From IMG/VR virus record IMGVR_UViG_3300033143_002274, positions 1 through 64,000 of that record: a stretch of DNA of 64,000 bases; one strand, 5' to 3'. A program made the translations under genes and the position numbers. Under the pieces are notes generated by a model. That model did not search any database, was not told where the DNA came from, and saw only the letters and a list, made by a program, of their open reading frames with translations. Within the stretch, counting starts at the first letter, position 1; every line of letters begins with the position of its first letter. Source of the DNA: a virus. Shown piece by piece: positions 1 to 64,000 of this stretch.

Positions 1-16
1 CGTTTCTCTTTTAAAA

Positions 17-89
17 GGCGGGTGTAAGACAGGATTCGAACCTGCGTCTTCGATATCTCGATATTCTATCCACTGAACTACCAGCACCC
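17..89 (-). ncRNA. tRNA-like element lacking an anticodon loop (pseudo-tRNA/mimic)
   Basis: Canonical D arm (GTTC-AGTGGATA-GAAT) and T arm (GCAGG-TTCGAAT-CCTGT). Anticodon arm is TCGA-GATA-TCGA (4-nt loop). Acceptor stem mismatched; ends GCCT rather than NCCA. Confidence 0.7.
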
Positions 90-97
90 ATTGTGTT

Positions 98-172
98 TGG
101 AGCAGGTAGGGATGGTCGAAATCCCCCATCTGACTTGGAAGGCCAGAGTCTACTCCGATGTAGCTTACCTGC
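98..172 (-). tRNA. tRNA-Gly(TCC), atypical D arm
   Basis: GCAGGTA/TACCTGC acceptor, CTGGC-CTTCCAA-GTCAG anticodon arm, U73, encoded CCA. Confidence 0.85.
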
Positions 173-186
173 ATGTAGTTTATTTA

Positions 187-654
187 TTAAAGATCATTGA
201 ACCTTGTTGATTCTATATAGAACTTATCAATTGATTCATTCTCTTTCTTGTTCTTATTCCATTTCTTTAAAAATTTATAGGCACGTTTCATCCGTATGCG
301 TTCTTCCAATGTCATGTTGATGAATATTGAATGTTCTCTTGCTACATTGTCATCCCTATAACTTTTATCCATTAACTTATTGTGTATGAATGTTACACGT
401 ATATTACCACGCACCATATCAGAAAACATTGTTGTTTCGTTGTAATTAGCTACATCTAATTTCCATTCAATAGGATGTTCATAGGCACTTTCATAAATGA
501 AATTAAACATATCACGTCTGCGTTTGTCTGACGAAAACACCTTACACACACCAGCATCATACAACTGCTTTAATTTAACTACACCCATAATGAGTACCCA
601 CATTATCAATGAGAATATCATCAAAATCCAAAACGCTTTTTGCCCTTCAGTCAT
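187..654 (-). CDS. hypothetical protein with N-terminal TM segment
   Basis: 155-aa ORF coupled to the upstream gene. Confidence 0.7.
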   Translation of the reverse strand: MTEGQKAFWILMIFSLIMWVLIMGVVKLKQLYDAGVCKVFSSDKRRRDMFNFIYESAYEHPIEWKLDVANYNETTMFSDMVRGNIRVTFIHNKLMDKSYRDDNVAREHSIFINMTLEERIRMKRAYKFLKKWNKNKKENESIDKFYIESTRFNDL

Positions 655-1646
655 TACAGTCCCACAATACTATCAATATGTTTAAAGTACCATACTCGTG
701 CTTTTTTACCAAGATCCCGACTGATATCTTTTTTGGTTAAACCAGATGCTTCTAACACATCAGATTCTTCTTTCATCACATCAGCGAACACCCAAGACAA
801 AAAAGTACCTGTTTCTTCTTGGGTAATGTTCATGTCCATTTCAACAAGGTAATCAATACCCTGACATAAACGATTGTCAGTTACTACTCTGTCGATAAAC
901 TCTGCAACAGATTTGAGTTTGACCACATCAACTTCCACTAACTTTTTCACTTTGCTAACAGAATGTTTTTCACCTTTCACTTTAAACCAGAAGTCAGATG
1001 ATTCATATCCTTCAGTAGTACATTTCCACACAACACCTTCGCCAATACCATTTTTGTTGAAGTGTTTGCCTACTGGACATTCTGCTTCAACTTCATTAGT
1101 TATAGTAACCAAATCATTAGTATGTAATGCAGGATTACTGAAATCAATTTCCATTTCATACGTTTCAAATGAATTGATGTCATATATACCAAGATGCTTT
1201 AGGTAATTGAAATCAATTACTTCATCCAGTTTAGTATGGTCTTGTCGTACTACAATTTCACCTTCACCATAAGATATGGCGAACACCACAAACATCTTAG
1301 AGAGTTGTGAGAGTGCCACACCTTTTTGTATACCTTCACCACACCACTCACCGTATATTGTTATAGGTGACATAGTATCAACAGGCACACTGACACTAAT
1401 TTGGATTGATAATATATGGTCTTTGATAAATTCAACAAATCCATAATGACCTTTATCAACAATATTATTGCGTGATTGTACCTGATAAGAACCATCACCA
1501 TGTAATACAACAGCCGCATTAGTACCATGAAGTTTCACAGTACCTCTGAAAGCTAACGTGGGGGGCAACTCGTTATGGTACTTTGCTCTGTCATTAACAT
1601 GTTTGCATGTGCTTCTGAACTGTTCGATACTTGGAAACTTTATCAT
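654..1646 (-). CDS. RNA ligase, Rnl2 family
   Basis: Nucleotidyltransferase motifs KLHGTN (I), YGEWCG (III), FVVFAI (IIIa), EGVVW (IV), FKVK (V). Confidence 0.85.
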   Translation of the reverse strand: MIKFPSIEQFRSTCKHVNDRAKYHNELPPTLAFRGTVKLHGTNAAVVLHGDGSYQVQSRNNIVDKGHYGFVEFIKDHILSIQISVSVPVDTMSPITIYGEWCGEGIQKGVALSQLSKMFVVFAISYGEGEIVVRQDHTKLDEVIDFNYLKHLGIYDINSFETYEMEIDFSNPALHTNDLVTITNEVEAECPVGKHFNKNGIGEGVVWKCTTEGYESSDFWFKVKGEKHSVSKVKKLVEVDVVKLKSVAEFIDRVVTDNRLCQGIDYLVEMDMNITQEETGTFLSWVFADVMKEESDVLEASGLTKKDISRDLGKKARVWYFKHIDSIVGL

Positions 1647-1647
1647 T

Positions 1648-1929
1648 TTATAATTCCTTTCGTAACACGATCAACTTCATAGTCATATTATTCGCTGATG
1701 GTTTGCCGTTATGTTTATCAGGATGGCACAGGTGGATTAACGTATTCAGATCAGATCTGTCGAACTGGTTGGGGTGATCCAGTGTTGCATTATTTAAGAA
1801 ATCTTCACCACCCAAACGATTAATACGATCTATCAATCTGTTGTACCTTTTCACTGCCCTTTCAAACTCCATTTCAGCCAGAACGCGCTTCCTGACTTCC
1901 TGATCATATGATGACTGACTCACAAACAT
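1648..1929 (-). CDS. small protein with truncated J-domain-like C-terminus
   Basis: LCHPDKH motif. Confidence 0.6.
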   Translation of the reverse strand: MFVSQSSYDQEVRKRVLAEMEFERAVKRYNRLIDRINRLGGEDFLNNATLDHPNQFDRSDLNTLIHLCHPDKHNGKPSANNMTMKLIVLRKEL

Positions 1930-1930
1930 T

Positions 1931-2305
1931 TTATAACTCCTTCAGTAATTCTTTTGCAACAAATGCTTCAATGGTTTCAATACCATGTATTGATTCCATA
2001 ATTTCAAAAATATCATCAGGTGCAAACGTACACGCAAATTTGTATTGTTCACCGTTGTTAATACGTAATACACCATCCATTACCCCAGTGCTAGTAGCAT
2101 CACAAAACGTTCCTTCGAATGTATCTTCGAATGAATCTGTGGGTGCTTCGGTTTTCTTCCAATTGATACCATGAGTTAAAATGTCATGATATGCTTTCTG
2201 AGTTATATTCTTGTCGAAGTTATAACCACTATAAAAAGACCATTTACCCACACCACCTGTTTTAAGAAGGTAGATCCATGCAAAATGTTTAGCTTTAAGT
2301 TTCAT
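1931..2305 (-). CDS. hypothetical protein
   Basis: ORF in a tightly packed operon. Confidence 0.7.
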   Translation of the reverse strand: MKLKAKHFAWIYLLKTGGVGKWSFYSGYNFDKNITQKAYHDILTHGINWKKTEAPTDSFEDTFEGTFCDATSTGVMDGVLRINNGEQYKFACTFAPDDIFEIMESIHGIETIEAFVAKELLKEL

Positions 2306-2811
2306 AATTTTATTAAAACCCCAATAGATATAATTATTCTGGGAGATTCGCCCCCAACAACATCAGTGTAATGTTCATATAGATCTGGACGGAAGTACCA
2401 TGCATCCCCATTACCTACCATTATCGTTTCTTCCTCTATGATAGGGTTTCCACCATCATCAGGCTTATTCAACATAATATTGCATCTTATGTGACCATAC
2501 CCTTCCTGTAGGTTATATGTATCAACATGCTTGTGAACAAATCCACCAGCTTCTATAAAACTCAAATAAGTTTTTAACACTGGTTCTTCAATATAATCAA
2601 CACCTATCAACGTACATAATCTTGTTTGTAGTTCATTGATAAGTTCATTTTCTTTTAACTTTTCAACTCTTGAAAAGAATCTGTGCTCACCATTTGTGTT
2701 TGGGTTTAGAAGTGGACGCTGTAAATGCGCCCACTCTAAAAGATTATCCCTTTCAGTTTCACTTATAAAATTATGAACTATAGTATGATTAGGCATATCA
2801 GGTAACTTCAA
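2302..2811 (-). CDS. 2OG-Fe(II) oxygenase
   Basis: HVD...H...R pattern, GGNP, double-stranded beta-helix character. Confidence 0.8.
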   Translation of the reverse strand: MKLPDMPNHTIVHNFISETERDNLLEWAHLQRPLLNPNTNGEHRFFSRVEKLKENELINELQTRLCTLIGVDYIEEPVLKTYLSFIEAGGFVHKHVDTYNLQEGYGHIRCNIMLNKPDDGGNPIIEEETIMVGNGDAWYFRPDLYEHYTDVVGGESPRIIISIGVLIKL

Positions 2812-2814
2812 GTT

Positions 2815-3222
2815 TCACTTGATTTCTTTCACCTTAGTAATGATACCGTCAAAATGCTCAACCAACTTATCTTTGATGAATGGTTTGATATACTTAAGAC
2901 CTTTCTCAGTAATATCAAATGCAATCAGATCCATTGATTTGAGTTGTTCCCATTGGTCTTCATCTTCTTTAAGTACATTGGAGTTCATCAGATGTCCTTC
3001 ATCTGTTGCTTGTCTGATCTGACCAATCAAGATGTCTTTGTCAACACCTTCACGATTGTGCAGCATTATAGAACTAGATAAGTTTTCATCCCAGAAATCA
3101 TCATCGAGTTCACCACCTTCTGAAAACGTTTTGTAAATGTTCCATGCAGTATTACTCATGAAAAAATCTGCGATTGCATCAATCAATCGACCTTTGATAC
3201 CAATAATTTTATCTTCTGACAT
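2815..3222 (-). CDS. hypothetical protein
   Basis: ORF with AGGAG SD. Confidence 0.7.
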   Translation of the reverse strand: MSEDKIIGIKGRLIDAIADFFMSNTAWNIYKTFSEGGELDDDFWDENLSSSIMLHNREGVDKDILIGQIRQATDEGHLMNSNVLKEDEDQWEQLKSMDLIAFDITEKGLKYIKPFIKDKLVEHFDGIITKVKEIK

Positions 3223-3231
3223 GCTACTCTC

Positions 3232-3555
3232 CTAATTTCTGAAACGTTTATGATATTTACCAATGACCATATTACTGAAGAATCCACTATGGTCAACATT
3301 GATAACGGTTGTAACAACTTCTTTTTTACATATGAACAACATGTTTTCGAATACTTTAAAAACAGGTTTGGTGTCATACCCATATGTCTCGTAACAATGA
3401 GTCATGAATCTGGTGTTGTTATAAATTGAATTACAATCTTTCGATCTATAAAACACTCGTGAGAATGATGCTGCCACATCCCCATTTTCTACCCGACTCT
3501 TAAACCGTTCTTTGAACCTTACAAGAGCATGGTGTGTAAACCTGTGTTTTTGCAT
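3232..3555 (-). CDS. hypothetical protein (FTHHALVRFKER, possibly RelE/DUF4258-like fold)
   Basis: N-terminal HA..R..ER motif and C-terminal VVTTVI strand. Confidence 0.55.
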   Translation of the reverse strand: MQKHRFTHHALVRFKERFKSRVENGDVAASFSRVFYRSKDCNSIYNNTRFMTHCYETYGYDTKPVFKVFENMLFICKKEVVTTVINVDHSGFFSNMVIGKYHKRFRN

Positions 3556-3764
3556 TGCATTCTCCTTCTGGTTATTAAAACTGCTACCTGTAGTCTTGAA
3601 TCTACATTTAACTTTTTCAAAATACGATGTACATGTTTCTGTACTGTTCCAGTGGCGATACCTAATTGTTTTCCTATTGCTATATTTCCCTTACCTTCAC
3701 ATATGATATCACATATTTCATTTTCACGCTTGGTTAAATCTTTTACCAAAACTTCAAATTTCAT
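3519..3764 (-). CDS. LuxR-type HTH regulator
   Basis: LTKRENEI...GKGNIAIGKQLGIATGTVQKHVHRILKKL; start moved to MKFEV because the upstream part overlaps a tRNA. Confidence 0.85.
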   Translation of the reverse strand: MKFEVLVKDLTKRENEICDIICEGKGNIAIGKQLGIATGTVQKHVHRILKKLNVDSRLQVAVLITRRRMQCKNTGLHTMLL

Positions 3765-3778
3765 ACTTGTTCCTAAAA

Positions 3779-3855
3779 TGGTGGGTCTGGATGGACTTGA
3801 ACCATCGACCAATGAATTATGAGTTCACTGCTCTGACCATCTGAGCTACAGACCC
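3779..3855 (-). tRNA. tRNA with CAT anticodon, probably Ile2 (lysidine type)
   Basis: GGGTCTG acceptor (Ile-like), GTGAA-CTCATAA-TTCAT anticodon arm, ACCA end. Confidence 0.9.
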
Positions 3856-4367
3856 GTAAATGTTAGCTTCGTCTTCGTTTGATTCTGCGTTCACCTCTGA
3901 ATCGTCTTTCAGCTTTGTAATAATGTTTATCTGATGGATCATCATTCCTACGTTCTTCGCCGTCATACAGTTTGTACGAACAGATCCGTTTATCTTTTGT
4001 TGATTGTGCAACCTTCGGTAAATTTATTGGCAACCCTTCCATCGTATTGTCCTTAATGTAATTAAAAATTCAACATCGGAATCAAACCTTACTCTGTTTG
4101 ATGCTCTGAGATAACTGATGACATAATCATCAGGCTTATTCCATATCTTTTGAATACATTTTAAAAACGGTTTTCGTTCTAACATATTACCCTCCCAAGG
4201 TAAGTTTTGTCAATCATCACTCTCACAATACTCATTATAAACATGAGAATCAACCAAATCAGTAGCATCAGCTAAATCCCATGAAGGTCTTTCTTCCATC
4301 ACAGTTTTAGCTTGTTCCAAAACTTCTGGATAATTATCTTCCAACCATTTTTTAAGTTTTGAGAAAT

Positions 4368-4715
4368 TCATAATTTACTCCACGTAACTTCGATTGGTTC
4401 AATAAGATATCCGTTAGTATACATCCACCCACCTGAAAACACAGACGGTGAATCGTCACCAACGAATTCGATTTGGACTCTGGTTCTGTAGCGACCATGA
4501 TAAAGGTCATGACTCTTACGACCTGTTATTTTGATGTTGACTGCAATTTCATAATCCATTGCACAATTAGAAGGAAGACGATACTGACAACCAGCAAATG
4601 AGGAATCAGAGAATCCATCAGATTTTACTAATGTAGAAGCGTACTCCCATTCATCAGGTTTAACATTCAGTCCAATGAAGTCATTAGTTACAGTGTTAAG
4701 GCCAATACCATTCAT
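4368..4715 (-). CDS. hypothetical protein
   Basis: ORF with SD. Confidence 0.7.
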   Translation of the reverse strand: MNGIGLNTVTNDFIGLNVKPDEWEYASTLVKSDGFSDSSFAGCQYRLPSNCAMDYEIAVNIKITGRKSHDLYHGRYRTRVQIEFVGDDSPSVFSGGWMYTNGYLIEPIEVTWSKL

Positions 4716-4735
4716 AATCTTCCCCTAAGTTTCTA

Positions 4736-5029
4736 TTAACAAGTCCAACCGCGTGAATCCATTTCATCAAACTCAGGATCTTTTTTACGGGCTACATTGG
4801 TCACTGCGTCAACCATATCTACCGCTTCATGACCAATATTATATGCTTGATATAACTCCACACCCTTGTCTAATATTTTACGTGCTTCCTTCATATGAAA
4901 CATAGCACTTTTATAGTTGGCTGATTTGTTAGCTTCTTCTCTATCTGTTGTTTCTGTATTAGGCCAGTATTTCTTACCTGTGAATACTGCCCAGTTACCG
5001 TTTGGAAGTTGCTTTGCGTTATATTTCAT
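4736..5029 (-). CDS. hypothetical early protein
   Basis: ORF immediately after a sigma70-type promoter. Confidence 0.75.
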   Translation of the reverse strand: MKYNAKQLPNGNWAVFTGKKYWPNTETTDREEANKSANYKSAMFHMKEARKILDKGVELYQAYNIGHEAVDMVDAVTNVARKKDPEFDEMDSRGWTC

Positions 5030-5058
5030 TTTTTTGTTTCCCTGAGTTGATGTAGGGA

Positions 5059-5087
5059 ATTATAGATTGAAAATATGGGGAAGTCAA
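5059..5087 (-). promoter_or_regulatory. sigma70-type early promoter
   Basis: TTGACT-17-TATAAT with TTTTCAATC before the -10 box. Confidence 0.85.
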
Positions 5088-5109
5088 GGATTATTTTAGA
5101 TTGAAAAGA

Positions 5110-5975
5110 AAGAAGGTTGAGATTACGCCTTTTATAGTATACCTTTCATCGGATTACCATACATGGGCTACATATATGTTGCCGACTTATCCACAAACGA
5201 CCACATATAGTGCGCCGTTTGTAATATACCGTGATTGCCTTTTTGATGGTGGCGTTTCCATTTACACTCTAAACTACTCTAGCTTCGGACTACCGATTGG
5301 GTATGCCTACCTTCTCGTGCGCTTTCACTAAAATGCTAATCTCTTTGCGGGATCATAGCACCCTTCATTCTTACAAGTAAGTGAAGGTTTAAATCACTTT
5401 CGTTTAAAGCAGGACAACACTTTTGCTTTTGATCGGACTCGAACCGATGACACAAAGATTAAGAGTCTTTTGCTCTACCAACTGAGCTACTATTTTAAGT
5501 TCACGATTATGTGGTTGTCCAATAGCTTCATACTCTTTTGGAGCACAAAATACCAAACATAACCTGTCGTTCGTCTTAGTCAGACTAATAAACCGTACTT
5601 CAAGTGTTTTACCACTATGATACTATGCACCGCGCTTATCCACTATAGACTCGCACTTATGCACTACTGATTAACCGTATTGCTATGTAATATTAGTATG
5701 TAGTGAGTTGGGTACTACCCCAATCTCTGTATATTCGTGTTCCTTCACAACCGAAGTTAAATGAAGCACTTAAACATACAATTCGTTCCACTACTATTAC
5801 GTCAGCCTTTAGCTCCGTATCAATGAAGCACATCCTTTCAGATGCAGGTTTCAGCTTTTATGGATTGACTATCCGAAGATAGCGATAGCTTGTGAGACTA
5901 CCTTTACAGATGTTGCCACCTGCTGTCATTGCCATACCAAGAACCCGCATTATACAGATCGAAAACTGATTGTAA
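5110..5975 (-). ncRNA. large structured ncRNA, probably GOLLD-like
   Basis: ~860 nt with no credible ORF, many short helices/tetraloops, follows a tRNA array, contains a tRNA module, ends ...AAGGCGTAATCTCAACCTT. Family call is from recalled resemblance only. Confidence 0.6.
5431..5490 (-). ncRNA. tRNA-Lys(CTT) D/anticodon/T core without acceptor stem, embedded in the large ncRNA
   Basis: TAGCTCAGTTGGTAGAGC, AAAGA-CTCTTAA-TCTTT, ATCGG-TTCGAGT-CCGAT; flanks do not form an acceptor stem; no CCA. Confidence 0.8.
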
Positions 5976-6001
5976 AGTTTTATTTACAATTAATTTAAAA
6001 T

Positions 6002-6084
6002 TGGTACTCAGGGTGGGAGTCGAACCCACAAGGGTCTGGTTTCTAAAACCAGTAGCTGTGCCAATTTACATTAACCACCTGAGC
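6002..6084 (-). tRNA. tRNA-Leu(TAG), short variable loop and enlarged D region
   Basis: CTGGT-TTTAGAA-ACCAG anticodon arm, GTGGG-TTCGACT-CCCAC T arm, ACCA. Confidence 0.85.
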
Positions 6085-6090
6085 ATAATT

Positions 6091-6178
6091 TGGTGCGAAA
6101 GGGGAGGATCGAACTCCCATGATCATTACAATCGGCAGATTTTAAGTCTGCTGCATATACCAATTTCGCCACAATCGC
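6091..6178 (-). tRNA. tRNA-Leu(TAA)
   Basis: GCAGA-CTTAAAA-TCTGC, long variable arm, two U-U mismatches in acceptor. Confidence 0.9.
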
Positions 6179-6181
6179 ATT

Positions 6182-6274
6182 TGGTGGTTGTGGATGGAAT
6201 CGAACCATCACAGTGTCCAGCACCTGTACAGGATTACAATCTGTCTCCGCTTAACCAATATCGAACTCACAACC
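6182..6274 (-). tRNA. tRNA-Tyr(GTA)
   Basis: ACAGA-TTGTAAT-CCTGT, long variable arm, ACCA. Confidence 0.85.
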
Positions 6275-6279
6275 TTGTT

Positions 6280-6366
6280 TGGCAGAAAGCAGTGGTATCG
6301 AACCACAACCCTTTCGGATCTAACGACTTAGCAGGTCGCAGCAATCACCATCATGCTTTACTTTCT
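6280..6366 (-). tRNA. tRNA-Ser(GCT)
   Basis: GCGAC-CTGCTAA-GTCGT, long variable arm, GCCA. Confidence 0.9.
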
Positions 6367-6371
6367 ATAAT

Positions 6372-6494
6372 TTATTTTGGGATTCCTATCCCCCAGCTTC
6401 TACGACATGCTTTCATAGAATCACGTTTAACATCAGACACCCATTTGAGTGCTTTCTTTCTGGCAAATCTTTTATCACGTTTCATTTTTGTCAT
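6372..6494 (-). CDS. 40-aa basic peptide inside the tRNA array
   Basis: AGAGGA SD then MTKMKRDKRFARKKALKW...; fills the gap between two Ser tRNAs. Confidence 0.6.
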   Translation of the reverse strand: MTKMKRDKRFARKKALKWVSDVKRDSMKACRRSWGIGIPK

Positions 6495-6515
6495 AACACT
6501 TTCCTCTATTAAATT

Positions 6516-6599
6516 TGGCAGAAGATAGAGTAATCGAAACCCCAACGTTTCCGTTGCCACAGGGTTCAAACCTGCTTTGCCACCTTGACGGTATCTTCT
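6516..6599 (-). tRNA. tRNA-Ser(TGA)
   Basis: GCAGG-TTTGAAC-CCTGT, long variable arm, GCCA. Confidence 0.85.
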
Positions 6600-6603
6600 T
6601 TAA

Positions 6604-6690
6604 ACGCTAACTAAAAGTTAGCGGTACTTTTTCAGTACTACCACACCTTACAATTGGAGGTGGTGATCCAGTGACTGAGTGAGTCACACA
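6604..6690 (-). ncRNA. small multi-hairpin RNA between tRNAs
   Basis: Helices GTGACT/AGTCAC, CACCT/AGGTG, GTAC/GTAC, CGCTAAC/GTTAGCG. Confidence 0.4.
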
Positions 6691-6696
6691 CTAAAC

Positions 6697-6767
6697 TGGC
6701 ACAAAGTATAGGAGTCGAACCCATCTTTTGAGTCTTGGAGGCTCATAGTTCCCACGAACAACAATGC
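6697..6767 (-). tRNA. tRNA-Trp(CCA), atypical
   Basis: TGAGC-CTCCAAG-ACTCA anticodon arm, G73, CCA; short D arm and U-U acceptor mismatches. Confidence 0.75.
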
Positions 6768-6773
6768 ACTAAC

Positions 6774-6849
6774 TGGTCAGGGATACACGATTCGAACGTG
6801 TGAAACTCGCGTCCAAGGCGAGGACTTTACCAGACTAAGCTAATCCCTG
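6774..6849 (-). tRNA. tRNA-Pro(TGG)
   Basis: C1-G72, CTCGC-CTTGGAC-GCGAG, ACCA. Confidence 0.9.
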
Positions 6850-6857
6850 TTAAAACT

Positions 6858-6932
6858 TGGCAGGAGTGGAAGGTATTGATCCCTCTCATGTCGGTTTCAA
6901 AAACCGATGCGTTCCCATTTCGCCACACTCCT
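6858..6932 (-). tRNA. tRNA-Gln(TTG), atypical T loop
   Basis: TCGGT-TTTTGAA-ACCGA; T loop ATCAATA; GCCA. Confidence 0.85.
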
Positions 6933-6953
6933 ATATAACTTTTCTACTCCCAT

Positions 6954-6988
6954 AAAAAAAGGGTGAGTAAACTTTCGTCTACTCACCC
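6954..6988 (-). terminator. intrinsic terminator (attenuator) upstream of the tRNA array
   Basis: GGGTGAGTAGAC-GAAA-GTTTACTCACCC followed by T7. Confidence 0.9.
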
Positions 6989-7020
6989 TGATAAAATTCT
7001 TAATGTTAATTTACATTAGC

Positions 7021-7098
7021 TCACAGGCAAGTAGTCCTCTCCGATAATAACGGATAAGATTGCGACCAACTAAGCTGTAGTGATGTAAATGTTTTCAT
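7021..7098 (-). CDS. attenuator leader peptide MKTFTSLQLSWSQSYPLLSERTTCL
   Basis: Leaderless ORF directly after the promoter; core codons match the downstream tRNAs; 3' end is complementary to the terminator 5' arm. Confidence 0.75.
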   Translation of the reverse strand: MKTFTSLQLSWSQSYPLLSERTTCL

Positions 7099-7103
7099 GT
7101 AGG

Positions 7104-7134
7104 TATTTATACTCTTTCTTCTATTTAGTGTCAA
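7104..7134 (-). promoter_or_regulatory. composite sigma70 (TTGACA-17-TATAAA) and T4-type late (TATAAATA) promoter of the tRNA operon
   Basis: Read directly; the ATG is 7 nt after the -10 hexamer. Confidence 0.85.
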
Positions 7135-7141
7135 TCTTTTT

Positions 7142-7357
7142 CTAAAACCAATTTCCTTGTGAGTCCAGCATAACTTCTTTCCCGCATTTAGAGCAGGTAG
7201 CATGGATGCTGCACCCATCAAAACTCTTAGACCCACCATTACCGTTATGCCACCCAAACTGCTTACATGCGTAGGTAGTCCCCTTCCATCGGTCAATCAG
7301 TAATAAAACGAATGGGTACGCAAACATTATCACCAAAATAATTAAAACATACTCCAT
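7142..7357 (-). CDS. hypothetical membrane protein with Cys/His motif
   Basis: TM segment plus C..FGWH...CSKC. Confidence 0.7.
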   Translation of the reverse strand: MEYVLIILVIMFAYPFVLLLIDRWKGTTYACKQFGWHNGNGGSKSFDGCSIHATCSKCGKEVMLDSQGNWF

Positions 7358-8109
7358 TATTTTATCCTCTTTCCGTTTCTCTTTGTTGGAAATTTTTTGA
7401 AACTCATTTTATCAAATCCCTTTTGGTTAATCATATCTTTGTCACTGATATTGATAATTTCCTTTTCGGTACAACCAAGTACCCCAAAGTAATACATTTC
7501 AAGTTCTTGATAGGCAGTGTAAGTATCAATCACCTTATGAAATTTAAGAACACCTAATGGTGGATTCACTTCAAACTTAAAACCATTTTTACCACTTGCA
7601 TATGATGTAAACGTCAGAGTGAACATAGGTGACTTAAGTTTGATAAACAACTCAGCAAATTTATCTGTCCCATGCCATTCATCCAAGTAACTTGAAATGT
7701 ACTTGTCACTGTCATCCCATCTACGCCACGAATACTTACTACTGTGGTCTGTGAAATAATACTCTTTAAACTTCTTATCTGTTATTTTGGTGTTGATGAA
7801 TTTACGATACTGATCAACAGTGTAGAATGTATCTTCCTGTAGTGTTATACATTTGGGTTTATCATAGGTGACTCTCAGTGCAGGGTATACCTTCCCACAA
7901 AATCCAACTATGGTGACTTCTGTTGTGAATGGTCTGCTTTGATTAGGAGAATACCGTAATATACCTTTGATGTTGTCCATCATGCTATTCGATATTTCAT
8001 TAAACGGAAGGACAACCTCAGATACATTTCTGACGAACACATCAGGATCATCACCGACATACTTCATCACTGAATCATAGTAATCATGATACTTAGATAT
8101 TATTCTCAT
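7357..8109 (-). CDS. hypothetical phage protein
   Basis: 250-aa ORF (MRIISKYHDYYD; VGFCGKVYP). Confidence 0.8.
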   Translation of the reverse strand: MRIISKYHDYYDSVMKYVGDDPDVFVRNVSEVVLPFNEISNSMMDNIKGILRYSPNQSRPFTTEVTIVGFCGKVYPALRVTYDKPKCITLQEDTFYTVDQYRKFINTKITDKKFKEYYFTDHSSKYSWRRWDDSDKYISSYLDEWHGTDKFAELFIKLKSPMFTLTFTSYASGKNGFKFEVNPPLGVLKFHKVIDTYTAYQELEMYYFGVLGCTEKEIINISDKDMINQKGFDKMSFKKFPTKRNGKRIK

Positions 8110-8294
8110 TTGTGAAATGCACTCTTAAGTTGACTTGTTAACATGGCAAGTGTTCTTCGTACAAAATTTTTGTCTTTTTCTGATTCATGTCGGTATTCAA
8201 AGTGATCATCAATACGATTTATCGCCTGTTCATATATGGTAAGGCGTGTTTCAATTTGCTTCAGGTATTTCTTTTCTGATTCAGTCACTTTCAA
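8106..8294 (-). CDS. hypothetical protein
   Basis: ATGA-coupled ORF. Confidence 0.65.
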   Translation of the reverse strand: MKVTESEKKYLKQIETRLTIYEQAINRIDDHFEYRHESEKDKNFVRRTLAMLTSQLKSAFHK

Positions 8295-8442
8295 TCCTTA
8301 CTGGTGTATTAAGACTTTCACAGTCTACACATTCATTTTGTTCTTCTTGTTCGAAGTAACAACCTGATGACAACACATCAGATAAATTTTTACAATTACA
8401 ACCGGACAATAACAGTAATACAAGTACCATAAAATATTTCAT
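8281..8442 (-). CDS. small putative lipoprotein
   Basis: MKYFMVLVLLLLSGC lipobox. Confidence 0.55.
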   Translation of the reverse strand: MKYFMVLVLLLLSGCNCKNLSDVLSSGCYFEQEEQNECVDCESLNTPVRIESD

Positions 8443-8621
8443 TCTTTTATACTCATAAGTAATACAATCAACGCAACTGGCAACCAAAAGATACCACCCA
8501 AAATACTTAGTATCACCCCAAGAATATATGAATCTGTGGTATTCATGCGATACACCCCAAACAACAATACCATTATGACAAGGGCAACGAAGCTGTAGAT
8601 AGATACGAAGAATAACATCAT
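8439..8621 (-). CDS. small 2-TM protein
   Basis: Hydrophobic coupled ORF. Confidence 0.6.
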   Translation of the reverse strand: MMLFFVSIYSFVALVIMVLLFGVYRMNTTDSYILGVILSILGGIFWLPVALIVLLMSIKE

Positions 8622-8983
8622 AACATATTGAACTCATATTTTGCTTTCATTTCAGATATAGTTTCAGCACACAATTTCCAATCACCTTCTTCATCTTTCC
8701 ATGTGTTTAAAAAAGTAGTATCTTCAAATACGTAATCTATGGCTTCAGCTAACATACCATATGGTATGTAATCATCCCATGTACGACTGTATTCTGGCTC
8801 TATTAATCTGCGGAAGTCATGACAATCTTTATGGAACTTAAAACTGGAAAAGCTACCATCCCACAATCCCTTAACATCGTAATACTTCTCACCTTTGATT
8901 ATAGGTGAATAACACTCAACACATTTATGAGTCTTACGTGCCTTACGTATAACCTCACTATAAAGTGTCGGCATTTCGCTCAC
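8618..8983 (-). CDS. hypothetical Zn-binding protein
   Basis: RKARKTHKCVEC...IIKGEKY...HKDC. Confidence 0.75.
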   Translation of the reverse strand: MSEMPTLYSEVIRKARKTHKCVECYSPIIKGEKYYDVKGLWDGSFSSFKFHKDCHDFRRLIEPEYSRTWDDYIPYGMLAEAIDYVFEDTTFLNTWKDEEGDWKLCAETISEMKAKYEFNML

Positions 8984-9309
8984 AATGCTTCATACATGTT
9001 TTTGTTGTCAGTGTAATTCCTGTTGAGTTCTTCAATCTTCAATCTGGTGTCATTAACGAATCTCATGTATTCATCATGCTGGTATGAAGTATACGTACCA
9101 TAACTCACCGTAATCTCGTAACCAGCACCCATCATGAAGCATGAGTAAACGCCCGGCAACGAGTTAAACATAGTCTGAACAATACTATGTATGTCCGTAT
9201 GTATTGTCAATCCTGATTCAAAATCAACCTGAAACATAATTTTAGATGCATAAGTAGGCATTAATATAGTGTCCTTTGTTAGTTTCAATTGACAATATAG
9301 CACACCCAT
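8980..9309 (-). CDS. hypothetical protein
   Basis: Coupled ORF. Confidence 0.65.
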   Translation of the reverse strand: MGVLYCQLKLTKDTILMPTYASKIMFQVDFESGLTIHTDIHSIVQTMFNSLPGVYSCFMMGAGYEITVSYGTYTSYQHDEYMRFVNDTRLKIEELNRNYTDNKNMYEAL

Positions 9310-9323
9310 TTATTTTAGGCAAC

Positions 9324-9353
9324 AAAAAAGGGATACCGAAGTATCCCTTTTTT
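9324..9353. terminator. bidirectional intrinsic terminator after the major capsid gene
   Basis: AAAAAAGGGATAC-CGAA-GTATCCCTTTTTT (TTCG loop on minus strand). Confidence 0.9.
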
Positions 9354-9387
9354 ATGTTACGTCCTTGTAACTTTTTTTAGTTAAGGA

Positions 9388-10563
9388 TTAAAATCCACCT
9401 AAAGAAAGGTTACTAACAACCGCACGACCATAGTAGTCAGCAGAGTTGTTTAAATCTACTGATGAATCGTCAAACTTAGTGAACGCATAACGAGTCATTA
9501 AGCCCATACGTGGGTCAAAAGTAGTTGGGTCTGTTACAACGCCAGACTGCATTAAAGGAATGTAAGGTGAATATACGAAACCAGTATCAATCTCACTTGA
9601 ACCTTTATAACCCATAAGGATTGTATCAGTTGTAGCATAGATGTCTACGAATACACGTATAGAACCATTGAACGTTCCTGCGAACAAAGTGCTTGAAGGT
9701 GATAAATCACTTGAAGCAGTTGCAGACACGAATGAACCGTTGTTTGCATGACGCATTGCAGTAAGGATGTTTTGTGAAATTACCATCCAAGTTGCTCCAC
9801 CACGTTTTGACTTGATAGCGATTTGTGCTGACAAGTCAGACATACCGATAGAAAGTGCAGTGAATTTTTCAGATGCATAACGACCATCAGCTAATGAGAA
9901 GTCAAAAGACTTAACAGTACCAGCTAATGCTGTAAGTTCGTTGATTAACTCACGGTCAAGTTCACGAATTATTTCGTCAGAAAGAGCAGCAACTAATTCT
10001 TTTTCGATGTCGATACCATGCATAGCTTTAGCATCTTGATCAGATTCGATAGTCCATTTAGCTTGTAACTTACGAGTCTTAGCTTCAATCGCTTTCTTGA
10101 TGATTTCTAAGTTCATTTCGTTACCGCCGTCAGATTCTAAGGCAAGTGTGATTTGTGCTTCGGTACGTGCATCAGATGCAGTGTACGCTTCGCCAGCAGC
10201 AATTCCAGAATACTTGTCATAAACAATTACACCAGATGCTTCATCATCAGCTACCGGGCCACCACCAGCAATAGTATTCGCATAACGAACACGTAATGAT
10301 GTGATTTGTCCAACAGGTTGAGTCATAGGTTGAGTTCCAACCAATTCCATTGCGATAGTCGCAGGAGTAACACGTCTGATAAGAGGCATTACTAATTTTT
10401 CTAAACGTGCAACATTACCAGTGCCAGTAACACCAGCAGCAGCAGTTTCAGTTAAATATTTTTTTTGGTTTTCAAGAAGAACTGAAGTTACTTGTGTTTG
10501 CTTGTCATTAAGACCTTCAAGCAATACGCCTTTCATTTCTTCCCAATTCTGTGTAGTACTCAT
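9388..10563 (-). CDS. gp23: major capsid protein (T4 gp23-like)
   Basis: PLIRRV, VGTQPM..P.G, AKTRKLQAKWTIE..QD..A.HG.D, YSPYIPL, DP.TF.P..G.MTRY. Confidence 0.97.
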   Translation of the reverse strand: MSTTQNWEEMKGVLLEGLNDKQTQVTSVLLENQKKYLTETAAAGVTGTGNVARLEKLVMPLIRRVTPATIAMELVGTQPMTQPVGQITSLRVRYANTIAGGGPVADDEASGVIVYDKYSGIAAGEAYTASDARTEAQITLALESDGGNEMNLEIIKKAIEAKTRKLQAKWTIESDQDAKAMHGIDIEKELVAALSDEIIRELDRELINELTALAGTVKSFDFSLADGRYASEKFTALSIGMSDLSAQIAIKSKRGGATWMVISQNILTAMRHANNGSFVSATASSDLSPSSTLFAGTFNGSIRVFVDIYATTDTILMGYKGSSEIDTGFVYSPYIPLMQSGVVTDPTTFDPRMGLMTRYAFTKFDDSSVDLNNSADYYGRAVVSNLSLGGF

Positions 10564-10624
10564 TATAATAATCTCCTAAGTAATTATCTTGTTTATAATT
10601 TTATTTATTAAAATTGTTATTTTA

Positions 10625-11395
10625 TTATGCAATTAATGTTTTTAAACGTGCTTTTTGAGCAGCTTTTTCAGCATCAACTGATTCTTCGATAACTACTTCG
10701 TTATCTTCGCTAACTGATTCTTTAAGTACAGAATCAATTGTTTCTTGGTAACGTTGATCTAAATTGTCAGTATCTACACTTTCAAGGATAGTTCGCATTA
10801 CATCTTTCTTACTACCAGCTAAATTACCGAGTAAACCTTCAAGAACTTTTTCACGTTTAAATTCGATAACAGCAGATTCGCTTTCACTTAAAGCTGCTAC
10901 TGATGCTTCAAGTTTGTCTTGGATAGATTTCATATCTTCAGACACACCTAACTTATCAAAAGTAGATTTGAATGATTCATATAACTTCATACCAAAGTTG
11001 TTTTGTTTTGCTTCTAAAAGGTCATCATGTAATTCAGAAATTTCTTCTTTGACATGAGACTCAACTAAACCTTCGAAACTTTCAGAAAGTGTCTTAGCAT
11101 ATTGAACTTTGAATTCTTCAAGTTTCTTAGCATAAGTAGGTTCGATTGTTTTGTAGTGGTTAATATCTTCTTTCAGTTCAGCAATTTCTTGAGTTACTGC
11201 TTCATTGATAAGGTCAGTCATTTTAGCTAAAATGTCTTTCTTTTCAGTTAACATTTTCTTAGCATATTCAACTTCAAGTTGACCCTTTGCTTCTGTAATT
11301 GATTCTTCTTTGAAAGAGTTGATTGCTTCTTCCAATGCCACTTTTGTGTCATCGTTTAGTAATTCACTTTCAAGTAATTTTTTAAATGCGCTCAT
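10625..11395 (-). CDS. gp22: prohead core scaffold (gp22-like)
   Basis: Acidic coiled-coil, between protease and capsid genes. Confidence 0.85.
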   Translation of the reverse strand: MSAFKKLLESELLNDDTKVALEEAINSFKEESITEAKGQLEVEYAKKMLTEKKDILAKMTDLINEAVTQEIAELKEDINHYKTIEPTYAKKLEEFKVQYAKTLSESFEGLVESHVKEEISELHDDLLEAKQNNFGMKLYESFKSTFDKLGVSEDMKSIQDKLEASVAALSESESAVIEFKREKVLEGLLGNLAGSKKDVMRTILESVDTDNLDQRYQETIDSVLKESVSEDNEVVIEESVDAEKAAQKARLKTLIA

Positions 11396-11508
11396 TTGTA
11401 ATTCTCCAAAATATATTTTGTTATGTTATTATTTATATTACTTTAGGTTTTTGGGAGCAATGTTGTACTTAAATGACAACAAGTCACCACTTTCACCCTT
11501 ACCAGCTT

Positions 11509-11907
11509 TTATGTGAAATCCAGAATCTTTTCTAACTCAGTTGATTTAGATTTGATGTCTGCTGACAACTTGCTGATTGATTTGATTTGTTTTTCGGATG
11601 CTTCTTTTGAACTTTTGATTGTTGACATTAACTGGTCACGCTTCTTAACAAGTTTCAATATTGAATCATAAAGTGTACGCTGCTTACCTTTTGCGAATAT
11701 GGTAGCTACTCCACCCATGTACACTCCGTAAAGCGCACCTGATATGATTGCCAGAGGTAATGCTCCTGCTCCACCTATTGCAGTTAATGCAGCGTAAGAT
11801 GTTATGGTTGCACCAATCCCCAATATAGAACCTACTATTTTGAATACTTTGGATCTGGATGCTTCATCAAGTTGTTCTTCATATTCGTTAAGTTGTTGTA
11901 ACTTCAT
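11509..11907 (-). CDS. putative internal head protein with Gly-rich hydrophobic hairpin
   Basis: MKLQQLNE...LDEA N-terminus; head module. Confidence 0.6.
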   Translation of the reverse strand: MKLQQLNEYEEQLDEASRSKVFKIVGSILGIGATITSYAALTAIGGAGALPLAIISGALYGVYMGGVATIFAKGKQRTLYDSILKLVKKRDQLMSTIKSSKEASEKQIKSISKLSADIKSKSTELEKILDFT

Positions 11908-12204
11908 TTAGAATGCACCATGAAATGCTTTGAATTTGACACCCATACGTTTCTTGGCAAGATTCATCATCTTTTTCATGATGGCAGAACGACCACCCAT
12001 TAATTCCGGTGGCATATGACCTAACTTGTTGTGCTTGCTTATGATAACTTCCATTCTGTTAATCAGATCTTTTACCTGACTGTCATTACCTAACATCTTA
12101 AGACCAGCAAGTATTGAACCATTATGGTCATTGTTATCAGTTAACTGAGCAATCGCCTTAATGTTCTTGTCTATGCTACCTGCTTCTATCTGACTGAGTT
12201 TCAT
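11908..12204 (-). CDS. putative internal head protein
   Basis: MKLSQIEA N-terminus; head module. Confidence 0.6.
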   Translation of the reverse strand: MKLSQIEAGSIDKNIKAIAQLTDNNDHNGSILAGLKMLGNDSQVKDLINRMEVIISKHNKLGHMPPELMGGRSAIMKKMMNLAKKRMGVKFKAFHGAF

Positions 12205-12815
12205 TTGAATGATTTTCCGATGAACTTAATCAGTTCTTTCTCGAAAAACTTCTGTGCAGATTTGTCATGTAGTACAGCATCAGATAAATCTTCAATGATG
12301 TATCCGCGTTTGTACATGTCGAGTGCTTCAGTGATACTTTGTGGGTATGCATTAATTGCGCTTGGATTGGCAACGATGTCTACTGTGATGAAGTTAAACC
12401 CTTCAACGATTCCAGTGTCTTCATTAACCTGACCTGATCCACGACTTGATACTCCAAGTTGTACACCTTCTTTGACTAAACCTTTTGCGATTTGACCTTT
12501 GGGAGTACTTTCCATGATTTGTGCTTTACCAATGGCATTGTTACCACTCATTTGCATTTCAAGGATTTTATGAGATACTTCAGACAGACTTACAACTAAG
12601 TCTTGAGGATGGTCTAATTGACCAAGTATATGCCGCCCAGCAGTAGCAGCTTCGTTAACTTGTTTAACTGCTTTTTCTATTTCAGGTTTGGCGTACACTC
12701 TGCCATTACGGTTTTTTTGTTCTGATTCCATAAAGATACCACTGAGGTACATCTTCTTAGATTCAGTGTTTGCTTCACAGATTATTCCGTTAAAATTTTC
12801 TTCTATTAAGATCAT
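12201..12815 (-). CDS. gp21: prohead protease (gp21-like)
   Basis: NRNGRVY, GQLDHP, VSH, TPKG, LGVSSRGSG, DIVANPS. Confidence 0.97.
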   Translation of the reverse strand: MILIEENFNGIICEANTESKKMYLSGIFMESEQKNRNGRVYAKPEIEKAVKQVNEAATAGRHILGQLDHPQDLVVSLSEVSHKILEMQMSGNNAIGKAQIMESTPKGQIAKGLVKEGVQLGVSSRGSGQVNEDTGIVEGFNFITVDIVANPSAINAYPQSITEALDMYKRGYIIEDLSDAVLHDKSAQKFFEKELIKFIGKSFK

Positions 12816-12872
12816 GTTAAATTCCTATAAGTCTTCATTGTATTTATAAGACTTACAGGAATATTAGAAGGA

Positions 12873-13142
12873 TTAGTCTTCTGGTGGGACTACATCATCA
12901 TCTGGTGCAGGTGTTTCTGGCGTACCATTAACCACATCAGATACTGTTTTGATTACTTGATCTTGAATGGATTGCTTAACTGCATCCATATCACCAGCTA
13001 CAAATTGATCAACAATTGATAATTCTGGTTCTGGATCTGGTTCAGGGGGTAGATCGTCATCTGGTGCAGGGGTTATATCATCAAGATTATCTAAATCACC
13101 TAACAGATCGTCTTTTTTCTTATCATCTTTCTTTGGTGGCAT
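12873..13142 (-). CDS. acidic prohead core-like protein
   Basis: Asp/Pro-rich, between portal and protease. Confidence 0.55.
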   Translation of the reverse strand: MPPKKDDKKKDDLLGDLDNLDDITPAPDDDLPPEPDPEPELSIVDQFVAGDMDAVKQSIQDQVIKTVSDVVNGTPETPAPDDDVVPPED

Positions 13143-13154
13143 TGCGTTTCTCCT

Positions 13155-13421
13155 TTATTTTTTAAAAACTAATATGCTCCAATCCCAATAATCATTTGCT
13201 ATCAGGATGCTATCTGCGTTATCAACAGATTTAATCTTATTTATAATCTTTCTTAGCACACCCACCCCACGATTTCTCCAAGGGATGATTTGCATGATGT
13301 CTCCTGTTGTTGACATAACATAGAATGATAATGAACTGTTGACTGCACCTTTGAATTTCATTTCTTTGGTTGCACCCTCATTAAGTTCTTGTCTGAGAAC
13401 ATTTACTTTAATGGTGAACAT
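13155..13421 (-). CDS. hypothetical protein
   Basis: Coupled ORF. Confidence 0.6.
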   Translation of the reverse strand: MFTIKVNVLRQELNEGATKEMKFKGAVNSSLSFYVMSTTGDIMQIIPWRNRGVGVLRKIINKIKSVDNADSILIANDYWDWSILVFKK

Positions 13422-13909
13422 TATTTTTTAACTTTCTTTTGTAATTCAGCTATTTTCTTATCGCGTTTGGTTTTTTCTTTCTTGTAAAAATCTTCTGCTT
13501 TCTTTATCTTATCTTTAATTTTAGATTTGGCGTTATTGTCACTGGCCTTTGTTAGTTTGTTTTTTAGTTTGGTCAGTGTTTTTTTAAGCACTTCTTCTTC
13601 TGACTTATTAGTTGCTTCCAGTTTTTTAAGTTGTGCTGGATCACTCTTACCTGCACCAACCTTCCCACCAATTACAGCACCAGCAACCCCAGTAGGACTT
13701 GCAACTGCACTAATAGCACCAGCAACCCCACCAATACCAGTACCAATACCAGTAGCAGCACCCATAGCAGCACCAATCGCACCACCAGCAGTAGCAACAG
13801 TTAGTACACCTAAACCAACACCTAATGCTATACCTGCTGCTTTAGATAATTCATCTAACTTTTCATATTCTTCTGTTAGCAGTTCTTCAAAGTTTTTGTT
13901 ATTTTTCAT
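13421..13909 (-). CDS. glycine-zipper, Lys-rich putative internal protein
   Basis: Start placed at MKNNKNFEELLTEE; GxxxG repeats followed by a basic helix. Confidence 0.7.
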   Translation of the reverse strand: MKNNKNFEELLTEEYEKLDELSKAAGIALGVGLGVLTVATAGGAIGAAMGAATGIGTGIGGVAGAISAVASPTGVAGAVIGGKVGAGKSDPAQLKKLEATNKSEEEVLKKTLTKLKNKLTKASDNNAKSKIKDKIKKAEDFYKKEKTKRDKKIAELQKKVKK

Positions 13910-15521
13910 TAGCCGGTACACTCCCTGTACTACTAGTTTCAGCAGGTGCAGATTCTTCAGCACCATCTTCTTCAGCCGCGCCAGCTTGTAGCGCAGTTGG
14001 AACAACATCACCAGTTTTGGTTAATTCTACTTCAATCCAATTACGTGCAGCTTCACCATCACCATATAAAAGATTCATTCGCATTTCTTCTGGCATACCG
14101 TTTACATCTTTTTCACTTAATCCCATTTCCATCAGTTTAGAACCTTCGTTCTCAACAATTTCATCTTCTTCCATCTGTAAATATTTCTTCATTGCTTCAC
14201 GTTTAGATATAGATTCCATACCTTCAGCAGATGAATATGCATTCAACAGAATGGTGTGTAATTCGTTTTGCTTATAGATAGCAAATGATTGTGGTGGTGC
14301 AATACTAAATTCTAAATCATCAGGTAATTCTGTTCCAAATTTCTTAGAGAACTTACGGAAGTTTGTAAAGATTTCTTTAGATATAAATTTCTGTAGACGT
14401 TTGACATACCCTGCATAACGTAGTTCAGCAATGTATGCTGTTCCTAATCTGCCATCATTGTTTTGTGCGCCTGATTCATTATCAGCAAAACTATCAAGGT
14501 ATGATGGTGGTATACGCATTGCCAATGCAAGTTTCTTATTGAAGAATTGCATGTCTTCTATTCGTCCCAGATTATCACCGCCCGGCAATGTCTCAACACG
14601 TGATCCACGACCTTCACCAGACTGAGCAAGGAAATAATCTTCTTGTGTTGATGCAGGATTGTAATCAGATTCAACCTGACCATTAGTAACAACCTGACGT
14701 TGACGCATTTTGTTCTTAACTTTTTCAATGTATGTTTCGGCTTTGTGTGCTGGCATCTTACCAATGTCAATGTAGAATACTCTACGTTCAGGAGCACGAA
14801 CAATCCTGTAGATAACAACAGCATCTTCAAGTAATTGTAATTGTTTCCATACACGATATACTTTCTCAAGTATTGATTCACCCATAGGAGCATCACATGT
14901 TTTAAGTATCATTAATTTCTTGGCAGGAATCTTTTCTAATTCTGTTGCGGCATTTGTTCTTGTTTGAGTTTTTGGTTTGAAAATTTCAGTGCCATTATCT
15001 GTCTTGTATGCACCTTCTCTGTCATATAAATAGAATTCAACTTTTTCATCGTCTTTCTTATCTAACATGTACCCTTTGATTCTGTCAGTCTTAAGTTTAG
15101 CTAAAGACCCATCAGCTTTTGATTCAAACAACACAATGCCATACTTCAACATTTCTCTGGCGTAATTATAGAATTTGTAATCAAGTTGAGTTTTCTTTTC
15201 CCAGATGTCTAACGTCTTATTGATAGTTTTCAATTGAGTTTCTTTGACATCATCTTCAAATCCAAGTTCGAATAACGAATCATCATCAGCATTCTCAGAT
15301 GAAATATCTTCTGCAATGATGTCAAGGGCGCGTGTGATATCGGTTGTCATGTCCATGTTACGGTATTTGTTGATACGTTCATCCCATTGACCACCAAACT
15401 CAACTAAGTTGTTATACCAAGAGTTGTTTCCTGTGGCAGATGACGCAGCAGGACTGTATGAACCTGAAGTTTTTACACCACCAGATACCGGACGCCATGT
15501 TCTTTCGAAATATGTAGACAT
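13899..15521 (-). CDS. gp20: portal protein (gp20-like)
   Basis: QLLEDAVVIYRIVRAPERRVFYIDIG, EDYFL, VETLPGG.NLG. Confidence 0.97.
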   Translation of the reverse strand: MSTYFERTWRPVSGGVKTSGSYSPAASSATGNNSWYNNLVEFGGQWDERINKYRNMDMTTDITRALDIIAEDISSENADDDSLFELGFEDDVKETQLKTINKTLDIWEKKTQLDYKFYNYAREMLKYGIVLFESKADGSLAKLKTDRIKGYMLDKKDDEKVEFYLYDREGAYKTDNGTEIFKPKTQTRTNAATELEKIPAKKLMILKTCDAPMGESILEKVYRVWKQLQLLEDAVVIYRIVRAPERRVFYIDIGKMPAHKAETYIEKVKNKMRQRQVVTNGQVESDYNPASTQEDYFLAQSGEGRGSRVETLPGGDNLGRIEDMQFFNKKLALAMRIPPSYLDSFADNESGAQNNDGRLGTAYIAELRYAGYVKRLQKFISKEIFTNFRKFSKKFGTELPDDLEFSIAPPQSFAIYKQNELHTILLNAYSSAEGMESISKREAMKKYLQMEEDEIVENEGSKLMEMGLSEKDVNGMPEEMRMNLLYGDGEAARNWIEVELTKTGDVVPTALQAGAAEEDGAEESAPAETSSTGSVPANEK

Positions 15522-15547
15522 TAATAATTCCTATTGTTATAACTTAT

Positions 15548-16366
15548 TTATCTACGATTACTTTCGATAGATTTGATCAAGTCATGACTGATTGCTTTGT
15601 TTGACATTGATGGATAACTGTTGACCTCAAGTACAATCAAATGGTTATCTTTAATTAGTTCATCATGGTTCTTAATTCGTCCAATGAGTTTGGTTGCTTT
15701 ACTGGCAGTGAATCCCATGATACTTTCACCCATAACCATATCGTCAATTTGACCAGCAGATACTACTGCCACATCAACACCACTCAACCCATACCCAAGA
15801 ATTTCAGTTGCCTTAATTGCAATCTCAGCAACTGCTGATCCAACTGCTGAACTTTGGGATATCTGACTGATAGAAACATTCGCACCTGATTTCTTATAGA
15901 TACCAGATACATGGTACTGACCATTCATATAATAGACGATGACCCTAAATTCAGCTTCGATGTCAACCAAATGTTGAAAGATGTAATCTTCTGGGTTATC
16001 AGGAAGTTTGTTAATGAGTTGCCCTTGTTGTCTCATTCCGGTCTTACGTTTGGCAATCATTCTGTTGATGTCAACTTTGATGGCATCAGTGTACGTCTTA
16101 AGGGTATTCACTTTCTTTTTGAGTTTGTTGTATTGTTGTGCTTTATCAAAGTATCTGTTACCAACAAACACAACGTTGTTTGCTGGTGGTATTGTGTTCC
16201 TGCCAAATTCAATGAATACAGTATCAGGTGAATAGAATTCTTCTGGATCAAATATTTCAACTGAACTTGATCTCTTGACCAACTTGGGTACGGTAGTCTT
16301 GAATGCACCAGTTGCTCTGTCTAATCCTTTGACGATGATTGCTTCGAATAAGTTAGTTAGTTTCAT
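15548..16366 (-). CDS. ATP-grasp (RimK-like) ligase
   Basis: DKAQQY, YIFQ...EFRV, SGVDV, VLEVNSYP. Confidence 0.75.
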   Translation of the reverse strand: MKLTNLFEAIIVKGLDRATGAFKTTVPKLVKRSSSVEIFDPEEFYSPDTVFIEFGRNTIPPANNVVFVGNRYFDKAQQYNKLKKKVNTLKTYTDAIKVDINRMIAKRKTGMRQQGQLINKLPDNPEDYIFQHLVDIEAEFRVIVYYMNGQYHVSGIYKKSGANVSISQISQSSAVGSAVAEIAIKATEILGYGLSGVDVAVVSAGQIDDMVMGESIMGFTASKATKLIGRIKNHDELIKDNHLIVLEVNSYPSMSNKAISHDLIKSIESNRR

Positions 16367-16890
16367 TTTGGAATGATGCCATATAGTGAATGACGTTTTG
16401 CGTAATAAGTTAATTGTTTACTGGTGGGTGAATCATGTTTAGAACTTTCACTAAAATCACTGACACCATACCATTCACTGACACCCATCTTCTTCCAGAA
16501 GGACAGTGCAGAAGGTTTAATATCAAATATCTTCAGATCACCCTTGACGGTTTTCATCAATGATTTGATAATCATCTTTCCATAACCACCCTTACGAAAT
16601 TTAGGTTTCAACATGATGTTTACCAGACCATCAATCTCACCATTACTGTCTTTGACAAACACTTCAATGAATCCACGTTCATGTTCGTTTTGTTTTTCCT
16701 GAAATTCTTCTTTGGATAATCCCTTTATGTCATATACTATATATTTCAATCTGGTATGGTCTGCATCACTATTACCTGAACGTGTGCCACCTGCTAACAA
16801 GATGTCATCATTCTGATATGAGGTCATACCCATACCATGTTCTGCTTTTTCTAATTTGGCAATTGCCTCAAACAGTTGAACGAGAATCAT
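16363..16890 (-). CDS. GNAT-like acetyltransferase
   Basis: KFRKGGYGK acetyl-CoA loop, ALSFWKKMG. Confidence 0.75.
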   Translation of the reverse strand: MILVQLFEAIAKLEKAEHGMGMTSYQNDDILLAGGTRSGNSDADHTRLKYIVYDIKGLSKEEFQEKQNEHERGFIEVFVKDSNGEIDGLVNIMLKPKFRKGGYGKMIIKSLMKTVKGDLKIFDIKPSALSFWKKMGVSEWYGVSDFSESSKHDSPTSKQLTYYAKRHSLYGIIPK

Positions 16891-17450
16891 TAGAATTCCT
16901 TAATGACGTATTCATCAAAATATAAACTGATAATTTCTTTTGCTTCTTCACTCTTTCCAATCATCCATACATATAATTTGTTGTTGGTGAATGGTGATTT
17001 GATATGCAGGAACAAAGTTGACTTGGAATCTCTGTCAAGTAACTTGTTAATTTTCTTGTTCTTAACGTCTGTGGTCATGAATACTGCATCAAATGTCTTA
17101 ACACGTTTCAATGCTGCTTTATATAATTTAAGGACGTTAGGTAAGCTGCTGTGTTCTTTGGCAAGCATAAGATATCCCATTTCAGCAAGACTCGAACCTT
17201 CTTCATCTTTCAGCACCTTAAGACCAATACTTCCAACCATCTGATCAGAACCTTTGATGAACAATCCCCATAACCGTCCTCTGCTTCCCAATCTTTTGAT
17301 CAGACGTGCTGGTGTTAATTTCCACATCAATGTACCTGCTTCATTATAGAAATCAGAGAACATTTGTAATCCTGCTTTGTCTGAAATCTTAATGGGACGG
17401 ACTTCATATTGTTCTGATGCTTCTGTTACTATTGTTTGTTCAAATTTCAT
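16890..17450 (-). CDS. divergent GNAT-like protein
   Basis: MVGSIGLK...AEMGYLML...N..INKLL pattern. Confidence 0.5.
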   Translation of the reverse strand: MKFEQTIVTEASEQYEVRPIKISDKAGLQMFSDFYNEAGTLMWKLTPARLIKRLGSRGRLWGLFIKGSDQMVGSIGLKVLKDEEGSSLAEMGYLMLAKEHSSLPNVLKLYKAALKRVKTFDAVFMTTDVKNKKINKLLDRDSKSTLFLHIKSPFTNNKLYVWMIGKSEEAKEIISLYFDEYVIKEF

Positions 17451-17755
17451 TAGTGACTGTTCCTTATTGCGACTAATTGTGCTTTGTATCTGTCAAGCAT
17501 TGCACGTTCTAATGGTGATGCTTTGCCACTGTTCACTTTAAATTGTAGTGAAAATATCTTGTTCTCAAGTTTGGTGATGCTTTTGTTTTTCTCAATTGCT
17601 TTGTAATCAGCAACATGCATGTACCTTGAATCTATTGTAATTGCTGCTTCAGCTATACCCCAGATGCCACCACTGATTGCGGTAAATGCACCTATAACCA
17701 ACATAATCTTTTTCAGATTGATGTTCATTGTAAATTGTACGTTATTATCTGGCAT
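17450..17755 (-). CDS. membrane-anchored hypothetical protein
   Basis: Single TM then coiled coil. Confidence 0.7.
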   Translation of the reverse strand: MPDNNVQFTMNINLKKIMLVIGAFTAISGGIWGIAEAAITIDSRYMHVADYKAIEKNKSITKLENKIFSLQFKVNSGKASPLERAMLDRYKAQLVAIRNSH

Positions 17756-17765
17756 ATCCTTATCC

Positions 17766-18545
17766 TTAATGTCTGACGTAAGCTACTAATTCTTTGCCGT
17801 TCCAACAAGTACGACATTTCTTACAGTTACCAACCGCTTTAATGGATGGTTGATTTTTTGTCTTACTCTGTGGTACTTCTCCATCTACACTTAATGACGA
17901 TGGACATATCACTACACCTTTCGGTACACCAAATTTAACCCATTGTCTAGCAGTCTTAATATCAACAACGGTACTGCCATCACCTTTGACAAATGTGCCA
18001 TCTACCTGACCAGAACTACGTCTGACCTTCACATTCTTTAATTTGTCCATCTTGTCAATGACAACTGCCAGTTTGGGTATGTCATGCGACATAGTGGGAA
18101 ACCAATGAGTTACATGTTTAGTTTTCTTCATTACTTCTAATATCTTTTCAGCTAACTTAGGATGATAAACATCACCACTGTCAAACCAACGCATCTTTCT
18201 GACTTCTTCTAACACTTCAACCATGTCATCCACCCATCCACTACGTTTCCAATCTTTTTGATTGTGTGTACGAGGATCTTTTACGTTTGGTCTTATGAAA
18301 TTTCCCTTCTTTGCATAACATGATATGCATGATGGTTTTAGTTCACCTGTTGTTGGACACTTACTGCCGGGACAGGTAATCCCAGCATTCAGACTCCAAG
18401 ATGGTACATTTTTTGGCATCTTAGCACCCTGTGACATTTTGATATCTTCAGATGCTTCAGTAATAAAGTCACTGTCATTCCATGATACTGGAATGTTAGT
18501 GAGTGCTTCTTGTATTTCATGTTCAATTAAATGGTCAAGTTTCAT
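17766..18545 (-). CDS. Gp88-like Cys-rich (radical-SAM-related) protein
   Basis: WSL.AG.TCPG...C..CYA.KG, RWFDSGD, HWFPT, C-terminal C..C..CW. Confidence 0.75.
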   Translation of the reverse strand: MKLDHLIEHEIQEALTNIPVSWNDSDFITEASEDIKMSQGAKMPKNVPSWSLNAGITCPGSKCPTTGELKPSCISCYAKKGNFIRPNVKDPRTHNQKDWKRSGWVDDMVEVLEEVRKMRWFDSGDVYHPKLAEKILEVMKKTKHVTHWFPTMSHDIPKLAVVIDKMDKLKNVKVRRSSGQVDGTFVKGDGSTVVDIKTARQWVKFGVPKGVVICPSSLSVDGEVPQSKTKNQPSIKAVGNCKKCRTCWNGKELVAYVRH

Positions 18546-18550
18546 TTAAG

Positions 18551-18565
18551 TATTTATGATAAATA
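18551..18565. promoter_or_regulatory. divergent pair of late promoters
   Basis: TATTTAT-G-ATAAATA, each 5 nt from an ATG. Confidence 0.8.
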
Positions 18566-18570
18566 CCAAT

Positions 18571-19131
18571 ATGGCAGTAACCAGCGCACAAAGAAAGGAT
18601 TGGGAACAATTATATGATGGATTCGACACAAAAGATGTGGGTGCGGGTACGATAGACCCCAACATATATGCAACCGATTCCTATCGTAAAAAGAAAGTTA
18701 AGAAGATTATGATTGGGGGTCTGAACCGTATCGTTTATGGTGGTGCAGAACATGACAACAATCCATTGGCACTAACTATCTTTTACAATCCTAAGTATGG
18801 TGCTGTTCTTTCCTATAATCTTGATTATGCTCCTAAGAAAGTCCGTAAGGCAATGATTGATTTTGTGATTAAGTCTAATATCAAACGAATCAAGAAAGGC
18901 CAGCCGATGATCATAGATTATTACACCCTGAAGAAAGCAATCCCTGTATCAACAAAGATTGTAAGATTGTACAAAATACAATTGATTAGGGTAGTTGAAA
19001 CATTCCCATTGAACAGTTGGGGTACTGCTATTGGTCAAAAATCATCTTGGCAGAATCACTATAAGAAGTCTTCTGGCAACGATTCTTCAATCAAGAAATT
19101 TATAAAATCAGTGAAGGGATTCTTCAGTTAA
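18571..19131 (+). CDS. DNA end protector-like protein (gp2-like)
   Basis: Y......D..PL......N..Y.P...R pattern; late promoter. Confidence 0.6.
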   Translation: MAVTSAQRKDWEQLYDGFDTKDVGAGTIDPNIYATDSYRKKKVKKIMIGGLNRIVYGGAEHDNNPLALTIFYNPKYGAVLSYNLDYAPKKVRKAMIDFVIKSNIKRIKKGQPMIIDYYTLKKAIPVSTKIVRLYKIQLIRVVETFPLNSWGTAIGQKSSWQNHYKKSSGNDSSIKKFIKSVKGFFS

Positions 19132-19463
19132 TAAGAATCACGTTTCTCAAAATCATTCTCTTTAAGAAGTGTAGTCAAATCTTGTCCGTCTGTTAGTTCA
19201 ACAGAGGCAATGTAACGTCCGTACTTACCTGTTTTAGATGTTCTGATGATAATGTAAGTATCTAACATCAATGCTGTCACAAACGCTTTAGCGGCGTTAC
19301 CATGAGTACGTTCAGCTTCATTTGTTGGTCTGTATGATTCAGGTGTGTCTATATCAGCTAATCTTAGCTTGGTTGTGATAGTCATTTGAAAACCAACATC
19401 AATTTCACATTCAAACGTATCACCATCTAAAATTCTTATAACTTTCGCTTTGTATGTATACAT
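19128..19463 (-). CDS. thermonuclease (SNase) family
   Basis: DGDT, RLADIDTPE, GKYGRYIA. Confidence 0.92.
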   Translation of the reverse strand: MYTYKAKVIRILDGDTFECEIDVGFQMTITTKLRLADIDTPESYRPTNEAERTHGNAAKAFVTALMLDTYIIIRTSKTGKYGRYIASVELTDGQDLTTLLKENDFEKRDSY

Positions 19464-19471
19464 GGTTGTAT

Positions 19472-19984
19472 TTATATGAAATCAAACGTAACGTTATCCT
19501 TACCTAACAACCCAATATTGTTATACTCGTAATCGTACCCTTCTTTTGTTAAGTACCGTGACAAGTTACCTGAATCAGTCTCCGCAGCCCTTACGTCTAT
19601 ACCTTCATCACTAAATGGTCGGTACTTCTTACCACCAATCCCAGTATGCCAAACTTTAGCAAAAGCCTTATGAGTAATAGCATTTATGACTTCATCCGTT
19701 CTTTTAAGGTTAGTATCGTTTACAACCAAAATATGAAAATGTGGCGCACCTGATTTATGTCTTTCTAATACAACAACACCTTTCATATAATTAATCTTAT
19801 GTTTGGTGAAGCTATTACGATATAACATTCTATTACAATTGTATAACGCATGATTTAACTTATCCAAACATACCTTATCACTAAACTTATACTTAAATGT
19901 AACTGTGATCATTCTAACTACATCTAAATTATTCATAAACTCTATATAACTATTCTTTAACTTTAACTTATCTTCTTTAAACAT
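19472..19984 (-). CDS. HUH endonuclease (rolling-circle Rep/Y1-like)
   Basis: Motif 1 MITVTF, motif 2 PHFHILV, motif 3 YLTK. Confidence 0.8.
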   Translation of the reverse strand: MFKEDKLKLKNSYIEFMNNLDVVRMITVTFKYKFSDKVCLDKLNHALYNCNRMLYRNSFTKHKINYMKGVVVLERHKSGAPHFHILVVNDTNLKRTDEVINAITHKAFAKVWHTGIGGKKYRPFSDEGIDVRAAETDSGNLSRYLTKEGYDYEYNNIGLLGKDNVTFDFI

Positions 19985-20681
19985 TGTATAACCTTATTAT
20001 AATTATTAGGTACTACTATGAAACCAAGACACCTAAATGTAATGATTTCATAACGCCTATAACTTAGTCCCAACACATTATGTTAAAGACCTTAATAAAT
20101 TACAGACGTAATTCTACCCCGTATAACTCCGATAAGGATAAACTTAATCGTAAATTATAATTAGATTTGAATAATATTTGAACAATAATATGAACTAACA
20201 CAGGTAAAATTAATCTTATGTTAGATTTTTGGCGCAAGCACCAAAAAAAAATGTTCAATCAAATCTAAGTAACTGTGAGTATTGCAAGCGTTCGTATCGT
20301 GAACCATTCGCTCCGACCTCACTTTATCAAAAAATCTGAATGGTAGAGAACACCAGACTTACATAAATCTTAAACTTATGTAAATCACATCGTCTGTTTT
20401 AAACATCCTTGTGCTTGTTTGTGATCGCTCTTGTTACTAGAGTTGGATCGGGGTAGGGTGTTAGACATTCATCCTGAAATGTCCCATAGTTTTTAGCCCC
20501 CTCACAGTATCCAAAGTTTTAAGTCTATGATTTTAATTTAGACTTTTGTTCTTATCATCTTCTTGTTTTTATTCGCGTGTAGTGGCAGCAATCAGAATCT
20601 CACAAATCCACTGTGCAGTAATCTTAAGTAATCTTGGTTATCTTATTTAGTAATCTTATTATTATCTTAATTATTATCAAT

Positions 20682-20987
20682 CTATAACAACCTGAAATGA
20701 ATCAGATCTATATTATCTTGTATGTATTTGTAGAAGAAGTCAAGTTCTATTCCAAATTTATCATTGTAAGAAGTACTTATGGGTTCATATAAAGGATCAT
20801 CTATACCCAGAACAGATATATAATCATCGTACTCCAAATCATTTATTATTACCACACACAATAAATGTATATCAAATACCAGATGACCCTCGCCAAATCT
20901 GTTATACAACTTATACTTACTCAGATAAGATGTATGTATCTCAGGAAAATTTTCTATTACTTGTTGGGTGAAGTATTCAGGGGTCAT
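20682..20987 (-). CDS. hypothetical protein (shared C-terminal motif family)
   Basis: Ends IQDNIDLIHFRLL. Confidence 0.7.
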   Translation of the reverse strand: MTPEYFTQQVIENFPEIHTSYLSKYKLYNRFGEGHLVFDIHLLCVVIINDLEYDDYISVLGIDDPLYEPISTSYNDKFGIELDFFYKYIQDNIDLIHFRLL

Positions 20988-21304
20988 AACATTTTGAATG
21001 CCATCAACTCATTTATGTTTGGTTCTTGGGCAACCCATTGGTATATTCGTTTGTTAAGTAATAACCAGTTACCATATTCCACTTTCATAGCATCGAAAGA
21101 ATCAACAATGTTATTTTGGTTCATCAACTTGTAAACGATACACCGTAATACAACTGTACTACAACTTGGCAAAACGTGTAAGGTTTCCCCAACATCAGCA
21201 TCAAGACCTTTGTTTATAGTATGCATGGCATATGCAACTACCGCAGGGAATTCCTGTTGTATTCTCTTAACCACCACTCTGGCATTCCATCTACTCTGGC
21301 TCAT
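20984..21304 (-). CDS. hypothetical protein, paralog of 21675..22004
   Basis: I..E(F/Y)P, LL.KRIY.W, ELMAFKML. Confidence 0.75.
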   Translation of the reverse strand: MSQSRWNARVVVKRIQQEFPAVVAYAMHTINKGLDADVGETLHVLPSCSTVVLRCIVYKLMNQNNIVDSFDAMKVEYGNWLLLNKRIYQWVAQEPNINELMAFKML

Positions 21305-21678
21305 ACCTTGTACCCATTTTTTTTAAAATAGGCAATCGTCTTATTATCACAAGTAAATATGGCATCTTCTATTGCATACCCAACTTCTTTAGGGGTTCTG
21401 GTTTTACGTTTAGCCACATTGATCCATTTTACCCTTTGATCTTCACGTAAATCGTTTAGCATACGAAGAATCATAGCATGAGCATACGACAACACACCTT
21501 TATCAGATTCACATCTGGTGATCCAACCTCGACCTACGTTTAATACTTTTGCTAATCCCTCTTGGGTCAGCCTCAGATTTTCTCTGATGTTTTTCAATTC
21601 ATCTGATGTCATTGTTACAGTGTTATCCACGTAATCAATGAGTTCCAATGCAATACGATCTGAATGTGTAAGTATCAT
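21301..21678 (-). CDS. XRE-family HTH protein
   Basis: ELKNIRENLRLTQEGLAKVLNV....I.R.E. Confidence 0.85.
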   Translation of the reverse strand: MILTHSDRIALELIDYVDNTVTMTSDELKNIRENLRLTQEGLAKVLNVGRGWITRCESDKGVLSYAHAMILRMLNDLREDQRVKWINVAKRKTRTPKEVGYAIEDAIFTCDNKTIAYFKKNGYKV

Positions 21679-22004
21679 AACATCCTCATTTGAATAAGTT
21701 CTTGATGGGTATTAATCCAATTGTAAATTCTACGATAGAGTATTGAGTACTTGCCGCGTTTGACACCCATGTATTCAAATACTTTGTTAGTACCTTTATA
21801 TTCAACCACAACCAATCTATCAACTATACGAAAAATCATTTTTGGATTATCAGCAGCATAATGAAAAAACATTAAATCATTCGTATTCATCCAACTGATG
21901 ATGTATGGATACTCAGATTCAATCTTATCCATCAACTTAGTTGCAGTCATTCTTTTTTGGCGTTCTGAAATCATTTGAAATGATATTCTGATATTAGCTG
22001 ACAC
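21675..22004 (-). CDS. hypothetical protein, paralog of 20984..21304
   Basis: IESEYP, ILYRRIYNW, ELIQMRML. Confidence 0.75.
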   Translation of the reverse strand: MSANIRISFQMISERQKRMTATKLMDKIESEYPYIISWMNTNDLMFFHYAADNPKMIFRIVDRLVVVEYKGTNKVFEYMGVKRGKYSILYRRIYNWINTHQELIQMRML

Positions 22005-22276
22005 CCAGACTTCTTAACGTACTGTTTACGTTTGTCTATTGGCATTGATGCAACCTTACGTAAAAGTTTTGCATGTTTCTTATCAACTGTTAACGTTGGG
22101 TTAGTGGAAGTTTCGTATACACGAACAGCAGTTTTGTCACTCTTAAGGAAACATACCATACCTTCTCTGGTAAGATCCAAAGCTATTCTGATCTTCTTGA
22201 ATTCGAATTGTGTCATGCCAGCACCATCATCACGCCCGATACCGGCATGTATTCTTTCACACTGTGTTATCTTCAT
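21971..22276 (-). CDS. XRE-family HTH protein, paralog of 21301..21678
   Basis: MT..EFKKIR..L.LTREG...YE. Confidence 0.7.
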   Translation of the reverse strand: MKITQCERIHAGIGRDDGAGMTQFEFKKIRIALDLTREGMVCFLKSDKTAVRVYETSTNPTLTVDKKHAKLLRKVASMPIDKRKQYVKKSGCQLISEYHFK

Positions 22277-22485
22277 TTGTTCTTACCTTTCTGGAAGTAG
22301 TAATCAATTTTGTTTAAGAAACGTTCATCACAACTATGCATTGCAGCTTCCTTAGTGATGAATCCACCAATGGGATGCACATCACCATCATAACTTCTCA
22401 CGTAGTAATACCATTTGTTATCGGCAAAGAAGAATCTGTCTGATGAAAAATGTACATCATCATATTTGTCGGTCTGTCGCTTCAT
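22273..22485 (-). CDS. DUF6316-like small protein
   Basis: SDRFF....WYY..R......G.F.TKEAA. Confidence 0.6.
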   Translation of the reverse strand: MKRQTDKYDDVHFSSDRFFFADNKWYYYVRSYDGDVHPIGGFITKEAAMHSCDERFLNKIDYYFQKGKNK

Positions 22486-22832
22486 ACTTTAAATTCCCAC
22501 GATTTAAGTTTGGCCTTTAGCCTGTCTGCTGGATACGTCTGGATCACTCTGTCTAAATCATCAAATGATAATTCTTCATCGACATCCAATCTGAGAATAC
22601 GAGGGTACATGGCCTGATCCATTCGTATTCTTAATTCTGTATATTTTACGTAGTTGTTGATAAGTGAACGTTTACGTTCAACTTCTTCAGGGACATGTGA
22701 TAGTTCTTTGGCAGCATCATAAGTTTGTGTGTCCATCATAACCAACACATCACTGTCATCAATAACATACAATGAATCTACTGATGGGGGTTCGAACATT
22801 TCTGCCCTGATTGAAAATAAATGTATGAACAT
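22482..22832 (-). CDS. hypothetical protein
   Basis: Coupled ORF. Confidence 0.7.
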   Translation of the reverse strand: MFIHLFSIRAEMFEPPSVDSLYVIDDSDVLVMMDTQTYDAAKELSHVPEEVERKRSLINNYVKYTELRIRMDQAMYPRILRLDVDEELSFDDLDRVIQTYPADRLKAKLKSWEFKV

Positions 22833-23089
22833 TATAACTCCCTCATTACTACCATTTCTTGAACGATATCTAATCCAGCATCAGTAAGATACCACCAGTA
22901 ATACTTTTGTTTAATTCTGTCACCTTTGTGACTTGTAAGTATGATACCCTTACGTTCCAGTTCCTGAAATTTGTTTGGTCTTCCCATACACGAAAACTTA
23001 TCATTACGATTACTCAGTCTTTTGTGTATTATGAATCTGTTAACCACATCATTTAACACAGTAATATCATCGTCAGTGAAGTCTATCAT
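22832..23089 (-). CDS. winged-helix-like small protein
   Basis: LERKGII...YLTDAG. Confidence 0.6.
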   Translation of the reverse strand: MIDFTDDDITVLNDVVNRFIIHKRLSNRNDKFSCMGRPNKFQELERKGIILTSHKGDRIKQKYYWWYLTDAGLDIVQEMVVMREL

Positions 23090-23283
23090 AGCAGAAAAAA
23101 CTCAATTTTAGTAATGTTATTTCTGATGAATTCCAGATATGTTATCCGAAAATAATTAACTGGTTTATTTCTGGTATTAGTAGGAGGTATAAATCCTGCT
23201 TTACGCGCAGCCCTATAACGGTCATTACCATTTTTTATAGGCATCAATCTGTTAAGTACTCGTATGTATTTTTCATCTGTCAT
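23086..23283 (-). CDS. paralog family member
   Basis: MT..KY.R....L.P...AGF.PP...YLEFIR.N...IEF..L. Confidence 0.75.
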   Translation of the reverse strand: MTDEKYIRVLNRLMPIKNGNDRYRAARKAGFIPPTNTRNKPVNYFRITYLEFIRNNITKIEFFLL

Positions 23284-23489
23284 AATATTTCAAACTCAAT
23301 TCTGGCAACGTTGTATCTGATGAATTCCAGATATGCCACATGAAACTCGTGAGTAGCTGAATACTCAGTAACATACTTGTGTTGTGGGGGTACAAACCCA
23401 GCAGCCCTTACAATATCAAATCGTTCATTACCTCTTTCAAAATTCGGCAATAATTTCTTGATTGCTCGTTGATATTTTTCAAGTGTCAT
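23280..23489 (-). CDS. paralog family member
   Basis: Same pattern as 23086..23283. Confidence 0.75.
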   Translation of the reverse strand: MTLEKYQRAIKKLLPNFERGNERFDIVRAAGFVPPQHKYVTEYSATHEFHVAYLEFIRYNVARIEFEIL

Positions 23490-23698
23490 AATAAATGGAA
23501 CGCCACTAACTCTTTGTTGTATCTGAGGAATTCAATTGCAATAATTCTGGCATAATTTGACCTTGCTTTGCCACAACTTCTATCTGGAATGGATGAATCA
23601 TTCATCCCCAATGTCTGAAGAAATTGATACATTTCCGTAAATTTTTGAGGCATTGGGTAATGTCTGTTAACCAACCGTTTGTATCTTGTAAGTGTCAT
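23486..23698 (-). CDS. paralog family member
   Basis: MTL.RY.R...IEFLRYN. Confidence 0.75.
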   Translation of the reverse strand: MTLTRYKRLVNRHYPMPQKFTEMYQFLQTLGMNDSSIPDRSCGKARSNYARIIAIEFLRYNKELVAFHLL

Positions 23699-23727
23699 AA
23701 TCTACATTCCCAATTTCAATACGGGGA

Positions 23728-23756
23728 ATTATAGATTGAAAACAAAATTAAGTCAA
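23728..23756 (-). promoter_or_regulatory. sigma70-type early promoter
   Basis: TTGACT-17-TATAAT with the same TTTTCAATC extension as at 5059. Confidence 0.85.
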
Positions 23757-23762
23757 GCGGTA

Positions 23763-24041
23763 TTAGCCTAGATATTCTCTGGTTGTTTCCCAGACTGCTT
23801 TAGATTTGAGTGATGCCTTGAGTGTTCCATGAACGTCCTTACCCAGATGGCGTATGATACCATTAATCTGATCTTCCAGACGTTGTTTAGCCCAAGTTTT
23901 TTCTTCTGGTGTGCCGTACATCTGGTCAATACTCCAATACTGGTTAATCAATCTGATAACCTTCTGTAATGGGTTAGATCGTTCTTGTCTGTATGTTTTG
24001 CGCTCTTTCGAGTTAGCAGTGTTGAGTGTATGAGTTGTCAT
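23763..24041 (-). CDS. hypothetical protein
   Basis: ORF after a minus-strand late promoter. Confidence 0.7.
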   Translation of the reverse strand: MTTHTLNTANSKERKTYRQERSNPLQKVIRLINQYWSIDQMYGTPEEKTWAKQRLEDQINGIIRHLGKDVHGTLKASLKSKAVWETTREYLG

Positions 24042-24094
24042 AATTATCTTCTTTTACTTTTGATACTGGTATTTATCATGGCATAAATACGAGT

Positions 24095-24550
24095 ATGGAA
24101 TTAGATATTGGACATTGGGAAACCGAGTTAAACGAATTTGACCCAGAAGATTTTTATGGGTTTGTGTACAGGATTATTAATGTTGTTACAAATCAAGAGT
24201 ACATCGGAAAAAAACAATTGAAATCAAGGAACAGAGTCAAGGTTGCTGGACGCAAAAATCGTAAGATTGTTTTCAGGAATACCAATTGGAAGAAGTACAC
24301 ATCAAGCAGTAAACGAATCAATGAAGAAATAGAAGAACATGGTAAGGAACGATTCAGATTTATTATCATATCCTTACACGTCAGTAAGGGATCACTTGTC
24401 TACAAAGAAATCTTTCTTCAGATAACAGAGAATGTGATGCGTGAGAAGTTACCTGATGGTACACGTAAGTACTACAATGGAAACATTGGCAGCGTTAAAT
24501 TTTTACCACCTGATGAAACATTACTCGAATCACAATTCAAAGTTTGTTAA
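24095..24550 (+). CDS. GIY-YIG family endonuclease
   Basis: GFVYRI.N......YIGKK, W..Y.SS, E, YYN. Confidence 0.85.
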   Translation: MELDIGHWETELNEFDPEDFYGFVYRIINVVTNQEYIGKKQLKSRNRVKVAGRKNRKIVFRNTNWKKYTSSSKRINEEIEEHGKERFRFIIISLHVSKGSLVYKEIFLQITENVMREKLPDGTRKYYNGNIGSVKFLPPDETLLESQFKVC

Positions 24551-24903
24551 AGTTTATCCATAAGTTGTTTCTGTTTATCAAAATTACGATATTTTATAAA
24601 AAAATATAGGGAAAACGCGCATAATATCAGTTGAACAATTGATGATATTGTATTACGTCCATCAAAAAACCATACAAAAGATATAAAAAACACATTGTAC
24701 AGATTCAATATCCACATACTAAGATGAAATTTATTCGCAATGATGCTGCTGCCCCACTTGAATGATCTTCTGGCACGTTTCATATGGAACTTATAATCAT
24801 CAATATTATTAGGTTGCCATTCCGCATTCCTAATAGCATACTTAATGGGACTGTGCTTATCATACAGACGTTTGGCAAAGTTAAATGATATGAGTGAACC
24901 CAT
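24547..24903 (-). CDS. membrane hypothetical protein
   Basis: Two TM segments. Confidence 0.6.
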   Translation of the reverse strand: MGSLISFNFAKRLYDKHSPIKYAIRNAEWQPNNIDDYKFHMKRARRSFKWGSSIIANKFHLSMWILNLYNVFFISFVWFFDGRNTISSIVQLILCAFSLYFFIKYRNFDKQKQLMDKL

Positions 24904-27139
24904 TTTCTTTTACGACCTTCATGATGTTGTCAACTTCTGTTACAAGATCATCCCTGTGTGATATCAGGAATACGTTTTCATTTTTGTGTTCTTTAAGTAA
25001 TTTGAAGATTGCATGGAAACCACTTGCGTCAATTCCGTTATCAAGCAATTCATCAATACCCAAGAAGTTAAACTTAAACCCAGACACACTCATTAAGTCC
25101 CTGAATGCCATACTCACTGAGAAGTCTAACCGGCCTCGTTCGCCATTAGAAAGATTACCGTAGCTCACTGAGTTCTGCATGTAATCTATATCAACTGTCA
25201 GATCATTATTGATAGTAACAATATGAGGCAATTCCAACTTCATTGTGTACTCGGCAATCTTCTGATTGATATAAGGGATGTATTGGTCTAACAAATTCTT
25301 TCTGATGAATGATTTGTTATCAGTCAACATCTTAATCAATAATTTGTAATGTGATTCCTTTTCTTTCAAATTGAAAAGCACAGATTCATCATACTCAACC
25401 AACTCAGCTTTAGATCGTATCAACTGGTCAACATATGGGTTAGTTTCTTCATTGACTTTTATCAATTGTTTACGAAGATTCTTCAGTGTGGAAATAATTT
25501 CAATACACTCAGCATCAGTATAAACTTCTTTGGGGAGTGAGGTTGACAAATTGCCAACTTCAACTTCATAAGATATTTTGCTTTCGTTTGCGTCTACTCC
25601 AATACTGGTAACGGAAGCATCATATTCTTCATTAAGACTTTCTTTTTCTTTGTTGGTATCAGCAGTTATTTTGAGAAGTTCATCTTCTAACTTACCTTCT
25701 AGTTCCCGTTGCTTATCGCCCTGTTCCCGTTGAGAGACAACCAATAACTTATTCAATTCAGAATGAATGTTGTCTGTCAATTTAGTAAGTTCGGTAAGTT
25801 CATCTTCTGCTGTTGAAATTTCAGCTTTGAGATCGTGAACGCCAGCACCAACACTCTCGTTGTTTTTGCCTACTTCAATAGCATCTTCGTCAATGTGTTG
25901 TAGCTCACTATTTATTAAATCAATCTTATCATTATCAACATGCGTTTGTTTACAGTAAGGACATATGCCATCCATAAGATTCTTAAGTTCACCACGTAAT
26001 TTTTCTTCACTGTCAACCATAACTCTGAGTTGTTTGGCGTTATCAGTCAGGTAAGCAAGTGATTCTTTCAGGAGTGCTTTCTTTTCAATCAGACTTTTTT
26101 CAAGATTGCTTTTCTTGGTAATCAGATCTATTGATTTATCACTTGAATCAGATTCAAATTGACTACGTTCTTTTTGATATGATAAGGTTAGGTTAGATGA
26201 TTCTTCTTTATGGGCAGATTCAAATTCTGCAAAGATTTTAGCACCATCATTAGTAATCTTTTCCAATAACTGTACATGGATAGATGTAGCTTTAGCCATA
26301 TCTTGATCCTTAGTTTTATCTATGTCATCTATTGAAAGTTTGATTTTGGTGATAGCTTCTATCTGGTCACGGATTATCTGATTAGTCTTTTGTGTTGCCT
26401 CAACATCAATGAGTGACAACCCTTCAATCTCAGTCTCAGTATCCTTAACTTCATCCATATGACTTTGATTCCAGCTTTTAGACTGAGCATCCAATGATTC
26501 AATACGTGCAGTCACCTTATCAAAGTTACTGATGATATGACTTTTGTTCTGTTCTTCAAGTTTGATTTCAACAATCACATCTTTGTTTTTTGATTTGAGT
26601 GTGTTGGCACGTTCTGAGAGTACATCTAACCCCACCATTTTTTCCATGAAGTCACGTTGTGGTGATGGTTTCATCCCCATGAACGGAATTGTGGTGGTGT
26701 TTAACATAATGGTATTACAGAATGTATCAAAATTAATACCAATCAATTTCTCAATAGTTTCATCGACTGTCGCAGCAGAATGCATGGTGTAAGGTTCACC
26801 ATCTTTCAATACTTCACACACAGCAGGTTTACGCCCACGTCTGATGACGAATTCAATATCGTCCACAACCATTTCAATTTCAACAACCATTTTCTTTTTG
26901 TTGATGACATTGACAAATGCATCTTGTCTGATGTTACTGATACCTTCATTGAACAGTACCCATGATATTGCTTGGAATATGGTAGACTTACCAACACCAT
27001 TTCTGCTGTACCCTTCAGTACCCACATCTTTGTTGACACCAAGTATTAAGGTGGTGTCATGTTCATTCAATTGAATGGTAATGGGTTTATGACCGAACGA
27101 CAGAAAATTTTGAATGGTTATTTTTTTGAACTCAATCAT
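24881..27139 (-). CDS. gp46: recombination endonuclease ATPase subunit (gp46/SbcC/Rad50-like)
   Basis: NFLS, NGVGKST Walker A, CPYC zinc hook, LSNGE signature, IDE Walker B, ISH. Confidence 0.95.
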   Translation of the reverse strand: MIEFKKITIQNFLSFGHKPITIQLNEHDTTLILGVNKDVGTEGYSRNGVGKSTIFQAISWVLFNEGISNIRQDAFVNVINKKKMVVEIEMVVDDIEFVIRRGRKPAVCEVLKDGEPYTMHSAATVDETIEKLIGINFDTFCNTIMLNTTTIPFMGMKPSPQRDFMEKMVGLDVLSERANTLKSKNKDVIVEIKLEEQNKSHIISNFDKVTARIESLDAQSKSWNQSHMDEVKDTETEIEGLSLIDVEATQKTNQIIRDQIEAITKIKLSIDDIDKTKDQDMAKATSIHVQLLEKITNDGAKIFAEFESAHKEESSNLTLSYQKERSQFESDSSDKSIDLITKKSNLEKSLIEKKALLKESLAYLTDNAKQLRVMVDSEEKLRGELKNLMDGICPYCKQTHVDNDKIDLINSELQHIDEDAIEVGKNNESVGAGVHDLKAEISTAEDELTELTKLTDNIHSELNKLLVVSQREQGDKQRELEGKLEDELLKITADTNKEKESLNEEYDASVTSIGVDANESKISYEVEVGNLSTSLPKEVYTDAECIEIISTLKNLRKQLIKVNEETNPYVDQLIRSKAELVEYDESVLFNLKEKESHYKLLIKMLTDNKSFIRKNLLDQYIPYINQKIAEYTMKLELPHIVTINNDLTVDIDYMQNSVSYGNLSNGERGRLDFSVSMAFRDLMSVSGFKFNFLGIDELLDNGIDASGFHAIFKLLKEHKNENVFLISHRDDLVTEVDNIMKVVKENGFTHII

Positions 27140-27298
27140 TGGTGAAATCTCTCCATATATCTTTGTATGCTGGAATCACATGGTCAACAATATAATCTTT
27201 CAAGGAACAAGGGATAGCACATACCATTTCAACTACACCAAATATGATAGAAACCACAGTTGCCACGATTAATCTGTATATCAATGTTATAAATTTCA

Positions 27299-28315
27299 TT
27301 ATAGTATCTCCTGATAAAGTTCTTCTAATAGATCTTTGTTAATAGATTCATTGTCGGTCATTCCCTTAATATGAGTGACCACTGCTTCATCAATAGACAT
27401 AAGATGATTGATGTCTGTGACTTCAGCAATTACCTTATTGTCAGTTTTTGGTTTGTAAACCAATTTGTTGGTTCTGAAATCGTTGTCTTCCAGTATAGCA
27501 GATATCGTATCCAAAGTTTCACGTGATACGTCATCTTCCACTACGACTCTGACAGTGACATCATTCAAGTCGAATTGTGACCAATCTGTTTCAAGTATTT
27601 CTGCTGGGGTTAATGTCAGCACATGAACCTTTTCATAATTGACGAATTCATACTTACCAGTGTCTGTATCAAATACACAGAACCCTTTGTTGGGGTCGTT
27701 ATCATCATTGAAGTCGAACGGCAGTGGATTACCAATGTACACAACATTATCAGTGAATTGTCTTCCATGATAGTGACCAGAAAAAACAACATCTAAATGT
27801 TTGAGTTCCCTGTGAGACTGACCACTTTCCATAATGTAATGATCATTCAATTGAAAATTAGAGAATTCAAAATGACCCATCATGTACTTAACTTTCTTTT
27901 CTTTGGATATTTTGATAATGTCATCGTATTCTTCTGGGGTGCATAACCATGACACCAGCATCACATCACCAATAATTTTATAATAATCAACAACTTCTGT
28001 GACATATGGTTTGAACATATGTGTGGAGCAGACATCACGATTGTCTCTGAAATAGATATCATGATTACCCTTCAACATATAAGTTGATTCGAAGGTGTTG
28101 GTAATCCTTGAAACAGTTTCATTTGCATATTCGATGGTATTAAGATCGAGTTTCGCCCTGTTGTGAAAGAAATCACCCAGATGAACGAATGTCGATATTT
28201 CATTTTCTTCAGCGTAATTACACATCCAATCAGTGAAATCCACTAAGTCTTGGTTGTGTATAACTGAATCACCAGCATTACCATGATGCCAATCAGTTGA
28301 TAGGATCATCTTCAT
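27299..28315 (-). CDS. gp47: recombination endonuclease nuclease subunit (gp47/Mre11-like)
   Basis: DWH, GDFFH, GNHD, GH, SGHYH metallophosphoesterase motifs. Confidence 0.95.
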   Translation of the reverse strand: MKMILSTDWHHGNAGDSVIHNQDLVDFTDWMCNYAEENEISTFVHLGDFFHNRAKLDLNTIEYANETVSRITNTFESTYMLKGNHDIYFRDNRDVCSTHMFKPYVTEVVDYYKIIGDVMLVSWLCTPEEYDDIIKISKEKKVKYMMGHFEFSNFQLNDHYIMESGQSHRELKHLDVVFSGHYHGRQFTDNVVYIGNPLPFDFNDDNDPNKGFCVFDTDTGKYEFVNYEKVHVLTLTPAEILETDWSQFDLNDVTVRVVVEDDVSRETLDTISAILEDNDFRTNKLVYKPKTDNKVIAEVTDINHLMSIDEAVVTHIKGMTDNESINKDLLEELYQEIL

Positions 28316-28358
28316 ATGTCATTCCTCTTAAATTTAACTTGTTACTATATCACATGTT

Positions 28359-28784
28359 TCAATCTAAATCATCATTATTGCTGTGTTTGTCTGTGAAAGT
28401 GTACGATGGATTGTACAAATTATCAATCAATAATCTGTCACGTATTTCTTGTTGACGTTTTTCTTTGTTCAAGATTTGGATGAATGAATTGTGAATGACT
28501 GAGGTATAGTAAGCAAATGGATTCTCACTTTTGGCAGAATCGAATTTATGTAATGCGCCAACACAGGCAACGATGCCACTGTTGATCATTTCACTCTTGT
28601 AACTATACCCAGAGAAATTAGGTTTGGATGCGTATCGTGTGGCAAGTATCATGAACATTCGTCCCAGTTTGTCTGATACTCTATTTTTTTTCTGGCAGTA
28701 TATCAGTTCTGCAAACATTTCCTTGTTGCTCAAATATCCTTCTTCTTTCGTTTTTTTTGTTCTTCTTGTTTTCTTATCTGTCAT
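28359..28784 (-). CDS. gp55: late-transcription sigma factor (gp55-like)
   Basis: YLSNKE, LA......NFSGYSY, FD..KS.NPFAYYT....NSF. Confidence 0.92.
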   Translation of the reverse strand: MTDKKTRRTKKTKEEGYLSNKEMFAELIYCQKKNRVSDKLGRMFMILATRYASKPNFSGYSYKSEMINSGIVACVGALHKFDSAKSENPFAYYTSVIHNSFIQILNKEKRQQEIRDRLLIDNLYNPSYTFTDKHSNNDDLD

Positions 28785-28860
28785 TTTTACCCCTTGTGAC
28801 CTATGTAGAGATCATCTTAGCACACTGAGATAAATAAGTATACATAAACAGGAAATAATT

Positions 28861-29085
28861 ATGAAAAAATATACAAATATCACAAATGCAATGGTATGTG
28901 TTGAATTCGAAGGAGTTGCACAATTTTTACGCAGGGGTCAATCGGTTACTAATGATTTGAAAGTAATCAAACTACCAAAGAGTGTTCTGGTAGAAGATTT
29001 AACCCCAACTAAGGTCATTAAAACTAAGACTGCGGTTAAGAAAACCACTGAAACCAAACCAAAAAGCATCAAAAAAGCAAAGTAG
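28861..29085 (+). CDS. small Lys/Thr-rich late protein
   Basis: ORF with AGGA SD after TAAATA. Confidence 0.7.
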   Translation: MKKYTNITNAMVCVEFEGVAQFLRRGQSVTNDLKVIKLPKSVLVEDLTPTKVIKTKTAVKKTTETKPKSIKKAK

Positions 29086-29152
29086 CATAATATTTTAGGA
29101 AATTTCCTAAATAAGATTATAAGAGAATAATATTATTTAGGAGATATTAATA

Positions 29153-30625
29153 ATGACATACCCTATATCGGCAGGGGTTTACCCACGTGAAGTTGATCAG
29201 AGTTTTATAGTACCAGCAGTAGCAAATAGCATTGGTGGTATAGTGATTTCGTCTGACAAAGGTAATACGGGCGAACTTAACCTTGTAACAAGTAACAAAG
29301 AATTTTTGGACACTTATGGTGATCCAGTTCCAGACAATCCATCAATGTATGCTGCTTTAGCATTCTTAGAGAAAGGCAATCGTTTATTAGTTGCACGTGC
29401 AATCAATGATGCGATAGTTGCTACCTCACCAGTATTAGACACTGATGGTACACCAACACTTGCATTCACAGTAAACGCGAAGAACGAAGGACTTTGGGGT
29501 AACAGTTTAACTGTTACAACTTCTGCTTCTGTCAACGACATTTTTACTCTGACTATTTTATTAGACGCAGTTATAGTTGAAACTTTTGAAGTGACTCGTA
29601 ATCCATTAGCAAAAAATGGTTTCGGACAAAGTATCTTCATCGAAGACGTAATTGACAAAAACTCAATATATGTTTCTGTTGTTGATAATGCTGCTAACCC
29701 ATACACTGTTGCCGATGTTGCTACAGTAACCGCACAAGCATTTACTGCTGGTGCTGATGATACTCTTGCACCAGATGATACAGATATCAATGCTGAGTGG
29801 GATCGCTTCGCAGTCAAAGAAGACGTTGAAGTAAGTCTGTTAATTAATGGTGGTTGGGCAACAATTGCTGTCCATGCAAAAATGATTGCAATAGCAGAAG
29901 CACGTAAAGATTGTTTTGCAATTCTTGATTTTCTTGAAGCTGACGATACCGTTGCTGAAATGGTTACTTATACTGGTACTACTTTAAATGCGAACACTTC
30001 ATACGCTGCAATCTATGCAGGTTGGGTTTACATTTATGACCAATACAATGACAAATATTTATATGTTCCACCTTCAGGTTATGTCGCAGGTGTATACGCT
30101 AATACTGCAAACGTAAGCGAAGTATGGTATGCACCAGCAGGTGTAAGACGTGGCGTGATGAATGTACTGGGGGTTCAAACAGTATGGTCAGAAGGTGACA
30201 GAGACACTTTATACACTGCCAAAATTAACCCAATCCAGAATTTCACCGGAGAAGGTATTCAAGTATATGGTCAGAAGACACTTCAGACTGCTGCATCTGC
30301 ATTAGATCGTGTAAACGTTCGTATGCTTATGATAACAATTGAAAAAGCACTTGAAAAAGCATTACGTCCATTTGTGTTCGAATTTAACGATACGTTCACC
30401 AGAGACAATATTGCTTCTATCATCAATTCTTATATGGAAGACATCAAAGTAAGACGTGGTGTTTATGATTACTTGGCAGTTGTGGATGAAACCAATAACA
30501 CTGCAATAGTCATTGACCAAAATAAATTGATTGTTGATTTGTATGTTAAGCCAACACGAGTAGCGGAATTCATTCAGATGAATGCTGTTATTACTGCAAC
30601 TGGCGCAAGTTTTACAACGTCATAA
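29153..30625 (+). CDS. gp18: tail sheath protein (gp18-like)
   Basis: SAGVY.RE.D, WYAPAG..RG, GQKTLQ...SALDRVNVR, FEFND. Confidence 0.97.
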   Translation: MTYPISAGVYPREVDQSFIVPAVANSIGGIVISSDKGNTGELNLVTSNKEFLDTYGDPVPDNPSMYAALAFLEKGNRLLVARAINDAIVATSPVLDTDGTPTLAFTVNAKNEGLWGNSLTVTTSASVNDIFTLTILLDAVIVETFEVTRNPLAKNGFGQSIFIEDVIDKNSIYVSVVDNAANPYTVADVATVTAQAFTAGADDTLAPDDTDINAEWDRFAVKEDVEVSLLINGGWATIAVHAKMIAIAEARKDCFAILDFLEADDTVAEMVTYTGTTLNANTSYAAIYAGWVYIYDQYNDKYLYVPPSGYVAGVYANTANVSEVWYAPAGVRRGVMNVLGVQTVWSEGDRDTLYTAKINPIQNFTGEGIQVYGQKTLQTAASALDRVNVRMLMITIEKALEKALRPFVFEFNDTFTRDNIASIINSYMEDIKVRRGVYDYLAVVDETNNTAIVIDQNKLIVDLYVKPTRVAEFIQMNAVITATGASFTTS

Positions 30626-30643
30626 GATTAGGAGAAATATAAA

Positions 30644-31144
30644 ATGGCAAATATACAAGATATCCGCGCAATCAATACTCCACAAAAATCATATTTGTGG
30701 GAAGTTGATGTACAGGGTTTATCTACGGGTGGTGTTCAAAATATGTCTTTCTTTGCAAAGACTATTTCTATACCTCAAATTGCGGTAGAGCAAATCATAA
30801 TCAACTACAAAGGGTTAAAGACTCACCACGCTGGTCGTGATGCATCTGGTCATACTGTGACTATCTCTTTCTGGGATGATGAAGCACAGACCATTCATAA
30901 GTTTTTTGATGATTGGTTTAACCTAGTTCTTAATCAAGAAAATGGTGCAAGTGCTGGACGTGATATATACTCTGCTGATTTGGTAATCCGGTTGATGGAT
31001 TCTGCTGATGAAAATATTACAAGTACTATCAAGTTAACAAAAGTATTTCCAACCGATATGGCTGAAATTGCTTTAAGTTATGATAGTTCAGAACCAGTTG
31101 AACACAGTATCACATTATCATTTGATGCTAAAATAATCGAGTAA
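30644..31144 (+). CDS. gp19: tail tube protein (gp19-like)
   Basis: Follows the sheath; tube-fold pattern (SIP, TISFWDDE, VFP, LSYD). Confidence 0.9.
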   Translation: MANIQDIRAINTPQKSYLWEVDVQGLSTGGVQNMSFFAKTISIPQIAVEQIIINYKGLKTHHAGRDASGHTVTISFWDDEAQTIHKFFDDWFNLVLNQENGASAGRDIYSADLVIRLMDSADENITSTIKLTKVFPTDMAEIALSYDSSEPVEHSITLSFDAKIIE

Positions 31145-31215
31145 CAACATCCTTACAATGTAGGATATATTTGGGGAACAGCAATGTTCCCCTTTTTTTA
31201 TGGATAAATATAGTT

Positions 31216-31782
31216 ATGGGTTTCGACATACAAAATATCAGAGAAAAAGCACACAAGTTACGTGGACTGAGGGATGCAGTTGGAAGCGCATTGTCTGGTG
31301 CAGTCAGTGACTTCTTACCAAAAAATCCACAGAAAAGTTATCTGTGGGATATTTCTATAGTGGGTAATCAAACTGACATACAAACATTTGCCAAATCAGT
31401 TTCTATACCACAATCTTCAATTGATCCTATTTTAATGAGTTACATGGGTGAGAAAGTTTTTTACGCAGGGAAGGAATCATCACCAAAAACAATCACCATT
31501 ACATTCTGGGATGATGAACGTACAACCATATTGAACTATCTTGATAATTGGTTCACAGAAGTTCATGAAAATAAAACAGGTCATATGTTGTCTGAGAGTG
31601 GATATAGAAGAACCATAAGGTTAAATTTAACAGACAGTACCGATTTATCAAACACATCCATAACAACGTTGTCTGGGGCATTCATTATAGACATAGCAGA
31701 AACACCATTATCTTATGAGAATTCTGATGCGGTTGAAGTGACTGCAACGTTCCAATACGAATTAAAGGAAATAGATGTATGA
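31216..31782 (+). CDS. tail tube paralog (tube initiator/junction)
   Basis: PQKSYLW, FAKSVSIPQ, ITFWDDE shared with gp19; start 5 nt after ATAAATA. Confidence 0.8.
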   Translation: MGFDIQNIREKAHKLRGLRDAVGSALSGAVSDFLPKNPQKSYLWDISIVGNQTDIQTFAKSVSIPQSSIDPILMSYMGEKVFYAGKESSPKTITITFWDDERTTILNYLDNWFTEVHENKTGHMLSESGYRRTIRLNLTDSTDLSNTSITTLSGAFIIDIAETPLSYENSDAVEVTATFQYELKEIDV

Positions 31783-32474
31783 CATATAATATAGCAGATG
31801 TCATAACACAAAAACAATCTGAATCACCAATGCGTAGTTACTTGTGGCGAGTGCTATTACCCGATCTTACTGTTGGGTTACAAAACTCAGGTGCGGTATA
31901 TGGTGATGGTGTTCGTGATGCCGAGATATTATTTGCTACTACCTCTAATATTAATCAAGATTTGAGTACACGTGTAACAAACATAACAATACCATTCAGC
32001 AATATTGAAACTGACAAGGCCATAAAAGGAAACTCCTTTTGGTATTATGCCAAACAGAATGATATCGGTAATATCAGTTTTGAAATACACGAACATGAAG
32101 ATGGCAAAACATTACAGTACTTTGAAGCATGGCAAAACTTAATGGGGAATACTGATGGTACATATAACGCGCCTGTCATATACAAACAGAATGTTAAATT
32201 CTATCGTCTGAGTTCCAACAAGCAAGACATTGTTGTACATACTTATGCTGGGTATTTCGTAAGTGGTATTGCTGATCTAAGTAATGATTATGAATCTAAT
32301 GATATTGTAAAATATGCTATAAACCTAACAGGTGATTCAGTAAAACATGAGACATTTAGTGTTGCAGGACTCAAAACCGTCACAACCAAAGAGAACACAC
32401 TTTTAGATTTGGGTACTATATTGGATGCAGGGAACATTGCACTTGGAACAGGGGAACTAAATTTACCCTTCTAA
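31779..32474 (+). CDS. tail tube-fold protein (gp54/gp48-like)
   Basis: PMRSYLW, tube-like pattern. Confidence 0.7.
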   Translation: MTYNIADVITQKQSESPMRSYLWRVLLPDLTVGLQNSGAVYGDGVRDAEILFATTSNINQDLSTRVTNITIPFSNIETDKAIKGNSFWYYAKQNDIGNISFEIHEHEDGKTLQYFEAWQNLMGNTDGTYNAPVIYKQNVKFYRLSSNKQDIVVHTYAGYFVSGIADLSNDYESNDIVKYAINLTGDSVKHETFSVAGLKTVTTKENTLLDLGTILDAGNIALGTGELNLPF

Positions 32475-32507
32475 ATAACAACATAAATAAGAATAAAGGG
32501 GAATCAA

Positions 32508-33341
32508 ATGTTTGAAGAAGAAAACCAAGACGAAGTTACCAAAAAAGAAAAACCAAAAAAGAAAGCATCAAAACCAAAAGAAGATCTGAGTGTGAAGTAT
32601 TACTCTGTGGATCTTCCATCTAAAGGTATGCTTGATTATCCAGAAGAAGTTGAATACAGGGACATCCTTGTACGTGATGAAAAAATCTTATCTGCTGCCA
32701 CTTCAGTAAATTTTCAATCTATAATTAACAAAGTACTGAAATCATTATTAAAAGACGATGAAGTGTTTGACCAACTTACGATCTATGATCGTGATTACCT
32801 TATGTTGTGGGTATGGGCAAACAACTATACAACCACCAAAGATTTCGATGTAACATGTGATTACTGTACGAATGTAGATCATATTACAGTTGATGTTACC
32901 AAAACTGATATTACAGAATTATCTGACGAATATGAAAATCCATTTGAATATACATTAAGTAATGGTTCGGCAGTGAACCTAAGACTGCTCACTGTTAAAG
33001 ATGAAGAAATTGCAGAAAATTTTACTAAAAAGAATAAAAAAGATTCAGTGGAATCCGTCTTATTCGCCATGAGTATTGACATAGGCAAAGTAATGATGCT
33101 CCCCCAAAAGTTGAAATGGATCGAAGATAACATCAACGGACATGACATGGGGATGATCAGGGGATTCCAAGAGTATTTCAAATATGGTATTGATGATAAA
33201 GTTGAACATACCTGTACATCGTGCGGTGAGGTCACGACTCACACTATACCCTTTTCTCTCGAATTCTTTATGCCAACCTTACGAAACGATTTTGCGAAAA
33301 TGCTTCGAACTAACAAGCGGTCTAAGCATAAGTCCACTTGA
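32508..33341 (+). CDS. baseplate hub assembly/tail chaperone (gp26-like)
   Basis: LPSKG, EKIL, D..YL, two CxxC, LRLLT..DE, ends FF.P. Confidence 0.85.
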   Translation: MFEEENQDEVTKKEKPKKKASKPKEDLSVKYYSVDLPSKGMLDYPEEVEYRDILVRDEKILSAATSVNFQSIINKVLKSLLKDDEVFDQLTIYDRDYLMLWVWANNYTTTKDFDVTCDYCTNVDHITVDVTKTDITELSDEYENPFEYTLSNGSAVNLRLLTVKDEEIAENFTKKNKKDSVESVLFAMSIDIGKVMMLPQKLKWIEDNINGHDMGMIRGFQEYFKYGIDDKVEHTCTSCGEVTTHTIPFSLEFFMPTLRNDFAKMLRTNKRSKHKST

Positions 33342-33435
33342 TGTAGACTTGATGACAGTCACAGAGGTAAGATATTACCTTAAGTGGTTGAATGAAAAAA
33401 TAAAACGTGAGAACGATGCTATTCGTAATTCGTAA
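33274..33435 (+). CDS. small baseplate/tail chaperone extension in the +1 frame
   Basis: YETIL..CF.L......S..D.D.M...E..YY...L resembles the small ORF that follows gp26-like genes; no clear start of its own. Confidence 0.55.
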   Translation, partial: QPYETILRKCFELTSGLSISPLDVDLMTVTEVRYYLKWLNEKIKRENDAIRNS

Positions 33436-33477
33436 TTGTATAAATACCATATATAAATTACAAATTAAGGATAGCAT

Positions 33478-34422
33478 ATGTTTGATCACCAAGCAGTAGT
33501 AGAAGAAGCATACAACTTACTGACAAATAACAGTATTTTAACTGAAGCACAAGATATTTTTAAAGGATACGTCTACAAGGACAAATCACGTTTAGCTGGT
33601 GGTCGTTTAAAAAGAAACATTTTTGATTTCAGGAAACATCTTACGAGTACGATTGACAAGTTACAACCACTCTTTATTGTGGGGTACAACCTTGAAGACA
33701 GTCACTTATTCTATGAAATTTGGTATCTTCCATTTGACGGTGAATACATTATCGTAGACAAATTTGGCAAGCGTACTACCAAGTTTAAAAAACATTCAAC
33801 TATAACCAAAGCAGTAGATGAACTTGTGGATATGATTAGTACAATCGACCCAGAAGATCTGTACGACCTTGATGAATTAGAACTTGACGTTGATGATTTG
33901 GAAGACGAATTGGATGACGCGAAAAAACGTGTGGAATTCAAAAAACTTGAGAAAGAATTTGGTAAAGCATCACGTGGTGCTATCAAGCAGTTCGAATGCA
34001 AATCTTATGAAGAAATCGAAACACTACTTGAACAAAATATAACCTCACGTGGGTTACTTGCAGATTTGATTAATGCCAGTGTTGTTGAATACAAAGAAAC
34101 CAGAATGAATCGTAATAAGATTAATTCTGCATGGAAGTTCTTATTGGGGCGAGACATTACATACCCAACCAAATATCTTGGTGGTGGAATCAAAAACGCA
34201 GTACTCAAATTGATAGGCAAAGATCGTGAAGCATCATTTGTTGTAGGATACTCATTAGCTGATAAACTCAACTTCGAAATCTGGTTTGTCAAATCAATTA
34301 ATTCTGGTAAAGGTAGCTTCTATGTATTTGATATCACATCAGCTAAAGTTTTAGCCAAAAATCTACCCAATATGCGTCAGGCATATGCACACATTGCAAA
34401 GAAAATTACAACTAAGGTCTAA
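33478..34422 (+). CDS. hypothetical virion protein with internal duplication
   Basis: F.VGY.L.D....EIW occurs twice; LTEA near the N-terminus. Confidence 0.75.
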   Translation: MFDHQAVVEEAYNLLTNNSILTEAQDIFKGYVYKDKSRLAGGRLKRNIFDFRKHLTSTIDKLQPLFIVGYNLEDSHLFYEIWYLPFDGEYIIVDKFGKRTTKFKKHSTITKAVDELVDMISTIDPEDLYDLDELELDVDDLEDELDDAKKRVEFKKLEKEFGKASRGAIKQFECKSYEEIETLLEQNITSRGLLADLINASVVEYKETRMNRNKINSAWKFLLGRDITYPTKYLGGGIKNAVLKLIGKDREASFVVGYSLADKLNFEIWFVKSINSGKGSFYVFDITSAKVLAKNLPNMRQAYAHIAKKITTKV

Positions 34423-34426
34423 GTAA

Positions 34427-36640
34427 ATGCCTATTGATGAAGATATAAATAAGCAACATCTTAAGGACTTTGTTGGTGAAATTGAGAAGATAAGATTTGA
34501 TATACGTAAGAGTGCGATACTTAACAAAGGTAGCGACAAATACATACGTAACCTTGAAAGGCTAATCAAGACCTCAAAAGAAATCATTGGTGGCACTGCT
34601 TCCAAAAACGCCGATAAAAAGTTTGAAAAATTAGTTCGTGATACCGATCTGTCTTTACGTATGCTTCGTAAAAAGAATCGTAAGGATGAAGAATTCCAAG
34701 AAGAATTTACTAATGTATTTGGTGACATAAAAGAATCACAAGACGCATCTGTTGGTGTGTTCAAGAAGATTAATTCATCACTGAAGAACATGACAAGCAA
34801 TATTGCTCTTATGTCAGAGGCTTCAGCTAAGGACGTTGAAGACACCGGATTAAGTTTCCTTACTGGCGCATTTGGCGCAATAGCAAAAGAAACTGCTGGC
34901 ATAGATAAAGTATCTGATATAGGTGGTAAAATCACTGGTATGTTTGGCAGTGATATTAAAGGTCAGGCACATGATGGCATGACTTCTATACCAAGTGAAG
35001 GTACGTATAACCTTGATGGTGGTGAGCGCGTTCTTGCCCCTGAACAAAATAAAGATTTAAGTTCATTCCTTCAGAACGATGGGGGTGGGGGTGTATCATC
35101 TACCTTCCTTAAAAACATTGAAGAAAATACTGAAATATTATCAAATGGTAAACCAATAGACGTATTCAACAAAGATCATAATCCAGCATATTTTAATTCT
35201 ATTATTGATAATGATGACAGACTCAGTATTGAAAATGAAACTATTGAAAAGAAACGTCATAAAGAAGTTAAGACTAAGTTTGAAATTTTGGGTGATATCC
35301 TCACACGTGTGGGGGATTCATGGTTAACTGATTTTGTTATCGGCATACAGATATGGAGTAAACGGTTTGCGCGTCACCCAATACTATCAACAATGGGATT
35401 GTTGTTAAAAACATTCACTAAGTTCAGTGGTATAGGATTTCTATTAAAGAAACTTGGTGGGTTCTTTTTTGGTAAAAAAGCTAAAACTGATACTGACAGA
35501 ATCGTTCATGCAAATGAAGATATCATAAGTGCTATTAAAGGTGAGGCAGCAGAAGACCGTAGAGGTATTTTTGGGAAAGCGTTTGATGCCATAACGGGAA
35601 TTATTGGAAGAAAAAAAGATCAAGTTAAAGAGAAAGCAATAACTCTTGGTAAATCTGCACTAAAAGATATGGGTGGTATGTTCAGTAAGGGATTGAAGTC
35701 TTCCAAATTTGGTAAAATGTTCAGTGGTATTGGTAAGAAGTTTGATAAGGGTTTCAAAAATCTTAACAAACAGTTACCAAGAAAACGTGATGCCAAAGGA
35801 CGATTTGCTAAACGTGACAAGACTGAAATCTTAATTGAAACAATGAAACGTATGTCTCAAGGCGTATGGGGTATTCTTAAGGTCAATGAAGATGCTGCTG
35901 ATGAAGCTAAGAAAGGCAAAGGTGGTGGTGGTATATTTGGTAAGCTATTAGGTGGTGCAAAAGGTTTTGCTAAATTTGGTAAAAGAATAGTGATGATGAT
36001 TGGACTTGGTTTGATGACCGGACTAAAAGTTTTTGGGGCAAAAATGTTTGCAGTTGTTGGAACAAAAATGTTTGGAATGTTGGGACTTGCATTAGCTGGT
36101 GGTGGTCTGATTGGAACATACTTAATTAACCCATTACTCAACTGGATTGATAGTACTTTCGGCACAAGTATCGTCAGTATGATTGGTGGGTTGATGACTA
36201 AAATTATAGCAGGTCTTGAAAACTTACCTGTGATTGGTGGTCTGATATCAAGTATTACGGGTGGTGCAGCAACCCAAGCATTAGCAGTTAATAAATCTAA
36301 TGCACCATCAGAAAACCAAGTTAGTGGTATGCAAAATGTTGCAGCACGTGTTAAGTCAGGTGAACTCGAAAAAGGGTCTGCTGAAGTACTTGCCTTTTTT
36401 GACCAAATCAAAAAAGGTGATTATCAAATTGTACCTGTTACACAACAAGGTGAAAGCATAATCGACAAAACACAAATTGTAACTCAAAAAATAGAAAAGA
36501 AAATGTCAGAAGCTGCAATGTTCATGAAGCAACAAGCTGCTGCCGTTACAAACAATGTGGTAAATAATACACAACAGGTAATGAAAACATTACCGGCAGT
36601 AAGAGATTTAGATACAGTAGCAGCATCATTCAGAGGATAA
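34427..36640 (+). CDS. tape-measure-like protein
   Basis: Long helical Gly/Lys-rich protein with TM stretches; AHDG...IP.EGTY.L..GERVL motif. Confidence 0.8.
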   Translation: MPIDEDINKQHLKDFVGEIEKIRFDIRKSAILNKGSDKYIRNLERLIKTSKEIIGGTASKNADKKFEKLVRDTDLSLRMLRKKNRKDEEFQEEFTNVFGDIKESQDASVGVFKKINSSLKNMTSNIALMSEASAKDVEDTGLSFLTGAFGAIAKETAGIDKVSDIGGKITGMFGSDIKGQAHDGMTSIPSEGTYNLDGGERVLAPEQNKDLSSFLQNDGGGGVSSTFLKNIEENTEILSNGKPIDVFNKDHNPAYFNSIIDNDDRLSIENETIEKKRHKEVKTKFEILGDILTRVGDSWLTDFVIGIQIWSKRFARHPILSTMGLLLKTFTKFSGIGFLLKKLGGFFFGKKAKTDTDRIVHANEDIISAIKGEAAEDRRGIFGKAFDAITGIIGRKKDQVKEKAITLGKSALKDMGGMFSKGLKSSKFGKMFSGIGKKFDKGFKNLNKQLPRKRDAKGRFAKRDKTEILIETMKRMSQGVWGILKVNEDAADEAKKGKGGGGIFGKLLGGAKGFAKFGKRIVMMIGLGLMTGLKVFGAKMFAVVGTKMFGMLGLALAGGGLIGTYLINPLLNWIDSTFGTSIVSMIGGLMTKIIAGLENLPVIGGLISSITGGAATQALAVNKSNAPSENQVSGMQNVAARVKSGELEKGSAEVLAFFDQIKKGDYQIVPVTQQGESIIDKTQIVTQKIEKKMSEAAMFMKQQAAAVTNNVVNNTQQVMKTLPAVRDLDTVAASFRG

Positions 36641-36641
36641 G

Positions 36642-37343
36642 ATGGCAAAACATTTACATATAAACGAAAACGACCCCAGACAACTTATTCATTTCATAGA
36701 TAATATTCATGGTCTGACTGTTCGGGCAAATATGCCTGAAACAATGACTGTGGGTGTTGCAAGTGATATCGGTTCACCTTTTGCTGGATATGCCAGTGAA
36801 GGTACTGCTGCCAAAGTGTTAGCGTTAACAACGGGCGCATCAAGTAAAATTGGTATCGTAACCAAAAAACTATTCATGGGGGTAGATCAACCTGATATAA
36901 GTGTAGATATAAAATTTGAGGCATATTATTCTGCACTTGATGAAGTAGTAATACCTGCGATAAAACTTATGATGATCGGTACAGCCGAAGAAAAAAGTCT
37001 TGAAGGTGCGGTAAAAGATTTCGCAAAACTAATGGAAGCAGGTGAAACAGCTTTTGCTGATGTATCAGCAAGGATAGTAAGGGCAAAAAGAGTTGATACT
37101 GATAAACTGATTAACTACCTGAAAACACCAGCAGTAATCAAAGTAAAATTTGGTGATATTTTTACAGTACGTAATGCGTTCTTGTCAAGTGTATCTGTTT
37201 CGTTCAGTAATGTACTTGACAGTGACTTTCTTCCTATGGAAGCAACTGTGTCAGTGACAATAACACCACAAGATCCATTTACTAAAAATGAAGTTATCAC
37301 GATGTTCGCCAATCGTATTCAGAAGAAAAAGGCCAAAAAATAA
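36642..37343 (+). CDS. baseplate tube-cap-like protein
   Basis: Position; P.V..VKFG, SVSV, P.EATVSVT. Confidence 0.65.
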   Translation: MAKHLHINENDPRQLIHFIDNIHGLTVRANMPETMTVGVASDIGSPFAGYASEGTAAKVLALTTGASSKIGIVTKKLFMGVDQPDISVDIKFEAYYSALDEVVIPAIKLMMIGTAEEKSLEGAVKDFAKLMEAGETAFADVSARIVRAKRVDTDKLINYLKTPAVIKVKFGDIFTVRNAFLSSVSVSFSNVLDSDFLPMEATVSVTITPQDPFTKNEVITMFANRIQKKKAKK

Positions 37344-37690
37344 TGCTTACTGAAAGAAAAGATTTGTATAGTAAAGTTATGGTTGATGACAACAAAGAAT
37401 TGGATTTACTTGATTCAAAGATACCTAATTTTGAATTTAACAGTTACACAACATTTACTGTGCCACAATTTGCCGAAGGAAGAATCGACATAATATCTTT
37501 TATAAAATACGATAATGTTAATCTGTGGTGGATGATAGCTCAAGCAAATGAAATCATAGACCCATTAACAGAATTATATATGGGGAGAGTGTTACTTATA
37601 CCAGATTTGTCAGAGTACTACACATTTTATAATGCTAATTCTTCGTTAGATGAAATAGAAGAAGTGTTCGACAAAAGAATCATAACTTAA
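37343..37690 (+). CDS. baseplate wedge protein (gp53-like, LysM-type)
   Basis: RID.IS...Y....LWW.IA.AN.I.DP. Confidence 0.85.
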   Translation: MLTERKDLYSKVMVDDNKELDLLDSKIPNFEFNSYTTFTVPQFAEGRIDIISFIKYDNVNLWWMIAQANEIIDPLTELYMGRVLLIPDLSEYYTFYNANSSLDEIEEVFDKRIIT

Positions 37691-38904
37691 TGGCTGAAAC
37701 TAAAAATATAGTTTTATTTGAAGAAAATTGGGTAGATAATTTTTACATAAAGTTAGAATCAACCCATGATACTGCCGCGTCTGGATTACAGATAAGCAGT
37801 ATTGGAGTCACCGAAACCCTGTCATCAGGATCACCCTTCTTGGTTATGTATATACAAGACGCATTTGGTGATTTGATTAACCATACTTATATTTCTCCTG
37901 ATGCGGTTTATGATTTATACATAGGGAAAGACAAAGATGATAATACAAAAAGTTCATTTTCTATGTCAGTTAATAATATGGAGAATGTCCATGTTGGTAA
38001 GACTGAAACGATTGCATTAGATTTAACATTCATGAGTGACAAGTGGAATAAATTTATAAGAGAAGCACATTCGCGCTCATGGAAAGACACATCATATAGT
38101 GATGTTGTAAAAGACATAATTACTGAAAATGAATTTAGTGATGTGGACGTGGAAACTACCCAAGGTAGGTATGATGTAATTCAGCCTAATTGGAGTAACA
38201 TGAAATTTGTAAAATGGTTATCACAGCAAGCGGTTAACACTGAGGGTAACACCGGATATGATTTCGGAGTTACATTGGACAACAGAATGATTTTTAAATC
38301 ACTGGATACTCTATACAAAAGTAAACCGAAAAGATCAGTGATACTTGCTGCTCCTAACAATGAATTTGAATTTTCATTTCATAATTTTTCAATCAAACAA
38401 AATTATGCTCCTATGATAATTCAGGGTGCAGGTGGATTGACCTATACGTATTTTGATTATGATACTAAAACATATATCACTGACACAAAAACCGTTGAAG
38501 ATTCTGGCACAAGACAATTATCCGATTGGGCATTCATAGCAGAAAGTCACAATACTGCAACAAAAATACATGATGGGGGGCGTGATATTGATACCCCGAC
38601 AGTAGCAGAATCAAAGATAACATCTGTTGCTAACTCTATACAGAAGGTATCTATCAATATGGTAGGTGATTTTGACCTGCATATAGGGGATGTCATCAAT
38701 ATTTTAATTCCGTCATCTGAATTTTCAACAACATTATTGAATGAAAAGTATTCTGGGTACTGGTTGATTGGTGAGATATTACAAGATGTTGATTTTGTTA
38801 ACAAAACATTTCAATCTAATATTACTCTTATTCGTGCTGGGATAAACGGAACAGAACTAAAAGGATTAGTTAAGACTACTAAAGGAAAACAGTTAGGTAA
38901 ATAA
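37690..38904 (+). CDS. baseplate hub (gp27-like)
   Basis: IQPNWS, GD.I.I, YSGYWLI; position before gp5. Confidence 0.8.
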   Translation: MAETKNIVLFEENWVDNFYIKLESTHDTAASGLQISSIGVTETLSSGSPFLVMYIQDAFGDLINHTYISPDAVYDLYIGKDKDDNTKSSFSMSVNNMENVHVGKTETIALDLTFMSDKWNKFIREAHSRSWKDTSYSDVVKDIITENEFSDVDVETTQGRYDVIQPNWSNMKFVKWLSQQAVNTEGNTGYDFGVTLDNRMIFKSLDTLYKSKPKRSVILAAPNNEFEFSFHNFSIKQNYAPMIIQGAGGLTYTYFDYDTKTYITDTKTVEDSGTRQLSDWAFIAESHNTATKIHDGGRDIDTPTVAESKITSVANSIQKVSINMVGDFDLHIGDVINILIPSSEFSTTLLNEKYSGYWLIGEILQDVDFVNKTFQSNITLIRAGINGTELKGLVKTTKGKQLGK

Positions 38905-38908
38905 GGAT

Positions 38909-39634
38909 ATGAAACTAGATGTATTAATGGAACGTATCAGCCTCAGTGGAGCAAATGATGATATTGATGAAATGGATGATGCCTATGATGAATTGGCATT
39001 GCTTAATCTTGCGTTCAAAAAAAATGATTTGGGCATTTTGATAAACAAACAGGGTGACAACCTTGATATGAATGATGTCCGTGAAATCAAACGAAAACTT
39101 GCAGGTATAATACGTAGCAATCCAATCATTGATGGGTCAGATGTTAAACGTGGTCGTGATGGATATGAAAAATTAAGATTGATTGGTCGTGGGGTTGGTC
39201 ATGGATTAGAACTTACGGCAACAGCAGCATTGACCGGAGCATTAGGAGCACTAACCGTTACGTCTGTGGGTGTACCCATTGTATCAATATTAAGCGGTAC
39301 AGCAGCAGTAGGCGCAGCAGCATTAGCAAAACACCAGTTCGGCATTCTTGGTAGCTTAAAAGCAACGTCACGTCTTATAGATGCTCTGGATGCGTATGAA
39401 GACTTGAACCCCAAAGCACGAAAGCGGTCTTTCTTGAAACGGTTGGTTGATAAACTTACATTCAAATCTAAAGATGAAATCAAAAAAGACACACTTAAAC
39501 AAATAAAGAATGCAAGCAAAAAAGCACAACGTAAATTTGAAAAAAGTATGAAGGGATTCCCGCGATACATTGAATACCACGAAGGTGGCGAAGTTAAGAA
39601 GATAGCAGTTGCAACCTTATTTAAAGATTTATAA
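38909..39634 (+). CDS. putative internal/ejected protein with hydrophobic hairpin
   Basis: MKLDVLME N-terminus; Ala/Gly-rich segment then Lys-rich tail. Confidence 0.65.
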   Translation: MKLDVLMERISLSGANDDIDEMDDAYDELALLNLAFKKNDLGILINKQGDNLDMNDVREIKRKLAGIIRSNPIIDGSDVKRGRDGYEKLRLIGRGVGHGLELTATAALTGALGALTVTSVGVPIVSILSGTAAVGAAALAKHQFGILGSLKATSRLIDALDAYEDLNPKARKRSFLKRLVDKLTFKSKDEIKKDTLKQIKNASKKAQRKFEKSMKGFPRYIEYHEGGEVKKIAVATLFKDL

Positions 39635-40407
39635 TGTACAACCAATTAGTTGACAGAGAATTAACATCTGATAAGTTTGATGGTTTTTACAGGGGAATTG
39701 TAAAAGATGTCAGTGATCCTAAAGAAAGTGGTCGGATTCGCATTCAGGTTTTTCCTATGTTTGCTGGTGTTACTGATGATGTTCTCCCTTGGGCTATCCC
39801 TGCTGATTCAACATTTGGTGGATCGGCAAATGTAGGCAGCATTAATGTCCCTATTGTTGGGAGTCATGTATTCTGCTTCTTTGAGAATGGTGATTTCCGT
39901 TTCCCTGTCTATTTTGCGTCTGCTCCCGCCATACAAAACGATGTCCCAGATGTTCCTACATTATCACGTGAAGACGATGGTACTGTTGCGGCAATCAACA
40001 CAACACGTTCTCAGGGAGTTTCAACTGCATTTGGTGGAACATGGGATGAACCAGCAAGCGCATATGCTGCGGTATATCCACAAAATAAAGTATTCAGATC
40101 TGAAAAAGGTATTGTGATTGAGATTGATGACACCACTGATAATGTCAGATTTCATGTGTATCATCCAAGCGGAACACGCATAGAAACAGATGATGACGGG
40201 AATGTGACAGAACATGTTTCCGCTATCAAAACCACTGTCGTAATCAACGACAACAACATTGAAGTAAAGGGAAACCAGAATACCACTACAGGTGGGAGTC
40301 ATGGTGTCAAGATTGGTACTAACGGCAAAATTACTGTTGGTGGGAATTATGATATCGTTGTCAGTGGTGTTTGTAATGTTACTGCTACCACAATCAATCT
40401 AAATTAA
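39634..40407 (+). CDS. baseplate spike (gp5-like, no lysozyme domain)
   Basis: YRGIV....DP...GRIR, LPWA.P, FENGD..FP, IEIDDT, HPSGT, beta-helix repeats. Confidence 0.9.
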   Translation: MYNQLVDRELTSDKFDGFYRGIVKDVSDPKESGRIRIQVFPMFAGVTDDVLPWAIPADSTFGGSANVGSINVPIVGSHVFCFFENGDFRFPVYFASAPAIQNDVPDVPTLSREDDGTVAAINTTRSQGVSTAFGGTWDEPASAYAAVYPQNKVFRSEKGIVIEIDDTTDNVRFHVYHPSGTRIETDDDGNVTEHVSAIKTTVVINDNNIEVKGNQNTTTGGSHGVKIGTNGKITVGGNYDIVVSGVCNVTATTINLN

Positions 40408-40425
40408 AATAGATAAATACTGTTT

Positions 40426-40845
40426 ATGGCGATTGATCCTAACAGTAAACTAAATCTTTATAAAAATGAAATCAGTGAATTATACAGTGATCTTGATTTT
40501 AGTTTGTCAAGAAACACAGCAGGTAATGTTGTTATTGTAAAAAATATTGATTGTATTTCTCAATCTATTAAAACAATTTTATCAACCACGCCGGGCGAAC
40601 GCTTAATGCTCCCTGAATTTGGCAGCAATCTTAAAGAGTATGTGTTTGAACAGTTGGACAGTGGCACAACAGAATTAATTATATCCGAAGTAGAAACAGC
40701 ACTAGAACGTTGGGAAGACAGAATTGCGGTTATAGATGTGGCAGTGGAAGAAGATCCAGATGGTAATACTATTATACTTACCGTTGAATATTCTATAAAC
40801 GCCACAGGTGAAGTGGATAACTTCATCGGGAAAATAAAAACATAA
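40426..40845 (+). CDS. gp25: baseplate wedge gp25-like
   Basis: IL.T.PGER...PEFGS, WE.RI. Confidence 0.93.
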   Translation: MAIDPNSKLNLYKNEISELYSDLDFSLSRNTAGNVVIVKNIDCISQSIKTILSTTPGERLMLPEFGSNLKEYVFEQLDSGTTELIISEVETALERWEDRIAVIDVAVEEDPDGNTIILTVEYSINATGEVDNFIGKIKT

Positions 40846-40857
40846 TGGAAAAAAGTA

Positions 40858-43800
40858 ATGCCTTTTGATTATACAGATTATTCATATGATGAATTAGTAC
40901 AAGAAGTAACACGTCTTGTGTCGGATAAAGATGAATGGAAGGATGCTTACCAATCATCTACTGGTCAAGTATTGATTCAGGTTGTTGCGGCAATAACAGA
41001 TCAACTACATTATATGTTAGAACGTAGGTCACAAGAGAATTTCTTACCGACTGCCAGATTACAAACCTCTGTTAATGCCATTGTTAACATGATGGGCTAC
41101 AGACCCCAACGTAAGATATCTTCATCTGGAACATTAACATTGACGTTGGTTGATGGTAATGGAGTCCCTGTTCAGAACACCGACACAATTGTTATTCCGA
41201 AGTATTCTAAACTGACATTTGATGATGATGTTTTTGTTAATGTTGAAGATATCACATTACTCCCAACACAAACATACCCGTACACTTTCTCTATTAAAGA
41301 AGGTACTGCCATAGCAACAACATTTGATCCATCAGATATTACTGGTACGTTATACCTAAGTAATTATGTTGAGATTGATGATTATCTTAGTATTGAAAAT
41401 ACCAGTTTTTATATTTTCACAGCAACACAAACATTCATTGATGTGATTGAACGGGTGGGTACAGATGCACCCATTGATTCTTTGAGTTTCGCAAATGCAA
41501 CAGACAAAGTATATGATGTTAATAACACCAACAGTGGATTAAGATTATTGTTTGGTGATGGTTCTTCAGGAGAAAAACCAACAGGAACTCTAAATGTGAA
41601 ATACATAGAATCTACTGGTGATGCGGTTGCGGTTGTTACCACAGGTAATGATTTTTTGTTTGATGATTTCCCAACTGAGTTAGTAGATGACTCAGCAGCA
41701 ACATACAAATACACATTGTCAAATACCACTAATATAGATGGTGGCTCAAACGAAGAAACAATCGAAAGTGTTAAACTGAATGCACCTGCCTACGTTAGAA
41801 CTGCCAACAGAGCAGCATCGAAAGATGATTATGTTTTTTGGGTTAACCAATCAAACATAGGAAGTATTGTTGGTGCTAATGCCTATGGCGAAGAAGAAAT
41901 TGGTATATCAGTAATTAATGCCAACAACGTATACATAGTTTATCTGACTACTAATGGACTTCCAATGAATTCTACTGACTTGGCGTTATTAGATAGTTAT
42001 ATGGATAATTATAAAATCATAACGGCACAGACTATATATGAAGCCGCAACCGTAATACCATTACAAATCAAATTTAAAGTTAAACGTGACTTAACATTAT
42101 CTGCATCAAACGCTGAAATTTATGATGTTATATCCAATGAGCTAATTAACTATTTTGCTTTTTGTGATCAATCATTAGATAAGGATGTTAATCATTCTGA
42201 ACTGATTGATCATTTCCATGATTTTACCATTGTCAAGAGTGGTGTAAACAAACTAATAGCAGATTATATCAACATAGATATCAAAGCACTTTATGCTTTT
42301 TCTGTGGCATGGGAATCAGTTAATGATATTGATGTTACCTTTACATATGGTGTTGATACTGATGTGTACACAATACTTATAAATGACATTCCTTATTCTT
42401 ATACTGCACAAGGTGGTGATACAGTAACTGAAGTTGTTGGGAAGATGCATCAACTCCTTTCATTAGATTTGAACGTTGATTCTTCAGTTGCATCTAATGT
42501 TATTACTTTGTCGCGTAACACGTCAACTACCGAAAACTTATTAATCTATAGTGAAGATTTAACAAATGCTGCATGGGTAACAACCGGAACAATCACTGTT
42601 ACTGATGATGCTGTGGAAGCACCTAATGGTCTTACCGCAGCAACAACTTTAAATGATACTGATGCTGGGGTAGCATCTTTCATAAAACAAACTGCTTCGA
42701 TGGCACAAGACAGTGATATCAAATCAGTTTCAGTATATGCTAAGAAAGATGCAGACACCAGTAGATTCCCTGCAATATACTTTGCACACAGTGGTGGAAC
42801 ACCTGTCAGTAGTTTTGTTTCTGTTAATACTCAGACAGGAGCAACATCGGTAATTTCTGGTGCTACCCCTACTATCGTCACTGAAAGTTTTGAAGACTAT
42901 TGGAGAATAAGTCTGTCATTACAGAACAACTCAACAAATGACACCATTGAACTTGGTCTTTATCCTGCATACTCAACCACATTAGGTGGTGCAGTAGATG
43001 TGACACTAACTGGATCTGTTGATATGTTTGGAACACAAGCAGAAAACAAAGCAACAGTTGGTAAGTACATAAGAACAACAACAAAACCAATTACACTTGC
43101 TTATGCTGAGAATGCTATAGAAAATAGATTGATATTCAATGAAGAATTGGATAACAGTGCATGGGTTAAAACTGGTACAACCATCACAAGTAATTCTCTT
43201 AATGATAGTGATGGTTATGCAACGGTAGATACTGTTACGTTTGCCGGTTCAGCTTCTGCTGAGACTGTTTCACAGACTGTGGCGAACGTTCACTCAGGTG
43301 AAACCTATACGTTTAAATGGAGAGCACAGCAAGGTACATTAAGCACAGCAGCATTTGGTGTGTATGATGTGACTAACAGTGCATGGATTGTTGACCCTGC
43401 AACCAACACAAAAACATTAACTGCCACTTTAGATTCTTTTGAGACTTCATTCATTGTTCCAGACACATGTACTTCAGTCAGAGTACATCCTGTTCAAAAT
43501 GATAATACAGCAGGAACAGTATATGTTGGGCAATCACATTTATTCCTGATTGGTAATTCAATGGATTACATAATGAGTCATGAGAAGCAAGCATTCTATT
43601 TTGATGATAGCTTCTTCGTCACCAACACAGGAACAACAACCGTTGCCAATGCGTTGATTAACATTCCAATTCAATTACCACTACCAGTACTTGATAATTC
43701 AGAAAACGATCAGTTGTTCTACCCAACCAGTATTGAAATTATCGAAAGTGATGGAACTATAATTGCAACTGATAATGGTTCTGGTGTTATATATGGTGGC

Positions 43801-43989
43801 ACAGTTGATTATGCATCAGGAGTCATAGACATACCTATCTTACCAGACAAAGATTATTACATAAGATATATGCAAAACGTTGACCAGAATTTTAACGCCA
43901 ACGAGAAACAAGCGTTTACTTACTCATTACCAAAGACAAGTTATACAACAGTAACTGAATTATTATCTACCATTGAGATTATAAGTTAA
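40858..43989 (+). CDS. baseplate wedge gp6-like with inserted carbohydrate-binding-like domains
   Basis: E.FL.TA...SV, FGDG..G..P, GG...E..ES.K.NAP, RA...DDY; two NLL.YSE..W modules. Confidence 0.9.
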   Translation: MPFDYTDYSYDELVQEVTRLVSDKDEWKDAYQSSTGQVLIQVVAAITDQLHYMLERRSQENFLPTARLQTSVNAIVNMMGYRPQRKISSSGTLTLTLVDGNGVPVQNTDTIVIPKYSKLTFDDDVFVNVEDITLLPTQTYPYTFSIKEGTAIATTFDPSDITGTLYLSNYVEIDDYLSIENTSFYIFTATQTFIDVIERVGTDAPIDSLSFANATDKVYDVNNTNSGLRLLFGDGSSGEKPTGTLNVKYIESTGDAVAVVTTGNDFLFDDFPTELVDDSAATYKYTLSNTTNIDGGSNEETIESVKLNAPAYVRTANRAASKDDYVFWVNQSNIGSIVGANAYGEEEIGISVINANNVYIVYLTTNGLPMNSTDLALLDSYMDNYKIITAQTIYEAATVIPLQIKFKVKRDLTLSASNAEIYDVISNELINYFAFCDQSLDKDVNHSELIDHFHDFTIVKSGVNKLIADYINIDIKALYAFSVAWESVNDIDVTFTYGVDTDVYTILINDIPYSYTAQGGDTVTEVVGKMHQLLSLDLNVDSSVASNVITLSRNTSTTENLLIYSEDLTNAAWVTTGTITVTDDAVEAPNGLTAATTLNDTDAGVASFIKQTASMAQDSDIKSVSVYAKKDADTSRFPAIYFAHSGGTPVSSFVSVNTQTGATSVISGATPTIVTESFEDYWRISLSLQNNSTNDTIELGLYPAYSTTLGGAVDVTLTGSVDMFGTQAENKATVGKYIRTTTKPITLAYAENAIENRLIFNEELDNSAWVKTGTTITSNSLNDSDGYATVDTVTFAGSASAETVSQTVANVHSGETYTFKWRAQQGTLSTAAFGVYDVTNSAWIVDPATNTKTLTATLDSFETSFIVPDTCTSVRVHPVQNDNTAGTVYVGQSHLFLIGNSMDYIMSHEKQAFYFDDSFFVTNTGTTTVANALINIPIQLPLPVLDNSENDQLFYPTSIEIIESDGTIIATDNGSGVIYGGTVDYASGVIDIPILPDKDYYIRYMQNVDQNFNANEKQAFTYSLPKTSYTTVTELLSTIEIIS

Positions 43990-45494
43990 TGGCACTGAAG
44001 GATGATCTTAAGAAGTATCTCCCACAATCACAACAAGGTAAATTAAGTCTTGATGAATTTATGGATGCTGTCGGTGAGTTACTTGATAACTTCAAAGACT
44101 CTATTGATGATTTTCAGACGTATAATGATTTTGAAAAAGTAAAAGAATCACAACTTGATAATCTGGCACAACAATTTGACATAGTTTATCCACGTAATAT
44201 GTCTGATGAACGCAAACGTAATTACTTACGTGATGTTGTAACCCTTTACAGATCTAAAGGTACTACCAAGTCAGTAGAACGTGTGTTCAAATTGATTGGT
44301 TGGCAAGTTTTAATTAAAGAATACTGGATTGTTAATCCTGATTGGTACACAAACCCAACTGACATATACACTATCACAAATGAAAGTGGGGCAACTTTCG
44401 ACTTGGGGTTATACGATACAATCAATGGTGATGATGAATTTTATCGAAATGATAAAATCTATATTGACTTGGTTGATGTATCAGGAAACGTTTATCCAAA
44501 GAGACAAATATATGGTGAACCATATCAGGCAACAGCCGATGTTAATTTCATCAAAGTACCCTACATCAAAATTATTGTTACGTCTGAAGATTTTGATTTG
44601 TTTACACAACCTTATACAGAAAATGGAAACACATATACTTACGACACCACAGAAGAATTCGAGATTCTTACTTATATTCGTAATTACTTCTTGGATGTTA
44701 TTCGTCCTGCTAATGTGGCAATACTTGAAATTTCAACTCCATTCCAGTTATCTGATACCTTTGTGTTTTTTGTTCATAGTGATACAGGTGGTGCAAGTAT
44801 AAGTGGTACACCAAATATATCTTTTAACAATGCTGACCCATATACAATAACTCGTGATGTCGGTGATTTTGTTGCTGATGGATTCTTAATTGAATCTTAC
44901 ATTAATGTCACCGGATCAACTAACAACAATAACAGATTCAAGATAAGATTGGTTACTGCTACCCAATTGACTTTGTACTATGAAACTCCATTAGTGACAG
45001 AATTGACAGTAAGTGGTGTGTCTATAATAGATGAAGGTCAAACTTTATCAACTATTAACAATGGGGCTACATATGATGGTACATCAATGTATGGTGCATA
45101 CAATATAGATCGATACATTATGGGTGAGACAATGGGTAATTTCCAATATGGTACTTCCCAAATAGATTATTATGGGGTGAAAGAAGACGCACCTGATCAA
45201 AATATTGCGACTAATTACGCCATTGGTACAGTTGGAAATCAAAAAAGAATATTGTTACGCAAGAACTCTGATATTGTGGTTACAGTACCTGCTGATGCAT
45301 CTATCACAATTTATGCAACAAGAGACTCACACGACACTGTGATAAACGGTTCTCCTGTATGGGCAGTAATTGCCATTGGAGTCACTAATGTCACTGCTCA
45401 AACTCATGTGATAACAGGGTACTTCTCGTTATTTGTTAAAATTGACACAGCATCTTCCACCGGAACAATCGACACCACCGTTAATTTGTATTGA
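43989..45494 (+). CDS. baseplate wedge gp7-like
   Basis: YRSKGT..S, RPA; follows gp6. Confidence 0.75.
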   Translation: MALKDDLKKYLPQSQQGKLSLDEFMDAVGELLDNFKDSIDDFQTYNDFEKVKESQLDNLAQQFDIVYPRNMSDERKRNYLRDVVTLYRSKGTTKSVERVFKLIGWQVLIKEYWIVNPDWYTNPTDIYTITNESGATFDLGLYDTINGDDEFYRNDKIYIDLVDVSGNVYPKRQIYGEPYQATADVNFIKVPYIKIIVTSEDFDLFTQPYTENGNTYTYDTTEEFEILTYIRNYFLDVIRPANVAILEISTPFQLSDTFVFFVHSDTGGASISGTPNISFNNADPYTITRDVGDFVADGFLIESYINVTGSTNNNNRFKIRLVTATQLTLYYETPLVTELTVSGVSIIDEGQTLSTINNGATYDGTSMYGAYNIDRYIMGETMGNFQYGTSQIDYYGVKEDAPDQNIATNYAIGTVGNQKRILLRKNSDIVVTVPADASITIYATRDSHDTVINGSPVWAVIAIGVTNVTAQTHVITGYFSLFVKIDTASSTGTIDTTVNLY

Positions 45495-45505
45495 TAAATA
45501 CAACC

Positions 45506-46264
45506 ATGATTAATAAATTTATAGATAATATTCCAACCAATATACATGGTGAGTTCGAACTAAAAATAATTGAAAAATCGACAGGTAATGTTATTGATTC
45601 ATATGAAGACAAAAATATCATTGTACTTGATTCAAAATCAGCAATTATAAGTGCAATATCAACCACTAACAACAATGGGGTTATTGAGGTATTGAAAGTG
45701 GGGAGTGATGTGGGTGATCCAGTATCAATGACCGGAACACCAAATCTTAATTTTGTTGATTCAAATCCAGATACAATAGTTCGTACCACTGGTAGTTGGG
45801 TGACTGATGGTTTCATAGATGAAATGGTAATAACCATAACAAGTTCAACCAGTAATAATACAACGTATACTATTGATTCTGTTACTGCAACCACACTCAC
45901 CTTAATTAGTGGTGACACAATTGTAGTTGAAACTGGTAGTTCTGGTGTATCAGTTTCTGGCGCACCTTCCTTAGATAATCCAATACCACCATCAGACACA
46001 TATAACGCAAGTACAATGTCTATTATATATACTGATCCCGACCCATTCACTGTTGGGTATTCTAATTCTACATCAGTTACATTCAGTTCAACTATATCGG
46101 GTGTAGACGTAATGACTTATTACCCACTTGATATAACTAAAATAATCACAAGTGCTGCATTACATACTGGTAATACTAATGTGTTTGCCTATAAACGATT
46201 CCCCCAAAAATCAATATCCAAATTAGTTGATATATTGGTTAACTGGACGATAAAATTTGATTGA
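45506..46264 (+). CDS. baseplate/tail-fibre attachment protein
   Basis: N.IV, FAYKRFP...I......VNW.I; start 5 nt after ATAAATA. Confidence 0.7.
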   Translation: MINKFIDNIPTNIHGEFELKIIEKSTGNVIDSYEDKNIIVLDSKSAIISAISTTNNNGVIEVLKVGSDVGDPVSMTGTPNLNFVDSNPDTIVRTTGSWVTDGFIDEMVITITSSTSNNTTYTIDSVTATTLTLISGDTIVVETGSSGVSVSGAPSLDNPIPPSDTYNASTMSIIYTDPDPFTVGYSNSTSVTFSSTISGVDVMTYYPLDITKIITSAALHTGNTNVFAYKRFPQKSISKLVDILVNWTIKFD

Positions 46265-46289
46265 TAAATAAATTAAAAGGGGACATAGG

Positions 46290-46652
46290 ATGATTAAAGT
46301 AACGATAGATACTATTTTGAAAAGTGTGGGCGCATTAAAAGATTTGTCTGACAAAGATATAAGTATCAATATCAGTATAAAATTAGTTAAGGCGTTAAAA
46401 GAACTTAATACAGTAATAGAAGTTTTTGAACAAAGTCGTAATGGGCTTTTTAAAAAGTATGGTGGTGAAGAAAATGATGATGGCACTATTACCATATTAG
46501 AAGAACACAGTAAAACCTTTAATCAGGAATACAATAATTTAACCAAAGAAATAGTAGAAGTAGATTTTGATAAGTTTGATATTGAAGTGTTTGGTGAGGT
46601 CAATATCAAAACATCTACATTACTGTTGTTAGATTGGTTAATCGAAATTTAA
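46290..46652 (+). CDS. hypothetical protein
   Basis: ORF with SD. Confidence 0.7.
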   Translation: MIKVTIDTILKSVGALKDLSDKDISINISIKLVKALKELNTVIEVFEQSRNGLFKKYGGEENDDGTITILEEHSKTFNQEYNNLTKEIVEVDFDKFDIEVFGEVNIKTSTLLLLDWLIEI

Positions 46653-46665
46653 CAGGAATAAGCAA

Positions 46666-47715
46666 ATGGCATTACTAATAAAAACCGCAATAACACCTAT
46701 CATATCAGGAGACATAGTTGAACCTACTGTTGCTAATGAACCTCATGATGATTTGGAAACAAACATTGATACGTTGATTGATTATATAAAAAACACACCA
46801 AGTGGTTGGTTTGAATATGATGATGTCAACAGTACCGGATTAACATTTAATTATGATGGTGGTGTGTATAATAACCAAAATGTCCCATATGATATTTCTG
46901 CGGGGACTCGTTCTTTGGGTGCATCAGTAACAAGTTATGTTGAGATAGATTCTTCTACGAATACAATATCACATAACACATCAAGTTTTAGTGCGGCTAA
47001 CATTCCTTTATGGGAAGTAGTCACAGACGGAAGCAGTATCACAGGAACTACTGACAGACGTTCTCCTTTCTTTTTGAGAACTACGCGGGGGGTTACTGAT
47101 ACAGCAACAACAGTACAGGTGGCAATTACTGATACCAATGTAACATTCAGTAATGATATTGTGTACACTAACGCATCTATATCTGGTGCAGTAACTTATG
47201 CTATCCGTCCTGCGTTTGATGGGGGTACATCAGGATCAACATCACCATTCACTGTAGACAGTACACAAGTCGTAACTAACTTAAATGCAGATTTACTTGA
47301 TGGTTTAGATCAAGGTGATTTTATTCGAAGTAATTTAGCAGATACTATAAGTGGTGTACTTACTTTTAATGCAATACCACTTTTCAATGGTGGTACATCA
47401 GGAGCATCATCACCGTTCACTGTAGACAGTACACAAGTCGTAACTAACTTAAATGCAGATTTACTTGATGACATTCAAGGAGCATCATATGCACGAAGTG
47501 ATGCTGCTGATACTATATCTGCGATACATACACACACAGCAAGACCAGCATTCAATGGTGGTACATCAGGATCAACATCACCATTCACTGTAGACAGTAC
47601 ACAAGTCGTAACTAACTTAAATGCAGATAGATGGGATGGTGGACATAAAACTGTATCTACCGCAGCACCCACAGGCGGCACAGACCTTGATGTATGGTTT
47701 GAGTACACTGTCTAA
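46666..47715 (+). CDS. tail fibre protein (proximal)
   Basis: Three VTNLNAD.LD repeats; C-terminal APTGG..DVW. Confidence 0.85.
   Translation: MALLIKTAITPIISGDIVEPTVANEPHDDLETNIDTLIDYIKNTPSGWFEYDDVNSTGLTFNYDGGVYNNQNVPYDISAGTRSLGASVTSYVEIDSSTNTISHNTSSFSAANIPLWEVVTDGSSITGTTDRRSPFFLRTTRGVTDTATTVQVAITDTNVTFSNDIVYTNASISGAVTYAIRPAFDGGTSGSTSPFTVDSTQVVTNLNADLLDGLDQGDFIRSNLADTISGVLTFNAIPLFNGGTSGASSPFTVDSTQVVTNLNADLLDDIQGASYARSDAADTISAIHTHTARPAFNGGTSGSTSPFTVDSTQVVTNLNADRWDGGHKTVSTAAPTGGTDLDVWFEYTV
47224..47628 (+). repeat. three near-identical ~70-bp repeats with a 168-bp period in the fibre gene
   Basis: ggtacatcagga...ttcactgtagacagtacacaagtcgtaactaacttaaatgcagat at 47224, 47392, 47560. Confidence 0.95.
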
Positions 47716-48944
47716 TGGCAATTAAAACTTATTTGAAGGTTTCTGCCATATGGAAAGAAGCTAAAAAAATATATGTTAATGTTTCTGGTTCATGGAAAAG
47801 TGTCAGAAAAATTTGGGCAAATGTATCAGGTACATGGGAACAAGTATTTGGTAGTCCTGATATACCTGCTGGTGCTATAGTGTTATTCACTGGCGGCACA
47901 ACACCTACAGGTTGGACAGACATCAGTTCTGCAACTGGTACAAGATTTATTATGGGATCAGGAACAACTTATCTTTGGCCGGTAGTAGGTGGAAGTGACA
48001 CAGTAGCTTTGTCCGGTACTACTACTAATATTGGTAGTCATGGTGCTACTAATCCAGAAGAAGGACGAGCATGGGCATTTGGAATTAATGCAGGTTCATG
48101 TTATCCAACAAAACGTGGGACGGAGTTTCTTAGTTGTGGTGGACACGAACACACTCATTCAAAAACTGTCACACTTACCCCCCAATATCAAAATTATAAA
48201 TTAATACAAAATGATGCTGTTACTGCTCATTTACCAATAGGTGCTATATTATTATCTGAAGCTACATTAGATGGATCATGGGGATTATCACAGATAACAG
48301 CACCAGAAAGACTTGTAAGAGTGAATACTGCTTCTGGTGGTACTGGTGGTGTGGTGGAAACTTCAGCGACTGCTGATACAGTTGTCACATCGTCTAATGG
48401 TTCTCATGGACATCATGCCGGGCCACTAATAATAACAGTACCAGATACCGAGAATTATTGTTATGAAGCTAATGTTAGTGCTCCCTTAGCACAGTATGCA
48501 GGTTCACACAGCCATACACTAAGTTATATTTATACCAGAGACTTAGCAAAGTATAAATTATGTGGATGGGACTCAACAACTATTGCTGGTGTAGTTCCTA
48601 ATTCTATAATAATGTATGACTCTGGTACTGCTCCAACAGGATGGGCAATGTGTGATGGCACAAATGGCACACCTGATATGAGAGACAAGATGCTTTATTT
48701 ATCTAGTTTAGCTAATGCAGGATCATCTGGTACTGATTCTTTAACAGTAACTTATAGTACTGACAGTCAAGGGGCACATCAACATGAGGGTGCAGATGAA
48801 ACGGGTGGGGATATATATGGTATCAACAATGATTTATGGCATAAAACGGTTAAAAACGCTCACACCCACACTGGGAGTGTCAGTTCTACTTTTACTCAAC
48901 CAGAATTTAAAGCAATATATTTTATAATGTATGTAGGAGCTTAA
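47715..48944 (+). CDS. distal tail fibre/adhesin with collar-like domains and HxH motifs
   Basis: P.GAI, PTGW..CDGTNGTPD.RD, repeated G.H.H. Confidence 0.85.
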   Translation: MAIKTYLKVSAIWKEAKKIYVNVSGSWKSVRKIWANVSGTWEQVFGSPDIPAGAIVLFTGGTTPTGWTDISSATGTRFIMGSGTTYLWPVVGGSDTVALSGTTTNIGSHGATNPEEGRAWAFGINAGSCYPTKRGTEFLSCGGHEHTHSKTVTLTPQYQNYKLIQNDAVTAHLPIGAILLSEATLDGSWGLSQITAPERLVRVNTASGGTGGVVETSATADTVVTSSNGSHGHHAGPLIITVPDTENYCYEANVSAPLAQYAGSHSHTLSYIYTRDLAKYKLCGWDSTTIAGVVPNSIIMYDSGTAPTGWAMCDGTNGTPDMRDKMLYLSSLANAGSSGTDSLTVTYSTDSQGAHQHEGADETGGDIYGINNDLWHKTVKNAHTHTGSVSSTFTQPEFKAIYFIMYVGA

Positions 48945-48946
48945 TA

Positions 48947-49288
48947 ATGATAATTAATATATCTAAGATGGATGGCGTATTACAAGTTGCTTGTATTGAT
49001 TACACAGTGGATATTGGAAACACGTACCATTTGGAAATGGTTTGGACTGTACCAGATTTTTTAGAAATTTTTCCAGATTTACCATTAACGCCAGATATTG
49101 AATCTGTATCTTATGAAACACACAGTAGCATATACCATGTGTGTACTGTCGATGGAGGGGTAAAAGCATTCCCTACACCCGTAGGACATGTGTTGTTGGA
49201 ATGGATACATACCCATTCTGAACAAATCATACAAGATGGTACGGTAAGAGCAGCATTGGGAGCAGGAGAACCAGATGATAACTTATAA
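48947..49288 (+). CDS. hypothetical protein
   Basis: ORF in the fibre operon. Confidence 0.65.
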   Translation: MIINISKMDGVLQVACIDYTVDIGNTYHLEMVWTVPDFLEIFPDLPLTPDIESVSYETHSSIYHVCTVDGGVKAFPTPVGHVLLEWIHTHSEQIIQDGTVRAALGAGEPDDNL

Positions 49289-50150
49289 CAACAACACAGG
49301 AATTATTCACAAAAATGGCAGAATAGTTCTTTTGACACGAAAACCACTTAATTTGGACATAGTTTATGATTCTTTATACTATGAACCAGAAACGAATAAC
49401 AAGGTTAAAGTAATTGGTAACGTAACTACACCTTTAACAGAAAAGGAATGTGCCAAAATTGCCAAATTTATAAAAAATTATGAACTACCAAAAGAAACCC
49501 ATCTTGTCACACCTGAAGGTGTGTATGCGGGGTTTGGTATAAATGAAGATTTTACGAAGATAGATAGTGCTCCACCTTCAGGTGGTAATTATTATCTGGT
49601 AGATGGTGTATGGACTTGGGTGTTAGCAGTTGATAGTGGTGGTAGATTCTTAGGTAATATACCCATTGATACAACTGGGGTTACAGCAGTAGATTCCACA
49701 CCTGAAAACGAATTCCAGTTATGGGATTTTAGTAATAACAAATGGAAAGATATCAGATCAATAGAACAATATTTGGTAGCAGCTTATATCGACATTAACA
49801 AAGCAGTAAGTGACGCACGTATCAGATATACAACAGATATTGTCGGTCAGGAAAATATCTATAAGTTAAAATTACAAGAAGTTGACAAGTATATAACTGC
49901 GTCAGGCAAAAAAAGTAAAAAAATTAAGGAAACTGATTTTCCTTTGACCAATGCTTATGCTTTGGCTAATGGTATTGATTTAGATTCAGCTATATCTTTG
50001 ACTAACAAAAAATCAGTAGAATGGTTAAGCAAGGAACAAGAGATTGAAATTTTACGGATTAATGTCAAAGCCAAACTTACTAACACCGAAACTATAACAG
50101 AAGCAAAAATCATAGTCACAAAGGTTATTGCTGAGTTAAGCGTATTGTAA
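49275..50150 (+). CDS. tail fibre assembly-like protein
   Basis: P......WD....W, Q...Y..K..E, E..R. Confidence 0.7.
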   Translation: MITYNNNTGIIHKNGRIVLLTRKPLNLDIVYDSLYYEPETNNKVKVIGNVTTPLTEKECAKIAKFIKNYELPKETHLVTPEGVYAGFGINEDFTKIDSAPPSGGNYYLVDGVWTWVLAVDSGGRFLGNIPIDTTGVTAVDSTPENEFQLWDFSNNKWKDIRSIEQYLVAAYIDINKAVSDARIRYTTDIVGQENIYKLKLQEVDKYITASGKKSKKIKETDFPLTNAYALANGIDLDSAISLTNKKSVEWLSKEQEIEILRINVKAKLTNTETITEAKIIVTKVIAELSVL

Positions 50151-50662
50151 TGAACACTAATCAAAAATTATGGTTAGCTGATTTCATATTATCTAACACT
50201 TTTGAAAACGTGTTACCAATCATTAAAGCAGTCAAAGATAATGTTGAATTTGAAGTATTAACTAAAATTGCTGAGTTTGGTATAGCTGAAGGTTACAGAA
50301 AAGAAGAAGGTGTGGTTGATACTCCCAAATTTAAAACGGAAGATATCGGTGTTGTTGGTAATGTCTGGGTCAGAGTACAATACTATCCTACGATTAATGA
50401 TAAGCATGATGGACATAAACACCATCACGATCATTTATCACTGCTTGCCAAAGGGTCATTACGAGTAAAAGTAGAAGGATGTAAGCCTGTTATTTACAAT
50501 GCACCTTGCTTCTTCAGTGTAAAAGCAGAACACCATCATGAATTAATCCCTCTTGAAGATGACACAATTGCCTATTGTATATTTGCCTTACGTAATGATA
50601 AAGGTGAAGTTGTTGATGATTTTGATGGTAACACTTCACATTATGAAATGATTAAAGACTAA
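50150..50662 (+). CDS. cupin-domain protein
   Basis: H.H..DH...LAKG, H.L..LEDDT..YC. Confidence 0.8.
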   Translation: MNTNQKLWLADFILSNTFENVLPIIKAVKDNVEFEVLTKIAEFGIAEGYRKEEGVVDTPKFKTEDIGVVGNVWVRVQYYPTINDKHDGHKHHHDHLSLLAKGSLRVKVEGCKPVIYNAPCFFSVKAEHHHELIPLEDDTIAYCIFALRNDKGEVVDDFDGNTSHYEMIKD

Positions 50663-51207
50663 TGGATTTTGACAGTAACTATAAATTTTTAGGTGAAGTT
50701 GATGTCACATCATTAATTGAAACTATTTCATCACTGTCTGATGAATGGTTAGAAGATACTGAGGTTTCTGATAGATACCGAACTCATAGAGAGACTGAAA
50801 TAATCAGACTTAAATGGCCTACCGACTTAGGTGTATTTGAGTCTGCCACGAAAACTGCTAACTGGGATAAGTTTGGATATTTAGTTGAACCAGTAATAGA
50901 TATTATATCCGAAATTTATGGTGAGGGGTATCCAACCAGAGTAATGTTCAATAATCTAAATCCTGATGCTACAATTTCCAGACATACTGATAATGGTTCA
51001 CTTTTAACACAGATACACAGAATACATTTACCTATCTTGACGAATGATGATGTTCACTTTGTTATTAATGATGAACGCATCATAATGCCTGTTGGAAAGT
51101 TATGCGAGATTAACAATCAACGATATCATTCTGTGGTAAATAAGGGAACAACTGGCAGGGTTCATTTACTAATAGATTACTATGCACCAAAAACAAATAT
51201 TCTATAA
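50662..51207 (+). CDS. aspartyl/asparaginyl beta-hydroxylase-like 2OG-Fe(II) enzyme
   Basis: HTD, RIHLPI.TN, EINN...HSV.N.G...RVHL.ID. Confidence 0.88.
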   Translation: MDFDSNYKFLGEVDVTSLIETISSLSDEWLEDTEVSDRYRTHRETEIIRLKWPTDLGVFESATKTANWDKFGYLVEPVIDIISEIYGEGYPTRVMFNNLNPDATISRHTDNGSLLTQIHRIHLPILTNDDVHFVINDERIIMPVGKLCEINNQRYHSVVNKGTTGRVHLLIDYYAPKTNIL

Positions 51208-51781
51208 AAATCTTATTGACCGCGATACATGTAACGAAATTTGCCTGTGGGCGAAAGAGTTACGTTCTAAAAATATCCTTAAACTAAGAAGTAAAAAAGA
51301 TCATAACCAAGTAGAACACGAAGGACAGTTTGCTGGTATGAGATACGGAACAAAAATTAAGGATTTGGGGGTAGAACCTCATTCAGCTTATCTAAGATTA
51401 TTCAATACCGTTGCAAACGAAGTGCGAGATATCATTGGTGATGAACCTGAAGAATCAACATCTGTAGGACATTCCATAATGTACCATGAATATGGTGTCA
51501 CCATATTAAACCATTATGACAATGGCACTAAATATGGAGATACCGTGTACAGATGTAATGTGATGATAAATAAGTCTATGGAAGGTGGTGAACCCACCTT
51601 TGAAAACGTTAAGTACTCTGTTGATGTAGGTGACATGTGGACGAACTGGGGAGATCAGTTTATACATGGTACTGAAATGACATCAGGTGATGAACCAAGA
51701 ATACTAATATCTTTGGCATTCAAAGTTAAAAGAAACAAAGAAAACACTTTTAAGGAACAAGATAAAACATTATGGAACTAA
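51182..51781 (+). CDS. 2OG-Fe(II) oxygenase (paralog of 2302..2811)
   Basis: HYD, RCN.M.NK...GG.P, H, PRI.IS. Confidence 0.8.
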   Translation: MHQKQIFYKNLIDRDTCNEICLWAKELRSKNILKLRSKKDHNQVEHEGQFAGMRYGTKIKDLGVEPHSAYLRLFNTVANEVRDIIGDEPEESTSVGHSIMYHEYGVTILNHYDNGTKYGDTVYRCNVMINKSMEGGEPTFENVKYSVDVGDMWTNWGDQFIHGTEMTSGDEPRILISLAFKVKRNKENTFKEQDKTLWN

Positions 51782-52152
51782 CACTAGAATACTTTTTATA
51801 CTTTAACATATCATTCTTTGTAAGAATGGTATTAATTTTCACCTTGATGATGAAGTTTTACAATCAGGTAGATAAAGAAGGTGACATATGGTTGATAGTC
51901 GAATGGCCTTGGAAAGCAGTAGCAGTCGTATTCTTTGTCGTTGATATCATATATAACTGGTACTCAACCTTAACTTTCTGGGATAAACCAGCATCATATG
52001 ACGAAACGTTCTCATGGAGAATGGACAGGTACATCACAGCATACAAAGGCAAAGATAATCTGACCTTACTGGAAAAATGGCGTTACTATTTCGCAATCGG
52101 AACATGTAAAGTTCTGAGTTGGAGTGATCCAAAGCACTGCGGTGGCATCTAA
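51772..52152 (+). CDS. membrane protein
   Basis: TM segments, ET.S.R, DP.HC. Confidence 0.7.
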   Translation: MELTLEYFLYFNISFFVRMVLIFTLMMKFYNQVDKEGDIWLIVEWPWKAVAVVFFVVDIIYNWYSTLTFWDKPASYDETFSWRMDRYITAYKGKDNLTLLEKWRYYFAIGTCKVLSWSDPKHCGGI

Positions 52153-52189
52153 ATCATAAATACTCTTATATACATATAGGAGTTTTAGG

Positions 52190-52543
52190 ATGTTCAAATA
52201 TTTAGTTTTACTGGTAATCCCATTTAGTGTTATGGCAAGTGATCCACATCACGATCATGATCATGACGGTGGTGGTACTACAACCAACACAACACAAATC
52301 ACAAACATATACAATACCACAAGTGTTGCTATTGCAGGTGCAGTTGCACATGCAGCAAAATGTGATTCAACTACATTTTCACTACAGGGTTCTGTTGGAC
52401 TCAGTAATTATAAAGGTACTAATGCCGCAGCATTTGGTTTATGTCAACGGTATGATGATTTGACTGCCGGTCTATCTATTGCCCACCAAGAAGGTGATAA
52501 AGATCCGATGGTAAGTGTTGGTATTCATTGGAGATTCCCATAA
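52190..52543 (+). CDS. secreted protein with YadA-like anchor domain
   Basis: Signal peptide; VA.A.A helix; SVG..NY.G..A.A.G; four beta strands ending WRF. Confidence 0.7.
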   Translation: MFKYLVLLVIPFSVMASDPHHDHDHDGGGTTTNTTQITNIYNTTSVAIAGAVAHAAKCDSTTFSLQGSVGLSNYKGTNAAAFGLCQRYDDLTAGLSIAHQEGDKDPMVSVGIHWRFP

Positions 52544-52794
52544 TGGCAAAGGATATTTACGACAAGATACAAATAATGTCTGGTGTGTGTAAGGACAACT
52601 GGAAACTGTTAGTGATAATTTTCGCAAGTTTGACAGGTAATATATTACAGGCAACGTGGACTGACAACATCAAGAAAGTTACTGAGTCTAAACCTGCACA
52701 GACAATCACCATCAAAGAAAAATGTAAACCACAAGTATGTGTATGCAAGTGTGAAATACCAATAGGCAAACATGTACGCAAGTATCACGAGTAA
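52543..52794 (+). CDS. membrane hypothetical protein
   Basis: Coupled ORF. Confidence 0.6.
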   Translation: MAKDIYDKIQIMSGVCKDNWKLLVIIFASLTGNILQATWTDNIKKVTESKPAQTITIKEKCKPQVCVCKCEIPIGKHVRKYHE

Positions 52795-53104
52795 ATTACT
52801 CGTACTGTTACTTTTGTTTGGTCTTGTTGGGTGTGATTCTAATCCGAAGATTAAGATGACTCATTTTGATACAGCACCTGAAATCTTTATTGTATTCACA
52901 GAAGATTTTACTGATATCAGAAACAAATATGACAACCAATTAATAGTTGGATTGACTGAGTGGAAAGACGGTGTGTGTTATATATACGTCCCCCCATTAA
53001 AAGATGTGTATGACAGTATCAGTATGTGTGTTATCGGTCATGAAATTATGCATTGTGTTCTGGGATACTTCCATAATGAAGATGAAGGTAATAGTTGTTA
53101 TTGA
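52772..53104 (+). CDS. lipoprotein with HExxH zincin motif
   Basis: LVGC lipobox; GHEIMHC..G.FH. Confidence 0.75.
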   Translation: MYASITSKLLVLLLLFGLVGCDSNPKIKMTHFDTAPEIFIVFTEDFTDIRNKYDNQLIVGLTEWKDGVCYIYVPPLKDVYDSISMCVIGHEIMHCVLGYFHNEDEGNSCY

Positions 53105-53148
53105 CAATTTTCATTTGATAATATAGTATCTGCTCAGGGGTACTAATT

Positions 53149-53415
53149 ATGTATGATAAATTGTTCGATGTATTACAGGCTAACTACAATCTTCCGGTTA
53201 CACCAAAGATGATGGAAGATATGGGTATGAAGTTGGTGGAAGGTGCGTTAAATATACCAAACGTTTGGTGGACTAATTCATATCAATCCGGTTATATAGT
53301 AATAAACCTCAGTGGTAATGAATCAATCTTTGATGTGGTTAAATCAATCATTAATGAAGATGCTGCTGCTTACGAAACCGAAGTTGCAGAAGAACGTGCT
53401 GGTATAGATATTTAG
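53149..53415 (+). CDS. hypothetical protein
   Basis: Follows TTGACA-17-TAGTAT at 53101. Confidence 0.65.
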   Translation: MYDKLFDVLQANYNLPVTPKMMEDMGMKLVEGALNIPNVWWTNSYQSGYIVINLSGNESIFDVVKSIINEDAAAYETEVAEERAGIDI

Positions 53416-54911
53416 AATATTACTGGCAAGGGATCAAACTCACTGTCATCAAGTTCCCCTATTAACTCAACACTGTTCAATGTGTCGTAAACATCTGCTT
53501 CCCATTGAGCAAGTTCCTCAATCATATTACAAAACAGTACAACACCCATTACCAAGTCATCTGTCTTACCAGTTTCAGCAGCGAACGATGCACCTTTCTT
53601 AATAAAGAATTTCAATTCACTTATCAGAAACTTACTGTTAATTTTCATACGATCAGATTCAATTAAGTCCTTCATACGAGTACATCCCTTCATCTTGGTT
53701 TTGTTGGTTGTAAGGATACCATCATGCTTCCCTATGCTGACCATTTCAGCCTTATCCAGAATCTTATCAGTTGTATTACGAAGTAATTGTGTTACCCCCA
53801 TACCGATACTGTTTGCTTCCACGGTGTAATAGATTTGACCTGCACCCTTATCATATAAATTTTTGAGTATCTTCAGAAAGACTTTGGTGAAATCTGTGAT
53901 GTTCAATAAGTTGTTTCTGAACTCAGCAAGTTGTTCAAATGTTTCTAAATCGAATACTTGTACGGTGGTATAATCTTGTCCTGTACCTGTACCAACATCA
54001 ACACTTACGCCTAAGTTTCTTTTGGATACTGATTTGAAATATCTTAAATCACCAAACGTAGTCATGACATCTTTAGGTACTAATGCTTCGAGTATAGGCG
54101 AATAAATTAATGTTCCTGATGATGACAAGAATGCATTCTCATACTCTTGTGCATACTCAGTTGCTGACATATCCTTCAGCATCATTTCTTTAAAATTTTC
54201 GTCCCTATCAGGTACTTGACTGTTGACTACTTCAATCGGGTTATAATCGTTTGTTCCTTGTAATGCTCTGAACCATAACTCAGCAAACTTTCCTTCTGAA
54301 CCATTAGGTGTGCTGGTTGCAATCATTCTGCTGTTGGGTGCTGACAATGATGGCAGAATTGCTTTCCACCATTCTTCCATGATGTTAGGTTTGATGAACG
54401 CCATTTCATCCACATAGAGTATTGATAATGACATACCACGATATGTACTTTCTGTGGTTGTCTGTGACATAATTTTAGAGTTATTACTGAATACAATATC
54501 GAATACGTTATAACTTGTTACGGCAGGTTTGATCCATGTAGGTAAATTTTCATATGCATATCTGAATCTGGATATAATTTCTTTTGCACCACTACCTTTG
54601 TGGGCTGTTACCCCAATGATAACATCAGGAAAGAAAATTGCCTGATGTAAAAGGTATGCAACGATTGTTGTGGTCTTACCGGATTGTCTTACCTGACATA
54701 AGATAGTCTTATTGTATTCTTGTAAATCTTCAATAACTTGTAATTGGTAATCATATAGATCGAAAAGAACTGCACCACGTGTGGGATGCTGTATGTACAC
54801 ATAATTTCTGATGAAGTATTCAATGTCACCAATACATTTTGCCATTTCAATTGCTTGTTTTTTGGTTATGTTATTATCATCTGTTAATAACTTGACCCCA
54901 AGTTTAGGCAT
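53412..54911 (-). CDS. gp17: terminase large subunit (gp17-like)
   Basis: YQ motif, RQSGKTT, YVDEMAF, STPNG, D.G.G.G.DY, DDLVM. Confidence 0.97.
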   Translation of the reverse strand: MPKLGVKLLTDDNNITKKQAIEMAKCIGDIEYFIRNYVYIQHPTRGAVLFDLYDYQLQVIEDLQEYNKTILCQVRQSGKTTTIVAYLLHQAIFFPDVIIGVTAHKGSGAKEIISRFRYAYENLPTWIKPAVTSYNVFDIVFSNNSKIMSQTTTESTYRGMSLSILYVDEMAFIKPNIMEEWWKAILPSLSAPNSRMIATSTPNGSEGKFAELWFRALQGTNDYNPIEVVNSQVPDRDENFKEMMLKDMSATEYAQEYENAFLSSSGTLIYSPILEALVPKDVMTTFGDLRYFKSVSKRNLGVSVDVGTGTGQDYTTVQVFDLETFEQLAEFRNNLLNITDFTKVFLKILKNLYDKGAGQIYYTVEANSIGMGVTQLLRNTTDKILDKAEMVSIGKHDGILTTNKTKMKGCTRMKDLIESDRMKINSKFLISELKFFIKKGASFAAETGKTDDLVMGVVLFCNMIEELAQWEADVYDTLNSVELIGELDDSEFDPLPVIF

Positions 54912-55558
54912 TACTCATACCCTTCTCTAATTTCATCTGCGAATCCATACTTGACTGCTTCTTCTGCGGTCAAATAGAATTCTTCTTTTTCACTCATGTT
55001 CTTCACTAACCATTTGGTTATGTGTTTGATTGTTTTACCTTTCCAGAAACTTTGTTTACGTAGATGACTGACGTACACAGCAATCATTTGCTCAGATGCT
55101 TTTTCGTTTTGCTCATATTCAGTTCTGAATTGTTTGATTGTTCCACCTGTATGAATACTCCCTTCATGAATCATATAGGTACTGTGAGGCATCATGATGC
55201 GTTTGTCTGCGGCAAGGTATATCAAAGATGACATACTTCGCGCATGGGTGTAGTTTATGATGGTTACGGTGTTGTTACATGCTTTGATTGCATCATAGAT
55301 TGCCATACCTTCAGTCCATTCACCACCACATGTTTTCATATGAATAGTAATGGGTTCATCAGAATTATTAGACAGGATGTTCAGGTTTTTGATGAATCTG
55401 TTTGCCATAAGAAATTCGACACCGGGTTCACCAGTTTCCTCGACACCAATACCAGAAACATAAGTTTCTTCGCCTATCAGATAAATTTCATTATTGACAA
55501 CATCTATTCCACTGATGTGGATGTCGTGGATTACATCATTACTTACTATTTTTGTCAT
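54911..55558 (-). CDS. ClpP-like protease
   Basis: T.GG....G.AIYD, ARSM (Ser), MIHE (His), LTAEEAVKYGFAD. Confidence 0.9.
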   Translation of the reverse strand: MTKIVSNDVIHDIHISGIDVVNNEIYLIGEETYVSGIGVEETGEPGVEFLMANRFIKNLNILSNNSDEPITIHMKTCGGEWTEGMAIYDAIKACNNTVTIINYTHARSMSSLIYLAADKRIMMPHSTYMIHEGSIHTGGTIKQFRTEYEQNEKASEQMIAVYVSHLRKQSFWKGKTIKHITKWLVKNMSEKEEFYLTAEEAVKYGFADEIREGYE

Positions 55559-55859
55559 TCTTGTTCACACAATCTTTGTAGTAACGAATAATTGCATTTT
55601 TCTTTTTGATGTGTTCCAAAATCTCAGCAGTGTTAATTGACATCTTCTCATAACCAGTTGGTGTCACCGATACCCATAACACTCCATTCACATCTTTGAC
55701 AACATAGAACGTTGGAGTACGCATTACAATCTGCCCAGCTTTAGGTGGTGTCAGACACGTGTTCACATGTTCAGTAGACACATTGACCACGTTAGGTTTT
55801 ACCCCGCTACATGCGCTCATAAGCAGTCCCATGAGTAGTAATACTATTAGTTTATTCAT
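55539..55859 (-). CDS. o-spanin-like lipoprotein
   Basis: MSAC lipobox; follows i-spanin. Confidence 0.7.
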   Translation of the reverse strand: MNKLIVLLLMGLLMSACSGVKPNVVNVSTEHVNTCLTPPKAGQIVMRTPTFYVVKDVNGVLWVSVTPTGYEKMSINTAEILEHIKKKNAIIRYYKDCVNKNDKNSK

Positions 55860-56226
55860 TGCGACTTGCTTCCTCGATTTCTTTAAAAATCTTCTTTGTG
55901 GCAGCATTCATCTTCTTTGTGATCCATGCAGGTTTAGCATTATAAAGTTTGGTGAAATTGTGATCAGCGAATAATTTGATGACTGCATTTTTTGATTCAA
56001 CTGCTTTAAAGAATTTGACGTTTAGCTCACCATTGAGCACTTGAGTTCGGGCAAGGTCTTCTTTAAATTGTGATTTTTCAGCAGAAAGGACATCGTTAGC
56101 AAGCTGAAGTTTGCCTACATTAGCAGTAAGTGTTGCATTATCTTGTTGAAGATTGGTTACGTATGTGTAACCTAAGTAGATTATCAGTAGTACCGCAGCA
56201 CCACCAATCATTTTTGCATATAACAT
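55852..56226 (-). CDS. i-spanin-like protein
   Basis: N-terminal TM plus coiled coil, downstream of endolysin/holin. Confidence 0.7.
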   Translation of the reverse strand: MLYAKMIGGAAVLLIIYLGYTYVTNLQQDNATLTANVGKLQLANDVLSAEKSQFKEDLARTQVLNGELNVKFFKAVESKNAVIKLFADHNFTKLYNAKPAWITKKMNAATKKIFKEIEEASRNE

Positions 56227-56262
56227 ATATCCCCCTATATGAGTCTATATGTATTTAGGGAG

Positions 56263-56538
56263 TTAAATTTGTCTGGTGAAAATAGAATCAGCAGTATATC
56301 CAGCAAGCAGTGCTGCAATATATGAGATTTCGCCAGTTGATATCATCAAGAAGAATCCAGCAATACCACCCAACACAGATAATGTCGTTTGATAAGGGAA
56401 TTTCATGAAGTAATCTTTCGGTGAAATTAGTGTGCCTTGCTTGTTTAGTTCAGCAAGTTTTTTAACCATATGAGCAATAACGCCCATTGCCATTGCACCA
56501 AAGTAAAGTCCGTATTGTAAGTAGTTAATATCTTCCAT
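56263..56538 (-). CDS. putative holin
   Basis: Small 3-TM protein next to the endolysin. Confidence 0.65.
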   Translation of the reverse strand: MEDINYLQYGLYFGAMAMGVIAHMVKKLAELNKQGTLISPKDYFMKFPYQTTLSVLGGIAGFFLMISTGEISYIAALLAGYTADSIFTRQI

Positions 56539-56546
56539 AGTAGTAT

Positions 56547-56999
56547 TTATAATTTTAGTTCAATATGTGGGAGGTCATGAAACTTTTGGTCAAGTAAGTT
56601 CTTATCAGAATCCCAATCTGCACCCATACGAATAGGTATATCCAATTCTTCTGCAATACGTTTTACATACCCAAGAAACATATAGAATGCACCGATAGTT
56701 CTAAGATATTCTTCTGAGGTTTGTGTGTCAGGATTAGGCCAGATTTGACCACCCATTTCGGGTATATATGGAACAATATCTACCGCAGTAGAAAGTGCTG
56801 GGGGAATTGCGTTATGCTTTGAGTTAGGCCATTTAACCGTAGTTACCTTACGTTCAAAATATTCATCTTGTATATATCTGGGTCTGCGTCCTTCTATAAT
56901 AGAACAATCAAACCCCTTCACAACTTCTTCCATAAGACGTTGTAAACTTGGATGACAAGTTTCCAATCTGGATCTTGATTTGCTGCCGAAGCTAGGCAT
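56547..56999 (-). CDS. endolysin, M15 L-Ala-D-Glu peptidase type
   Basis: EG.R...Q, SKH, AVD, DLPHIEL. Confidence 0.92.
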   Translation of the reverse strand: MPSFGSKSRSRLETCHPSLQRLMEEVVKGFDCSIIEGRRPRYIQDEYFERKVTTVKWPNSKHNAIPPALSTAVDIVPYIPEMGGQIWPNPDTQTSEEYLRTIGAFYMFLGYVKRIAEELDIPIRMGADWDSDKNLLDQKFHDLPHIELKL

Positions 57000-57259
57000 T
57001 ATGGTTTTTTGTCTGACTTTCTGTCTAACTTTTCATCAATACGATCTAACTTAGTGAAAAGGTTATCAATTATGTATTGGAAATCTGTCTTCCCTACATA
57101 ACGGTTACTTAAGTTCGATATCAAATCGTAATGATTATCTTTTAGTTTTTCGTGCTTGTCGCTCATTTCTTTAATTCTCCCAAGAATTATTCTTATGAAT
57201 GCTGACAGGATAATACCTGATAGACCTAACGCCCAATTTAATAGTTCTGCTGTTGACAT
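56999..57259 (-). CDS. membrane-anchored lysis-associated protein
   Basis: TM plus coiled coil YV.K.DF...KLDRI..KLD. Confidence 0.7.
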   Translation of the reverse strand: MSTAELLNWALGLSGIILSAFIRIILGRIKEMSDKHEKLKDNHYDLISNLSNRYVGKTDFQYIIDNLFTKLDRIDEKLDRKSDKKP

Positions 57260-57290
57260 GTTTTACCCTAATTTTCATAAATACTTACTA

Positions 57291-57350
57291 GACTGAGTTG
57301 TAGAAGTTTCGTTTTTCCTCCTTTTAACGTTGCTTCTCGCTCAGTTTTTT
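57291..57350 (+). ncRNA. candidate late small RNA with anti-SD loop
   Basis: CATAAATA at 57276; nested helices ACTGAG/CTCAGT, AGAAG/CTTCT, CGTT/AACG; loop TTTCCTCCTTTT; ends in a T run. Confidence 0.5.
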
Positions 57351-57687
57351 AATTTCTTAATGGAACAATCCCATCATTTGTTATACCCCATTGCTTCAAC
57401 AGGGAACTTATATTCTGTGATACCGTTTTCTTTCCGCTTACTGGTGATTTGATGTTAGCAAGATGACCAAAATGTTCATTGCCTAATCCTTTCCAATCAG
57501 ATGTTGTGACAAAACGCCACCCATCACTATTCTTACGTTTAATTTTTGCAACACATTTGGCACAACCAAGTGAATCTCTTTTGTATAATTCTACGCGGTC
57601 AGGCCAAGCAGCAAATTCAACTTTACCAATGGAAGCAACTGAGGTCATACCTGTTGCTGCGGTTTCAAATATATCGTTTATTTTCAT
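57349..57687 (-). CDS. putative internal head protein
   Basis: MKINDIFETA N-terminus. Confidence 0.65.
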   Translation of the reverse strand: MKINDIFETAATGMTSVASIGKVEFAAWPDRVELYKRDSLGCAKCVAKIKRKNSDGWRFVTTSDWKGLGNEHFGHLANIKSPVSGKKTVSQNISSLLKQWGITNDGIVPLRN

Positions 57688-58055
57688 GATTTGTTCTTCT
57701 TAACTAATTCAACTAAAAATTCATCACGGTCAAATGGTTTGTCTTCAGTTTTCTTACCAGTATCTTCTGGGGTTTTTGATTGGTTTTGTTTTTCTTCTTT
57801 AAGACGTAAATCTTCATCTTTGGCAAGAGCGTCTTTTGCAAGAACAAGGAATGTTTGAGCAACTTCAATATTACGTGCTCTGTATTTTGCATCAAAGTTG
57901 GCAATGTCAAGCATCTGTTCTTTGTATGCTTTAAGTGCAAGTTGTGCAACTTCATTCAGATTGGGATTATCTGAAAAATTATAACGTTCTTCCAATTCTT
58001 TTAACATAGGATCATCAGATGCTGGAAGTCCGAAAGTGTCTTCTAACTTAGACAT
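57684..58055 (-). CDS. possible terminase small subunit
   Basis: Helical 123-aa protein (LEDTFGLP...A...L.LA.DA...K); late operon; weak assignment. Confidence 0.4.
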   Translation of the reverse strand: MSKLEDTFGLPASDDPMLKELEERYNFSDNPNLNEVAQLALKAYKEQMLDIANFDAKYRARNIEVAQTFLVLAKDALAKDEDLRLKEEKQNQSKTPEDTGKKTEDKPFDRDEFLVELVKKNKS

Positions 58056-58579
58056 TAGCTTTGTGTCCAGATGTCCACAGTACCAGAGCCAGTTTTAACG
58101 AATTGTAGACCAGTACCAGAACCTTCAACGAAAGTAAATTTAGATAGACCTGCGCCAATAACTTCATATGATACGAAATTACCTACGTCAATTGCACCAT
58201 CAATTGTGACAGTATCATCTGTGATAACTTCAGCAGTTACAGTAGCAGTGGCAAATGTTAATGCTAATGCGGTAACACCAGTTATGACATATGCAGAACC
58301 ATCATTGCTTGCAGTGTTAGCAATAGTCAGTGTCATACCAACACCAAAACCATCATCAATCCAACTGCCTCGGTTACGAGTAAGTGAATCATCACCACCT
58401 GCACCATCAACGAATTCCAACGAAACATTATCACCAACATATGCTCCGATAACTTGTTCCTTTAGTGTTATCCTTACGTCAACTGTTGCTGTGCCACCAC
58501 ATTTTATGATGTATGAAACATCTTGTGGTGTCTTTATAACGATAGTGCCTGTGTTAAGATATTCTCTGATCGCGCTCAT
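58055..58579 (-). CDS. virion structural protein sharing a beta module with the baseplate proteins
   Basis: F.D....D..TR..GSW..DGF..G..I....SN. Confidence 0.7.
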   Translation of the reverse strand: MSAIREYLNTGTIVIKTPQDVSYIIKCGGTATVDVRITLKEQVIGAYVGDNVSLEFVDGAGGDDSLTRNRGSWIDDGFGVGMTLTIANTASNDGSAYVITGVTALALTFATATVTAEVITDDTVTIDGAIDVGNFVSYEVIGAGLSKFTFVEGSGTGLQFVKTGSGTVDIWTQS

Positions 58580-58612
58580 TTGTATAAATCTCCAATAATA
58601 TCTTAGTATTTA

Positions 58613-59080
58613 TCAATTTACGTAAACATCTACATAAGTTTGACCAAAATCGTCAATTGTTATGTCATTATTTTCGTTGTAATGGTTTTTGTAAAATCTG
58701 GCGAGTACAACTAAGTCATCATCAATCACATCTTCACCACGACTATCGTAATATGCATACAACATAGCAACCATGAATGCGATATTATGATCAAGTTCAT
58801 CTTTGATTGTATTGAATGTTTCAATTGAAACATCTATACCTGATGCAGCATGTACAGCTTCTTTAAGATTGGATTTGAATCTGATGTATTCTTTGGCAGT
58901 GTAGTCGATGCGTTCTTCGTCCATCATCATAAACCCATGTTTACTGCCATCAAACAAATCGGTGTTGTATGATTCGACTGCAAACGTTGCCTTGATTAAC
59001 TTAACCATTGCAGGTTCATTTACGTCCATCACGGACAAAGTTCGTTTTACTATCTCAGAAAGGTTTTCTGGATTAATCAT
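58613..59080 (-). CDS. hypothetical protein (possible degenerate lysozyme fold)
   Basis: T.AVES...G..M, A..YK..YN. Confidence 0.55.
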   Translation of the reverse strand: MINPENLSEIVKRTLSVMDVNEPAMVKLIKATFAVESYNTDLFDGSKHGFMMMDEERIDYTAKEYIRFKSNLKEAVHAASGIDVSIETFNTIKDELDHNIAFMVAMLYAYYDSRGEDVIDDDLVVLARFYKNHYNENNDITIDDFGQTYVDVYVN

Positions 59081-59191
59081 TTTGGTTCTCCTTCTATTTA
59101 GTGTTATTTATCGTTTTTAAATGCAGATGATTTCGTTTAATTTTGGATGATGTTGTGTAAATAATTATATGAATAACCAGAAGGAAACACA

Positions 59192-59944
59192 ATGTCTAAG
59201 AAAAACAAACGTAACAAATTAACTGTAATATCGAACGACCAACAAGCATCTTCACACGGTGCTGACCACAAAAAATCATTTCATAAGAAGGATGTCAAAT
59301 TCATAACCCCAATCACAGACACACAGAAGACCGCTATGGACTGCTACCGTGATGGTGATAACATGTTTATGTATGGGTCAGCAGGGTGTGGTAAGACGTT
59401 CTTGGGAATGTACATGGCACTCAATGATGTTCTTGATGAACGTACTGAATACCACAAACTTATCATTGTCAGAAGTGCTGTTGCTACCCGCGACATTGGG
59501 TTTTTGCCGGGCACTGAGGAAGAAAAACTGGCGATCTTTGAACAACCATATACATCAATCTGTAATGAGTTATTCAAGTTTGGGAAGTCATATGAGAATC
59601 TGAAGAAGTTAAATTATGTTGATTTTGTAAGCAGTTCATTCCTACGTGGATTGACCTTCGACCACTCAATTATACTGGTAGATGAAGTACAAAACTTTAA
59701 TGCAGATGAACTCAATACTGTGATGACCCGCATAGGTTATCAATCTAAAATTATCTTCAGTGGTGACTTAGCACAATCAGATTTGATGAAGACAAACAGG
59801 GACAAATCTGGTATGGGTGATTTCCTCAACATCATCAGGACTCTGGATGAATTCGCAATGATCAAGTTCACAACTGATGATATCGTCCGGTCTGACCTTG
59901 TAAAACGCTATATTATCGCAAAAGAAAAATACGAAAAGTTGTAA
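59192..59944 (+). CDS. phoH: PhoH-family ATPase
   Basis: GSAGCGKT, GFLPG...EK, RGLTF, DEVQN, TRIG, GD..Q.D, DIVRS.LV. Confidence 0.95.
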   Translation: MSKKNKRNKLTVISNDQQASSHGADHKKSFHKKDVKFITPITDTQKTAMDCYRDGDNMFMYGSAGCGKTFLGMYMALNDVLDERTEYHKLIIVRSAVATRDIGFLPGTEEEKLAIFEQPYTSICNELFKFGKSYENLKKLNYVDFVSSSFLRGLTFDHSIILVDEVQNFNADELNTVMTRIGYQSKIIFSGDLAQSDLMKTNRDKSGMGDFLNIIRTLDEFAMIKFTTDDIVRSDLVKRYIIAKEKYEKL

Positions 59945-59971
59945 GTTGTTGTTTTAAAAGGAGATATAAAT

Positions 59972-60000
59972 TTGACAGCAGGAAGTTTTCAATCTATAAT
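59972..60000 (+). promoter_or_regulatory. sigma70-type early promoter
   Basis: TTGACA-17-TATAAT with the TTTTCAATC extension. Confidence 0.85.
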
Positions 60001-60025
60001 AGTTCCATCAACTGAGGGAAAGATT

Positions 60026-60388
60026 ATGAAAACTCGTACAGCACATGATACAGCTTGGGATACACTGTCTGACTTACACAAAGATGTTTATGGATTCCGT
60101 CCACGTGGTGTATACGATTTCGACTCAATGTCTACTGATGATATTGAAGACGAGATTGAACGTCTTATTCCTGCTTTGAATGAAGTTGTCGCAGCAGAAC
60201 AAGCACGTGAACGAGCAGCGATTGTAGCATTCGAACAGGTTATCACTGAAACCATTGCTAATGGTGCAGGTACTCGTGCCAATGCAATCAACTGGTTGCG
60301 TGATGCAGAAGAAGACGATTTTATGACTGATGGTTACTTCGGTTTTCTTTACGGTCTTCCTCACAACTACTTTGAGAAAGCAGCATAA
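60026..60388 (+). CDS. conserved T4-like early hypothetical protein
   Basis: SDLHKDVYGFRPR, GA..R..A..W, YGLP; start corrected to MKTRT. Confidence 0.8.
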   Translation: MKTRTAHDTAWDTLSDLHKDVYGFRPRGVYDFDSMSTDDIEDEIERLIPALNEVVAAEQARERAAIVAFEQVITETIANGAGTRANAINWLRDAEEDDFMTDGYFGFLYGLPHNYFEKAA

Positions 60389-60753
60389 TGGAGAAGGTAA
60401 CTAATTACGGATACTCTAAGAGGGCGGGTAAACCCCCTAAGATGTATAAGATCATTATAAACAATAGTGCCAATAGGATTGATGGGTTTGATATGGTTCG
60501 TACAAAAACTGGAAAAATTGTACGTCTGGGTAATAACATGGAGGTAAGTTTGCTTAATGAATACAGCTTCTATTATGCTGCAACACATGGTGAGAATGGA
60601 TCGCCTATATTTATTGTTAATGATGGCAGTCTATATCTGAGTTGTTATTGGGGTGACATAATGGAACACAAAGAATTATTTGCAGATCTTAGCAAGAAAG
60701 TTTACAGAAAAGAGTTAACAGCATTTGACTTACTAGGATTCTTAGTGTTATAG
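60388..60753 (+). CDS. hypothetical protein
   Basis: Coupled ORF. Confidence 0.7.
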   Translation: MEKVTNYGYSKRAGKPPKMYKIIINNSANRIDGFDMVRTKTGKIVRLGNNMEVSLLNEYSFYYAATHGENGSPIFIVNDGSLYLSCYWGDIMEHKELFADLSKKVYRKELTAFDLLGFLVL

Positions 60754-60812
60754 TGTATTCCTCCCAAGTCGTGAACCCTTTAGTTCACGCAACATTTAGC
60801 CCATTTGGGCAG

Positions 60813-60846
60813 AAGGTAACATACTTGTTGTGTTACCTTTTTTTTT
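60813..60846 (+). terminator. intrinsic terminator upstream of uvsX
   Basis: AAGGTAACA/TGTTACCTT stem followed by a T run. Confidence 0.75.
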
Positions 60847-60887
60847 GTTTTATACTCCACGAAAATAAGAAGAAGGAGAAAAAAATA

Positions 60888-61916
60888 ATGAGTGCAAATT
60901 TAGACACAACTAAGGTTATGAAAAACCTCAAGAAAGCCAAAATATCGTTGGGTATATCTGACCCCGATAAATGGTTGACCAGTGGTAATTATGGGTTAAA
61001 TTTTAAGTTAACAGGAGACTTCAACAGAGCATACCCCAATAAACGTTCTGTTATGTTTTGGGGGGAGTCTGGTACTGGTAAGACATTTCTTGCATGTTTG
61101 GCAGCAGTAGAAGCACAAAAAAATGGATACCATGTTGTGTACATTGATACTGAGAATGGTATTGATACTGGTTACTTGAGTAAGATTGGTATGGATATGT
61201 CAACAGGTGCGTTCAGTGTGATACGAATTAACACATTAAAAGAATGTATGGCAACTATGTTTGAATGGTTTGATGGATATGATCCTGATGTTAAATTATG
61301 TTTTGTAATTGATTCATTGACAAATATGAAAACAGAATCAGCGAATGAAAATGCTACTAAGGGTAAACTGTCAAATGATTTTGGTTTATTTGCTAAGAAG
61401 GTAAAAGAACTTGTAAGTCATCTTACTACCAAAATTGGAGACAGAGATAATTTCTTGTTTATGGTAAGTCACGCATATGCCAACCAAGATGTATTAAACG
61501 GAAAAGGTACACACTTACCGAGTGGTGGCGGTGGAATGATTTATGCTCCGTCAATGAGTATTTTTGTGTCTAAACTTAAATTAAAGGACACAACAACTAA
61601 ACAAGTGGTCGGTGTCAAGATAACGGCTGAAGCAAGTAAGACACGCTTTACTCAACTTGGTGGCAGAATCAGACTTGAAGTCCCATACTCAACTGGGCTT
61701 GATCCTATTGATGGCCTATTGGATTTAGCAGTTGAAGCTGATCTTGTTGATAACACAACTAAAGGTTGGTATAGCTTTGGTGATCCTGAAACGGGTGAAC
61801 TCATAAAATTCCGTAAGAAAGATTTTGGCGATCATTATAAGAAACTTTTTGATTTCGATGAAGCTACTGAAATCAAAGAAGGTGCTGATTACGAAGATAA
61901 GGATGGAGCATCATAA
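60888..61916 (+). CDS. uvsX: RecA/UvsX recombinase
   Basis: GESGTGKT, YIDTE, VIDSL, SGG, KTRF; AAGGAG SD before MSANL. Confidence 0.93.
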   Translation: MSANLDTTKVMKNLKKAKISLGISDPDKWLTSGNYGLNFKLTGDFNRAYPNKRSVMFWGESGTGKTFLACLAAVEAQKNGYHVVYIDTENGIDTGYLSKIGMDMSTGAFSVIRINTLKECMATMFEWFDGYDPDVKLCFVIDSLTNMKTESANENATKGKLSNDFGLFAKKVKELVSHLTTKIGDRDNFLFMVSHAYANQDVLNGKGTHLPSGGGGMIYAPSMSIFVSKLKLKDTTTKQVVGVKITAEASKTRFTQLGGRIRLEVPYSTGLDPIDGLLDLAVEADLVDNTTKGWYSFGDPETGELIKFRKKDFGDHYKKLFDFDEATEIKEGADYEDKDGAS

Positions 61917-61917
61917 T

Positions 61918-61947
61918 AAAAAAGGGATACCGAAGTATCCCTTTTTT
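61918..61947. terminator. bidirectional terminator identical to the one at 9324
   Basis: AAAAAAGGGATACCGAAGTATCCCTTTTTT between convergent genes. Confidence 0.9.
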
Positions 61948-61968
61948 CATTTCATAAACTAAGTAAGA

Positions 61969-62619
61969 TTACTTAGCGTTTAAGCGAGTATTAGTGTCAT
62001 TAACTGCTGCAATGATTTCAGCTTCAAGATCTAAATCACCAGTAGTGTAATCTACTTTTGCAAGAGCAGCAGAATCATATGATTCTTCAGCAGGTTCATA
62101 TGCAGATAAAGCATTTGCGCCATTGTCTAAAGTACGTACTGCAAGTTGTCCAAAAAGACCACCATCAACAGGTGAAAGTAAACCAGCATAACCAGACATA
62201 CCCACGAACAGATCAACATCAGTGATTACAACGTAAGAAGCAAGACCAGTTGTAGGACTTGTTACTACTAAGTTACCACCTGCAATTGCAAGTTCAGTGC
62301 CGGGCAAATCAGCATTGATAAGACCAAGAACAGTAGTGAAAGTATCAGCAGTAGTTACGTCAACTGAGATAGGGTAAGCAGTGCCATCAAGATTAATTGA
62401 AGCAGTATAAGTAGCAGTTACTAAACCAGCATCATTACCACCAACAGCAGACGCATCAAAGTCTACAGTTTGAACACCAGCAGCAGAACCACCAGCAGTT
62501 TCGTCTGTGTCCATACCTGCTACATCAGCAGTATTTACGACAGCAACACGAATGAAAGATTGTACCGTACCACGAGTTTTAGTAGCGTAAACTGTTTCGC
62601 CATTTATAGTTGTAGACAT
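61969..62619 (-). CDS. probable abundant virion structural protein
   Basis: Ala/Thr/Gly-rich; strong SD, late promoter and terminator; capsid-like codon bias. Confidence 0.7.
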   Translation of the reverse strand: MSTTINGETVYATKTRGTVQSFIRVAVVNTADVAGMDTDETAGGSAAGVQTVDFDASAVGGNDAGLVTATYTASINLDGTAYPISVDVTTADTFTTVLGLINADLPGTELAIAGGNLVVTSPTTGLASYVVITDVDLFVGMSGYAGLLSPVDGGLFGQLAVRTLDNGANALSAYEPAEESYDSAALAKVDYTTGDLDLEAEIIAAVNDTNTRLNAK

Positions 62620-62680
62620 TATTATTTCTCCTATGTTTGAATAATTTTGTTTGTAAAAGTATTTATATAAATAGTTATTT

Positions 62681-62905
62681 ATGATAGAAGATAAAATGAC
62701 ACCCTTAAACTTTCAACCACATAGCAGACCTGTGGTGAAAATGAGTATTACCGGAAGGTATCTTGGGGTGTATGACTCAGTGTCAGAAGCTGCCAGAGAG
62801 TCTAATCTGTCAAGGACAGCAATCACTAATGCTTTGAATAAGAAAGCAGGGGTGCAGCGTTCAGGAGGTTACGTTTGGAAGTATGTATCGGACTTAGCTA
62901 GATAA
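62681..62905 (+). CDS. stand-alone NUMOD1-type DNA-binding protein
   Basis: YDSVSEAAR.......I...L......GGYVWKY. Confidence 0.8.
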   Translation: MIEDKMTPLNFQPHSRPVVKMSITGRYLGVYDSVSEAARESNLSRTAITNALNKKAGVQRSGGYVWKYVSDLAR

Positions 62906-63169
62906 AGATACGGTATAGAGTACAGCACCACGATGTGATATATCGAATTTTCCGGTCAGACTACTGTAGTTGTCATTGATCCATGCAACGATAGAATCCC
63001 ATCTGCCACTTTTGATGACTTGTGCATTTTGGATAACGTCTACCATAGTGTCATCTGAAATGTTAACTCCCACAGGGTTAAATCGCATTTCATCAAATGC
63101 TTCAAAATCTGCATTGACGAAATCAAAATCTTCTTCATCTACTGCGGTAAATATATCTTTACTTATCAT
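62894..63169 (-). CDS. hypothetical protein
   Basis: GGAG SD and late promoter. Confidence 0.65.
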   Translation of the reverse strand: MISKDIFTAVDEEDFDFVNADFEAFDEMRFNPVGVNISDDTMVDVIQNAQVIKSGRWDSIVAWINDNYSSLTGKFDISHRGAVLYTVSLSS

Positions 63170-63214
63170 TTATAAAACTCCATACTATCAATGTATTTAT
63201 GAAGGATAACCAAA

Positions 63215-63661
63215 ATGACAGACATACAAGCAGAACTAGATAAATTTCAAATAAGATTCGATGAACTTGAGAAAACTGCTGAAGCAGACTTAGCACTTCA
63301 GGGTAAGAGATTGGAACAGGCACAGACACCACACCCAACATTACAACACAATTGGGGTAAGTTGGGAGCAGGATTATCTTGGTTATATGAAGAAGCAAAG
63401 AATGATGCAGACACTGCATTTGGGCAAGCATACACCAATGCCCAGAATGACAGTTACAAAACACGTTCTTCAACTGATGCTAAATGGATAGCAGAAAAGG
63501 ATGACAGGTATAACAAAGCAGTCAGAATCAAGAACAAGGTTTATAGATTGAAAAAAGAAGTGGATAATGTCACTGATGTTATTGAAAGTCGTAAGTACAT
63601 CTTGAAGGACTTGACTAACAGCATAATCCACTCAGTGAATAATTCTAAACTATACATATGA
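63215..63661 (+). CDS. uvsY: recombination mediator UvsY-like
   Basis: Helical ~150 aa; P.L...W...D..Y...I..R.Y.LK; near uvsX. Confidence 0.7.
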   Translation: MTDIQAELDKFQIRFDELEKTAEADLALQGKRLEQAQTPHPTLQHNWGKLGAGLSWLYEEAKNDADTAFGQAYTNAQNDSYKTRSSTDAKWIAEKDDRYNKAVRIKNKVYRLKKEVDNVTDVIESRKYILKDLTNSIIHSVNNSKLYI

Positions 63662-63888
63662 TGCCGTTGAAACACATGCGTAACCGTGAAGATTTCTTCA
63701 AGGCGTTATTGCACTATACTGTGGTCGAATATGACAATACTTCTGATGTTGATAATTACATCCTTTGGGGGATTGGTTCAGAATTAATCAACGTAACAAA
63801 TGATAAGCACACATCAGATTACCACCATCATGCTAATCTTGAGTTGACTGACAGTGGCAAAGCATACGTGGCTTTTTTAACATTATGA
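63658..63888 (+). CDS. hypothetical protein
   Basis: LTDSGKAYVAFLTL. Confidence 0.65.
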   Translation: MMPLKHMRNREDFFKALLHYTVVEYDNTSDVDNYILWGIGSELINVTNDKHTSDYHHHANLELTDSGKAYVAFLTL

Positions 63889-64000
63889 AACTGTTTCCTC
63901 ATAGACATATGAAACTGTTCCCTCATATTGATGGCAGGGTGATTGAACGTTGGAAGGTCATATACCAACACCAAAGTGACCCACATGAAATTTTACATAT

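What the first reader, a model, noticed from the sequence alone, without database searches (positions are those of the whole stretch)
5110..5975. ~860-nt structured ncRNA (GOLLD-like) at the end of the attenuated tRNA operon
Seen: a long stretch with no credible ORF and many short helices with GAAA/TTCG/GCAA loops. It is co-oriented with the tRNA array and starts ~25 nt after the last tRNA, with no obvious terminator in between. Established: GOLLD RNAs are ~800-nt phage-associated RNAs found beside tRNAs, sometimes with embedded tRNAs, and their function is unknown. Inference: if it is co-transcribed under the attenuator, its function would be tied to tRNA-depletion stress, which would be a useful clue. 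The family assignment rests on my recollection of motifs.
Basis: partly seen in the sequence, partly recalled or inferred. Interest (0 to 1): 0.7.

Follow-up and report, generated by a model that had tools for sequence, protein, structure and literature searches.

The report
Phage GOLLD RNA with truncated tRNA
The gene-free stretch is a true member of the known GOLLD family of giant cage-forming phage RNAs, with its own promoter and a built-in lysine-tRNA look-alike that lacks the arm a working tRNA needs, so it is a correct call of a known RNA.

Summary
Window 5114-~5943 on the minus strand is a ~830-nt GOLLD RNA. Rfam RF02032 matches 5114-5565 end to end at 174.3 bits (cut-off 150, E 1e-48). 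That model covers only the conserved 3' domain. The 378-nt 5' domain (5566-5943) is shown to be structured by comparison with one close homolog, L063 (79% identity): 26 of 109 predicted pairs carry compensatory changes, against 2-4 in slid controls. Variants seen in sediment sequencing runs also mostly keep the pairs.

The family assignment stands. The inference that the RNA is co-transcribed under a tRNA attenuator does not. A sigma-70-type promoter (5976-5949) lies directly upstream. It aligns with a perfect consensus promoter in L063, whose 12.5-kb contig has no tRNA.

The central linker points into the cage lumen in solved GOLLD structures. Here it holds a tRNA-Lys(CUU)-like core (5431-5490) with D, anticodon and T arms but no acceptor stem. 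L063 keeps this core through compensatory changes.

The 5' domain is a rare sequence type, and one 3'-domain hairpin (probably P21b) is absent.

GOLLD, its tRNA neighbourhood, embedded (pseudo-)tRNAs and the cage are all published. This scan has noted GOLLD on many other genomes. Verdict: a new member of a known kind, of modest interest.

The parts
5949..5976 (-). Sigma-70-type promoter of the GOLLD RNA (TTTACA, 16-nt spacer, TATAAT). The predicted start is about 5943 +/- 3.
   Evidence: Scores 11 of 12. It aligns with a 12/12 TTGACA-16-TATAAT in L063 at 11767-11794, while the spacer has diverged.
5114..5943 (-). Whole GOLLD RNA, about 830 nt.
   Evidence: The 3' limit is the end of the Rfam match. 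The 5' limit comes from the promoter and the first covarying helix. Folding z-score is -4.5.
5566..5943 (-). Variable 5' domain, with about 19 helices. It is a rare sequence type.
   Evidence: In window versus L063, 109 pairs are predicted, 26 with changes on both sides, and 100% of cells are paired; slid controls give 2-4. Variants in sequencing runs add 3 further compensatory pairs and 10 pair-keeping single changes. There is no sequence similarity to the 5' regions of 77 other GOLLD loci.
5114..5565 (-). Conserved 3' domain, the part covered by the Rfam GOLLD model.
   Evidence: RF02032 positions 1-416, 174.3 bits against a cut-off of 150. A 17-position hairpin of the model (positions about 249-265) is absent.
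5504..5565 (-). First hairpin of the 3' domain (model positions 1-62). Its internal loop supplies one strand of the helix that closes the linker.
   Evidence: Alignment.
5431..5490 (-). tRNA-Lys(CUU)-like core in the linker. It has D, anticodon and T arms but no acceptor stem and no CCA.
   Evidence: Rfam tRNA scores 50.5 bits but matches only model positions 7-64. ARAGORN does not call it. Only 2 nt separate the T stem from the conserved AAAGCAAAAGU motif, and the best acceptor pairing is 3 of 7. L063 keeps the fold with 2 + 2 compensatory pairs in the anticodon and T stems and the same CUU.
5511..5520 (-). 5' strand of the helix that closes the linker (GGACAAC, a bulged C, then AC).
   Evidence: Pairs with 5412-5420. 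The same helix, with heavy covariation, is found in nearly all of about 80 GOLLD loci.
5412..5420 (-). 3' strand of the helix that closes the linker.
5419..5429 (-). Conserved GOLLD motif AAAGCAAAAGU at the 3' edge of the linker.
   Evidence: This motif was used to retrieve 68 viral and 11 metagenome loci.
5402..5411 (-). 5' strand of the pseudoknot annotated in Rfam.
   Evidence: Pairs 10 of 10 with 5265-5274, and three pairs are changed on both sides relative to the family consensus (read from the alignment).
5265..5274 (-). 3' strand of the pseudoknot annotated in Rfam.

Best explanation
This is a GOLLD RNA gene of an uncultured large T4-like phage (a 75-kb fragment, estimated about one third complete). 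Shown here: it passes the family's covariance model, it has a structured 5' domain, and it has a conserved promoter of its own. Inferred: host RNA polymerase with sigma-70 starts near 5943 and makes an RNA of about 830 nt, without needing the upstream tRNA array. By homology with the solved env-38 (14-mer) and Streptococcus agalactiae (12-mer) GOLLD structures, the RNA folds into a 5' cap domain and a 3' ring domain and self-assembles into an RNA-only cage of roughly 10-14 copies. In those structures the central linker points into the lumen. Here that linker is a tRNA-Lys(CUU)-shaped core without an acceptor stem. It therefore should not be a substrate for release by RNase P or RNase Z, nor for charging, and it should stay covalently inside the cage, one copy per subunit. 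The biological role of the cage is unknown for the whole family. The most likely reading is a phage-made compartment or scaffold that presents or hides tRNA-shaped modules during infection.
For: Membership:
- RF02032 matches full-length at 174.3 bits against a cut-off of 150; the pseudoknot and conserved motifs are kept.
- 5' domain structure: 26 of 109 pairs are compensatory against 2-4 in slid controls. Independent variants from sequencing runs mostly keep the pairs.

Own promoter:
-. L063 has no tRNA.

Expression hint:
- A 770-nt contig in a sediment metatranscriptome library covers only the GOLLD of a relative about 93% identical over the parts that align.

Phage context:
- T4-type major head protein (phrog_138); nearest cultured relatives are at 42-46% identity, most of them 280-350-kb jumbo phages. 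The record is a virus record estimated 32% complete.

tRNA-like core:
-.

Cage and linker geometry:
- PMC12286853 reports a 14-mer with D7 symmetry, linker nucleotides 497-538 inside the cage, and tRNAs sometimes in the linker.
- PMC12990946 reports 10-, 12- and 14-mers, and that the linker J13/15 points inward.
Against: - Cage assembly is transferred from two distant family members, and the 5' domain here shares no detectable sequence with 77 other GOLLD loci.
- One 3'-domain hairpin that forms an inter-shell bridge in env-38 (probably P21b; this mapping is my inference) is missing. Stoichiometry, and even cage closure, are therefore uncertain.
- The 5'-domain covariation rests on one full homolog plus partial contig variants.
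- No intrinsic terminator follows 5114, so the 3' end is not defined.
- No terminator separates the RNA from the tRNA array, so read-through transcripts may exist.
- The RNA-library contig is not proof of transcription, because DNA carry-over is possible.
Confidence: 0.75

Rival explanations
1. The RNA is the distal part of the tRNA operon, transcribed from the promoter at about 7134 through the leader and terminator at 6989-6960. Its level would then follow tRNA-depletion stress.
For: It lies on the same strand as the eight tRNA-like genes. It sits about 60 nt after the last one, with no terminator-like site between 6005 and 5943. A strong hairpin followed by a T run lies before the array at 6989-6960.
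Against: A near-consensus promoter sits between the last tRNA and the RNA, and it is conserved in L063, which has neither tRNAs nor such a leader. The RNA-library contig of a relative stops inside the GOLLD, while DNA contigs continue into the array. The processing that cuts the tRNAs out of a shared precursor would probably also cut this RNA off from them (my inference).
Confidence: 0.15
2. The tRNA-like core is only a decaying remnant of a tRNA once carried in the linker, with no role of its own. The cage works without it.
For: Nine of 13 distinct GOLLD linkers that carry a T loop have a full acceptor stem, some with an encoded CCA, so truncation could be degeneration. A pseudo-tRNA in a Mycobacterium GOLLD gave no detectable separate product (PMC6582537). 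A close relative carries a different module at this place.
Against: Window and L063 differ at about 21% of positions, yet they keep all 14 stem pairs of the core, four of them through double changes, together with the anticodon loop U-CUU-AA. Acceptor-less cores with other anticodons recur in unrelated GOLLD lineages and are always fused within 0-3 nt of the conserved motif.
Confidence: 0.25
3. The stretch encodes small proteins or is a degraded gene, not an RNA gene.
For: Short ORFs of 30-76 aa exist on both strands.
Against: Their limits are not kept in L063, and the two sequences differ by many indels that are not multiples of three. The covariance-model match and the compensatory pairs explain the conservation.
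Confidence: 0.01

Closest known systems
GOLLD RNA env-38 (marine metagenome, 833 nt; cryo-EM 14-mer cage, PDB 9MEE; Kretsch et al. 2025, PMC12286853)
   Same: Same Rfam family. Nearly the same length (about 830 nt). Both are split into a 5' and a 3' domain. Both lie next to phage tRNA genes, have a variable central linker flanked by the same conserved motif, and keep the pseudoknot.
   Different: The 5' domain is of a different sequence type. The second hairpin of the P21 junction is absent. The linker holds a tRNA-like core instead of a short disordered loop. Assembly was not tested here.
Streptococcus agalactiae GOLLD (700 nt; 12-mer, PDB 9L0R; reviewed in PMC12990946)
   Same: It also lacks P21b and has a reduced 5' domain, which shows that family members missing this bridge still form closed cages.
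   Different: It is bacterial or prophage in origin with a shorter 5' domain, and no tRNA-like linker is reported.
Mycobacterium/Mycolicibacterium GOLLD inside tRNA arrays, with an embedded tRNA-Phe or pseudo-tRNA (PMC6582537; Morgado et al. 2020, cited in PMC12990946)
   Same: A GOLLD set in a tRNA array, with a tRNA-shaped insert in linker J13/15 that is not seen as a separate product.
   Different: Here the insert has an intact D/anticodon/T core with a Lys CUU anticodon and no room at all for an acceptor strand. The host is a large T4-like phage from sediment metagenomes. I could not read Morgado 2020 to compare the details.
ROOL RNA (octameric cage)
   Same: A large phage-associated RNA near tRNA islands that forms an RNA-only cage with a linker inside.
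   Different: Unrelated in sequence and fold. No Rfam ROOL match appears in the window.

Membership tests
GOLLD RNA (Rfam RF02032) | Covariance-model score at or above the curated gathering score | tested here: met
   174.3 bits against 150, model positions 1-416 of 416, E 1e-48. The control genomes give no match.
GOLLD RNA (Rfam RF02032) | Conserved 3'-domain motifs and pseudoknot (AAAGCAAAAGU, GAAAG, AGAGUAGU, GUGGAUAA, GUAAUCUCA) | tested here: met
   All are present in the alignment. The pseudoknot pairs 10 of 10, with compensatory differences from the consensus.
GOLLD RNA (Rfam RF02032) | About 700-850 nt in all, with a structured but variable 5' domain upstream of the conserved 3' domain | tested here: met
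   About 830 nt from the promoter-defined start to the end of the model. 5' domain: 26 of 109 pairs compensatory against 2-4 in slid controls.
GOLLD RNA (Rfam RF02032) | Phage or prophage location, usually beside tRNA genes | tested here: met
   The record is a virus record, it encodes a T4-type major head protein, and the tRNA array lies directly upstream.
GOLLD RNA (Rfam RF02032) | Variable linker closed by a scaffold helix, sometimes holding a tRNA | tested here: met
   The closing helix GGACAAC/GUUGUCC covaries in L063 and across about 80 loci. A tRNA-like core lies in the linker.
GOLLD RNA (Rfam RF02032) | Second hairpin of the P21 junction (bridge B9 in env-38) | tested here: not met
   Model positions of about 249-265 are deleted in the window, and L063 is built the same way. 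This is not a defining feature, since S. agalactiae GOLLD lacks P21b too (PMC12990946). The mapping to P21b is my inference.
GOLLD RNA (Rfam RF02032) | Self-assembly into an RNA-only homo-oligomeric cage | not testable with these tools
   Known for env-38 and S. agalactiae only (PMC12286853, PMC12990946).
tRNA (RF00005), for the embedded module | D, anticodon and T arms with conserved loop residues | tested here: met
   50.5 bits over model positions 7-64; the anticodon loop reads CUCUUAA.
tRNA (RF00005), for the embedded module | 7-bp acceptor stem and a 3' end that can be charged | tested here: not met
   ARAGORN does not call it. Best acceptor pairing is 3 of 7, and only 2 nt lie between the T stem and the GOLLD motif. 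No acceptor helix appears in the consensus fold.
ROOL RNA | Match to the Rfam model | tested here: not met
   No ROOL match, even at E <= 1 on 4900-7100.

The most novel reading that the evidence does not exclude
The acceptor-less tRNA-Lys(CUU) core may be the functional cargo of this cage. Roughly 10-14 copies, which can be neither released nor charged, would be displayed in the lumen. There they could act as a decoy or sponge for a host factor that recognises the anticodon arm or elbow of tRNA-Lys, for example an anticodon nuclease of a defence system or a tRNA-modifying enzyme. Close relatives would swap this cassette to match the host factor they face. Points in favour:
- Selection keeps the fold.
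- Truncated cores with other anticodons recur in unrelated GOLLDs.
- A different T-arm module sits at the same place in a relative about 93% identical over the parts that align.
- The phage also carries other tRNA mimics, deviant tRNAs and an Rnl2-type RNA ligase.

No binding partner is known, and nothing here tests binding.
Probability: 0.1. Interest if true: 0.85.

Novelty: new member of a known kind. Interest (0 to 1): 0.3.

Why it matters
GOLLD is one of the largest bacterial and phage non-coding RNAs. It is now known to build an RNA-only cage, but it still has no known function. This copy adds no new kind of RNA. It offers three small handles:
- A clean, conserved sigma-70 promoter that defines a stand-alone transcription unit.
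- A rare 5'-domain type combined with a 3' domain that lacks P21b, which is useful for asking what sets cage stoichiometry.
- A linker cargo that is tRNA-shaped but cannot be released or charged, and is kept by selection. This argues that at least some linker 'tRNAs' work while still attached inside the cage.

For annotation, the practical message is that the region is an ordinary Rfam-detectable GOLLD gene on the minus strand, not part of an attenuator-controlled operon.

Tried and rejected
- **Synteny search.** Relatives of the flanking 97-aa and 250-aa proteins gave 11 viral loci, none with a GOLLD.
- **Relatives by major head protein.** This gave 16 loci. GOLLD was searched for in the whole records of 12 of them plus L063's record, and only L063's own record matched. 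Most of these records are short fragments, so this says little.
- **First gapped motif pattern.** It had a wrong gap length, and its single hit (L013) was a chance match with no Rfam support.
- **Exact 22-nt and 21-nt words of this subtype.** They found only L063 in viral contigs, nothing in metagenome contigs and nothing in genome contigs. The T-loop-plus-motif pattern found nothing in genome contigs. No host clue was obtained.
- **blastn against cultured phages.** It matched only the tRNA-like core, to ordinary tRNA-Lys/Asn genes.
- **Sequence similarity of the 5' domain.** blastn and nhmmer against 77 other GOLLD loci found none.
- **General test for promoters before GOLLDs.** There is no enrichment of sigma-70 consensus sites in 60 loci. 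An own promoter is therefore shown only for this subtype.
- **Sequencing runs.** All holders have small shares (0.05-0.11) and are Logan contigs. 'Marine sediment' is only a tentative habitat. Depth, ends and strand cannot be read from contigs.
- **Papers.** Weinberg 2009 and Morgado 2020 are not held in the library, so I could not check whether acceptor-less linker tRNAs are already described in print.

Full report
**What is there**

The window is the first 64 kb of a 75-kb IMG/VR virus record that CheckV rates 32% complete. It encodes a T4-type major head protein (phrog_138). The nearest cultured relatives are Alishewanella phages (46% identity) and, at 41-42%, jumbo phages such as PA5oct, XaC1 and a 349-kb Vibrio phage. 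All genes around the finding lie on the minus strand.

A cmscan of the whole window against Rfam 15 gives one non-tRNA match above its gathering score. It is GOLLD (RF02032) at 5114-5565, minus strand, 174.3 bits against a cut-off of 150, covering model positions 1-416 of 416. The same search over 14 control genomes gives nothing.

The Rfam model covers only the conserved 3' half of GOLLD. In the solved env-38 RNA, the 5' domain is residues 1-420 and the 3' domain 421-833 (PMC12286853).

**Is the 5' part a structured RNA?**

A gapped pattern built from conserved GOLLD motifs retrieved 68 viral loci. Only one of them resembles the window outside the core motifs. This is L063, a 12.5-kb contig cut off inside the 3' domain. 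It is 79% identical over 622 nt, and that stretch includes the whole 5' domain.

RNAalifold on the two 5' domains predicts 109 pairs in 19 helices, and 26 pairs are changed on both sides while staying paired. On the same alignment, all cells are paired. Sliding the 3' partners by 1-3 columns leaves only 2-4 double changes and 28-46% pairing. The structure was derived from these same two sequences, which favours it.

As an independent check, I took the variant letters that read laying reported for relatives in four sequencing runs and placed them on the model. Nineteen variant positions fall on model pairs:
- Six form three further compensatory pairs.
- Ten are single changes that keep a standard pair.
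- One (5729) also keeps a standard pair.
- Two would break a pair. The variant table was truncated, so their partners may have changed too.

The whole 832-nt RNA folds better than 20 of 20 shuffles, with z = -4.5. The short ORFs (76 aa at most) are not kept in L063, and the two sequences differ by many indels that are not multiples of three.

**Transcription unit**

The pattern scan finds TTTACA-16-TATAAT (11 of 12) at 5976-5949 on the minus strand, just before the first helix. Such sites are no more frequent in the region than in shuffles, so one site alone proves little. In L063, however, the aligned position carries TTGACA-16-TATAAT (12 of 12), while the spacer and the first transcribed bases have diverged.

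L063 has no tRNA anywhere in its 12.5 kb, and a 98-aa ORF precedes the promoter. This subtype of GOLLD therefore carries its own promoter, independent of any tRNA array.

In the window, the last tRNA-like gene (6005-6075, 26 bits, below the Rfam cut-off) ends 29 nt before the -35 hexamer. No terminator-like site lies between them, so read-through is possible but not needed. No terminator follows 5114 either. The next gene (4736-5029) has its own TTGACT-17-TATAAT at 5087-5059.

A 770-nt contig from a sediment metatranscriptome library covers 5129-5902 of a close relative (26 other letters over the two long aligned pieces of 521 nt) and nothing outside it. DNA contigs of other runs continue into the tRNA array. 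By the tool's own caveats, this is a weak hint of a discrete and abundant RNA. It is not proof.

A survey of 60 other GOLLD loci shows no general enrichment of sigma-70 consensus sites upstream.

**The linker and its tRNA-like core**

Between the first hairpin of the 3' domain (5504-5565) and the conserved motif AAAGCAAAAGU (5429-5419) lies the family's variable linker. Here it holds a match to the Rfam tRNA model of 50.5 bits, which covers only model positions 7-64. ARAGORN does not call it.
- The D, anticodon and T arms are regular.
- The anticodon loop reads C-U-CUU-A-A, which is Lys.
- Only 2 nt separate the T stem from the conserved motif, so a 3' acceptor strand has no room.
- The best possible acceptor pairing is 3 of 7.

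L063 keeps the same architecture and anticodon. It has two A-U to U-A exchanges in the anticodon stem and two exchanges in the T stem, and again no acceptor stem.

That helix occurs, with abundant covariation, in nearly all of about 80 GOLLD loci, whether or not they hold a tRNA. It is part of the GOLLD scaffold.

I found 13 distinct GOLLD linkers that carry a T loop. They fall into two groups:
- Nine have 5-7 of 7 acceptor pairs. Several of these have an encoded CCA that overlaps the motif, and some have unusual anticodons.
- Four have no acceptor stem: the window and L063 (Lys CUU), L047/L106 (Pro UGG) and L101 (Arg UCU).

In the RNA-library relative, the core is replaced by 65 other letters that contain a different T arm.

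**Comparison with what is known**

The following are all published (PMC12286853, PMC12990946, PMC6582537):
- GOLLD's size.
- Its conserved 3' and variable 5' domains.
- Its phage origin and its position in or beside tRNA arrays.
- tRNAs or pseudo-tRNAs in linker J13/15.
- Assembly into RNA-only cages of 10, 12 or 14 copies with the linker pointing inward.

The window's copy meets every defining feature I could test.

It differs in three respects:
- **Rare 5' domain.** Its 5' domain shares no detectable sequence with 77 other loci, 52 of which form one common type.
- **Missing hairpin.** It lacks the second hairpin of a three-way junction in the 3' domain. From the Rfam structure line and the published description, I take this hairpin to be P21b, which forms an inter-shell kissing loop in env-38 and is also missing in the 12-mer of S. 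agalactiae. The first hairpin of that junction keeps a GC dinucleotide at the consensus loop position, and L063 has CG nearby. This recalls the published GC/CG switch, but the loop alignment is not secure.
- **Acceptor-less linker cargo.** Its linker holds a tRNA-shaped core that has no acceptor stem.

**Mechanism**

Shown here: family membership, a structured 5' domain, a conserved promoter, and a conserved tRNA-like fold that lacks an acceptor stem.

Inferred from solved relatives: self-assembly into a cage with the tRNA-like cores in the lumen.

Inferred from established tRNA biochemistry: without an acceptor stem, the core is not a substrate for RNase P, RNase Z or aminoacyl-tRNA synthetases, so it stays attached.

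Speculative: the cores act as decoys for a host factor that targets tRNA-Lys. The same phage carries other tRNA mimics and deviant tRNAs (earlier notes; Rfam-only match at 21-87) and an Rnl2-type RNA ligase. These fit a tRNA-centred conflict but do not test it.

**Verdict**

The family assignment is right, and the attenuator-coupling inference is not supported. This is a new member of a known family with some uncommon details. The scan has noted GOLLD on many other genomes, including linker tRNA variants. Interest is modest.

Noticed in passing
window 654-1646 (-): A 330-aa Rnl2-type RNA ligase (PF09414 at 53.9 bits; phrog_548, E 6e-63), 3.5 kb downstream of the GOLLD and in the same early-looking gene block as the tRNAs and tRNA mimics.
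   Followed up: partly
window 21-87 (-): The Rfam tRNA model matches at 41 bits, but ARAGORN does not call it.
   Followed up: no
window 3519-3767 (-): A small GerE/LuxR-type HTH protein (PF00196 at 58 bits; weak matches to sigma-70 region 4), next to tRNA-Met (3779-3855).
   Followed up: partly
window 6005-6932 (-): The tRNA array holds several members that only Rfam sees, or that score below the cut-off (6185-6274 at 31.7 bits; 6005-6075 at 26 bits). A small basic ORF (6372-6494 or 6372-6569) lies inside the array.
   Followed up: no
L035, L099, L100, L102, L103, L104, L108, L109, L031 (linkers just upstream of the AAAGCAAAAGU motif): Full tRNAs sit in the linkers of other GOLLDs. Several have a CCA encoded so that it overlaps the conserved motif. 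Some have odd anticodons with A at position 34 (AUU, ACU, AGG), or anticodon loops that ARAGORN reads as 2 or 4 nt.
   Followed up: partly
L047/L106 and L101 (linkers): Two further GOLLD lineages have acceptor-less tRNA cores: Pro UGG with a long variable arm, and Arg UCU. Both are fused within 0-3 nt of the conserved motif, as in the window.
   Followed up: partly
window 5431-5500 and 5717-5830, as seen in run X4: In an RNA-library contig of a close relative, the tRNA-like core is replaced by 65 other letters that hold a different T arm. A 112-nt part of the 5' domain is likewise replaced by 98 other letters. This suggests cassette-like exchange inside an otherwise conserved RNA.
   Followed up: partly
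L063 11605-11766: A second near-consensus promoter (TTGACA-16-TATACT) lies 160 nt upstream of the GOLLD promoter. The roughly 130 nt between them has no ORF and no counterpart in the window.
   Followed up: no
L007 (IMGVR_UViG_3300010412_000022): A phage related through the 250-aa protein carries about 20 tRNAs and a tmRNA (matches to both beta_tmRNA and permuted-tmRNA models at 10562-10921), but no GOLLD in the 12.7 kb examined.
   Followed up: no
L011 4806-5175: The Rfam cspA thermoregulator model matches just above its cut-off (79.9 bits against 78) in a 141-kb viral contig.
   Followed up: no

Follow-up and report, generated by a model that had tools for sequence, protein, structure and literature searches.

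A putative leader-peptide attenuator ahead of eight phage tRNA genes

The window analysed here is a stretch of 64,000 nucleotides from a viral record, and the module described below comes from an uncultured jumbo phage. All the features discussed lie on the minus strand. An earlier inspection of the letters, made without database searches (the sequence-only reading), had listed eight tRNA genes in this region. Five of them score above the Rfam threshold: tRNA-Gln(TTG) (6858-6932, 55.6 bits), tRNA-Pro(TGG) (6774-6849, 58.6 bits), tRNA-Ser(GCT) (6280-6366, 37 bits) and tRNA-Leu(TAA) (6091-6178, 45 bits), which were called by both ARAGORN and Rfam, and tRNA-Tyr(GTA) (6182-6274, 31.7 bits). The remaining three of the eight fall below the threshold. 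The tRNA-Trp(CCA) (6697-6767) reaches 15.1 bits and is non-canonical: both its acceptor stem and its anticodon stem contain mismatches. The tRNA-like Leu(TAG) (6002-6084), at 26 bits, has a 6-bp hairpin in place of the D arm but keeps an intact acceptor stem, T arm and CCA. The tRNA-Ser(TGA) candidate (6516-6599) was read by eye; its D arm is weak, its T stem contains G-U pairs, and neither ARAGORN nor Rfam called it in the window. The window also contains an RNA ligase gene about 4.4 kb downstream of the last tRNA of the array. The 250-aa neighbour protein has closer relatives at 82-51% identity, a metagenome search returned only distant relatives of it, and it has no PDB relative and no Pfam family. 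No Pfam family was found for a 71-aa protein either.

The same module, consisting of promoter, leader, terminator and array, occurs on a second viral contig, L089, and also in the record L097. The L089 array has the eight anticodons of the window in unchanged order, and its tRNA-Trp and tRNA-Ser(TGA) slots score well, at 57.6 and 38.7 bits, respectively. The Gln, Trp, Ser(TGA) and Tyr genes are strongly diverged between the two arrays, and Leu(TAG) shows a compensatory change in the T stem.

Upstream of the array, the sequence-only reading had recognized a promoter of the form TTGACA-17-TATAAA(TA) with its start at or near an ATG. These elements are indeed present at 7134-7104. The -35 hexamer TTGACA (7129-7134), read from the sequence and unchanged in L089, is followed after a 17-nt spacer by the box TATAAATA (TATAAA(TA), 7104-7111), and the ATG lies at 7098-7096. 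TATAAATA is a perfect T4-type late-promoter box, and the TATAAA in the same box is a -10 element that lacks the conserved T at -7 of the sigma-70 -10 box. The promoter is both sigma-70-like and T4-late-type and is predicted to give rise to a leaderless 25-codon mRNA, with transcription predicted to begin on or next to the A of the ATG, 5 nt past the box. The similarity of the marine-sediment run X1 to the window ends at 7146, which indicates that the promoter belongs to the tRNA module and that promoter, leader and array travel together.

The leader ORF (7021-7098; MKTFTSLQLSWSQSYPLLSERTTCL) has 25 codons and a TGA stop codon at 7023-7021. No Shine-Dalgarno sequence is found at this ORF, and such a sequence is present at other genes of the phage. 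Two real phage genes, with their ATG at 19463 and 56538, also start with TATAAATA-N5-ATG without a Shine-Dalgarno sequence, so that leaderless translation of the leader ORF is plausible.

Codons 6-19 of the leader form the sensor stretch (7042-7083). They are TCA CTA CAG CTT AGT TGG TCG CAA TCT TAT CCG TTA TTA TCG, exactly as first read, and encode only Ser, Leu, Gln, Trp, Tyr and Pro. The accompanying claim that both Ser and both Leu boxes are sampled was borne out as well, since these codons cover all eight anticodons of the downstream array. This run of 14 cognate codons is the longest across the six frames of the 64 kb window, where the runner-up has 10. Chance runs of at least 14 codons are expected 0.05 times per window and 8e-5 times in 200 nt on one strand before the array, and the probability that all eight tRNAs are sampled given 14 cognate codons is 0.11. 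The match could still be pure coincidence picked from a very large scan, as many windows were searched, codons 6-19 were chosen after the fact, and Ser and Leu together take 12 of the 61 sense codons. We regard this as very improbable, given a joint chance estimate of about 1e-5 per array, an independent antiterminator signal and the retention of the element in a diverged homologue.

An intrinsic terminator (6954-6989) with a 13-bp stem (6989-6960), a GAAA loop and seven T follows the leader. It is separated from tRNA-Gln by a gap of 21 nt, in which a promoter scan found no promoter-like site. The sequence-only reading had also suggested that CTACTTGCCTG, at the end of the leader ORF, can pair with CAGGGTGAGTAG in the terminator 5' arm. 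This pairing is real: the RNA duplex between region 2, the antiterminator 5' strand (7020-7035; CUACUUGCCUGUG), and the terminator 5' arm has an energy of -15.2 kcal/mol, with P=0.003-0.03 against shuffles and genomic segments. Region 2 holds the final codons of the leader together with its stop, so that the UGA falls inside the antiterminator strand.

The leader was refolded with part of it masked, as the sequence-only reading had proposed. When nt 1-30 to 1-63 are masked, the antiterminator is the minimum-energy fold of the nascent RNA, but at equilibrium the terminator is favoured over the antiterminator in all masked states. The switch would thus have to be kinetic. In the trp attenuator the terminator is likewise more stable at equilibrium. 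A 1:2 hairpin between the sensor and region 2 (-18.9 kcal/mol), the candidate anti-antiterminator of an untranslated leader, is predicted in both the window and the L089 sequences; it is no better than in shuffled sequence (z=-1.18), and the two sequences show no compensatory changes in it.

Two distinct full leader sequences are readable in all. Viral contigs were searched with patterns made from the terminator, from region 2, from the ends of the leader and from the array spacer; only the L089 and L097 records matched. Two pattern searches of genome contigs gave no match. The leader module was partly seen, in variant form, in the runs X1, X3, X5 and X6. The leader of L089 is 3 nt longer at its 5' end, and the leader frame is retained through two 3-nt indels in L089 and L097. 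In X1 and X6, both from marine sediment, 3 nt are deleted at 7081; this is the only ORF indel among the differences listed for these runs, and the gap count of the X1 contig allows no further one. The sensor of L089 has 11 cognate codons out of 12 and still samples every one of the eight tRNAs, with one intruding Phe codon. Five of the six sensor changes relative to the window stay in the cognate set, and the codon CTA disappeared from one position and arose at another. The promoter, region 2 and the terminator have hardly changed in L089 and L097. Region 2 of L089 is identical to that of the window, its partner carries a C to T change that turns a G-C pair into G-U, and the terminator differs only by one T fewer in the T run.

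The conservation pattern also bears on a different explanation, which we consider unlikely, namely that promoter and terminator delimit a small transcription unit that makes a structured RNA of about 145 nt or a mini-protein of 25 residues, with a leaky terminator and with tRNAs produced by constitutive read-through. The codon match would then have no regulatory meaning. Small RNA genes are usually recognizable by a promoter and a strong terminator that enclose a stretch like this one of about 145 nt, and the region after the stop codon is better conserved between the window and L089 than the ORF itself. The CTT to TTT change in L089 breaks the codon set and keeps the base pair as G-U. The complete leader RNA is predicted to fold much more stably than shuffled sequence (z=-4.6), a value owed mostly to the terminator. 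Such a unit would not account for the codon run (8e-5), for the fact that both lineages sample all eight tRNAs, for indels that keep the frame or for the position of the stop codon within the segment complementary to the terminator arm. It also speaks against such a unit that Rfam families match this RNA nowhere but in the terminator.

Some features of the leader resemble a tRNA, and it may be asked whether it is a decayed tRNA gene heading the array, with the Ser/Leu/Gln/Trp-rich frame as a by-product of tRNA-like sequence. The D-loop consensus AGCTYAGTYGGT is matched exactly in the leader; its only other exact occurrence in the window is in the tRNA-like core of GOLLD RNA (0.53 matches are expected at <=1 mismatch). 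A hairpin with the 7-nt loop UUAUUAU follows at roughly the distance of an anticodon arm. The second-longest cognate run of the window is antisense to the same GOLLD core, and the exact 12-nt D-loop motif of the sensor, AGCTTAGTTGGT, alone yields Q-L-S-W. This motif accounts for 4-5 of the 14 codons and is lost in L089, which has AGTTTAGTTGGT. As a full explanation, a tRNA relic was rejected: RF00005 has no match over 7020-7100, even at E up to 10, and when the leader is aligned locally to 92 tRNAs, the best result is at shuffle level (P=0.22). We therefore hold this origin to be improbable, and it would in any case still permit later use as a leader.

The sequence-only reading had further proposed a survey of related arrays. 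Ours covered 96 tRNA blocks and 318 small ORFs from distant viral and metagenome loci and from six cultured large phages (Aeh1, PA5oct, PBECO4, CBB, Alishewanella Slickus01 and Vibrio 2.275.O). The leader of L089 matched its array, but a codon-matched leader was found in none of the 95 other blocks. Two candidates did not hold up: the KKKK that precedes tRNA-Lys in CBB forms the C-terminus of a protein, and an M/N/S-rich ORF in PBECO4 has no terminator, its tRNA block having its own TGATATAAT promoter. A blastn search of the cultured-phage collection with the leader returned only a weak promoter-like match in PBECO4.

Taken together, the sequence evidence inclines us to read the element as a ribosome-mediated (leader-peptide) transcription attenuator placed before the eight-gene phage tRNA array. 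We favour the attenuator because of the codon match, the promoterless gap after the terminator, the antiterminator that includes the stop codon, the retention in the homologue and the leaderless starts of other genes. Under this mechanism, a ribosome that moves smoothly through the leader would reach the stop codon and cover region 2, the terminator would form, and transcription would end before tRNA-Gln. When a cognate charged tRNA is scarce, the ribosome would stall at any of codons 6-19 and leave region 2 free to capture the emerging terminator 5' arm, so that RNA polymerase would read into the tRNA genes. The new tRNAs would relieve the stall, which would amount to a negative feedback on decoding capacity for eight isoacceptors and six amino acids. 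Since a matched leader lies between the promoter and a strong terminator, the tRNAs are probably made mainly during slow reading. For the attenuator logic claimed by the sequence-only reading, the sequence-level tests on these five points support the architecture, and the logic itself is a prediction from two distinct sequences. That one leaderless frame gauges the decoding of eight isoacceptors, and that any lag opens exactly those tRNA genes, is in our judgement an evenly balanced proposition.

Multivalent attenuators are known from enterobacteria, such as thrL (Thr and Ile) and ilvL of ilvGMEDA (Ile, Leu and Val), in addition to trpL, hisL, pheL and leuL. The phage element shares with them a short 5' leader ORF, clustered regulatory codons, a stop codon at or in region 2, an antiterminator opposed to a more stable intrinsic terminator, and the lack of a promoter behind the terminator. 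In contrast to them, the module is phage-borne, would regulate tRNAs instead of biosynthetic enzymes, and has a leaderless start without a Shine-Dalgarno sequence. Whereas the enterobacterial leaders contain runs of codons for one to three amino acids, the phage leader samples the codons of eight isoacceptors, belonging to six amino acids, between one and three times each. The enterobacterial leaders and the phage leader are not similar in sequence, and no Rfam leader family matches the latter. We found no published account of leader-peptide control, of the trp-operon style, for tRNA genes.

T-box riboswitches control aminoacyl-tRNA synthetase and amino-acid genes in Gram-positive bacteria and bind uncharged tRNA directly, without translation, recognizing it through a specifier codon and the acceptor end. 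Both the T-box and the proposed phage leader are terminator/antiterminator decisions that report the charging of specific tRNAs. They differ in that the T-box binds tRNA without translation, and no T-box match to the phage leader was obtained in two permissive Rfam scans.

An extra tRNA array that responds to impaired translation has been described in a bacterium. The trn L-array of Anabaena sp. PCC 7120 remains silent as long as translation is intact and shares its regulation with rtcB (PMC8421152), and its repressor is TrcR (PMC10272220). Like that array, which is associated with the RNA ligase gene rtcB, the array of the window has an RNA ligase gene nearby; the former is bacterial and the latter viral. 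A leader, an attenuator or a terminator is not mentioned for the trn L-array in these two papers (PMC8421152, PMC10272220).

The natural cause of a tRNA shortage may be host defence, host tRNA decay or late-gene demand. Phage-encoded tRNAs are reported to act against tRNA-cleaving defences, as for T5 against PARIS (PMC11464382, PMC12409363), and anticodon-loop variants have been described in this context (PMC10264068). The array of the window resembles the T5 anti-PARIS tRNAs in that phage-encoded tRNAs would replace limiting host tRNAs; for such anti-defence tRNAs a sensing or attenuation step is undescribed. The published targets of PARIS AriB are tRNA-Lys, Thr and Asn (PMC12409363, PMC11464382), none of which is in the array of the window. 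The inducible counter-defence against anticodon nucleases that the sequence-only reading had proposed finds no support here. Amino-acid starvation, host tRNA loss of any cause and high demand late in infection would all trigger the circuit equally.

The role of phage tRNA genes and the timing of their expression have long been debated, over decades; the proposals include compensation for codon usage, decay of host tRNAs and evasion of defences that cleave tRNA. The element spans about 180 nt, is self-contained and is easily moved into a reporter, which makes the idea directly testable; if it works, it would provide a small natural device that senses how fast chosen codons are decoded. If the attenuator is true, tRNA genes would join amino-acid biosynthesis among the targets of attenuation, the number of sensed amino acids would rise from one to three up to six, and at least some phages would keep their tRNAs as an on-demand supply, triggered by the very defect that they repair.

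Analysis of the window sequence indicates that all parts of the leader, terminator and tRNA array lie on the minus strand. A -35 hexamer, TTGACA (7134-7129), is separated by a 17-nt spacer from a TATAAATA box (7111-7104), five bases after which the ATG at 7098 opens a leader ORF of 25 codons that reads MKTFTSLQLSWSQSYPLLSERTTCL and stops with TGA (7023-7021). The stem of a textbook intrinsic terminator (6989-6954; 13-bp stem, GAAA loop, seven T) begins 31 bases past this stop, and its end lies 21 nt from the start of tRNA-Gln (6932). Since a promoter scan found nothing promoter-like between terminator and tRNA-Gln, the array depends on read-through. The array consists of Gln(TTG), Pro(TGG), Trp(CCA), Ser(TGA), a 41-codon ORF, Ser(GCT), Tyr(GTA), Leu(TAA) and Leu(TAG), with its 3' boundary at 6002. 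These data bear out the sequence-only reading, which had described the promoter, the 25-codon ORF with codons 6-19 in the cognate set, the terminator and the eight tRNAs. The source record is a 75-kb viral contig with an estimated completeness of one third, and in its major head protein it shares 40-46% identity with an Alishewanella phage, PA5oct and the Rak2-like jumbo phages.

Codons 6-19, the putative sensor, encode only Ser, Leu, Gln, Trp, Tyr and Pro, and no cognate residue occurs in the five codons before or the six after them, save the final Leu. This run of 14 cognate codons is the longest in the 64 kb (six frames), the second-longest being 10. Each added codon multiplies the run count by 0.37, from which chance should yield 0.05 runs of at least 14 codons per window; for the 200 nt that precede the array on the correct strand the figure is 8e-5. 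That the codon match is a coincidence is very unlikely. All eight tRNAs are sampled by the leader, which has a probability of 11% given 14 cognate codons. The match is complicated by AGCTTAGTTGGT inside the run, an exact tRNA D-loop consensus read in frame as Q-L-S-W, which accounts for at most 5 of the 14 codons. The leader could on this evidence be a tRNA relic, but it has no match to RF00005 at E values up to 10 and its best alignment to 92 tRNAs has P=0.22, so that it is otherwise not tRNA-like and such an origin is rather improbable.

The last leader codons and stop, CUACUUGCCUGUG (7034-7022), form region 2, which pairs with the 5' arm of the terminator at -15.2 kcal/mol, as had been proposed from the sequence; this value is reached by just 0.3-1.4% of dinucleotide shuffles and by 2.8% of segments from the genome. 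When nt 1-30 up to 1-63 were masked, mimicking a stalled ribosome, this pairing was the minimum-energy fold (-15.7 kcal/mol) of the nascent RNA ending at the terminator loop. Without a ribosome, sensor and region 2 form a hairpin of -18.9 kcal/mol, a putative 1:2 element that shuffles match (z=-1.18). The terminator (about -22 kcal/mol) wins at equilibrium in every computed fold, so the switch must be kinetic; in the trp attenuator the terminator is likewise favoured at equilibrium. A ribosome stalled on the sensor would leave region 2 free to pair with the terminator 5' arm, allowing read-through into the array. These features are best explained by a leader-peptide attenuator that gates the tRNA array, a reading that is on balance slightly more likely than not.

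The main rival holds that a small RNA or mini-gene forms a unit of its own with a terminator that leaks; it has a real though minor chance of being correct. The leader ORF has no Shine-Dalgarno sequence, while neighbouring genes have one, and its TATAAA was skipped by the promoter scan because it lacks the T at -7 of the sigma-70 -10 box. TATAAATA is the T4 late-promoter box, present in 13 copies in the window versus 6.9 expected, and several copies precede a Shine-Dalgarno sequence plus ATG at the usual spacing. Two real genes on the minus strand, a nuclease-like ORF of 111 aa (ATG 19463) and one for a membrane protein of 91 aa (ATG 56538), start in exactly the leader's TATAAATA-N5-ATG layout and without a Shine-Dalgarno sequence, so that leaderless mRNAs starting at the ATG look like a normal design. 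Leaderless starts from T4-late-type promoters thus seem regular in this phage, and these genes are the best available support for the predicted translation of the leader.

The whole module is present in one other viral contig, L089, and the same leader occurs in L097, a contig that ends within the module directly after the stop codon. In L089 the promoter hexamers, region 2, spacer and terminator are near-identical to those of the window, and the leader ORF, reading MKTFTLQFSWSLSYPLLEDATCL, is still open despite ten base differences and two 3-nt indels. Its sensor carries four synonymous changes, one Gln to Leu and one Leu to Phe, the last leaving the cognate set while retaining the predicted base pair as G-U. 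A CTA codon was gained at one sensor position and lost at another, so that none of the eight tRNAs goes unsampled. In the L089 array the eight anticodons and their order are unchanged, yet four of its genes, those for Gln, Trp, Ser(TGA) and Tyr, diverge strongly from their window counterparts and score higher. In this comparison the tRNA specificity set is kept through gene turnover, with the leader still listing it. Four studies of marine sediments and cold seeps also yielded contigs that cover the leader; among the differences listed for them, the sole ORF indel is a 3-nt deletion at 7081. For the contig of one marine-sediment run, X1, the gap count permits no further ORF indel, and its likeness to the window ends at 7146, directly upstream of the promoter.

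Five of the eight window tRNAs passed the Rfam threshold; Leu(TAG) and Trp scored 26 and 15 bits, and the Ser(TGA) candidate was recognised by eye only. These three are non-canonical, all on the minus strand: Leu(TAG) (6002-6084) has its D arm replaced by a 6-bp hairpin and 7-nt linker, in Ser(TGA) (6516-6599) the D arm is weak and the T stem contains G-U pairs, and Trp (6697-6767) has mismatches in the acceptor and anticodon stems. In L089 these slots hold canonical Trp and Ser(TGA) genes, and a compensatory T-stem change distinguishes its Leu(TAG) from that of the window. The 11-mer TAATGTAAATT, just past the leader stop (7008-7018, minus), recurs within the aberrant D-hairpin of Leu(TAG) (6063-6073, minus). 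The hairpin-rich Trp-Ser(TGA) spacer (6612-6697, minus; 6553-6647 in L089) contains a 40-nt stretch identical in both contigs between different flanking tRNAs, and may be a processing signal or small RNA. The 41-codon ORF (6372-6497, minus), inserted between Ser(TGA) and Ser(GCT), is preceded by a Shine-Dalgarno sequence and missing from L089; its product is a very basic peptide (MTKMKRDKRFARKK...).

Straight after the array lies a full-length GOLLD RNA (5114-5565, minus; RF02032, 174 bits) with an embedded tRNA-like core (5431-5490) and its own promoter-like site, TTTACA-16-TATAAT (5976-5949, minus); L089 has a protein gene in this position, which places GOLLD outside the conserved module. 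Upstream of the leader, a 250-aa protein (7357-8109, minus; phrog_4243, no assigned function) with conserved motifs MRIISK..DYYD and EMYYFGVLGCTE directly adjoins tRNA genes in many viral contigs, including L001, L002, L003, L005 and L089; no Pfam or PDB relatives were found. Further downstream, single Gly-TCC and Met-CAT tRNAs and a tRNA-like element (21-87, 98-172 and 3779-3855, minus) abut ORFs among protein genes, without a leader or terminator of the array's kind.

A survey of related arrays, suggested by the sequence-only reading, took in 96 tRNA blocks together with 318 small upstream ORFs. The sources were distant viral and metagenome loci that share the neighbouring protein family, plus phages Aeh1, PA5oct, PBECO4, CBB, Alishewanella Slickus01 and Vibrio phage 2.275.O. 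The expected leader-array match was recovered in L089 and in no other block; two seeming cases were trivial, the PBECO4 block having a promoter of its own. Within this sample the predicted matched-leader design is restricted to the lineage of the window. Full-text literature searches found no description of a leader-peptide attenuator for phage or bacterial tRNA genes. The closest parallel in concept is the trn array of Anabaena, whose induction follows impaired translation and is controlled by promoter repeats and the repressor TrcR; neither paper mentions a leader or terminator (PMC8421152, PMC10272220). The window also carries, within the tRNA region, an RNA ligase gene (654-1646, minus; phrog_548, E=6e-63), which recalls the rtcB ligase co-regulated with the Anabaena array.

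The counter-defence role proposed in the sequence-only reading draws on real biology, as T5 tRNAs neutralise PARIS (PMC11464382). However, the targets published for AriB, namely Lys, Thr and Asn (PMC12409363), all lack a tRNA in the window array. Defence, starvation or late-gene demand may alike be the trigger. The module would represent a known kind of control in variant form, testable with a 180-nt construct.
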